A stretch of 61,222 nt of DNA, filler included, from Sluysia triapertura (Eukaryota): NCBI GenBank assembly GCA_046118255.1. It is 5 parts of 5 records of this genome, joined end to end, with 100 filler letters (N's around TTAATTAATTAA, not from the genome) between each part and the next. Parts side by side here need not be neighbours in the genome. Positions count along the whole stretch, not along the records: positions 23,588 to 36,632 come from JBJNIA010063417.1; 4 more parts are not named here. One strand, written 5' to 3'. The translations under genes were made by a program, and so were the position numbers. Positions 1-61,222 of the stretch are shown piece after piece. The number at the start of each line of letters is the position of its first letter. The stretch's first letter is position 1. Below the pieces are notes generated by a model. The model had not been told where the DNA came from. It was given only the letters and a program-made list of their open reading frames with translations, and made no database searches.

Positions 1-3000
1 TAATTTTAAATTCTATTCTTGCTTTTATTGGCAACCAATGTAATTCTTTGAGATAGGGTGTTATATGAGATCTTCTTGCAACTTGGAGAATTAGTCTTGT
101 TGCTTGATTAATTATTAATTGTAATTTTTTCACTTTTCTATTGATGATTTTGATAGTCAATATTGATTAGAATATAGTAAAAATGTTAAATTTTTGGAAA
201 GTTGTCTGTTATCAAATGGAACATTCATGCGAATTGTGTCTTTCTTCTAAATTTATTATGAAACTTGTCGTTATTCGAAATGACGTCATGGCAGATTATT
301 TGTCATTATATCATTTAAAAGAAGGCACTTATTCGCTAATAAAAGATGCTTTAAATAGTAGTAATGCATTATCTTCTATTTTACCGAACAATTATAGTAA
401 TGGACAATTTGTCCAAGGAAATTCCTATATTAAAGGTTTCAGATGATATGAGCAACATAACAAATGAACTGAATTAAAAGTTAATATCGAATGAATATTA
501 TAAAATGAATCTTATAAAATTAATAAATGTAATGATGAAATTTGAATGACATAAAAAATGGGAAATAATATAATAATAATTATATACCAAGGAATGAAAT
601 TTTAAAATGATTAAAATGAATAATGAACTTTTAATGTATGATAAATAGAATTATAAAATGTAAGTAATATAATCATAATATGAGTAAAATTTATACAATA
701 AATTTTAATGCTGTTATAATGAAACTAATGTAAACAATTTTCTAATATACACAATAATTTGTGAATAAAATTTGGGCAATTAATTTGTATAAACAGTTTA
801 ATAATAATTCTCATACAAGAATATAATACCACATAAACATCATATTTCATGATATCCCTTAACTAAAGAACATTATTATTTATCATTCGATTGCCGATAT
901 CGTTTGTATTTCTGTTTAATATTACATTGTTTGTATGATGAGTAACAGTTTTCTTTCCTTTATTTGATGGATTGAGAGGAATAAGGTTTGGAAAGCTTCA
1001 ATTAATAATTTATCTAGCATTTCTATCTTTAAGAGTAGAGACAGATCAAATTCTTACTCTCAGAATAAATTCAAAAAAAGATATTAAATAAGTTAAATAA
1101 GAGCTAGTTAGAAATAGAGAGAGCATTAATCTTATGGAAACTGATTTAAATAAGAAAGTTAGACAAAACATCGTTTATAATAAGACTTTTAAAGTTCAGA
1201 AAAGAATAAACTCAAAATAATGCAAAAGAGTAATTAAAGAGGTACAAAGTTTAGTTTTGCAACAATTACAACAAAGTCTATAGGCTAATACCAAGACGAA
1301 AGTTTTATATCAAAATAGAAAGTTATAATGAATAAATTTTAAGATTAACAAAATTTAAAACCCACTAAAAATAGAGACGTTAGACTAATTAAAACATAAC
1401 AAATAACTATAATAATCCTTAAAAAATAACTATTAAAATATTTACAAAAATCATTAACTTTAAGATATTGTTATTAAAAAAATATATAATAATAACTTTC
1501 GAAAGTGTTTTAAATATTTTTGTCTTGTCGTATCTGGGATCGCTCGTTCACTTGTCGTAGATGGAACGATGGAAGTGCAAAAATTTGATTGCCTAGATTC
1601 CTAACACTTAAAAAACGTTAAAATTCAAGCTCTTCTTAAAATCAAATAATATAAACTGAACTCACTAAAAGTTTATATATCAAATGTAAGTAACAAATAC
1701 AAAGTCTACAAAATAGTTCGAATAATATTCACAATATAAAATGTATCACACGTAGTTATATTTAGGGTGCTTACAAACTTCCTTTAAGATTAAATTTAAA
1801 TTTAGCACTTTAGTTATTTTAAATGTTATTCTGATGAAAATTCAGTCAAAATCAAATATCAATGTATTTTAAATTGTAAAATGTCAATTATTCATATACC
1901 TTGACTTGGATATAATAAATACCTTCAACTCGAACAGTAATAGAAACCAAATCGAAACTTGAAACCAAATCAATACCAGATTAAATATTAAACTTATTTG
2001 TTTATTATTATGTTACTAAATTTTATATGTAGAGTGATTAATTTAAATTTTATATAATAATTAATCTAAATTGGAAATGAAGATTAAGCTAAATTTGAAA
2101 TGAATTTTTATTTTATTTTATTTACAATATAAAACACTAAAAATGTGTTAACTAAATTGTATCAAATAATTAAGATATTTTAGAAAGCAGTAAAAATCAA
2201 TTCACGAAAATAATAATCAAAGTGCAATTATAATTAAATTATTACTTATATTAATATTAAGTTTATTAATATGTCAGTATAAACAAGAAAATAAGGATCA
2301 AATAACAACAAAATAACAATAAGTAAAAGAATATATATGCTTGACACAAAAAATAATAATAATCACAGTAGTTAAAGGCTTAGATCAAACTCAAAGTGCC
2401 AGCAAATGAAATGATGTCGTGAAAGCAAAATCTATCAAAGTATTTTCTATATTGCAATTTATATGCTATAGCAAATTTATATCAGTCTTAATATTACAGC
2501 CACATTTACATCTGTCTTAATTTTCTTCTACAATTTATGATTTTGCACTGTTATTGTGTTCTTTCTTATTCTATGCAGCTTCTTTCTTAGCTAATTAAGT
2601 ATGAGTTTTTATTATTTTTTAAATTTATTTATGAATTGCTTCTTTTTCATTTTCAAATGCCTAATATTCATGAGTTAAAAGAAATTTTAACAAACTTGAA
2701 ATTTTAGAATATTCAAAGTTAAAATAAAGTTATTATGAAAATAATTAAACAAAACGATATTGTTACAGAAATAATGAGCCCATAAAATAGAACAATTAAT
2801 AATGTAAACGAATGAAATAATGGAATTATCAAATAATCTAATAATGAAACTATCATTGTATAATAAAAGAATGGAGAAATAGAACTAATTGTTATTATTG
2901 TACACTAGGAAAATAAATTTCTCTATAGTAAAAACTATTGGCATTATAAAAATAATTCGTTGTTATTATTATACAATAGAAGAATGAGTAATTAACGAAA

Positions 3001-4929
3001 TTATTATTATTATTATTATATAAACAATTTTATATCAGTTACAAAAGTGATTATTTATAACATAAAAATTCCATTTTGCACAAAGCATTAATACTATAAA
3101 TAGACGTAGATAATTGATTTGAAAAGGTATTATTTCGCATTAATTTACAAAGATAATTGATTGGAAAAGTTTTGCAAAGTTATAATTTGGTATTTACAAT
3201 AATATTCGATTTAACGATAAATTCACAAAACTATTAATTTTTTTAGTGGTATCAGATTAATATTTAATTAAATAATTTAATAACTTTAAATTCTTTTTAA
3301 AGTTGTGTAACATAATTACGTGCGGTATTCATTGTTACATTTTCATTTGATAAATTGTCTATAATCGTATTACTAAACTTTTTTGCCATTTGAATATATA
3401 AATTTTCAGTTAACCTAGTTTATTTTATTTTGAACTAAATGAGATAATTTGAATTTTAAACACATTAGATAGGATTGCACTTCCATATTTTCCATCAGAG
3501 TAACTTAATATTTGTTAGATAATGATAAATGTTTGAGTAACCCGATTAAGAGTAAGGAGTTTAAATCGTATTAGGTAGCAAAAAGTAAATTAAGACAACT
3601 TAAAGATACAAAGTAATATAACAAATGTTTTGTGATAAAACTTAATGTGTGCCATTTTAACATTGTTACCAAAATTTAAAAAAAGAACTTAATGTATTTC
3701 ATATTAAAATATCACTGCTGCCATTGATCTCAAGAATAAGTAACTGAAAACGATTGTATATTTTAATCCAATATTCTTAAAATGATGACAATGATGAAGA
3801 TCAAAGACAAAATAATGTGAAAATATTATAAGTATTAACCGCTATTAAGATGTTCTACAAGTATTGCATCATTTTCGAAAAAACTATTTTCTATTCGAAC
3901 TACGTACGATATAAATACCATTTAAATATGTTGGGATTAGTGAAGAATAATGGTAGATGTAAGGGCCAAAACTAAGAATAACAGAATAGGTTCAACATTA
4001 TTAAAGAACTAAGACGAGGGATTATGATGAACTGCAATGGTAAGATAACCATAAGAAATATTTAAATATTTAAATCGAAATAAAATAATGAGATACGAAA
4101 AAATAACTGTAAAAGGCTTTATTTGTTAAACACTAAAGTACAATTGTTAATTAACTTAATTAAAATTTATTTAATTTAATAACTCAATAGAAATGTTTAC
4201 TCATGATATAAAAATATTAAATTTAGTGTATAATGTTGAGTTTTATTATTGGTTTTAATGATGAAGTATTGCGAAGCAAGTCAACATAAGATGACGTGAA
4301 AATTAGTTATTTTAATTAATTTTGTAATTTAAAATTAAAGATTAAATATGTTCTAAGTATTAATAAAGTATATATCAAATTTATGTTTATAAAGATATAA
4401 ATTCAAATATGTTATTCAACTTGATGTGCGACTTACGGTTGACGCATAACGCATTATTGCAAAATACTCCTGTGAGAAATAGATTTATTATTTTATAAAT
4501 TTTATTTCAGATTAAGTTGATAAATTACGTTATTGGTATAATAGCAATATAACTGTAACGTAAGCATTAATGCATTATGTATATTTTATTTTATTTTAGA
4601 TATTTTATTTTGATATTTTATTTTAAATATTATTTAATTATTGATGTATTATAAATATTAAATTATTAGTGTATTAAAAATTATTAAATTTAAAATAATA
4701 TATTTATTAAAAATATTAAATTATTAATGTAATAAAAATTATTAAATTTAACAAATATATTATTTTAATTATTAAATTACTAAAATTACTAAAAATAAGG
4801 TTTAGAAACACTATAAATATAGTTTCAAAGAGCTACACAATATAGTTTTAAAGTCTAAAACTTACTGATTTTAGTAACCTATTTATAGCTCGATAAACGA
4901 AAATTATTTTCAAAAACATTCGAAACAGT

Positions 4930-5250
4930 TATTAATATTTGGACAAACCAATTAAAGAAGATTAATTGCTTGGAAAAATTTATTTTCTAGACTTCGTAAA
5001 ATGGACTGACTGGGGATCGAACCCGGGACCTTCGCTGCGCAGTTCTAATGCTCTACCACTGAACAATCAGCCCAGTCTAACAATTTTATTTTATTATAGT
5101 CAATTTTACCAAATGCACTTTAGGCCTTTTTACCGCAACATATTAATATTTAGAAGAATTAATTAATCAAATATTAATATTTGGGAAAACCGGTAAAAGA
5201 AGATTCATTGTTTGGAAAAAATTTAGTAACATTTAGAAGAATTAATTTAT
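4930..5250 (+). repeat. Two-copy ~80-bp tandem repeat, first unit interrupted by the element at 4985-5140
   Basis: TATTAATATTTGG..AAAGAAGATT..TTGGAAAAA..ATTTAGAAGAATTAATT occurs at about 4930 (split by the insertion) and about 5172 (intact). Confidence 0.75.
4985..5140 (-). mobile_element. tRNA-Ala-bearing mini LTR-like element, copy 1
   Basis: Reverse complement reads TGTTGCGGTAAAAAGGCCTAAAGTGC...AATTGTTAGAC, then a tRNA-like cassette (5073-5002), then TTTTACGAAGTCTAGAA. Flanked by TATT at 4981-4984 and 5141-5144. Homologous to 10004-10158, 42839-42976 and 58818-58960. Confidence 0.85.
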
Positions 5251-7189
5251 ATTATTCGTTATTTTTATGCTTTTTAAGAGTAGTTAATTTATAAATACAT
5301 AAAATAGACGTAAACTAAATTTAAAAAATAAAAGTATATTTAATACCAGAAAAATTCATTTATTAACATTTAATTACAGCATATTAATTATAAATTAATA
5401 TTGTTTAATATTTATAATATACACGGATTTTTTAATTTTTTGACATTAAACATATTATATTAATACTTTGAAACATTTATAAACGAACTTTTAATTTTTG
5501 TTTAGAATTTTTAATTGTATTTTACGCTTTCTAATTTTTATATACTTGTTGTTTTTTTAATAAATAACTTATAATATATTCGAATTTGTATTTTTAATAA
5601 TTGATAGTATTTTAAGTAAAATAAATTTAAATTGTTACGGATTGATTCTTGTTCAAATCATAATAAAAGCTTAAAGAGAAAAGCCAATAAGTATCTAAAT
5701 CTAAGAAACAGATATCATCAAATTTAAATATCCACGTAAGCCTCCAGCGAATCTATGTGCTGGCCCGCCAGTGAGTAATGCCAGTATCATAGAGAACTTA
5801 CGTTAAGGATAAGACATTTAGTCCAAAATCAAAATCCTAATTCACATAAAATTCCACATAACAATGATTTTAAATTTTGATTAGGTGAAATTAAGAAGAT
5901 TAATCCTACTATCATTAAATAATTAAAATTAGTTTGAATTTGAACATAGACGGAAATTACTGCCGAAATTATTGCCGACTAACAGAGAATAGACGCTTTA
6001 ATTTCCGTCTTGTTCAGTTCTTGATTTTAATTTCCTATAGCATCATAAAACTGCTATATAAGAAAGTTACATTTTTGCGTAAAATAAGAAGCAAAATAGA
6101 CAGAGATAAGAATAGAGTTTTATAATAATAAATTTTATAATAATATTTATAAAATTTAAAAATACTTTGAACAAATAAACAATAAAATACACTAAAATAA
6201 TTAATTTACTATATAAAATAATTTGTTACATATTTTAAATTAATTAAAAAATTTTATAATTTATTTATAGTTTTTGCATTAAAATAAAATATTTATTTAT
6301 TTTTACAAGTAAAATACTTTTGCTAGTGCATGTTATTCTTAAAATAATAGTATTTATATTGTATATATTGAATAAGATTTTATTACCAGTTTTCAGCTAG
6401 TATCAACGTACTAATTTGTTTCCTAATTTAGTTAATAAAACCTATATGAATAAAACACAAAGAATCGATCAATTAATTTTATAGTTTAATATCGATTCTA
6501 GACGAAGTCCTTGATGCTATACCAAGACGTGATTGAAATATTTCTCTATTGCGCTAAATTCCATTTTCTGGACCTTTAGTTGCAACATATCTTTGTACGA
6601 AACATTTATTATTATTGTTAATATTTTTCAAATTTATTTACATCTTATAAATAAATGAATTATTTTTTAATACACTCATAGACCTCACGCCTTAATTTGA
6701 AAATTTATCATATTTTGCTTTATTATTATTATTATTATTACTTTTATTAAAAAATTATTATTATTTTAAAATAATAATATATTATTTTAATATACTATTT
6801 AAAATAGTATACCATAATTGTTTATTTATTTAAATTATTATTATTTAGTTATTTTCTATTAAAGGCATGAGTACCCTGACAAAAGCACCATGTTAAATTG
6901 GAAGATCTTGCCTAATATTTCACATAAAATTGTGATAGCCGGGTTATAATTGAATCAGTAATGGATTTAAAATATAAAGTTTTATTATGTAAATTCAAAA
7001 TGGACTTAAGGCCCTTACAAATAACAAATAGTATAATTAAGAAATTATGGTTAAAATAAATTATACAATTAATTCGAAAATCAAAACAATAAAAAGTATT
7101 TCTTTTATTTACAACGCGACCCACATCTGTTGAATTTTGACAAGGATCAAAATGGTTTAGATAAAATTGACAACTTACAATTTTGTGAT

Positions 7190-8640
7190 TTAGGAATACG
7201 CGATATAACTCGATGCATAGTTAAGTGAGCGGTTTTGTAGAACATTCGATTCAGCATGCATAAAATTTGTTCCATCAGTAGCATCTCGTGCACATAACTC
7301 ATAATCTTCATCGGTATCGTCATGATTTCCATGCTCATATTCAAACTTCTTCATATTTGCATCTTTAGATAGGCTATCAGAACATGACTCCAATCTTAAT
7401 CGCATAGACCCTTTAGTATTTAATTTTTTAGTTGTATTTTCGATAATTACGTCATCATTATGACCGTCGAATTCAAATTTATTCATATTTATACTTTTAT
7501 TTTTACACTCTATTAATATTATTGTTATTAACTTTACTATTGTTTGTATTATTAGTATGTCTATGTTTTACATCTGGTGTGTTTAGACAATTACATGCAC
7601 TCTCTCCGCATTTCCGACAATTCAGACAAACTTCGAAATCTATGGTATCATTTTGAATTTTATAAGTAGACGTTTTACATAACCAAGTTCAGTATTGTTT
7701 TCAAATCTACATTCACATTTTATTATAGCTAACTCATTAGGAGTTTCACAAGACCTACATTTAGTGTTTGCAAACTTTTTACATATTGTAGAAACTATAT
7801 TTTCTGCTTTACAGTTATGACACACACCCATAAAGACTCTGCTATTTAATTCATGATCATTAATTTCTTTATCTTTGAAATCATTATAAAAATTATACTT
7901 ATAATCACTATCATAGTTATTATTACCATCATTAACACTAACGCCACCATCACCTTTATCATCTTCAACATTATTATTAATATTATCATTATCATCATGA
8001 GTCTCATGATAATAATTATTATTAATAGACGAAGTAACAGATCTAAAAGAATTTCCGTTCGACTTTAAATTCAGTATTGTAGAAATAGTGATGACGGATT
8101 CAAAGGCATCGAACGATTTGTTTTCATAACAAAACTTTAAAACTTTTAAATAAAGTGAATGATGTATCATCGATTCATATGTTTTCTTCTTGAATTAGAT
8201 TTACTTTATTAAAGTTAACACCATGTTTAAATCTAGAAAATAAATTGTAGTTGTGCCTTCCATCTAGAAACATCTGAAGAGACAACTTCAAATTTAACCA
8301 TTCACTATAACTTGCTGCAGGAACATTACATTCATTTTCAATTTTCATAGAATGCAATTCAGTAATTAGTATTGAGTTCAGCCTATCATCGATTTCTTTC
8401 ATCAAATATATTGCACCAAATCCACGAAATTAACTCGAAAATCTTTCGACAAACTTAGTTCCATTGGATTTTCCTGCTTGAAAATAACTTGTTCAATAAA
8501 CTTGTTCATCATTAGTCTCCTCATAATCATTGTTGTGAACAGACGAAATCACTGATCTAAAAGAATTTCCATTCGATTTTAAATTCAGCACTGTAGAAGT
8601 AGTGATAACGGATGAAAACGCATCAAATGAATAAGAATAT
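7190..8640 (-). pseudogene. Fragmented intronless Cys-rich orphan ORF (zinc-ribbon-like CxxC pairs) with internal duplication
   Basis: Collinear ORFs 8175-8405, 7640-8170 and 7190-7486. Motifs CHNC...CRSC...CEC and, out of frame, CLNCRKC..ACNC. Segment ~7995-8117 is duplicated at ~8508-8630. Confidence 0.55.
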
Positions 8641-9502
8641 GAGTAAATTAACTGTAATCAAAAATCAACAATAGCTCTGTTTATTAACGATATTAAGCAC
8701 GCAATAATATGTCTAAAGAAACCAGAGGTGACGCAACAACACTTCAAAAAATATCAATATCTACAAATTTGAAGATAATAATAATAATTATATATTTTCG
8801 AACAGTTCTGTTCTATCTTAATAGCAAAAATTTACAAAATAATCCAAGAGGCAGTCTCCCAAAAATAAAATTATTCAATTACATGCAAAAAAGTTAAACT
8901 TCAAATTAAGATAAAAATTAAATATATGACTCAAAATACTTCAAAATATTCGGTCAGGGAGCCTAGCAAGAATTCAGATTTATTTGGCGAAAACTAAAGA
9001 ATTAAAAAATTAATTAAATATTTCCCCCTAAAAGTTATTTATTTATCTTTTATTAATAAAATAATAAAAATAATAAGAAATATTACCATAGTGGTGGTTC
9101 AGCCTGCCACTGCGATCATATTGTATCACAAAATAATATATTAATACGTTTCAACATCCTGTAACATCACGTCAAATCTCATATTTCCACCATCACATTT
9201 CAGTTAACATCATAACCAATAAAGTCATGATCATCTAATATAAATTAAAATTTAAGTTAATAACGCATCAAGCTTCACAATAAAGATAATCCCCAATATC
9301 ATCCAATCATCATTATTGCCCCGCATCTTTTCCTATATTTTATTATGTGTATTATATTGTTGTATATTGTATTTATGCAATATTTTTATGCTTTATAAAT
9401 AAAAAGTACACAAAAGAAAAGAAAAGGAAAGAAAAGAAACAAATTGTTTCGATATTGTTAAATAATTGGCATATTTTCGAATAGAGTTGAATTTAAAAAA
9501 TT

Positions 9503-10560
9503 ATGTATTCAAGTACCTGTGAATATAAGTTATCTAAAATTAATGATGAACTAGAAAAACAATTAGAAAGAGAAATCGAAAAATTTAGGAAGCCAGATGG
9601 ATGTTTAAAACTAGTATCGGTTTTAATTGATGACTCTACAACATTAATTAATAATTACAGATCATTCATCGAATCACTTCAAGATTTAAAAGTACATAAT
9701 TACGAATTTTTAGATTTATCATCGCATTCCAGGTCATCTTATTCGATTTTCTCGTTACGCAATAATCAAACTTTAAAGTATGAAAGAGTACCATGGCAAA
9801 ATGAATCAAAATGTGAAATTCAGCCTCAAATAGTTAAGGTAATGACTGGTGAAATGCTGGTTAATTTTTTGTCACCCGAATGAGAGAATGCATCGAACGT
9901 TTCCTCGAAATTATAAAACTTGACGATATATTTGGAATTGTTAGATCAAACAATAAAAAATTAACATTAGTTGTTATTAATTTGGAATATGAAATTAAAC
10001 AGGTATTGGGGTAAAGAGACCTTAAGTGCCATTTGGTAAAATTGACTAAAATAAAATAAAATTGTTAGACGGGGCTGAAAGTTCAGTGGTAGACATCGAA
10101 CTGCGCAGCGAAAGGTCCGAGTTCGATCTCCAGTCAGTCCATTTTATGAAGTCAAACAGAGGTAAAAAAACTAATTCAAAGATAATGCTTGAAGAAATAG
10201 AATGATATTTATTAAAGTTAAATTTAGTCGATAATATTTTTATTTGGCATGTTAAAGATATTAAAGTTGCTCACATATGTTGATATCTTACCAAATTAAT
10301 AGCCGAAGAAGAATTCAAACTTGAACGTGTTTTATTTGATTTCTGCACTATAGTCACTTACAGTCAGTTGCCGCATTATTCCAGTTACTGATTCTGGATG
10401 TATTGATCATTTATGGCGTTCTCCAACATCATTCGCAGCATTTGAAGCATTAATTAATATTAATAGAGATTTTGGTGTTTTGTCTATTACATACGGAAAT
10501 ACAAATATAGATATGCTTAATAAAAAGCTTACGCGAATATTTACGCCGAAAACTTTAAAA
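9503..10560 (+). pseudogene. EME1: EME1 (MUS81 partner, inactive ERCC4 domain) pseudogene
   Basis: Collinear blocks KFRKPDGCLKLVSVLID, NKKLTLVVINLE, YLTKLIAEEEFKLERVLFDFC and IPVTDSGCIDHLWR resemble the EME1 motifs RPEECLKHIIVVLD, KALSLVIVDQE, FTKAVAEAPFKKLR..FSFC and VKVD.AG.GLALVWR as I recall them. Contains in-frame stops, frameshifts and an insertion at 10004-10158. Confidence 0.8.
10004..10158 (+). mobile_element. tRNA-Ala-bearing mini LTR-like element, copy 2 (inserted in the EME1 pseudogene)
   Basis: TATTGGGGTAAAGAGACC...TTGTTAGAC GGGGCTGA..AGTGGTAGA..GTTCGATC..TCAGTCCA TTTTATGAAGTCAAACA. Flanks CAGG/GAGG match at 3 of 4 bases. Confidence 0.85.
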
Positions 10561-11429
10561 AATATTGAAAGCGTGCCTAAAAATTATTCTATGATAGTTA
10601 CGTTAAACACATTATCTTCACAACGTCAATGTACAGTTTGCAAACCCGCAAGTGATGAATTTACAATTTTTCGCGATACACGAATTTAGGAAATTCAAAA
10701 TTATCTTTTACTATGGTGAATTCCGATGATGGTTTTGATTCCTGTTTTTATTCATTTTCTGGACAGCAGAAATGCAAAAGGAAGTGACTATATGCACGTG
10801 TCTTGTAAAGGATTTAGCGCTGAGGTAATGCCAAAGTGAATACGAGTTTCCAGATCTTCTAATTATACAGCTGTAACTACACTTTATTTCAAGCGAAACA
10901 GTCTAGATTTTCTTGAAAATGATGATGTTAGTATAGTTATCGCAATAACTAGAATTTTGTTTTTGTTTTTTCAAACAGCGTTGTTTTATGCTCCCTTTTT
11001 TGGGCTTAAGCTAAATAAAGAGTCTTCGTTATTTTTATAAAAATTAAATTTAATATGGATGATGTTTTGAATTTTAACAATAGTATATAAAATATATGAG
11101 GTTAAAATTAAAATCCTAACACATGGAATTTCTTTTTTCATGAATACTATACATTACGATCAATTGTGTATACATTTTTTAAGTATTCGCTTTTATATCT
11201 CTGTATCGTCCGATCACTCTCAAACTCACAATCAAGAATTACTCTTACACAAAAACCTCTTTGGAAGATTAAACCGACAAAACGACTGACATTTATATGG
11301 TACGACCTGTCAAGCAAAACATAACAATTCGATTAACAATCAACTCTTATTTTTCTTCTACTCTAATCGATCTATTTTTACATGAATCATTTCTTACATT
11401 AAAATAACAATTATTATTATTATTGACAT

Positions 11430-11785
11430 ACTTAAACTTTAGCTTTTGCAGTTTCATTAATTTTCAATTCATCAGACTCAATTTTCTAATGGAAAATGTT
11501 TAAGGTTCTCATTCATAAACGAATCATTTCACAATCATTTCAACCTCATTTTCGGATTCTCCAATTTAATAGCAATAACTCCACATCCAATTAATCATCT
11601 CTTCATCATTCTAAATATGAAAATTTCAACATTTTTTAATTAAAAATTACATTAATTAATTCATATCAATCATCTCATGTTCAATTCATTATATTTGCAT
11701 CATTCGAAGTATGATGCTCATGTTCAACATTCCATAATTAAGAATTAATTAAAATTTGATTTTGCTCAATATTAAGGCTTTTCAC
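11430..11785 (+). repeat. Unclassified dispersed repeat (paralog at ~24508-24760)
   Basis: Collinear shared blocks AACTTTAG, TAATGGA.AATGTTTAA, TCATTCTAAATATGAAAA and CTCAATATTAA.GCTTT on two contigs. Confidence 0.7.
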
Positions 11786-11848
11786 ATTTAGCATAGTGTC
11801 AGAATACGATACACCAATATGGTATTTTTCTGCAAATAATAATAATAA

Positions 11849-11948
11849 NNNNNNNNNNNNNNNNNNNNNNNNNNNNNNNNNNNNNNNNNNNNTTAATTAA
11901 TTAANNNNNNNNNNNNNNNNNNNNNNNNNNNNNNNNNNNNNNNNNNNN
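11849..11948. other. Artificial contig linker
   Basis: N44-TTAATTAATTAA-N44, which gives stops in all six frames; identical at four places. Confidence 0.97.
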
Positions 11949-12167
11949 CACTTTTTAACAATACAATTAATATTTTCTTCCATGTTCATTTTTGAATCCA
12001 TATAACAACCTATATTTCGTACTTTATGCTTCGCATCTAGTGTCTTGTCACCCACAATAAGCTTTCCTTCATTTATTTTGTTTTTGTCGCTATTTTTATT
12101 TCTGAAGATTATAAATTCTGACTTTAATCCTTAATTTTAATTTAATTTTGTTTATTAAATTAAAATA

Positions 12168-12560
12168 GAAACTCCTTTTTACCTTATGTATTTACGATAA
12201 TCATGATTGCCAGTAGAATTAACTCTAACACCAAATATATCTAAATATAAGAAATAGAGGCAGGAAATGAAGGAAAGACTTAAATTATGAAAAATTATTG
12301 TTAAATTTAATCAATAATCTTATAAAAAATATCACGATAGAAAACTAAAACCCGAAGTATATAATAAAGATTATTTAATTATGTTGTGCACATTACTGTA
12401 TGAAAATGGAAAAAGTCCTAAATTACACGAACCTTATGATTGTTCCCATGTGGTACAATACGTAACCGAACACTATTTAAGAATTCGAAGACACAGAAAG
12501 AATAATGCACCTATTATACAGTGCATAGAAATCATTATTACAGACAACAATAATAATGAT
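12168..12560 (+). mobile_element. Ty3/gypsy integrase C-terminal remnant
   Basis: ETPFYLMYLR..LPVEL (TPF.L.YGR...LP), KKYHDRKLKPEVYNKDYLIML and GKSPKLHEPYDCSHVV (KL.P.Y.GPY.V, the GPY/F motif). Followed by PPT-like TAGGGGATGA at ~12762 and TGTTAG at 12776. Confidence 0.8.
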
Positions 12561-12775
12561 GAAAAAAACTTACAAATATCTCAATCTAAACTATTTCTGA
12601 CTACTTCATTAATAATAACAATATGTTTCTGCTTAAGAAGTATCACATTAATCTAGCCAATATTAAGATTCAATTATGGAACATATGGATTTTTCGTCCA
12701 GGTACATTTAATATTATATTGGAACCAACAAAACATTTTTTTGAAAATATCGCAATTTTCTTAGGGGATGATACT

Positions 12776-13104
12776 TGTTAGAATTGTCCAGTTAGTGTAT
12801 ACAAAATAGGTTAAAAAGTAAGAGAATTTAAAATATGCATAAGAAAAAGTGATATAAAGGAGCTGATATATGATAATTTAAATATATTAAATATTAAACA
12901 TATTAAGAATAATGTTTATAATCATTTTGAAACCGAAGAACGCTTTGTTTGTTTATTATTAATTTATAATGTCCAGTGTTTCTACCCTTATATTTGTATT
13001 ACCTTTATTAGAGATTATCTATAATCTTTCAATTTCAAAAGTATTTACAAAAATCCGTAAATTTATCAGATAATAGCGCATAAATTGTTTTATTATCTAA
13101 AACA
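12776..13104 (+). mobile_element. Putative LTR
   Basis: Starts TGTTAG after a purine tract and plausibly ends ...TCTAAAACA. The first ~120 bp are homologous to 15418-15510. Confidence 0.5.
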
Positions 13105-13162
13105 ATTTTATTTTTTATATTTTACAAGTAATTTTTGTTAAATCGATAGCTTTCCTATGTAC

Positions 13163-25228: not shown

Positions 25229-28200
25229 AATTATAATATTATTAATTTTCTGGGTTCGCCAGTGATATACGATTGATATCTCAAGGAAGACTTATTCACA
25301 GGATGTCAAATGTCAAAAAACTTCGTTAAAAGAATCCTTAATAACTTTGGTATACTTAATCTGAGGATCAGTTTATTATGTTGTTTTATCTATTTAAATT
25401 AGCCTGAAAATCAATTCAAATATATATCGTCAACAATATTGAAAACTTAATTTCTCGTTTATTATTGTATCTCAATTACAACTAAACAAAAAGTTAATAC
25501 GCAATATATATTAACACATGTATATAAAACGATATTTACTATACAATGGTGAATACATTGAATTTTTTATTAAATAATCAAAGTTTAGATGGATTTTGAT
25601 CCAGGCGAATGCTTGAATTTTTCAATAACAAAATAATTTAAGTATATTTTAAAGCAATTTATTTATGCTAATCACTTAATAAAATTAGCTCACTTATTCA
25701 TGGAACGTCTGATAATTGAATAAAAGTAATTGACGATCGATTCCACTGAAATTCCTATATATTAATTTACACGAGTTATTCTACGGTAGATTTACTTCTT
25801 CAAAATGAAATAAACAATTAAATAATTTAAAACTTTTTTTGTTGTGAGCTCGGCTTCAGTGTTTTTGATTTTTATATGTTTTCTGCTTCTTTTTAATTTT
25901 ACCGTTCTTTTTAAGTTTTACAAAAGTTATCTGATAAAAATATTTTTTCTTTAGATTATACCTTTACGAAAATTATAAAATTATTTGAAAAAGTATTTTT
26001 TCTTTAAATTATGCCGAAAATAATAATAAGATATCTTTTCTATAATTGATAATATATTCTAAAGATTTCTAATTAATTAATTTCTTAATTAGACAAATTA
26101 ATTACTATTAATTACAATAAATTATTTACAAAATGAAAAATTGAAATATCAAAGTTATATTTATTAAAATAAAATGAAAATTATTAAATTATTTTCATCT
26201 TAAATGAAATCAAAATTTATTTACACAAGGGTCTATCGAATATCATGACATTCCTTACTTCTTAAAATGACAATAGATGTTTTCTTCATCATTACTACTC
26301 CAAATATGTTTTATTATGTTTTTATGCTGTATCATTTTTTCATGCATTTTTCAATTTCACCATTTCTTTACTCTTTTCTTATTCCATACTTTGATAATCA
26401 CATCGAATGTATGATCTGTTTTACTTTTTGGTAAATTTATAATTCAATTATTTAATTTATTTACATCATAAAACAATACGAAGCTATTATGTGGTAATGG
26501 TTGCTTTTAAACACAAATATACAAATTATTAATACCTAAGTATAAAGAACTATTGTTTGACAACGTCATTTCATCTCCTGCACCAGTTGATAAAAATTAA
26601 ACATATCAAGATTAAAGCAGTAACTCATCATCTTTTGATTTAACTTTTGGCACTCCAATAAACCAGGTAATGAATAAAAGTATATTGGATGTAATTCATC
26701 GTATTTATAGCTGTTTCTTAAATTGCTTAATTTTAAGTAGGTCATTTTACACTCATAAAATTGTTACAGATTAAATCTTGTCACACTTTAAAGTCTAATT
26801 ATAATCATCATTAACTAAATCACCGTTCCATTTTGGTCTTATTGTATTAATATTTTGTAAATCACAGAATAAGATAGCTCGTAATATGGGATTAAATATA
26901 ATAATTTACGTCTATGGTCCGCAAAAATCTGTGACAATTTAGGACTCTACAATCACAATTAAAAGAAATTTTCTTTTGACATTCGAGCAAATTAATCAAA
27001 CCTTAACACTTTAATCCTCCAAAATCAAGACAGATTAATCTAGGAACGCTTTTGTAGAAAAGAGAAAGAACTTACCTAAGTTACTTTTTTAAGAAATCTT
27101 TTACAAAAATCCAACGGCTGGCCCTAGCTGGTAAGCCCAGTACGTTGGTGAACTCACGCTTTTAATCTTTATATTTCTCACCATAAAGTTAAATATAAAT
27201 TTGTTTTAAATTAAATTTCGAAAATTCTCAAATTAATGATATAAATTTGAATGACGTTAAAATCAAAGAAATAAGTGCTCTTGATTTAACCTTTAATGAA
27301 GTTAAAGTTTTATATCTTTTAAAATTAGGTAATGTCAAAGCCAGGGATATGTGTTTTAAAATTTAATTATTTAATGATAATGATATATGCTCTTTAGATA
27401 CAGTTGACAATCTACGTAAAACAGATACATCTTTGAAAGCTAAAAGTCTGTATTTTGCTCGATATCGTAGGACTTAGAACTATTTCTATTTGTTTATGAC
27501 CTTTAGTTAAATTTAAAGTTGTGCACTTTTATTTTATATTTTGTGCACGAAAATTTACGGCCTTAGAGTCTTCGCTAATATGGATTTTAATAACCTTACG
27601 TCGACATTTTCATTTCACCACATCATTAACAATAATTTTAATAACTCACTGTTGAGTTTGTAAATTTTGAGTTAATACATTTTATTAATTTTATTATGAA
27701 TTTTAAAATCCGCGTTAATTATTATAATTGTAAATAAATAAAATTTAATAAATTATTTGTAAAAAATTTTTATTAATTTTTAAAATTTTAATTTATAAAA
27801 ATAAAAATAAAATAATTTAATGGATATTTTTAAAATGAAATATTGCACGTTTTTTATATGAATTAATTTTGTTTAATATTGTAAATAATCAATATGGCTA
27901 CCCAAATTTCACTATATAAATGGTGAAATTTGGATGCCATTTGACAATTTATAATTTAATCTTCATACAGTTTCTTGATTTAATATTCTTCGACAATCTG
28001 CGATTCCACATATTTTTTAGTAAGATTATTTCTTAAGTTTTATATGGTCTCATTTGAACAAGAGAACGTCAATCCTACTCAAAATCCCAATTGTTAAATC
28101 CTTTACCTTAATGACTAGGTTAATTTGAAAATCTAAAATCACAAAATATTAAGAAATTCTATTTTTTAAGTATTACTTAAATTTAATATTGTTACATTAT

Positions 28201-28274
28201 TTTTATTTATTATCCATTCGTTTATAATAAATTTTTGTTATCAATATAAATTTCATATGAATTCACATTTCATG

Positions 28275-29016
28275 TCAAATCAATTAGTATAGATCGAAAT
28301 TTGAAATAAGCCTGTAGTTAAATATTATATTTAATCAATTATTAGAAACTTGGGATATATTAATAAGAATATGAATACTGTAAGTGGTACGATACTATCC
28401 TTTCTTTACCCTTACATTATTTTTAAATTATAAATTGCAACGAAGGTATTATTTAGTGTGACGTAAGAGCTAAACTTATTCTTACAAAATATCTGGTGGT
28501 TTTGTTCGCCTAATAAGACGTCTTATTAGGATTTTTTAAATACATTCTTAGCGTATAGCCTAAATTGTCACGTAGTCATATAGTTTATGTAATTTTAAGG
28601 AAAATTTTACTGTCCGTTGTTAGACCATAAGGGCTAGCTTAATTTCTTTGTTACAAACTAGACTATACTATGCAGTAAAGTGATCACATAATAAATATCT
28701 AAATACATAAACTACACGACTACGTACTATTTAGGCTATGCACAAAGAGGTCTTCCTAGTAGATATAAATCGTACTTATTAGGCGAACAAAACCACCAGA
28801 TATTTTGCAAGAATAAGTTTAGCTCTTACGTCACATTAAATAATACCTTCGTTGAAATTTATAATTTAAAAATAATGTAAAGGTAAAGAAAAAATAGTAT
28901 CATACCACTTACAGTATTCATATTCTTATTAATATATTCCAGTTTCTAATATTTGATTAAATATATTATTTAACTGTAGGCTTATTTCACATTTCGATCT
29001 AGACCAATTGATTTGA
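28275..29016. mobile_element. Foldback/MITE-like element with ~245-bp inverted arms
   Basis: 28275-28520 is the reverse complement of 28771-29016 with scattered substitutions. Inner arms lie at ~28550-28590 and ~28704-28742. Confidence 0.9.
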
Positions 29017-31501
29017 AATTTCATTTAGCATACTTCCTTTATTTGTTTCAATACTTCGAAATATAACCAAAATTGATGTGATTCGAGTGCATATATTGAT
29101 TCTTGTATGATCTCTTATGCACCGTATTCAAAACTATTTTGTTTTATAAAAATAAATATATTAAGCACATTGAAATATTTAACTATTTATAATATTGACG
29201 AAATAGGTGTCCTGATTGACGTCAATTTTACATCTGCAAAAGATGTTACCAAATCAGGTACTTTTGTATGTCATTGCTATTTAATATGCTGTTTTTTTAT
29301 TAATGTTGTAATATATCAAGATTACTCAAATCAAAACGATCAAGTATCTAAGACAGATTACATTATTCATCCAATATGTAAATAGCAAACATTTTTGTAT
29401 ATCTTGATTTGTACACTTTAATTTTCAAGGATTCTAATTTCAGAAAAATAATATTAAAAATTAAAAGGTTTTGATGAATTTTAACTAATTTTAATTAAAC
29501 ATGAATTATGAATTAAAATAATATCATTTAGCATAAAAAAAGTTAAGTTGCATGTCAAAGTATATTTTTATGTATCAATGAAGAAAAAGCAGAATTTATG
29601 ATTTTCATTAATAAAATGATTATAAAGCTAAATAAATGAATCACAATTAATTGTGAAATAACAAAAACCGAGATATGAGACTAAAGTATGAAAGATAAAA
29701 TGCAATGTATCAATTGAAACAAAGATCAAATAATAGAAAATTTATTAAACAATATAAGCTAAACTGTTTAATAATTAAAAGTATATATATTTATTTTATT
29801 ATGCAGTATTAAGTAATTAATTCGAAAAAGCTTAAGTAATGTTTAATGATTTTTTCCTAGAATTTAATTAAATATTTGAAAAAATATTATGATAATCATA
29901 ATAAATTTGGACAATCATCAAAACTATGTAAAGTTGTAAATTAACATTTTTATTTATGGAAAAGTTGTACTTAAAATTTATTTATATTTTATTATTTATT
30001 TTATATTTTTATGTATTTAGTACAAATTGTAAATACTATAAACATTATTAAAATTATAAATATTACAAAAAATTATAACTGCATTATTGACTTACTTTCA
30101 CTAATAATGATGTCAAATTTATTTAACTTTCTTTATTTAATTAAATAATTACACGGATATTCAAAAAAACAGTAATAATTAAACCCTTAATAATGTTATT
30201 AAATCCTTTAATAATCTTAAGAGTAGTTTATTATGAGGAAATATAAAGTCATCATAAAAAGTCATCCAAGTCAGTCCATATAAAATGATCAATCATCTTT
30301 TTCACATCTCTAAACAATTAAATTATTATATTTTTCGCATATTCTAAATTAAAATTTCCACGTACTTGTTAATAAGTATTGCAGCATAAACACAGTAGGA
30401 AAGTTTGGAAACAACTAACCTACATTATGTAAATCAATAAAATAAACCGAGTAATAAATTCATTTATTCAAAATTTTTTGTTTTAAATTTTATTGTTAAA
30501 ATTGTTTCAGAGATTAATTATATTAAGTAAAATAATTTTACTTAAGTAGAAAACTTTGCTTTTTTGTAATATAACATAGAAGAATACACGTAAAATTGTC
30601 AAAAAAACAATTACAGCATGTAAGATATAAATGCACCATATGTAAATACTTACTGGATCATCACATAAAAACTCCAAACGTAATAAAATAATGAGAATTA
30701 AATCGTTTTCTCTATGTATTTATATATAACATAAATTATTTTAAAATTTAAAAGTATTTTATAAAGTATTTTAAAAGTATTTTTTTATTAAGTTAAAACT
30801 TTCCCTTGTCCATTTTTTAAAAAATATAATGACACAATGATTTTGTGCATAAAAACTATATATTACAAAAATCATTAAAAATAATATAAACTATGAAAAA
30901 TTAATGATTCATATATGACTAATATCAATTTTTATGAAATGTTTGCTTAATTATTTTATTTGAAATTGTGCCTGATTTTATTTCGAAAAATCATGTTCGA
31001 AGAATTTGATACTGTTTTTCGAGACATTGAGCATGTAAGTATAGCAATAAAAGTACGTCTAAATAAAGGATTACAAAATGCATACAAGACTGGATTTACT
31101 GTTGAATTTAAGTAACAAAGCCAATAACCTGAATAAAATTATAGCTGAGTTAATTAAATAATATTTATTATTATTAATAACAATAACAATATATTAAATT
31201 ATAGAGCTCTAAGAAAACAATATTTAAAAATACTTGAAGCATATACATTGGTCATGCTATTTTTGAAATTGAAAGAAACGTTTTCTTTTTATTTACTTTA
31301 TTTATTATTAATTTCTTTAATATTTACTAATCATTTGACACTTCATGGGAACTCTTTACAGATTATTAACGAAGTACCGTTTTTTGTCGCATAAAAACAA
31401 TATTGTAAATAAATTTTGAAAATATTTTATTTTAACAAAAAATAAGCACATTTTATAAATCTATGTTAGATGATGAAAATGTTTTCTTTCTGCTTACCAC
31501 A

Positions 31502-32760
31502 CTAAACTTTGGCATACTTTTGACAAATCGTATGGTTATACTGTAAACTCTTCAATGATTGTGGCTGGTAATTCCTGAAATTTTCAATATTCTTTTGACC
31601 TTCAGGAATCCCAAAAGAAAATAACCCTAAACAATGAGATCCAGAGTTCTTGAAACCATTTGTATAATTATTATCGACGTCCAATCCAGCGATCAGTTAA
31701 ACTATATCTACTATTAGTTATTTATCTGCAATGAAATCGTATGTAACTAAACTTCAGTGCAAAATTTCAATTGGTTGTCTTTTATATTTTTGATTAGTTA
31801 CGGTTTTTGTAAGATCATTGCACATGACTTATTTCTTATGTTATTATTACTGTGTATTTATGTAAATTGTCATACCTTAAGAATACATTCACCCTCGTTT
31901 CCGCATATTATTATGGTCCGTAAATCATCATCATTACCATTTCGAATTATATTTTTGGTTTTATTTATGTTAATGTAATTCTTTAACATAAGATATTATA
32001 TGAAAAATCATCTTTATTTAAAATATATTTTTGCAAATTCATTGCAACTTTCTCATATTTTTATATGAAATTAAATATAACCTTTACTATAATCTACATT
32101 ATTAAGTTTCATCTTCATAACTTTTCTTATAATAAAAATAACAGTATGAATTCATTATTTGTAATATAAATTAGCACAAAAATATTAATAAATAATTTTG
32201 TCTGATTTTATAATTCTAGAAATAGTTTCAATGAAAAAAGAATTGCATTAATTATTTGTAATTATGGATCTCGACTAATTCAGAATTTTGATAATTTTTA
32301 TGACATTTCCAAATATATGCCATTTATATTTTAACCCTTTCACTACCAAACCTTTTTTGGTCCCATTTTATAATATTAACTTAATTGGCTAATAACTTAT
32401 GGCCATGGCATAATTGAAAAAATGTAACTGACCAGCTGATTTCACGTCATTCAATAAACATTACACAACCATTGGGACGATCTGATAGGCTGTTTAAAGC
32501 TACTTGGACCCATCGTCCCATTGGTAGTCAAAGGGTTAATCGGTCATTTGAATTTTTTTCTTCAGAAAACTCCACAACTTTAATTTCCTCTTGTTTATAA
32601 TGTTCTTTAGCATTTTTTTATACGAATTTGTTTCATCATCATTAGGATTTGTAGGATTGCACATACTATTTAACACATCAGTATAATGAGCAGAGGGCAT
32701 CTTTCAAAAGTTAATATAACGGATGAATGTATAGCAATAAAAAACAGAATGATATAATTT
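31502..32760 (-). pseudogene. Decayed orphan ORF interrupted by a piggyBac MITE
   Basis: Coding-like minus-strand stretches (MPSAHYTDVLNSMCNPTNPNDDETNSYKKMLK...; ORF 31502-31684) on both sides of the MITE. Confidence 0.4.
32335..32535. mobile_element. piggyBac-type MITE
   Basis: TTAA|CCCTTTCACTACCAA ... TTGGTAGTCAAAGGG|TTAA: 15-bp TIR with one mismatch and TTAA on both sides. Confidence 0.92.
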
Positions 32761-32874
32761 TTATAAGTGTAAAAACATAAAAGTTACCAAAATGTTACCA
32801 AAAATATGTTATTAACAAATATTATCAAAAAATGTTATTATAAATCTAAAATCACCAAATTGAGTTTTTTTTAA

Positions 32875-33188
32875 TGTGAAACTAAAATTGACAATAAAAA
32901 AGAGTGAATTACGACAGAACCATTTAATGTTTGTTTTTGCCAAATTAATTATTAAATGTTAAACTGTTCTAATTGGATGTCTAACCAGGGTGATAAAAAT
33001 AATTAGACAGCCAATAATATACTGAAATTTGTATCATTTGAGAAGCCGACCACTCTCAATGATGACAACAAATTACAAATGCGAAATAACAGTGTCACCA
33101 TTGATAGTGGTAGTTACCATTGAATGCTAATTTTGACACAAAACAAAAATGATAATAAAATGAATAAGATAATAGTACAAATAAAATG

Positions 33189-33253
<65 letters not shown>

Positions 33254-33854
33254 AATGCTATTATTATTATTGTTATAAATCGCATAAACCTTTAAAATTT
33301 ACAAGATCTTTCTGAATTTCTCTTATTATCTTGACATATTATTTAAAGGCTCAGTGTTGATATTGTGAACTTCTGCTATTTTAAATTCATATTAGTCATT
33401 TTCGATGAAATTTAAAGATACGATTGTGCTAATAATGTTGTAGAATAATACGTAATTGTTTTAAATGAATTTTTAGATGCGATTTAATGGTTTTAACTGA
33501 AGATGCGTTTGAATATTGAAAACGTATGACTTAAGTGTTTTGAGATAATACATAAATGTTTTATGTGAATTTTTAAATACACATTGATGTTTTAAATGAG
33601 AGTAATGCTTGGATGTTAGGAGACTGTGATTTGAAATGTTTTGAAAAGATAGTGGTTTAGTGGATGCAAAGAAGATTTTGGTACATTGTAAAAAGGTAAT
33701 TGTGCATTGTTAAAAAATATGATTTTGATTATGTTGGTATTGAACTATGTATTGAACTGTGTAGATTGTGGATTTTGAAAGTGAATATGGTTTTGTTGTG
33801 TTCCAACGAAAAATTTTAATAAGATTTGTTAAAAGTTATAGGTTGGTCACTACA
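32875..33854 (+). repeat. ~1-kb LTR-like cassette, copy A
   Basis: ATTGG/CCAAT boxes, CACCATTGATAGT, (AAT)n, TCGCATAAA..TTTACAAGATCTTTC, TG-rich tract, end GTTGGTCACTACA. Left boundary uncertain. Confidence 0.6.
33188..33249 (+). repeat. (AAT)n microsatellite
   Basis: About 20 perfect units. Confidence 0.95.
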
Positions 33855-36363
33855 CTGGTCAAAGAAAATGAAAAAGTGGTGACAAAATTATTTCTAATTA
33901 TAATAATTTTCATCCTCCTTATTCAAATGGACCAACTATAATTATAAATCCACTAATATTGACGAAGTCATCGCTCTGTATGTTCCATATACGAAACATC
34001 GATGTTCTTTTGGGTTTTTTAGCTTATTAATTGGGTATTCCATTTGCAATGATGAATCAATAATAATAATAAATTTTATTCATAAACATGGCCGTAGACC
34101 TTACTACTCAAAAGTATAAAAAATCACTAAAATTAATTTGGTTTATATTTTGGTTTGTTAATGCATATATAGATCCGTGATAATGCAATTATAAAATTGA
34201 GATTTTACAAATGATAATATTGTTCAAAATTATGCTCAAATTACATTGGTTGTAAATTAGTAAGCCATTTATTAGAAGGTCAGAAATAATTATAAGAATG
34301 TCTAGATAAAAATTGGAATCTTCTATAAAAAACAATGAAATCTGCAGAACAATCCAACATTAATAAATCATAAATAAATAAATAAATAAAGCTTGTGAAT
34401 TTAAAAACGATATAAGTCTTGTTCAAGATGAAAATTTATCAATGAAAAGTAAATTAGAACAATCAAAAGTATCGAATGCAGAATTGCGTGAAGAAAATTA
34501 CAAAAGTAAATATGATATATTAAAAAAACGTTTAATGAAACAAAAAGATTTAGAAAAAAGACAATATTTATATAAATTTCGTCGAGATAAAAGACATCAC
34601 AGGTAATCTAATTTCTAAAATTATTTGTTCAACTAATGGTGTAAATTATATTACTCACTCTGAAACTGTGTCCGAGTCAAGTCAATTTTTTGAAGAATGG
34701 AAAGTTTAAAATTCCGTCATTAATTTATTGATTTTACCTAATGTTATAAATTAAGATACTATTTTTCAAAAGCAAGTCCACAATGTTTCAGTTCCATTAT
34801 TCCGTTTTCTGTTATGTTACTAAACTCAGTTTAACGATATTGAAATTGTAAATGAATCGAACATACTTAAATAAAGAACATTTAATATAGTAGAAATGAA
34901 CGAAAATATAAGTTTGAACACTTTAGTGGACAGTTATAATGCGAAAGAAGAAATTAAAATAATAAATATTATGTTTCTAAATGGTGTTCCATTAGAACTT
35001 CTATTAAGTTGTACACTGAAAATAAAAAGAGATAAAAGAGATAAACAAAGAAAATGGCATTTGTAAATTGGCTATAAATTTAGAACTAAGAATACAAATA
35101 TCCACAATTATTTTATGAATCACGAATTTATCAAATATAGCAAGATGGAATTGAAATAACTATATATCAATGTTTTGTTTCTTATGAATTTTTAGAACCT
35201 AATTTAGAAGATATATCTTAATCATTGCAGGACAACTCATCAATGGATTGTAATACTTATAATAGAAAAGCTTTATCAATTGTATGGTAATTAACGGTAA
35301 TTTAATTTGATGTTTAAATTTCATAATAAAGAAGTTTATACGTATTCTGTTAGGATAGATAATCTCCAAATTTCGAATAATGCGAATAAAAAAAATTAAA
35401 GATGTTTTTTAGTACAGACCTTAGGTATTTTGATAAAATTACCATTCTAAAATTAATTATTTTAGAAAATTTTAACAAAATTGTTCTGGCAAATTGTGAT
35501 AAAGTTGACAAAATTTTAAACTTGTGATTGTTTATTATGTCATTCTAAGTCTTGATTATGGCTTATATAAAACTGAAAATGAAATCTTCATTCTTCATTT
35601 GAACGTCTGAGACCGCATTACTTGTACATTCCAATTACATTGGCATCACATAAATGCAAACCGAAGAACAACAAATTCTTAACCTCAAAAAAGTGAACAT
35701 TTACCTCTCATATGACACACAATAAACACACTACCTCATCATTTGTGGAAATAAATGTTTCTTCGTAATAAAAATAAATGTTGCAAATATATTTTATATT
35801 TAGAAATCAATGAAGGAAAAAGAATTAAGAAACATCAAATTTTAAGTTTTATTTATTTTCGTCAACTATTTATGAAAAAAGATGATGTTGTTAAAATATT
35901 TTTAAAGTTTTTAAATATCTCCAGAAGTTTAATAAAATAAATTTAAGGTATAAAATTAAAAAGTAGATAAATTATTCTGTGGAAACTAAAGTGACTTTAA
36001 GATATAACACTTTATACGCAAAGATAATAAACTACCAGAAAAAGAAAACAGTGTTTAAAAAGAAAACATAGCTATTTAAATTTTAGAATATTATAATGAA
36101 TGACATACTTTAAGGACGTAAATATATTGTATAAAATAATATAATAATAATGATAATAAAAAATTATTTAAAGAATCGAAAATTATGTTTATTTTAACGA
36201 AATTTATTTCTATTTTATTCGCACTAGAATAATATTTATTATTTTAAAACATTACTTGTGCTAGATATTATTAAATGTAGTTTGTTTTACTATATCATTT
36301 ACTTAATGTACAGTTATATGTCAAGGAAATAATATTCAACACATTCAAAAACTTTATCTATGG

Positions 36364-36632
36364 CAGGGATGTCCAACCTTTTAATTTAATGGGCCGCATT
36401 GCAAACTTAAATATTTAGTTGGGCCGCAAAATTACCAGAATATGTTAAGCCTAGCTAGGGAATGGTCAAAAGATTTTGGAGATTTTTGGGGGTAGAGTAG
36501 GTTTTTGGTTTTTGAATGTTGCAGCCTTTTTTTCCATGTCCGCGAAGCTCACAGATCGCTTGCCGGAGTGTGAATTCTTTAAAAACGTCGATTTTTTTCG
36601 TACCATCCCCTTAAATTTAATGGAAAAATTAC
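36364..36632 (+). mobile_element. hAT-Charlie-like element end, truncated by the contig end
   Basis: CAGGGATGTCCAACCTT terminus with repeated subterminal TGGGCCGCA motifs. Confidence 0.7.
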
Positions 36633-36732
36633 NNNNNNNNNNNNNNNNNNNNNNNNNNNNNNNNNNNNNNNNNNNNTTAATTAATTAANNNNNNNNNNNN
36701 NNNNNNNNNNNNNNNNNNNNNNNNNNNNNNNN
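36633..36732. other. Artificial contig linker
   Basis: N44-TTAATTAATTAA-N44. Confidence 0.97.
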
Positions 36733-37547
36733 GCTTGATTAATTATTAATTGTAATTTTTTCACTTTTCTATCTGAAATTGAGTACAACAAACCATTGTT
36801 AAAATCTATATTGCTAGTAATTTTTATAAATACCGTAAATCTTAAAATATTAAATTATTACAAAGACCCTTGTAAAATTTAACTAGCTAACTGCAACATA
36901 GATTTATAATGAATACTTTGCCAACTACACATTTTATGTCGTGGATTGTATTCGAACCCATTAAGTTCACTCATTTTGGTCGAGTTCACATCTTAAGAAA
37001 ACACCATCAGTTGAATATAATGCAATGGCCAACACAATGTGAGCACATAAAATACAAAAAGGCCGACAAATTATTGCAAATTAAATAATATAAGTTTTTC
37101 TGCATTCTTTTAGAGCCCAGATCTTGCACCATCAAATTATTATTTATTCAAAGGGATGTCATATTTTCTTCTTGTGAAAATAAATAATTTAAAGTAATTC
37201 TTTAAGTTATTATTTAGCAATTCTATTAAAATTCAAAACATTCAGGAAATTTGTGTCATGAATTTTATTATACATAAACTTTAATTTTTTGTAAAAATAT
37301 TTCAAACTATAATTACTTATACATTTTATACATAGTGATTTATACATTTTAGTATTTGGCTCATGTGTTTAAAATATGTGAAGCAAATGTAGCCTTGAAA
37401 TATATAAATTTTTTTGTAATGCAACATTCACTATTCGAAATAAATTATATGATTTTAAAAATATATTTTGAAATAATTAAATATTTGTCTGTGTTGTATC
37501 TAGAATTTAATAGGAGCATTGCATTAATTTATTTTTCAAATTTGGTA

Positions 37548-37796
37548 ATGAATGAAATTTATTTTAGTGATGGTGCAGTTAATGCTAATGAAATTTTTGT
37601 TGATGACATTTGTCAAAAAAATGAATTAAATAATGGATTTATTAAATCAATTTTGTATTATATTGATTGTGTAGGAGAAAAAATAGCATGGTTTTTTGGG
37701 TTAACAAGCCCTAAATATCAATCCATTTATAATCACATTAAATATAAAGAAATGGAAGATGAAGAAAAAAGAGATTTAATAATTGAAATTAAATGA
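37548..37796 (+). CDS. FAM177A1: FAM177 family protein (minimal, ~82 aa)
   Basis: MNEIYFSDG...IDCVGEKIAWFFGLTSPKYQ...EMEDEEK matches the FAM177 signature (HFSDG...D..GEK.A...GI..PKYQ...acidic tail). ATG at 37548 is in frame with ORF 37356-37796. Confidence 0.85.
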   Translation: MNEIYFSDGAVNANEIFVDDICQKNELNNGFIKSILYYIDCVGEKIAWFFGLTSPKYQSIYNHIKYKEMEDEEKRDLIIEIK

Positions 37797-38090
37797 ATTT
37801 AATATTTTTGAGAATTAAGTGATTATTTATCAACAAGTGATTTTATGCTGATTTGAAACTTTTCTCTGAACATTATAGCTTTTACATGTGAATTTAATTA
37901 TAAGAAATATTACTTCTATATTTATATCAATAAATTTTAATCAAATTAAGCCTAGAGAAGTGAAAGAAGAAAAAAGAAAGTAAATGAATTTAGTATTTTT
38001 GAGAATTTTGTGCCGCTTTGAAACTTTTCTCTGAACGGCGTAGCTTTTGCCTATGAATTGAATTATAATAAATGTTACTTTTGTATATGC
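37745..38090 (+). repeat. Local duplication of the FAM177 3' end and 3' UTR
   Basis: GAAGAAAAAAGA..TAAATGAATTT..TATTTTTGAGAATT..TTTGAAACTTTTCTCTGAAC..TAGCTTTT at ~37760-37920 and ~37965-38085. Confidence 0.8.
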
Positions 38091-39351
38091 TTTATAATTT
38101 ATACTGGGTTTATTTCATGTTTGATAGTGAAATTTCGCATGAAATCAAATACAAAGCCATAATTAGTTATTTTATATAAATGTACTAGTAATTGTAAAAT
38201 AGTATAAATGTATCTAAAAATTAAGGTTAAAGTAGTAATGAAACTAAATAAGTTACATAGTGGTTGCATATACAATGAAATAAATACTCAAGAACGCGTA
38301 TGATGCGTTATTCTGAAATGAAATAGCCTTGTCTTGATTGCTTTTTGATCTTACAATGATTTCAGGGTTTAATTATTTTTAAAATGTATTCGAAGATAGA
38401 TGAATGTAAACAATACGTAGCAAGAAATAGTAAGTTCAGAAACTTTAATTTCAATCAAAAAACGTACACCTATAATTCAATATTTTTGGACATCAAAATA
38501 TGAATCCGTAAATGTAATAGGTAGATTGTGGATTCATATTCAAGTGAGATTACAAAAATTTAAGAAATTAAAAGATTTTTCTTTAAAGTGATTTTGCAAA
38601 AAACGAGTTTTCGTAAGCATTATAAAAGCAGTGCAAATTTGCTGACCCAACAAAATTCAATGCTGACAAATACAGTCCAATATGCAAAAACTTATTCCAT
38701 TTTATGGACTAAGGCATTACCAATCCAAGTATTTTTATATGGAATATAAATACTCATCTAATTTTGTTAATCTTGTTACTGGTGTTATGTAATTAATTAA
38801 TTAAATGGCAAATTAGTAATATAAATATTTACCGGCGAGAAAACTTTCAGTAATGAAATAAACTAAATACCCGTAACTTAAGACATTGCTATGTTCAATA
38901 ACCAAAAAACACTTAAATATACAATAAATGTACGAAACATGAAATCATAAAATGAAATTGTGTGTTCAGATCAAAGGTTTTAAATAATATTGTACTTATA
39001 TTCATATTTTCGCTTTCAAACCTGAATAAGATTGAACTATCCACTATTTATTTTTTCAACGAAATTAACACTTAACTTAAAATGAACGCAAAACCTATCT
39101 CGACACAGAACATTAGAGTATTTAAAATAGTTTCGCAGTAATATAAATAACGGAATTGTATTATATTTTTTAACGGAATTTTAAGTTTGTTTATTTCCGA
39201 AATTATGCTATACGTATTACTGTGGGAGTTCTTACAATTAAACCAAAACACAAACTTGAGTATAAAATTTAAGTATTTCTCAATAATTTACATATTATCC
39301 CCGAGAAAACATTAAAATCAAAACGAAATATACGTAAAGATAAATGACTAT

Positions 39352-40053
39352 TTATACAAGTGTTTTAGATGAAGCATCACTGGCTAAACTACTGCTCCTA
39401 CTGCCAACTCGTTCTAATTTATGACTACCACCAGGTTCATCATCATTATCTGAATCGGTTTCGCTGAAATGATTTATGAAATCGGAATTATCCATTAAAC
39501 CTAACTTCATTCGCATTGAATCATTTTCTTTCTGCAATTGTACAATTGCTTCTTCTAACTTAATCACACTTTCTTCAGAATTTCTTTCAAATAAGGCAGC
39601 CATAGCTAATAAATTTTCATACTTATCATTCAATTTATTTTCAATTTCGTTATTAACTGCGTTTCCACCGCTAACATTTCTATCACATTTTGAATTATTT
39701 CCTGACTGTCCCATATATCTACTAACTTCTTCACGATATTTAGACATTATAATCTCAATACCAACTTGATAATCTCGCAATAATTCTTGCAATTCACAAT
39801 TTTCTACACGTAAGTCTTCTAAATTTGAATTTTCAACATTAGCACTAAATCCATCGATATCTGATTCATTTTCATTGGCACAGCAAATTTTTGTAATTTC
39901 AGTAATTTTGTCTTGTAACTGATTAATAGATTTTAATTTCTCGTGAAAATACGATGCATCTCTAATTATTTTTCCTGATAGATCATCACTTGATTTCAAT
40001 CGAACAGTTAAATTTTTAAGGTCTGCTAAAATTTTTTCCATATCACAAGCCAT
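39352..40053 (-). CDS. FGFR1OP2: FGFR1OP2/SIKE family coiled-coil protein (STRIPAK subunit), intronless
   Basis: MACDMEKILADLKNLTVRLK and LEDLRVENCELQELLRDYQVGIEIIMSKYRE match the family motifs MSCTIEK.L.DAK.L.ERL and IR.LQQEN.EL..SLEEHQ.ALELIMSKYR. C-terminal QLQKENDSMR. Intact 233-aa ORF. Confidence 0.93.
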   Translation of the reverse strand: MACDMEKILADLKNLTVRLKSSDDLSGKIIRDASYFHEKLKSINQLQDKITEITKICCANENESDIDGFSANVENSNLEDLRVENCELQELLRDYQVGIEIIMSKYREEVSRYMGQSGNNSKCDRNVSGGNAVNNEIENKLNDKYENLLAMAALFERNSEESVIKLEEAIVQLQKENDSMRMKLGLMDNSDFINHFSETDSDNDDEPGGSHKLERVGSRSSSLASDASSKTLV

Positions 40054-41363
40054 AAAAAAAAATTTAAAAACTACGACAGTAATTTCATCTATAGAATAAA
40101 TTACAAATTTTAATATATTTTTCTAATAAAACGTAATTAAATTATGAATTATTTAATTATAAACTAAAAACATTAAAGTACTTATTAAATTTTTTCGATG
40201 TTGTTTTGTTAATAACTGATAGGAAATATTTTATCAAAGTTTATAAATCAATAAATTTAAAAACATTTCAATTAATATATTTAAACAAATATATTTTTAT
40301 AAAATTTAAATATTTTTAAACGATATTTAAGTGTTTTGAAATAACTATGTATGCCACCTCAAATAAACTAACTCTAGTTATTAAACTTAGATGACAATGT
40401 GTAGAAATTATATATCTTCCATAACTTCAGTTTGATATGACTTTTGTGAATGTACTTTCTTAAATTAAGAAAATTAATTTTTTCATTTAAAAATAGATAC
40501 TGAAAATTATCAAGTAAATAAGTTTATTATAATTATATACTTTATAATTTTCATTATGAGCAGTGATCACTTCAAAATGATTATTGTCTAAGTTATTGCG
40601 ACAAAACATTTTCCATGTAATAAATTGATTTTAATTTATTTTAAAACAAAAATCGATAATACGAAATTTTGACGAAGTGTTTGAGTTAACGACTTAAAAG
40701 TCAATTTTATTTAATTACTAAAATTTAATTATATTCATTAGCGATCATTAGCTCACTTATACAATACATGAAATTATAATTAAGATCTTTGAAAAGATGA
40801 AGTACCGTATGAAATTTTCATGCTTATTTAGTCATTTTTGTTGAAATTTTTCTGTCAGTATTTAAATTGTTTTTTAATAAGTAACACCTTTCGAAAATAA
40901 AAGTAAATACATGTTGAGATTATTATTATTGCTTATTACCTTTACTATCACTTTTACTTGAATTAATTGATCTACGAACATAAATAAATAAAAAATCTAT
41001 ATGTGATCTGAGACTTACAAACTTAATAGCTTGTCCACAGGATTTTGATGGAAGAGTAAGATTCTAAAAGATCATGGAGGTCAATTTGTATTTATACGAT
41101 ATGTATTTTTGCTTGCGTAATGCTAAATTCAACCAATGATTATCGTCTTAAGACTTTAACTGCAAATTTGTATTCCGTTTAGGTCTGTAACTCGTTAAAA
41201 AGCTTTATTTCTTATTTCTTATTTATTAATTAAATATGTCTTTATGTCTTTGTTTAAAATTCGACATTTTTCTGTGGTTTTATTTATTTTTAACCTACAA
41301 TTAAATAAATTTTAGCAGAATTCCTTTACAGTAAACGACTTACAACGTAGAATGTGCGATGCT

Positions 41364-41789
41364 TAAGGTGACCAGATTTTTAGATGGGCAAAGCGGGACA
41401 ACTCTGAAGGAGGGGGAAGTATCAACAAAAGGTTTCATACATAATAAAAATAATATCGTAATATGTTTTTATTTTTAACATAAGACTTACCTTAATTTTC
41501 TATGGTAAGTAGCAGATTTATAATATTTATTTGTTTAATTAGCGTGCTAGCACAAGTACGAACACGAAGTGTGCCATCTGAGAGACAAATACAATGTAAC
41601 TGGGTCACAAAAGCAATATGTTAGTCGTCGTAGCCCGTAGGATTCTTAGAACGCAAAACAATGATTTTCAAAAATATAATAATTTAACTTAATTCTAAAA
41701 GTCAGGACTTTTGAAAAACGTCGCGGTACTCGGGACAAATTGTGAAAAGTCGGGACTGTCCGCCAAAAGCGGGATGTCTGGTCACCTTA
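41364..41789. mobile_element. hAT-Blackjack-like MITE
   Basis: TIRs TAAGGTGACCAGA / TCTGGTCACCTTA with multiple subterminal CGGGAC motifs. No 8-bp TSD recognisable. Confidence 0.85.
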
Positions 41790-42838
41790 CATAACTATTC
41801 ACTAAAACAATCATATCTAGTGGATTTTCTAATACTGTTTTACAAATTGTGGTTGTGAGATGTTTTGAAAATTGTAAAAGCTCACAGTTAATGATAGAAT
41901 ATTTTGGTTACGAATTTATTTTTATAGAAATATTTAATGGTTTAATGATTTAAATAAATTTAAGGTAAATTTTAGTTGACCTTTAGCCAAACAAATATTA
42001 CAAATAGAAAATTAATTAGTTTTAAATAAAAACATATTTTATAAATAGAAAATTAATTAAAAATATATTCTAAATTTAATCAATTATCATTTAGAAACAT
42101 AATATATTTTAAAAAATTTAGAATAAACATTAATTTATGTGAAAATTAATTTATATTACGAAATATATTTACATTATTTTCAATTCAATTCATATTAATT
42201 TATTTATATTATCATTCTGTTTCATGAGAAAATATCGTAAATTAATTAATTGTTTATTGAAAAAATTTTTGATTTATTTTGTGAGAAAATATTGACTCAT
42301 TTCAAAGCACCACGAAAACTACAAAAAGGAATAAATTTAGCGTAAGGCTCGTACAAAATTATAATAAATCACCTTTCAAGTTTTAAAATCATTTTTGAAG
42401 AGATTGGCATTTTTTAATAGAAGAAGTTGGTAACCAATTTATTTCCCGGAAATACATAGACAACGTATCGATAACAAGTGGATTTTCATCGACCAAATCA
42501 TAATTTGGATATTTCGCATTTTTTGGAAAAATTAAATGAATACGTAAGCTAATTTTTATTAGGCTATACATTGATAATCTTTGTATTACAATGTACTTAA
42601 ACTAATTATTATTTCACTCAAGCATTCACCTGAATTAAAATCATTATTAAAATCAATGAACTTCATTGACTTTGTTTATTTTTATTTTTGCTTATAATAA
42701 ATTTATTCGTTTCAGAAGAATTTTTGCTTTGTCGATTCTTTGTGTAGAAAGAAAGTAGGATAAACATTATAAATTAAAATTAAGGAATAAATTTTTCAAG
42801 AGCGAACGATTAATATATATTAGTTATTTAATTATAAA

Positions 42839-42976
42839 TGTTGGGGTAAAAGGCCTAAAAAGTGCCTTAAAAATGAAATTGTTAGACGGGGCTGATAGCT
42901 CAGTGGTAGAGCACCGACTGCGCAGACGATGGTCCCGGGTTCGATCCCCGGTCAGTCCATTTTACGAAGTCTAACA
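42839..42976 (+). mobile_element. tRNA-Ala-bearing mini LTR-like element, copy 3 (best-preserved cassette)
   Basis: TGTTGGGGTAAAAGGCCT...TGTTAGAC, tRNA-like cassette, TTTTACGAAGTCTAACA. No clear TSD. Confidence 0.85.
42889..42959 (+). ncRNA. tRNA-Ala-derived pseudo-tRNA / Pol III cassette
   Basis: Acceptor stem GGGCTGA/TCAGTCC with G3:U70 and A73. D arm GCTC/GAGC (A box TAGCTCAGTGG). T arm CCGGG-TTCGATC-CCCGG (B box). CGC at the anticodon position but the anticodon stem is unpaired. TTTT follows. Confidence 0.8.
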
Positions 42977-43749
42977 AATTGTTAGAATAAGAGTGGAGAA
43001 ATAACGTAGTAATAATTTACGAAAAATAATTCGAATAATAATTGATGAGAAAAAATACATTTATGAGAAATAACAGATTGCTCTAATGAAAAATAATAAT
43101 TTTATCTTTAAGTTAATGATTTATGAAAAATAAATCTATAATTATTTTATCTTAATTGCTTAAACGAATAATAACGGATGGCAAATATTTTTAAAAATTC
43201 TTTCTGAAAAATATAATTAATTGAATTATTTAACCAGATGTTAGCTAATATAAAGAGAAAAATTTTTGTTCACATGCACAACAAAAATTAATAAGTTGAG
43301 ATCATCGGCAATTTAAGACAAGTTTGTCAGTAAAAAGATTCGAGTATAGTTGGTGTGACATTTGGATTAATTTTGGAATCGATAAACGAATCTTTTACGC
43401 AATTTTTGGAAAGGATTTTTTACTTTTAAGATCTATGATTTAACTCAATTTTATAACTCACTGGCCTTAATTTCGGTAATTGTGAAAAAACTAGATTTCG
43501 TAAGTCTTTTATAAGTTTTTTTTACTTAAGTAAGGCACAAATCAAGGTAAAATTTCGACATTTTTTAGCTGACTTAAGTCAGTTAAAATCAATTTTCTAA
43601 AATCTAAACAACTAATGGAGTAGTTTGTTAATATATATCTTGTGCATACAATTTTTATTTGAATATCGTGTATAGAAGATTGTCTTGTAGTTAATAAACC
43701 ATAGTGATTTCTTTTTATTGAATTTTATTTTATTTTAATTAGAAATTAT

Positions 43750-44180
43750 TGTTAAAAGAGTGTCAATATAATGCAGCAGAGACAATTAGGTTTAATCATT
43801 TAACGACAAACATAAATTTAAAATTTAACTGCTGAGCAACCATAACAGACAAAAGACTTAATTAGTATTTTCTTATAAAACTCAAGATACGCCTTATATA
43901 GGATATAAAACGCATACTGCATTATAAAATCTTATTTTGCAATTAAGAACTCATCTAAATCAAGATAATGAAATTACAGATTTGTGCTAAAGTACATGTA
44001 GTTGATTTAGCTTAAGAAAAAAACAACTTCGTTGAAGAGAAGGTGTAAAAATCAATTCAAGTTTTACAAATAGTGATTAATGCCTTAAATATAAATGCGA
44101 AAACTTTGATATTGGCCTGCATATCACCAATTGATATTTATTTTAAAGATACCTCATCTGCACTAACAACTATTGATGAA
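43750..44180 (+). pseudogene. Kinesin motor-domain pseudogene fragment (kinesin-4-like)
   Basis: AKVHVVDLA* (switch II LVDLAGSE), REGVKINSS..VINAL and NAKTLILACISP..YFKDT..AL in the correct order, with stops and internal deletions. Confidence 0.75.
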
Positions 44181-45701
44181 ACTCTCTAGATAGTTCGAAT
44201 TGGTGAATACTATTTTGCGAAATGGAGAGACAGTTGTTATTACCTTTATGAGTTATTAGAATTATTTCAAAGTCACTGGTATCGAGTTTTTCTACTTTAT
44301 TAATGAAATACATGTTAAGAGTTTAATTTTTAATAATAATTTCAAAGAATTAAAATTTGTATTTCAAAATCCTTAATTGAATTGATACCCTGATCACTAT
44401 CTAAATAATGTTATTAGTTTATTTTAATATATTGGATTTATGAGTTTCACGATTTGTTTAAAGACTTTTAACAACGATTAGCATAACGTACTCGTTAGTT
44501 CAATTACATTTAATTTTTTGATTTTTACTAGAAGCTTAAAATCACTCTTATATTCACTAATTTTTTTACAGAGATATTTTAAAAAATCCCCTAAAATATC
44601 CATTTTAAAATCATAATAGTGGTTAAGAGTTTCAAGAAGACTTAATATAAAATAGCATTTCATTGTTTGATTTTTCTAAAATTAATACTTTAATTAAAGC
44701 TAGAAAAAGGAATTAAAATATAAATATCAAGATCCTCAGTTAGGCACCAAAAAATTTTGCAAAACATGATATAATAATTCTATTAATTGTTATGCGCAAT
44801 AAATTATCGTGTAATAATGATCAGTTAATAATGATGTTACTTCAGTAACCTTCAATTTTAAAAAAAGTAAATCTAAACTATTTTTAGTTATTTAAAAATA
44901 TTAGGATTAAAACAATAAAATATTGAAAATAAATTCTTACATAATAAACATTTTAAATAGTGCGTCAAATTATATTCCAAATATTTATAATTAAATGATA
45001 GCTTTTTTATTTTTTCAATTAGTATTTTACAAAATAAAAAGTATAACATTAAAAGTATTAATTTAATATATCATTTATAAAACAAAATGCCTTTCAACAA
45101 ATTAATGTAAATATAGGCTACATTTAAGTTATTGAAACACCAATATTTGAAATATTTGTAAGGTTTTAACAAAGTTGATTTTGTTTTGCTTAGCAAATGA
45201 TTTCAGTTTTACAATTATAAACATTTTAAAATGTGAATTCATCGAATAAGTAAAAAGCAAGGCTTTTGAGATTTTGTGTGCAAAATTTATATTAGTTGTT
45301 TACTAATTATCTTAATATATTGAGGAAGTACAAAGGGAAATTCAAGAAATCAGAATTACAAGTAAATAAATATGCCAGTAATTTTTATTACTTTTTAAAA
45401 TGTATATGATAAACATATGTTCTTTAATAAATGTTACAATCCGTTAGGAATATCTCTTGTTATCAATTTTATTAAATATTTACAAAAATATACGAGAATT
45501 CATGCTACATACTTTTCACCTCCCACCGTCCTCAAAGTGTTTAGTAACGGCCATATTTAGAAATTAAAATTAAGTATTATAAAATTACTTCGAGCATTCT
45601 AATAAATTTAAAAATTTTAGATGGAATAAAGGCGACTCGGTCAACACGAAAGATGTGTTAGTTATTGCTTTGTATTTAATAAAAATGTCTTTATTTTAAT
45701 A

Positions 45702-46418
45702 CAGTCAACCCTCATTAATCCGAAAAATTAGAAATCGAATTCCTTTCGGATTGTGAATTAATTCGGATAATGAGGGAATTTAAAATCTATATGATCGCCA
45801 GATTAATGATGAAGTTATTAAGAAAAAGACATGATATATTTAAAAAATCATCTAAAGTTTTTTGTTGAGTTTTCTTTAGAATGAATTTCTGTAAATCGTC
45901 TTTGACTTTTAAATTGTTTACTGTAACACTGGTTATTTTTGAGTAGAGCTGTTTGAAGAAGAACTTGCTTTGATGACAATTTCAATTGCATGGAATAAAT
46001 TGCTTGGACTTATAACTGTCATCGACCTGAACATCTTCAGCACTATGTACATCTCGACAGTGTATTCTTCTTGACACAGTGCAATGATTTCATCATCAAT
46101 GACTTCTGTTTGAATCATATCCTCTTCAACCATTATTTGGTCAAGCTCATTCTTGTGTGTCTCAAGAATGGGATCTGTTGACAAGTTTTCTTCAGCATAA
46201 GATCCGTGAAGATCTGGAATAAGCGCAACCTTTTTGAAACAATTTTTGATGGTTTGATCAAGCAAGTTCATGTAATCAACTACTAACCTTTTTCTTTAAT
46301 AATGCTTTAAATTTTTTATTATACCCGCATCCATGGATTGAAAATAAAAGTTGAGTTCTTCGGAGCATTATAACTTCAATGTTCTGAAAACATTTCTTCA
46401 AGCTATGACTTGGAGCGT
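45702..46418 (-). mobile_element. pogo/Tigger DNA transposon 3' remnant
   Basis: TA|CAGTCAACCCTCATTAATCCGAA terminus with subterminal TTCGGATAATGAGGG. Decayed DDE_1 motifs NAPSH, NIEVIML, MDAGIIKNLK and QTIKNCFKK. Confidence 0.88.
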
Positions 46419-47551
46419 TGTAGTGGCCAACACTCACAACCTTAAACCTTTTAAAATGTAACATCAAGTAATCATAATTTAAATTTCAATGAAACATAAA
46501 GTCTACAGCAATCACACTTCTCCCTATCCAACCACACCAACTCAATTATCTTAAACAACACTCGATATTAATAACATCTCATTAACTCACACACATCAAC
46601 AATTCGACTAACACTTTTAACCATCCACAGCACAACAAACTCCGACATTTAATCTCGAATAATTCACAACATTCACTCATAAGATATTCTATCAAACAAA
46701 CCACAACCATAATACATAATACAGAAATCATAAATACATCAATATCACTTAACAATGTCAACAAGTACCTCAGAATAGAAAACAATTACATTAAAATCTT
46801 TAACCAAATACACCAAGCTAAATCTACTTCATTTACACATATTCATCACCAACATTTATCCCTAACAACATTATTAATACGTTAAGATTTATTTTGTAAT
46901 CGTCTTTTAAAACTAAAATAACTTTTACCTTTCATTAAGCATCTCAAACTATCATATTCAAGGCTCAAATCTTATTTTTAATTCCAAATCTTAACAAATT
47001 TTAGTAATTTATTCTAGCACTCTTCGTCTTAAGTACAACTCAAGTCATTTCTTTTACCTTTATAAATAAACTTAATAAAGCCTCAAAGAGTTCATTATTT
47101 TAATATGAAGCAACAGCGATAACCGAGGCGAGTATACTTTGTTATCGTTGTTTCTTCACAGCAGTTCATCAGTTTTATGTCTTTTAATTTTATATATGTA
47201 GAAAGTAAAGAAATAAAAAGAAAAAAGATCGTGTAAAAGTTTCAAAGGATATTTTATGCGATCTTTATTTAAATAGTAATAATAATAACAATGTTATTAT
47301 TAATATTGTCAATGAATTATTAATTTCTAATCTCAATTTAATTTTGCCGTCATCATTACTGAAAATGCTGTCAAAAAATGTCATCCGAGTCACAGTAATG
47401 ATGACGGTTAGTAAATTAAAATTAACGTTAATAAAACATATTCACTACCCAATCAGAGAATAGCGTACTAAAAAGTCACTGTTAATACTCTGATTGGACA
47501 TACTAAAATTAGCAAAAATTAAATTTTAAAAATCATTATTTAATAATTACA
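46419..47551 (-). repeat. ~1.1-kb LTR-like cassette, copy C
   Basis: On the minus strand: CCAATCAG/CTGATTGG boxes, AAT-rich tract, TCGCATAAA..TTTACACGATCTTT, TG-rich tract, end GTTGGCCACTACA exactly where the Tigger sequence is cut. Confidence 0.65.
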
Positions 47552-47567
47552 AAGTCTCAATCAGAAA

Positions 47568-48372
47568 ATGCAGACAAAACAAAAAAAGTAAAAGGACATT
47601 TGAGTATACCGAATATTACAAAATATTGAATCCTCGTAACATCACAATGTTTAGCAATCCTTACGATGATAAATTCAGTGATGATTTATTGACATCAACA
47701 TCTAATTTGAATAAAATAATTACTGATCAACAAACTATCTATGAAGTTATAGAAAATTCGAATATTGACAATGAATTAAATCATACTCATCATTACATTG
47801 ATGTTAAACAACATAGTACCATTTCTAATGTAGATTCTGATTTTTTTGATCATGGAAAACATGATAATTTAGTAAAGAAACTTATGAAAACTACTGTTCT
47901 AGTAAACGGAAACGTATTATCATTACTATATAACGATGTAAGTTGGGTGGATTCATCAAATGATACTACATGGATTCGACGATTAACAAGTCACAACAGT
48001 TTTATTGATGAAGGCTCAAAGAGAATAAGCAAAGAAGATGTTTTAGAGTCTTATAAAGTTTACCTTTTTGCGAGTGACGCTCATTTGAAAACAAGTGAAC
48101 GACTTACAATTAAACATAATAGATCACAATCAAATAGTACGTGTTCACGAGAAAGTGGATCACATTACAATGTTGAAGACTTACCAAATATAGCTTCCAA
48201 AACAATTTTGATTAATTGCTCATCAAATAATGATAGCTTTGAAAGAGAAGTACCACTTCAAACAAGCTCACTAATATTACCAAAATCAAAAGATAAATCA
48301 ATTATTTTACGAAGCGAATTAGTATCTCATACTGAACATCCTATTACAATATACGCATTAGAAATTCCAATC
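47568..48372 (+). CDS. Intronless orphan ORF (>240 aa, runs off the contig; possible 5' frameshift)
   Basis: Open from 47626 to the contig end with non-low-complexity composition. ATGs at 47568 (blocked by a stop) and 47648. No recognisable domain. Confidence 0.5.
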
Positions 48373-48472
48373 NNNNNNNNNNNNNNNNNNNNNNNNNNNN
48401 NNNNNNNNNNNNNNNNTTAATTAATTAANNNNNNNNNNNNNNNNNNNNNNNNNNNNNNNNNNNNNNNNNNNN
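48373..48472. other. Artificial contig linker
   Basis: N44-TTAATTAATTAA-N44. Confidence 0.97.

Positions 48473-48541
<69 letters not shown>
48473..48541 (+). repeat. (TTA)n microsatellite at contig start
   Basis: About 23 perfect units. Confidence 0.95.
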
Positions 48542-48542
<1 letters not shown>

Positions 48543-49155
48543 TTTATTTGTAAAAATTATTAAATAAATATTAGTACAGTCATATTTATATATCATCGAG
48601 TAAAAGATGCTAACAAATGTATTCTTATAGATAATTAAAAAATCTACTGATAAAAATGTAATGTCAGAAGTTTGAGAACTTTTGAAATCTAGGGTAACCT
48701 ATACACACAGGCGAAAGATTTAAATCTTAGATTTGACATTAATTAAACATTCCCTACAAAATTCAATTAATCCTATTATTAAAATTAAATTAAATATAAA
48801 ATTAAATTAAATTGTTATTTTTCTGTATAATATTATGGTAGAATATGAATTTTTCAAAAAGTCAAAAATAATTTAATTTTCTTTAGTTTGTTTAGATTCA
48901 CGTTTTAATAAATATTTCTTGAAATAACAAATATACATACATTATGCATTATTTAAAAGTACTTTACTTTCAATTATTATTTAAAATTTGTTTAAATAGT
49001 TAGAAAATTATCATGAAACATAATTCAAAATTAAATATTACATTTCTAAGAACTTAATGATATCCGAATTTTGATCAAAATGGATTTTGTGAATTTTGTG
49101 AATACACATTTTCAATAAACTTTAATAATTAAATTATAATTTATATATATACATA

Positions 49156-50289
49156 TAGGGTGACCCAAAAGTAACCGAACCGCAAACTTAAGTAAAATTT
49201 AGATATTAAAATTTAATAGGTATATTTAGTATTTACAAATATGTTCAAAATGCCCAACTTGAACTTCAATATAAGCACGACATCTTTTGATAACACTGAG
49301 ACATGCTTTCCTCTGAAATTTTGTTCCATTTGTGCTGAATATTTTGTTTTAGTTGATCAATTGTCCTAGGCTTTTCGGGGATCTGTCAGGCCATTCTATT
49401 GGCGTCATCAGCGTCCAATCAAATGTCCAGGAAATGTTTCACCAAGCCATTGTGGAACATCTTTGGTGTGGTGCGCATGTGTTGAAAATGAAGATAACCG
49501 AAATGGAAGAAGTCATTAAGAATAGGAAACACTTTAGTCTTCATCATATCAAGGTAACGTTCACAATTAACAGTTCTTTCAACGAAGAATGGGCAAACTG
49601 TGCCAGTTCTGCCGATTCCAGCCCAGACTCTGACTCTAGGAACATTGATTTCCGTTTCAATAATACGACGGAGATTCTCACTGTCACACTAAACACAATT
49701 GTCTGTTAACATGTCCATTCAGTTTGAAGCAAGCTTTATAAGATGCAATCTGGAAAATCTGGTGATTCTTCACAAAATTCTGATTCTCAAAAAATTCTAA
49801 TCATTTATCCGGGTCATCCTCGTTTAAGACCAATGGTTTTACGGTGGAATGAGGTTTGAGAAATGATAAGCTGTTTCGATGCCTGGCGGATAGATTATTT
49901 AGAAGAATGATCAAATGCAGCTGCTACTTGGATACACTTCCAATTTGGATACAAGATTGTACATTGTAGACTTACTCGGTACAGGTGTTCTGAAGTTTGC
50001 TCCCCATCTTTCTTACTAGTCCTTGCATAGTAATTCTTAATAACGAAGATACACGTTCATTTAAATCTAAAGTCTTTCGCTGTATTTTTAAGAATGAGGG
50101 TCCAGAAAAGCAAGCAATGACTTTAGAACAAAATCAATAATATTACGCAACAAAAGAAAATCATTCGCAAAAGGAAATGAATAGTAACGAAGATAACATA
50201 AAATGACACAAAAGAAGAAATTACATTTGTCGTTTTTGATATCTAATTTTTATTTAAATTTGCGCTTCGGTTACTTTTAGGACACCTTG
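49156..50289 (-). mobile_element. Tc1/mariner (maT/rosa-type) defective element
   Basis: TA-flanked ~55-bp TIRs (C/T)A(G/A)GGTG.CC.AAAAGTAACCGAA.CGCAAA. Minus-strand remnants APH, IEWPDRSP (WPP.SPDL) and GHFEH. Confidence 0.92.
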
Positions 50290-50855
50290 TATATATAATT
50301 AGTCGATTCATTTTGATTGGAGTTCTAGAGTAAATGTGAAGCCAAAGATTTATATTTTAAAATGAAGCTAAAATTTTAAAGAATGACATTTATTTATCTA
50401 TAGTATACAAATTATTTTCTAGCAAACAGTTCAAACACAAATCAAATAAGCTGTAACCTAAAGGTATCTAAAGATTGAGAACATAAGTGGATTTTTATTT
50501 TAAATTATATTACTTTCTAAATATGTAAAATTCATTTTTATTCAAAAGACCAATAATTATTTATAATTATTTATTATACATGTAGTTTTCTTTTTAATAT
50601 AATTAATTTATTTCTAAAAATATTTACGTCTGGATGTATTTATGTATTTATTTCGAAGATATCCAATTAAAATCGATGTTACTAATAAGAATTTCAAAAT
50701 GTCTTTTATATTTGCAGTCGAAAATTAATTAAAATTGAACATTGTAAATAAACAAAAATTGTACAATATTAAATATACGAAATAATAATGTTAAAAAATA
50801 AATAGAATATAAATAGAATATTCTATTTATTCTAGTTAGCTATTTTGTGTTTCAG

Positions 50856-51181
50856 ATTCTTCACGAAGAAGGTCGATCTTTTATTACTCAATCAATTTTA
50901 AAATTATATTCCTCACCTTCAAATGATAGTGTATCCGAATCAACAGATAAGTAATAGAATAATTAATTATTATTATTATTATGATTATGATTATTATTAT
51001 TTTTACAGTTATTTTCAATACATAGAAGATTGTGGCTTATTTTTGTTTAATGATACAGTTATATTAACTCGAGTTACGACTAAATGTATACCATATGTTT
51101 TACAGAAAACCTGTATTTATCATTTTGAAATAGCAATACCATTGAATAAGTTACAATTGTACGATATTCCAGATCGTAAAG
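50856..51181 (+). CDS. ECT2L: Two internal exons (50856-50950, 51009-51181) of an ECT2L-like RhoGEF PH domain
   Basis: AG/GT boundaries and a 58-bp phase-2 intron keep the frame: ILHEEGRSFITQSIL...NYFQYIEDCGLFLFNDTVILTRVTTKCIPY...YHFEIAIPLNKLQLYDIPDRK. This resembles the ECT2L stretch [20 protein letters not shown]...TPF...[21 protein letters not shown] as I recall it. Confidence 0.75.
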
Positions 51182-54163
51182 GTAATTTTTTTGGTTATTA
51201 TTTATTATTTATTATTTATTAATTGTTTATAAAGTAAACTTAAACTGTTTTATCGATAATTTAATATATTTACGTAACAGAAGTTAATGACATTGTTGGA
51301 TCTTTGATAAATCATTTTATTTACTCTAAATGAAGATAATTCTGTTACATATGAAACATTAATCAATGTTCATGAGAAAAATCGACGAAGTATCCATATT
51401 TTCTCATCAATTTTTCTAACCCAATTCGTCAAATTGATAAGACAAATATTATCAAAAAATCTAAAAAGAAGGTAAATATAAAGTAGGAATTTTAGAGCAA
51501 TGTAAAGAATATTCTTTGTTCTGAGTAAGGTTTTAATAGTATTCTTATATGAGATCTAGACGAAATTTTTATTTACTTCATTTTCTTTGTTATTTCTTTG
51601 AACATAATGTATTTTAATAATATAATATATTTTTATTATTCTATTCACTATTACCATATTGTTTGGATGTTGTATCATATTTTTGGTTTTTACATTTTTA
51701 ATTTGTGTAAATTTTTCGAGGTTTTTTTTAAAACCCATAAAACTATAACATTTCATTGTTGAAAAAATATAATTTGCAAATTAAACATTTTTAATATTGT
51801 CATTATTGTTGAAATTTATGTAAAAGTAAGAACAATTATATGAAATTTTATTTCACGTTTGCAATTTTTAAACTTAAAAAAATGGCTAAAACACCAAAAA
51901 AAACTTAGATTCAGCTTCCAAAAAATATCAATGTAACAAAGAAAATCCATTAAGGCATTTATAAGCGATGTTCCCTCTAAATTTTGCAAGTATCTGTGTG
52001 CAATATTTAGTGCTGTGCAAAACATGACAAACTGAAATTAATTGTGTGCACAAGAATGAACATATGACAGGAATACAAGACTAATAATAAACTAATAATA
52101 AATTGTCTTTTTGTTTATGTCAATTGTGTACAAACATTCTAATTCTTCTCCCTTCTATCTTTTGTCTATACCCGTACTTTGTACACACAATCTAAATCAA
52201 GCACACCATTACTTTGAATATAGCTCTTAATTCTTACATTCACGTCCAGATGTACATCACCCATTCTGTTTCTTTGCTTGGTTTTAATGGACTTCATTAA
52301 AAGAAGAGATTTCGTCATTTCCAAACTCAAAGTCGCAATCTTATTTCAACTTTGTCACATCTTGAATTTCATTATCTGGAAATGTGTCTTCCAAATGACA
52401 ATACAATCTTTCATTAAAAGTTAAAATAGGTTTTGAATCTATTGAATTATATTTTGCTGCGTATTCCAGAACCGTGGAATTTGATTTTCTCACTCCAGTT
52501 AGAAACTTCCAAAAGTATTGAGACATTTGATTTTTTGTACCTTTCTGCAAATCCACAGCCTTGGTACCATGTGCATAAATTTTTGCCTACAATACAGAGC
52601 ACACCATGCACGATTATCATGGATTTAAGTAGTCCTTGTTTTCAACAATCATAAAAACCATACTTAAATAATTTATTTCGTTGCTAAAGAAATAAAAATC
52701 CCATTTTCAAAACCGATATTTAAAGTTATTTTGACATTGAGCCAGTATTTTTTCTCATTAAGAAACTTTTATACGCTGCCGTTTTTCCTTTGTGTGATCA
52801 GACATTTTACAACTCTGTGTACCTGCTTTATTGTGTGCATTTAAGTAAATATTAAGTAATATATAGAGTCATGGTATAAGATCCATTATGTGGAATCTGA
52901 TAATACTAAAGGTATTATATAAGGAAAATTGAATAGTTATTGTCTTTAATTTGTGAAGACAAAAAATAATGTATAAAAATCAGAATTTTGTAAAACTAAC
53001 TTGAAGTAATACATTTCTAATCTGGTTATAATCAAATAATTTCACATTTTTATTGGAAATAACACAATATTCTACTTTTATTTGAAAATATCACAAAAAC
53101 CTAACGTTTATTTGACTTTTCTTTCAATTAATAATTATAAAAATTAATTAAATAAAATTAATTCTAATAAAATTACAAAATGTTAATTTTTTAAGTGCGA
53201 AAATATTTCTAAATTCGATTAATTAGTTTTTGTTTGTATTTAGTTGTATTTACTTCAATAAAATGATATTTTAAGAACTCTTATTTTAAACTGCTTTGCT
53301 ATTTCTGCCGAACGATAACGTATAATCATTGAATAATTGGATAATTAAACAACTAATTTTACAATATAATCAAAATATAAATTATAATTTATTTTTAAAT
53401 TTAAATTAACATTGTTAAAATGATTAAAATAAATCCAAAAATATACCTATTTATTTCCAGATATAACAACAGCAAATATTTTTATATTCATTTTTTGTTT
53501 TGTTTAAATTTTCCAACTCTAGCTCATTAATTTTCATTGGATTTAATATTTGTTTTTGTTGTTATTAATTATTAATTGTAAAATTTTGTAATTATGAAAG
53601 TAAGAATACATTTTGCTGTAAAAGTATTAAAATTTCATTATAGTTTTAGTTAATATTTTCATTTTATTTTTTCTTTATTAATTATTTAATTATTTTATCA
53701 TTTTTTAAAAATAATTTTATAATAATACACCATAATATTAAGTCTAACAATATAAATATCATATACAGGGTGATCAAAAAGTAGGTTTCCAGTTATCATG
53801 TAGACTATTTATTTGAAAATTCGATACTAGAACGGCGGAAATTCAATTTACATGTTAACATGCTCAAAATATCCTCCTTTAACATTCAACATTCTTCTCA
53901 TAAACCTTGTTTAGTTTAAGTTTTGATCTAATATTGTTTAAATTTTAATTTCGTAAAATAATATAAATATTCATTAACTTATTCGGTACATTTAAATTGT
54001 ATTTATTATAATCAGTTAATAATATTCGATAAAATTTACAAAATTTTTGTTTATTAAAAACATTATACATAATTTTAAGTTATCAAAAATTAAAAATGAA
54101 CACCGAGTAGAATAACAATTAATTTTTTTGTAACTTGACTATGCCACGAGATAGATTTATAAG

Positions 54164-55053
54164 TTAATTTTTGGTTCCTCGATATTGCGTGGGTGAGTGA
54201 ACTATTATTACTATAATCGAGATTGACTTGAACATCAATTGCTGTAAATTAAAATTGATTCCGAGATCAAATAGAAGAACTTTTAATCTATCGTGATGAG
54301 TGAGGAAATCTGCTGGATACATAACGTCCTTGACTTCGAAACATGTGTGGCTGTATTTACATTTCTCCCTGTACTTGTGACATTTACCAGTTGGAGTGGT
54401 TGAGTATGGACAAAGAGTCATGCGTAGAGTTTTGTTGTCATTATCAAATGACTTAAAATGTTCAGTTTTCGAATTATCATTTGACTATGTTGTTTGTACT
54501 GAATTTACTTGATCGATTAGGACTACTGAACTGACATTTACTATATCTGTAATAGCTAACTTGTAATAGCTAAATTGTAAACGCAACAATTAATTCACGA
54601 ATACTTTTATCTAGCTTCATAACTTTATGTTAAATCACATAGGTTTGGTTTAAATCTAAATTTGTGATTCTTTCATCATTGTTACAGATCATATTGACTT
54701 CTTTTAATTTGGATGGATAGGATTACATAGTCAAACCTTCTGCACCAATACTTTGTATCTGCATCATTCTAACATAAATTTCATTGATTTGTTTAATAAT
54801 ACTACGTGAAATTCACGAGAAATACCAGATAAAACCAAATAATTATTCTGGTCTCTAGGACATAGAAGTACATCACATCCGTCTTTAAAACTAACATTTA
54901 CTAATTTCTTGTTGTTAACCAAATGAATATCAAAACTGAATTCTAAATTATTATTTACTTGACCGTCGAGTATCAAATTTATTTTCTTAATGCAGTGATC
55001 ATTGATACTGAGCCACTCCAGACTCACTGATGACTACAATGCTATAAATATAC
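54164..55053 (-). pseudogene. Fragmented orphan gene with a C-terminal CCCH-type zinc finger
   Basis: ORFs 54764-55027 and 54164-54421. Motif RMTLC-x9-C-x6-C-x3-H (CPYSTTPTGKCHKYREKCKYSH). Confidence 0.55.
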
Positions 55054-55148
55054 ATTAGAAAATAAGGATTAATGTCCTATTTAATATTGTTCAAAAGTTT
55101 TGATTTTACCGCGATTGTAAAATTTAATTATTAACGATTGAAAAACAA

Positions 55149-56241
55149 TGTAGTAATAAGTTTTATTTTTTTTTTTGTGTGTTAACATTAAATCAATATT
55201 CAGACTAAAAATTTTGTGTCTTGATTGGACGTCCAAAACTAATATAGATCACGATAGTTGCGAAAGAGATTGATTGGTCGTCCAATCAGTCAAAAATAAT
55301 TTTCACAAATAAAATGTTTGTAAGTACAAATGATGAAGAGACAGCCACCATTGATAGTCTCAGTAACTGTCATCAGTAGATAGTCAACAAAACAGCATAA
55401 TTCATTTAATTAAATCTGTTCACTGATTACAGGCCACTTAGTGAGAATAGTTGAAAACAATTAATACTGACAATATAGTAACAAAAATAATGATATCAAA
55501 TAATGATAATGATAATAAATAATAGTAATAGAATAAATTTAAAAACATAAATTCTTGGTAAAGTTCTGAAACAAGATCTTTCTTTTTATTTGTTCTTTTT
55601 CTAAACATAAACTTTTAGACTATTATTCTGAAATGTGATAAAAATGTGATTTTAAATGTTTTGAGTGGAATTAAAGATGTAAATTAATGGTTTGAGTGAA
55701 AGTATGATTTGAATGTTGAAATTGTGGGTTTGAGCCTTGATGGTTTTGAATATCATTATTGTTTGGATATTGTAAGCTTGTGGATTAAAATGTTCTGAAT
55801 AAACTTGAAATTGTAGATTGATGGTTTTAAATGTAATTGTAATTCTGATATTATGAATTATAGGTTAAAATGTTTTAAGTAAAATTTAATGTGTGTTAAT
55901 AGTTTTGAATAAAGAAGTGATTTTTTGGTGTCATAAAATTGTAACTTAAAATGCATTAAATGAGAATAGTTCTGGTGGATCTGAAGGCGTAAAATATGAA
56001 AAAGGTTTTGATATTAAGATAGGTCAAATGTTATGGAATGTGCAATATGTTGAACTAATTTTAAAATGTTTTAATTCGATTTTTAGTGTATGTTTGATGA
56101 TTTTCGACGTCGAATAAAATTTTCTTGCGAAATTTTATGTTTAAAATGTTTGATGATAAAAACAATTTTGAACATTGTGAAGGATGATTTTAATGTGTCA
56201 TGATAAAATATAATTCTTGAAGTATTTGAATGATCACCACA
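55149..56241 (+). repeat. ~1.1-kb LTR-like cassette, copy B
   Basis: TGTAGT...TCACCACA ends. GATTGGACGTCCAA and GATTGGTCGTCCAATCAG boxes, CACCATTGATAGT, ACAAGATCTTTC, TG-rich tract. Confidence 0.65.
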
Positions 56242-56548
56242 CCTTTTACTTAGCAACACCCTAAAAAAGAAGTCTATAGGTGTTATGTGGCCATTCGATG
56301 TTGTCTCTTCTTCTGAACCAACGTTGTGGAAAATCTTGGTTAATGTAGTCTCTTACTGTAGACGCATAATGTGGTGGTGCTCCATCCTGCGAAAACCTAA
56401 AAATGATTTAAAAGATTACATTCATCTTGCATTCACAGAAATTGATGAAAATCGGAATTTGTGCTGCACTGTGTGTCAGAGTGTCCTGGAGAGATTTGAA
56501 GAATGTTGCAATGTTGAAGAAGGATATTTTGAGCATATGAACAGATAA
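56242..56548. pseudogene. Scrambled mariner transposase fragments
   Basis: Minus strand 56242-56390: QDGAPPHYASTVRDYINQDFPQRW..IEWP/TPIDFFF*GV. Plus strand 56391-56548: KPKNDLKDYI...VLERFEECCNVEEGYFEH. Confidence 0.85.
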
Positions 56549-57470
56549 ATTGAATTTCCGCTGTTCTAGTACTGAATTTTCAAATAAATAGTCTACATGA
56601 TAACTGTAAACCTTTTTGTGCCACCCTGTATTTATTTAGCTATACTTTTATTAAACATTAATATTTGTATCAATATCTTTTAATTCGTTTACAACGATTT
56701 TTAATTTTTTTCAATGTAATTTAATATTATAATTCATTTTTAGTTTTAGTTTTTCTATTTCTATAAATAGAAAACCTAACTTGTATAATTTGTATTATGG
56801 TAACATAAAAATAACATAAACAAATATTTTCAAAAAATGCTTTTAAAGTGTTCGCTTTACAAAAATAACATTTCTGATAATTAAAACAAGATGCAAATTA
56901 TATTAGAGATAATCATTATTATCATTAATAATAATTTATACAATCAATATGCATAATAATGTATAATATTCTGAATATATAATTATATTTTAATTTTTAT
57001 TATATTGTCTATATTCTTGACATCATTTATCCATTGTGTTATTGTATTATTATTTCCTAAATTTGACTAAATTACAATAATAATAATGATAATAATAATA
57101 ATAGCTTAAAACTTATTTTTTATATTACTTAGTAACTAAGTAAATGTTGATAAATATAATTATTTTCAACTTAGTTTTATAAGATTATAATCAAATAGTG
57201 CTTGTTCGTGTAGAAGGATAGAAGTAAAATCTGGACGGAGAATAAATTACTAACTTTTATTAATATTTAAATATTTTAATTTTATTTAATTATCTTTATT
57301 ATCTTAGGTATTTGCAAATTATTTTTCTACAATTTGAAATCAAATCAGATTAAATTTTGAATCAAAAATTATTACATTTGTATGTATTTATTATAGCTAT
57401 ATGTATTATTGATTATAATTGGCTAGATTATATTATAAATTAGAACTATTGCACAATTGATTCTCATTAA

Positions 57471-58560
57471 CACTAAACACACCGTCGGTCTATCTATACC
57501 AATCAAATGACCCATGTCTTTAAAATCGTGTTGTATTTATATCAGTTTTTCTTTATCTTGATTTAAAATAAAACAATAACAGAAAATACATCAAAAATAT
57601 ATTGAAACAACTATATATAATATATTCGTGATTTTTTGTTTTTCCAAATAATAAAAATAAATAGCTCTTTTTAAATATAATAAAAATTAAACATTTCTGA
57701 TTATTTTTTTGCATACAAAAATAAAAGATAAATCAATTTAATGACTTTACACTTATCGTGTTTGCGGTAAATAATGAATTATATAGGTCCTATTTGTTTC
57801 CATTCAATTTTTTTACAGCTTATAGGGTTTTCAGAAGCACATTTGCCATATACATATTTACTACATTTAGAACTTGATTGTGTCTGGTTTGCACTTTTTA
57901 GTGTCTTCTTTTTTGATAGTTTTATGCTTTGAACTAAGTAGCAAAACGTTTTTATTTGCTTTACTTTTGTAAACTGTGAGCGTACAATGTTCTGATTTGA
58001 ATAGTTTACTTGAATAAAGGGACATGTTATACTTCGCCTGTTTGGCAAACTTAGGTAATTCTTTTTTGTTTGCAGCAACTTTGCAGCCAGACATAGACTT
58101 GTAAAAGATCTTCCGTATCTCGTATGTGGTTCATTTAGTTTCAGAACAATAAATTTTGACAATGGAATTGAAGACATTGTGTTTTCATCCTTTCCAGGTA
58201 TGAAAAACCATTTACAATGTCTTTGGTCTTTATATCAGAAGCCAACCAGATACCTCTTCGTGCATACGTAATGACATTATTTTATTATCATTTTTTACAT
58301 TTATAAACACTATAAGTACTTATGTTACATAACAACATAATATAAACCTCACGTTTGTTTAGAATTTAAATCAGGATCAATTGACCCGTCATGGTAGTTT
58401 ATGCAAGGTTGCATTTTTTTGTTAAAAAAGCAAAAGTAAAAAAATGTTATATGAAAAAGAAGAAAAGTCATTGCAAAAAATAAATATAATTGGTGGTTAA
58501 GTAAAAAAACATATAATAACCCTTAAATGGGTCAATTGACCCGGCACGGTGTGTTTAGTA
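57471..58560 (-). mobile_element. piggyBac internally deleted element
   Basis: TTAA|CACTAAACACACCGT ... ACGGTGTGTTTAGTA|TTAG. Transposase remnants WLASD, NKKELP, LTVYKSKANKNVLLLSSKH..KPDTIKF and a Cys-rich tail. Confidence 0.92.
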
Positions 58561-58817
58561 TTAGATGCCATTTATTATAATATTTCTTATTATATACTTC
58601 ATAATTTGACATTCTACGTATCTGGCTATAAATTTGTGAAACATCACTTGAAATGTAACTTTTAATCATTAATTTCATATGAGTTATATAATATATTTTA
58701 TATAGGAAAAATTTGTCGACAATATGAATGGATACAGATCAATGATAAAGTTTCTTACAATACAAGAAAAGAAAGGAATTAAGAATTAAGGATACTTATT
58801 AGAATGAATATTCGGCG

Positions 58818-58960
58818 TGTTGGGATAAAGGCCTAAAGTACCATAGAATAATAATAGTACAATTGACTATAATAAAATAAAATTCTTATACAGGACTGAT
58901 AAATCAGTGAGTAGAGCACGGGGTTCGATTTCCGGTCATTCCATCTTATGAAGTCGTACG
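58818..58960 (+). mobile_element. tRNA-Ala-bearing mini LTR-like element, copy 4 (degenerate, anticodon arm deleted)
   Basis: TGTTGGGATAAAGGCCTAAAGT...AATTGACTATAATAAAATAAAATT..GGACTGATAAATCAGTGAGTAGAGCACGGGGTTCGATTTCCGGTCATTCCATCTTATGAAGTC. Confidence 0.8.
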
Positions 58961-61222
58961 GAAATAAAAATGCAGAAATTTCGGTCTTTAAGTGAAGACA
59001 CAGTTGACAGATCGGTTAAAATTTGAAGAAAAGTTATCTAGATCATCGAATATGGTGTCACTATTGATAACAATGAGAGAATCATTCCTTATTTTTATAT
59101 TCACAATATAACTTTGACTTGGTTAATGTGAATTGATGATAATTTTCAAGAAATATTTCGAAGAACTAAAGATCTTGTTACATGGATTCCATATTGAAAA
59201 ATGATGCCTATAGATGGTTTGCTAAATATATTATCTTTCTATGATTGGTTTATTTGACGTGGATAATTAATTACAATAAATAAATTAATTAGCTATAATA
59301 AATCTAATGAAACATGTATAATAAAAATAAATGTTTTAACTCGTGCTTTAAATAAACACAATATCATTACTAATTCAATAAAATTTATTTTCATATAAAT
59401 GAAGAAGGCTCCACAGAAACAAATAAAAATATCACAGTGCATACATATATGTGTATTTTTTCTTGATTTTTTCTGAAATCAGCAGAGTATTAAAAATAGA
59501 TTAAATATTGAATTTCATAATTTATTCAATTGTTGTTTTTCTCTGTTTTAAACATAATTTTTGACACGTTCAGCAATATTTTGTCGCTGTTTTAAGATTA
59601 TTTTATGTTTAGTAATAAAATCTATGTTTACTATGTAAGAGATAAGTATTGTTATAAAATTTATTTTGAAGTTTTACAAAATGCGCACATCAATCACGTT
59701 TAGTCAGACCTCATTTGTTTTTCTACTGTAACTTTAGCAATATTTTATAGCGGCCATTTAAAATATTAAATTACTTTTACTGACTAATTTAAAATTCAGT
59801 TTTCTTATTAATTAATTAATGAGTCTTTTTAATAGGTTTAACTAAATCTATATATTTCAAAATAAGATTTAAAATATTAAATTACTTTTTAGCACGCTAT
59901 TTAGTTATAATAAAATTTACGTGTATTCGTTTAAATTATTTAATTTAGGATTAACAAGTAGAATATTAAATATTAAACTGAACTGCGTTTTCTATTAGTA
60001 TTATTTGTTTTATTTAGGCATCTTTAATTTAATATTTTCATAAAGATTAACAATAATAATTATTATTATTAGTATTCAAAAATTTAAGTACAATAATTTA
60101 ATCATAATAAAAATATAGATAATATTCGAGATAAATTGTACTATTATTAATGTGTGTTTGACTAAGTAAATATTATAAATACAATATTATAAATACTATT
60201 TCTAGGGTTATTTCATGCATAACTAGAAAATTTTCGTTTTTATTATAAAATTCATTATTTATAGTAGGACCGAAGTAATCAAGTAAAGATTTGTTGTATC
60301 CAATGACAGCTCAAATGATCTATAAAGCAAATTAATTACAATACGCTTAATGTTTATTGTATGGTCATTCGTATTGCACACTTATATAACATTTTAACAC
60401 TTCATTGATAAGAGTGAAACAAAATCATTTATTTTTGTGTGTCTAAAGGATAAAGTATGAAGAAAATTCTATAAAGCTTATTTGTTTCGTCATGCATTGA
60501 TAATACACATTGAAAATCATCTTTTCCGGTCTTCCCTAATAATTAGAATACATAATTGATGAACACTTGTTAATTTTTCTCCTAATATTTCCATTGAAAG
60601 CTGTTCTAAACAGCACAGAAATACATTATATATTTGTACACTCTCAATGGTTAATTTGAATTTCTCATTTTTAATTCAGGTTTGTTTTCAACTCTTATTT
60701 TGCCTTATGTAATAGTGTCATCTGTTAATGTCCTGTTAGGATCGAATGCATGCTTCGAAATCAATGCATTAAATAAAGTTTTATAAAAATTTAAAAACAT
60801 AAAGTCAAAGCTTTAAATAATCATTATTTAACAATTTAGTAAACGTAAATTAAATATATATAATTAAATATTTTAATATATGTTTAAATATAAATTAAAT
60901 ACTTTAAGTACAGCACAATTTGTTTAAACTTAATAAAATAATAAATAATTTCAAGGTTATTCTAAAACACGATTATATACATACAAAATTCTGTTAAATC
61001 ACACGTAAAATTTTCACATTGTTTTGAGCATTATCATTCTTTTGGGAAATTGTTTTACTCTAATTCGGATCAAGACACAAACTTAATATTTCTGAAATAA
61101 TAAGCTTATCGTATGTATATTGTAATAGGTATCTTTTACCATTTTTTAATTGATGGTAATAAAATATACTTAAACTAAATTTAATATCATTTTTGTTCGG
61201 ATCTTTTAATGCGAGCTCAAAA

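Follow-up and report, generated by a model that had tools for sequence, protein, structure and literature searches.

Host-derived reading frames within the long terminal repeats of a CsRN1-like retrotransposon from Sluysia triapertura

In the yeast retrotransposon Ty1, gag starts inside the long terminal repeat (LTR) at the 5' end and its reading frame crosses the primer-binding site (PBS), and in HTLV-1 the HBZ gene is an antisense ORF at the 3' LTR. The capture of cellular sequences is documented for other systems. According to the excerpts of PMC5131818 considered here, LTR-mediated retrocopies originate from an mRNA that replaces the internal ORFs, which leads to a non-autonomous element, and in cytopathic pestiviruses, as outlined in parts of PMC8310069, inserted ubiquitin lets host hydrolases release the downstream protein. 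Among Ty3/gypsy elements, the CsRN1 clade (CsRn1, PwRn1, AgCR) is portrayed in sections of PMC2582038 with LTRs of 146–381 bp, a primer of the Trp type and target duplications of 4 bp. The family investigated in this study carries pieces of host genes within LTRs of 2–3 kb, in a frame that keeps phase with the primer site.

Our analysis is based on a stretch of 61,222 nucleotides composed of five joined parts of the Sluysia triapertura assembly GCA_046118255.1, hereafter termed the window. The assembly comprises 619 Mb with about 24% GC and is of animal origin, as reflected in the SIKE and FAM177 genes of the window. Three cassettes (copies A, B and C) had been described in an earlier note as units of about 1.1 kb, each located next to an unrelated orphan gene that is read away from it. 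We are close to certain that each of these cassettes represents the U3 half of an LTR of 2–3 kb, in most cases a solitary one, from a CsRN1-like Ty3/gypsy retrotransposon, whose captured sequence we term cargo. The features of the three copies and the host genes of the window are listed below.

32549–33854, minus strand: remnant of LTR A, with the U3 start at 33854 carrying TGTAGTGACCAAC and the 3' part no longer present or recognisable past about 32549
32549–32781, minus strand: start of cargo A, a leader common to L003/L041 (tblastn, L041, E 1e-13)
32972–33015: opposed CCAAT boxes of copy A, a putative promoter-like part of U3
33191–33247: AAT tract of copy A, likewise putatively promoter-like
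33283–33311: core CATAAA..GATCTTT of copy A, within U3
32335–32535: miniature insert in copy A that has inverted ends and is flanked by TTAA at either side, presumably piggyBac-like in light of its TTAA/CCC ends
46419–48372, plus strand: LTR B, from the U3 start at 46419 to the contig end
47224–47258, plus strand: core of copy B (motif match)
47449–47497, plus strand: CCAAT boxes of copy B (motif match)
47530–48372, plus strand: cargo frame of copy B, which stays open for 281 codons as far as the end of the contig and is common to L015, L199 and L164
45936–46418: transposase remnant, taken from its motif to be pogo-like, the host site of the LTR B insertion
53910–56241, minus strand: solo LTR C, complete, 2,332 bp, TGT...AAA; the homology to L057 stops at 53910
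53910–55124, minus strand: decayed cargo ORF of copy C; the homologous frame reaches the LTR end
about 54260–54415, minus strand: Unkempt-like CCCH finger in the decayed cargo of copy C
55224–55286: CCAAT boxes of copy C (motif match)
55546–55581: core of copy C (motif match)
53763–56631: element split by LTR C, which we take to be Tc1/mariner-like, with inverted copies at 53763–53897 and 56498–56631 (87%)
39355–40122, minus strand: host gene of the SIKE family, a single open frame
37353–37793, plus strand: host gene FAM177
10354–10686, plus strand: host gene OST3/OST6

The motif order proposed for the cassettes is present with small gaps. The ATTGG/CCAAT boxes, the CATAAA..GATCTTT core and the terminal YCAC(C/T)ACA are found in all three copies, TGATGAC is restricted to A and B and CACCATTGATAGT to A and C, and the C-poor, TG-rich character of the arm is evident in its final 600 nt (5–7% C, 19–24% G). 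The mutual alignment of the copies holds for the AAT tract and the core, to which it is confined; each copy belongs to a separate subfamily of high copy number, which it retrieves (40 scored among 2,003–2,942 candidates) and which ends sharply at CAC(C/T)ACA. The exact 13-mer at this end, GTTGRCCACYACA, occurs 15,421 times in the genome compared to 20 times for the reversed control. The previously assumed extent of about 1.1 kb proved too short, as the homology continues through the adjoining ORF for 1.9–3.1 kb to a second sharp boundary (66 loci). Of the adjoining ORFs proposed earlier, only 47568–48372 is open: 31502–32760 contains 28–38 stops per frame and is interrupted by the 201-bp piggyBac-like insert, and 54164–55053 contains 13–31. 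Transposase-like frames at 56086–56635 belong to the split element around LTR C.

The orientation of the unit is illustrated by the sequence at its arm end. There, the end followed by CCCC leads into the pyrimidine run TCAGCCCC at 35 of 80 distinct places among the matches listed, which on the other strand corresponds to GGGGCTGA before TGT and thus to a polypurine tract (PPT). The succession of pol, PPT and LTR is found in all six loci that have it (L467, L468, L469, L470, L471 and L228), and L472 contains pol with a variant PPT-like tract. On the opposite strand, PPT and pol precede TGTAGTGG; U3 therefore starts with the TG-rich arm, which reverses the reading direction initially assigned. 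Copies A and B align to tract-linked LTRs and the C-type end carries the tract, the motif considered as terminal thus being the start of U3, with the cargo in sense. Copy A shares 76% identity across 735 nt with L039, which is a 3' LTR after a PPT and gag/integrase remnants, and 81% across 73 nt with the pol-linked 3' LTR of L468. The first 73–76 nt of copy B are 71–78% identical to the pol-linked 3' LTR starts in L470, L471 and L228, with alignment scores of 55, 42 and 36 compared to shuffled maxima of 33, 30 and 30. In two contigs, the PPT complement comes directly after the C-type end, and copy C is tied to the PPT by this end motif only.

Paired copies flanking gag-pol, as anticipated for a retroelement family, were found in L467, which is whole but decayed. 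Its 5' LTR (441–3272) contains arm, core, ATT tract, hairpin and cargo and is followed, one base after its end, by the PBS TGGTGTCAGGAG, presumably a tRNA-Leu-type primer site, and by a leader of about 1.8 kb. Beyond this leader reside a ubiquitin-like domain (Ubl), gag (DUF7041), reverse transcriptase (RT), RNase H, integrase, PPT and the 3' LTR; a protease was not confirmed by Pfam. The two LTRs are about 65–70% alike over only 139 nt compared, and L467 is thus old or a mosaic. Genome-wide, the PBS pattern was found in 452 rows, with overlapping counts, compared to 2 in the control.

Several other assignments were pursued and abandoned. CACTACA is the wrong end for a PBS: beside 53 CACTACA-side ends, no flank is shared except in the pair L008/L039, which are PPT copies, 30 of 529 copies of the end followed by TGG revealed no PBS, and a GC-rich PBS pattern after CACTACA gave eight matches, all unrelated. 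No shared flank was detected at about 45 far ends of the A and C2 subfamilies and 23 of the D subfamily, since junction copies are rare in the assembly, and the contigs of one DNA run yielded nothing further on junctions. None of the 4 and 79 matches to head-to-tail or circle junctions was real, the recurring one being pogo coding sequence, inverted arm pairs as a single element showed no matching duplications, and a coding frame in the TG-rich arm was rejected because stops are equal across frames over 600 nt. A Burro-like element was ruled out as partner, as it has its own different LTR.

Other elements were encountered in the course of these searches. A sister CsRN1-like family (L046, L249/L216, L212) has a different LTR starting with TGTAGGG, and L046 shows the core of a truncated A-type arm fused directly to the RNase H-integrase of this sister family. 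In L074 (695–991), about 300 nt that include an ankyrin-like piece separate a full-length primer-site match from the next LTR start, in either an internally deleted or a nested element. Burro-like gypsy elements with their own LTR are abundant (L235/L250 (G000:C18410), L247, L284–L313); they encode a Monjiviricetes-type fusion glycoprotein before pol, whose end is in frame with pol (L235), and several extra ORFs after the integrase, and positions 13166–13729 of the window (minus strand) resemble their upstream region by eye. The contigs L232–L234, L236–L239 and L248 contain long intact gag-pol(-env) frames of vertebrate retroviral type, unlike the AT-rich genome, and probably represent contaminating DNA from host or food. 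A tRNA-like sequence with an abnormal anticodon is located at 42889–42959 of the window.

The genes described as orphans are, as judged by Pfam, mostly host-derived chimeras. Their pieces include the primase small subunit, a rhodopsin-type GPCR, galactosyltransferase, kinase, KxDL, PEX11, WASH-4, the head of poly(A)-polymerase/CCA-enzyme, cap methyltransferase and Unkempt-like CCCH fingers, with most cargo fragments showing no Pfam match. The genome contains 87 matches to primase and 126 to cap methyltransferase, and one intact parent-like gene was found for each (L138 and L365, respectively). Intron 1 of the primase parent (35 nt) is exactly absent in all 13 copies that span it, and the nine loci that span the next donor all depart from the parent at this point into other sequence, which illustrates that the cargo has passed through RNA; the methyltransferase parent has no coding intron and is thus uninformative in this respect. 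The host origin of the cargo is thereby established. Where traceable (L355, L363), the methyltransferase cargo starts at most about 100 nt upstream of the parental ATG. Within the DNA examined, a recognisable LTR arm accompanies only 7 of 14 primase cargo loci. As to the copies of the window, the subfamily of cargo A (L003/L041) encodes a fragment of a CCA-adding-enzyme/poly(A)-polymerase head, and the cargo of L039 matches that of L185 (E 7e-20), in which Pfam detects PolyA_pol (3.6e-08). Cargo B has no Pfam match, and L199, which carries the same cargo, has no Atlas match. Protein searches by word index gave no matches.

Further variants of the cargo were observed. In the D subfamily (L276, L278, L281, L316–L344), the CCAAT pair forms a palindrome, CCAATCAGAG...CTCTGATTGG, located 160–570 nt before the ATG, and in-frame tandem repeats of the N-terminal methyltransferase piece are frequent. 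An ORF beside a C-type arm in L029 (1385–1948) resembles the post-pol ORF of the Burro-like element and reflects either captured RNA of another retroelement or an insertion into it. A 531-codon open frame at 21544–23136 of the window (minus strand), which combines a weak kinase piece (Pfam E 0.009) with unknown sequence, may be another cargo ORF.

A further feature of the family concerns the reading frame of the cargo, which stays open to the LTR end and keeps its phase across the primer site. In the D subfamily, one phase is open to the far end in all 23 full-length ends, over at least 71 codons. In the last 50 codons, the open phase contains 2.1 stops compared to 6.1 and 8.0 in the other two in C2 (n=21), and 2.0 compared to 10.0 and 5.8 in A (n=11). 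D ends, in phase 0, are separated from TGG by a spacer of 3 or 0 nt in 97 of 100 junctions among those listed, and A/C-type ends, in phase 2, by one base (CA, one nucleotide, TGG) or occur as CCAAA-type ends, and TGG thus falls into the cargo frame for both, a conservation that could in part be due to descent. On the opposite side of the leader, the Ubl is in frame with Gag, with leader, Ubl and gag sharing a single frame of 547 codons in L479. We consider it quite probable that the frame runs continuously from the LTR to gag. In C6804, the TGG of the PBS is located 544 codons from the Ubl match in a single stop-free frame of 640 codons, about 27 of which are on the LTR side, a continuity computed from two tables.

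An alternative, which we regard as unlikely, would assign the cargo to a separate upstream ORF that ends soon after the primer site, with the leader providing a separate translation start for gag and the cargo frame kept against nonsense-mediated decay or to steer re-initiation. In its favour, the frames of L467, L249 and L392 stop 11–13 codons after the PBS, and an unbroken frame from the cargo AUG to gag-pol was found in none of the sequences examined; stops and frameshifts interrupt the frame of L467, and in C20317, C29277 and C35529, which match both PBS and Ubl, the two are out of phase in short and decayed frames. In contrast, the frame of L467 reopens for about 60 codons past its stop, the frame of C6804 spans the distance from PBS to Ubl, and a Ubl with terminal GG before Gag would be most useful with a long fusion in front.

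The Ubl of the element itself scores weakly alone (Pfam 0.014, PDB 0.08). A search of 1.84 billion representatives retrieved 35 relatives, several of which cover both Ubl and gag, with an unambiguous ubiquitin in the corresponding position (P0126, 1e-22; P0147, 5e-13; P0123, 2e-7). All 20 aligned sequences share an invariant GG, including 15 from outside the genome that were chosen from the 35 matches plus one cluster member. An AlphaFold model predicts a beta-grasp with a pLDDT of 76–93 over the domain, compared to 44 in a prediction from a six-row alignment, and Foldseek matches it to ISG15, SUMO and ubiquitin with a TM of up to 0.84, placing a beta-grasp fold with a terminal GG directly before Gag. 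Some relatives have host-like N-termini, among them tubulin C by Pfam and what we assume to be Hsp90-, Arp8- and LRRC47-like regions; these are predicted proteins whose N-termini could have been joined by the gene caller. By analogy, it appears reasonably likely that a host deubiquitinase would cut at the invariant GG and thereby free Gag.

If the frame of the cargo is kept, its residues are not. The dN/dS of the cargo compared to its parent is 0.41–0.77, with 0.52 in a neutral simulation, a value obtained from 20 methyltransferase ORFs that were picked for long frames and whose intactness is thus no independent evidence. Purifying selection on cargo residues is not above neutral, and the cargo residues evolve about neutrally. 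It is thus improbable that the chimeric proteins are selected for a function of their own, be it for host or element, beyond the mere frame. Such a function would account for the low number of methyltransferase matches with stops, which at 4 of 126 is less affected by this bias and compares to 47 of 87 in older primase cargo, and for the CCCH finger that recurs in A, C and primase cargo; it is opposed by the match to neutrality of the methyltransferase ORFs as a whole, by the SAM-binding DLGSGKGG of the parent, which is changed in 20 of 20 aligned copies, and by the large in-frame deletions and repeat expansions that the methyltransferase cargo tolerates. The dN/dS values stem from a young subfamily, in which the arms are 94–99% identical and the ORFs comprise 415–600 codons.

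Solo LTRs are a prevalent form of the family; their ends agree with those of the PPT- and PBS-linked LTRs, and a number of them are enclosed by 5-bp target duplications. Exact duplications enclose the unit in L005, L059, L061, L063, L363 and L398, four of five positions match in L037, L040, L048, L065 and copy C of the window (CCTTG at 53905–53909, CCTTT at 56242–56246), and the flanks are mismatched in L039, L314 and L384. A first blind scan, with 8 of 21 compared to about 6 expected, was unconvincing by itself, and for many copies no duplication emerged. About 15,000 ends compare to PPT/PBS junction rows in the hundreds, and most copies are thus solo or their junctions collapsed in the assembly. 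The same disproportion, together with the TGT ends and the 5-bp duplication, would also be expected if most of these units were non-autonomous DNA transposons of the Ginger2/TDD type, mobile in the absence of the internal region and with cargo from pre-existing retrocopies. We consider this very improbable, because the end repeats measure about 6 bp compared to 45–297 bp in Ginger2 (in the portion of PMC2836005 consulted), the frame inside the unit is free of stops and in phase with the PBS, junctions common to many copies collapse in short-read assemblies, and the integrase belongs to pol and is not free-standing.

We finally dismiss the proposal of the earlier note, that the LTR is read toward CACTACA with antisense accessory genes comparable to HBZ and Retand or acts as a mobile bidirectional promoter recruiting neighbouring orphan genes, since, despite the resemblance of CATAAA..GATCT to a TATA box plus start on the CACTACA strand and the A(A/T)TAAA that precedes 28 of 140 ends by 34–37 nt, by which an antisense transcript from U3 is possible, this orientation of the element is refuted by PPT and pol on the other strand, no PBS follows CACTACA at the ends examined, the ORF shares its strand with gag-pol in L467 and L039, and the cargo is located between both LTR ends, enclosed by target duplications. 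What stands of that proposal is the assignment to an LTR from a large family of retroelements with which variable genes are associated; the ORFs, assumed to be antisense and outside the repeat, are found in sense, within the LTR and in phase with primer site and gag.

Collectively, we consider it probable that a host-derived cargo frame carried by the LTR continues through PBS, leader and Ubl into Gag and that the product is cut at the GG. In such a scheme, the genomic RNA would start after the CCAAT boxes on the cargo strand, the front of a captured mRNA would supply the AUG of the polyprotein, cargo, leader, Ubl and Gag would be translated as one, and a host hydrolase would release Gag by cutting at the GG, in analogy to pestiviruses. 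The capture itself may proceed by template switching, a route that we put forward tentatively and at slightly less than even chances. During first-strand synthesis, RT would copy the long U5 from the primer site, switch onto a co-packaged host mRNA, copy it to its 5' end and jump to the 3' end of the element, by which the front of the mRNA would land behind the promoter of the LTR; pieces could then be stacked by subsequent splicing or additional switches. Template switching on U5 would thus explain mRNA fronts, sense orientation and stacking. As only captures that are in phase, provide an AUG and are free of stops would replicate, the frame would be kept while the residues drift, and recombination between the long LTRs would leave thousands of solo copies.

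It is an even question whether this gypsy lineage represents an undescribed and widespread gene-shuffling clade, in which the LTR acts as a standing gene trap and the Ubl linker discards the host N-terminus after translation, so that any mRNA front in phase could start gag-pol. Such a wide distribution is suggested by public sequence sets, in which the Ubl-GG-Gag module is joined to unrelated host-like N-termini (Hsp90-like, Arp8-like, tubulin, LRRC47-like). If true, a retrotransposon would tolerate and continually renew a host-derived N-terminus of 400–600 residues, with cleavage at the Ubl-GG as a testable reason, and it would have made thousands of solo LTRs in the genome, each with its promoter connected from the outset to a chimeric frame that is open, and together a large supply of raw new genes. 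The pieces, no fewer than 87 of primase and 126 of cap methyltransferase, would also be a trap for annotation, where they would be miscounted as expanded gene families.

In comparison with known systems, the element shares with the CsRN1 clade, in the sections of its description mentioned above, the GPY/F integrase, LTR ends of the form TGT...ACA/AAA/ATA, a CHCC Gag knuckle in two copies, the PPT directly before the 3' LTR and the proximity of gag and pol (PMC2582038). The CX2HX9CX3C motif of Gag was found in five of six loci scanned, and some listed relatives of the element carry the same DUF7041 gag. The two differ in the primer site, which is of Leu type (TGGTGTCAGGAG) instead of Trp, in the duplication of 5 bp in six exact cases instead of 4 bp, in LTRs of 2–3 kb instead of a few hundred base pairs, and in the extension of cargo, leader and ubiquitin fold before Gag (PMC2582038). 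As the Trp primer and the 4-bp duplication are lacking, we file the family as CsRN1-like and not as a member of CsRN1. Ginger2/TDD elements have terminal inverted repeats of 45–300 bp, in contrast to the inverted ends of about 6 bp observed here (PMC2836005, in part). With HBZ as well as with Retand (PMC11963269), the family has in common an ORF associated with an LTR promoter, which here is in sense and inside the LTR. The giant Burro gypsy elements of planarians also encode a polyprotein with host-like domains, including a Ubi2/SUMO-like one, but in the passages on Burro their ORF1 starts with Gag and the extra domains are internal (PMC6431247). The ubiquitin insertions of cytopathic pestiviruses resemble our system in combining captured cellular sequence with ubiquitin as processing signal, and they differ in that a sporadic true ubiquitin in an RNA virus contrasts with a diverged and inherited Ubl before Gag (PMC8310069, in part). 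LTR-mediated retrocopies, including maize Bs1 cited there, are likewise intron-free, partial, multi-gene chimeras re-copied by an LTR element (PMC5131818, in part), whereas our cargo is located within the LTR, is left in solo LTRs by the hundreds and is in phase with gag. In the open-access literature, which defines our scope, we found no description of host cargo in an LTR combined with a Ubl-Gag arrangement. Ty1 finally illustrates the difference in scale, as its coding part within the LTR amounts to tens of bases, compared to 1.2–1.8 kb of exchangeable host-derived sequence in the family described here.
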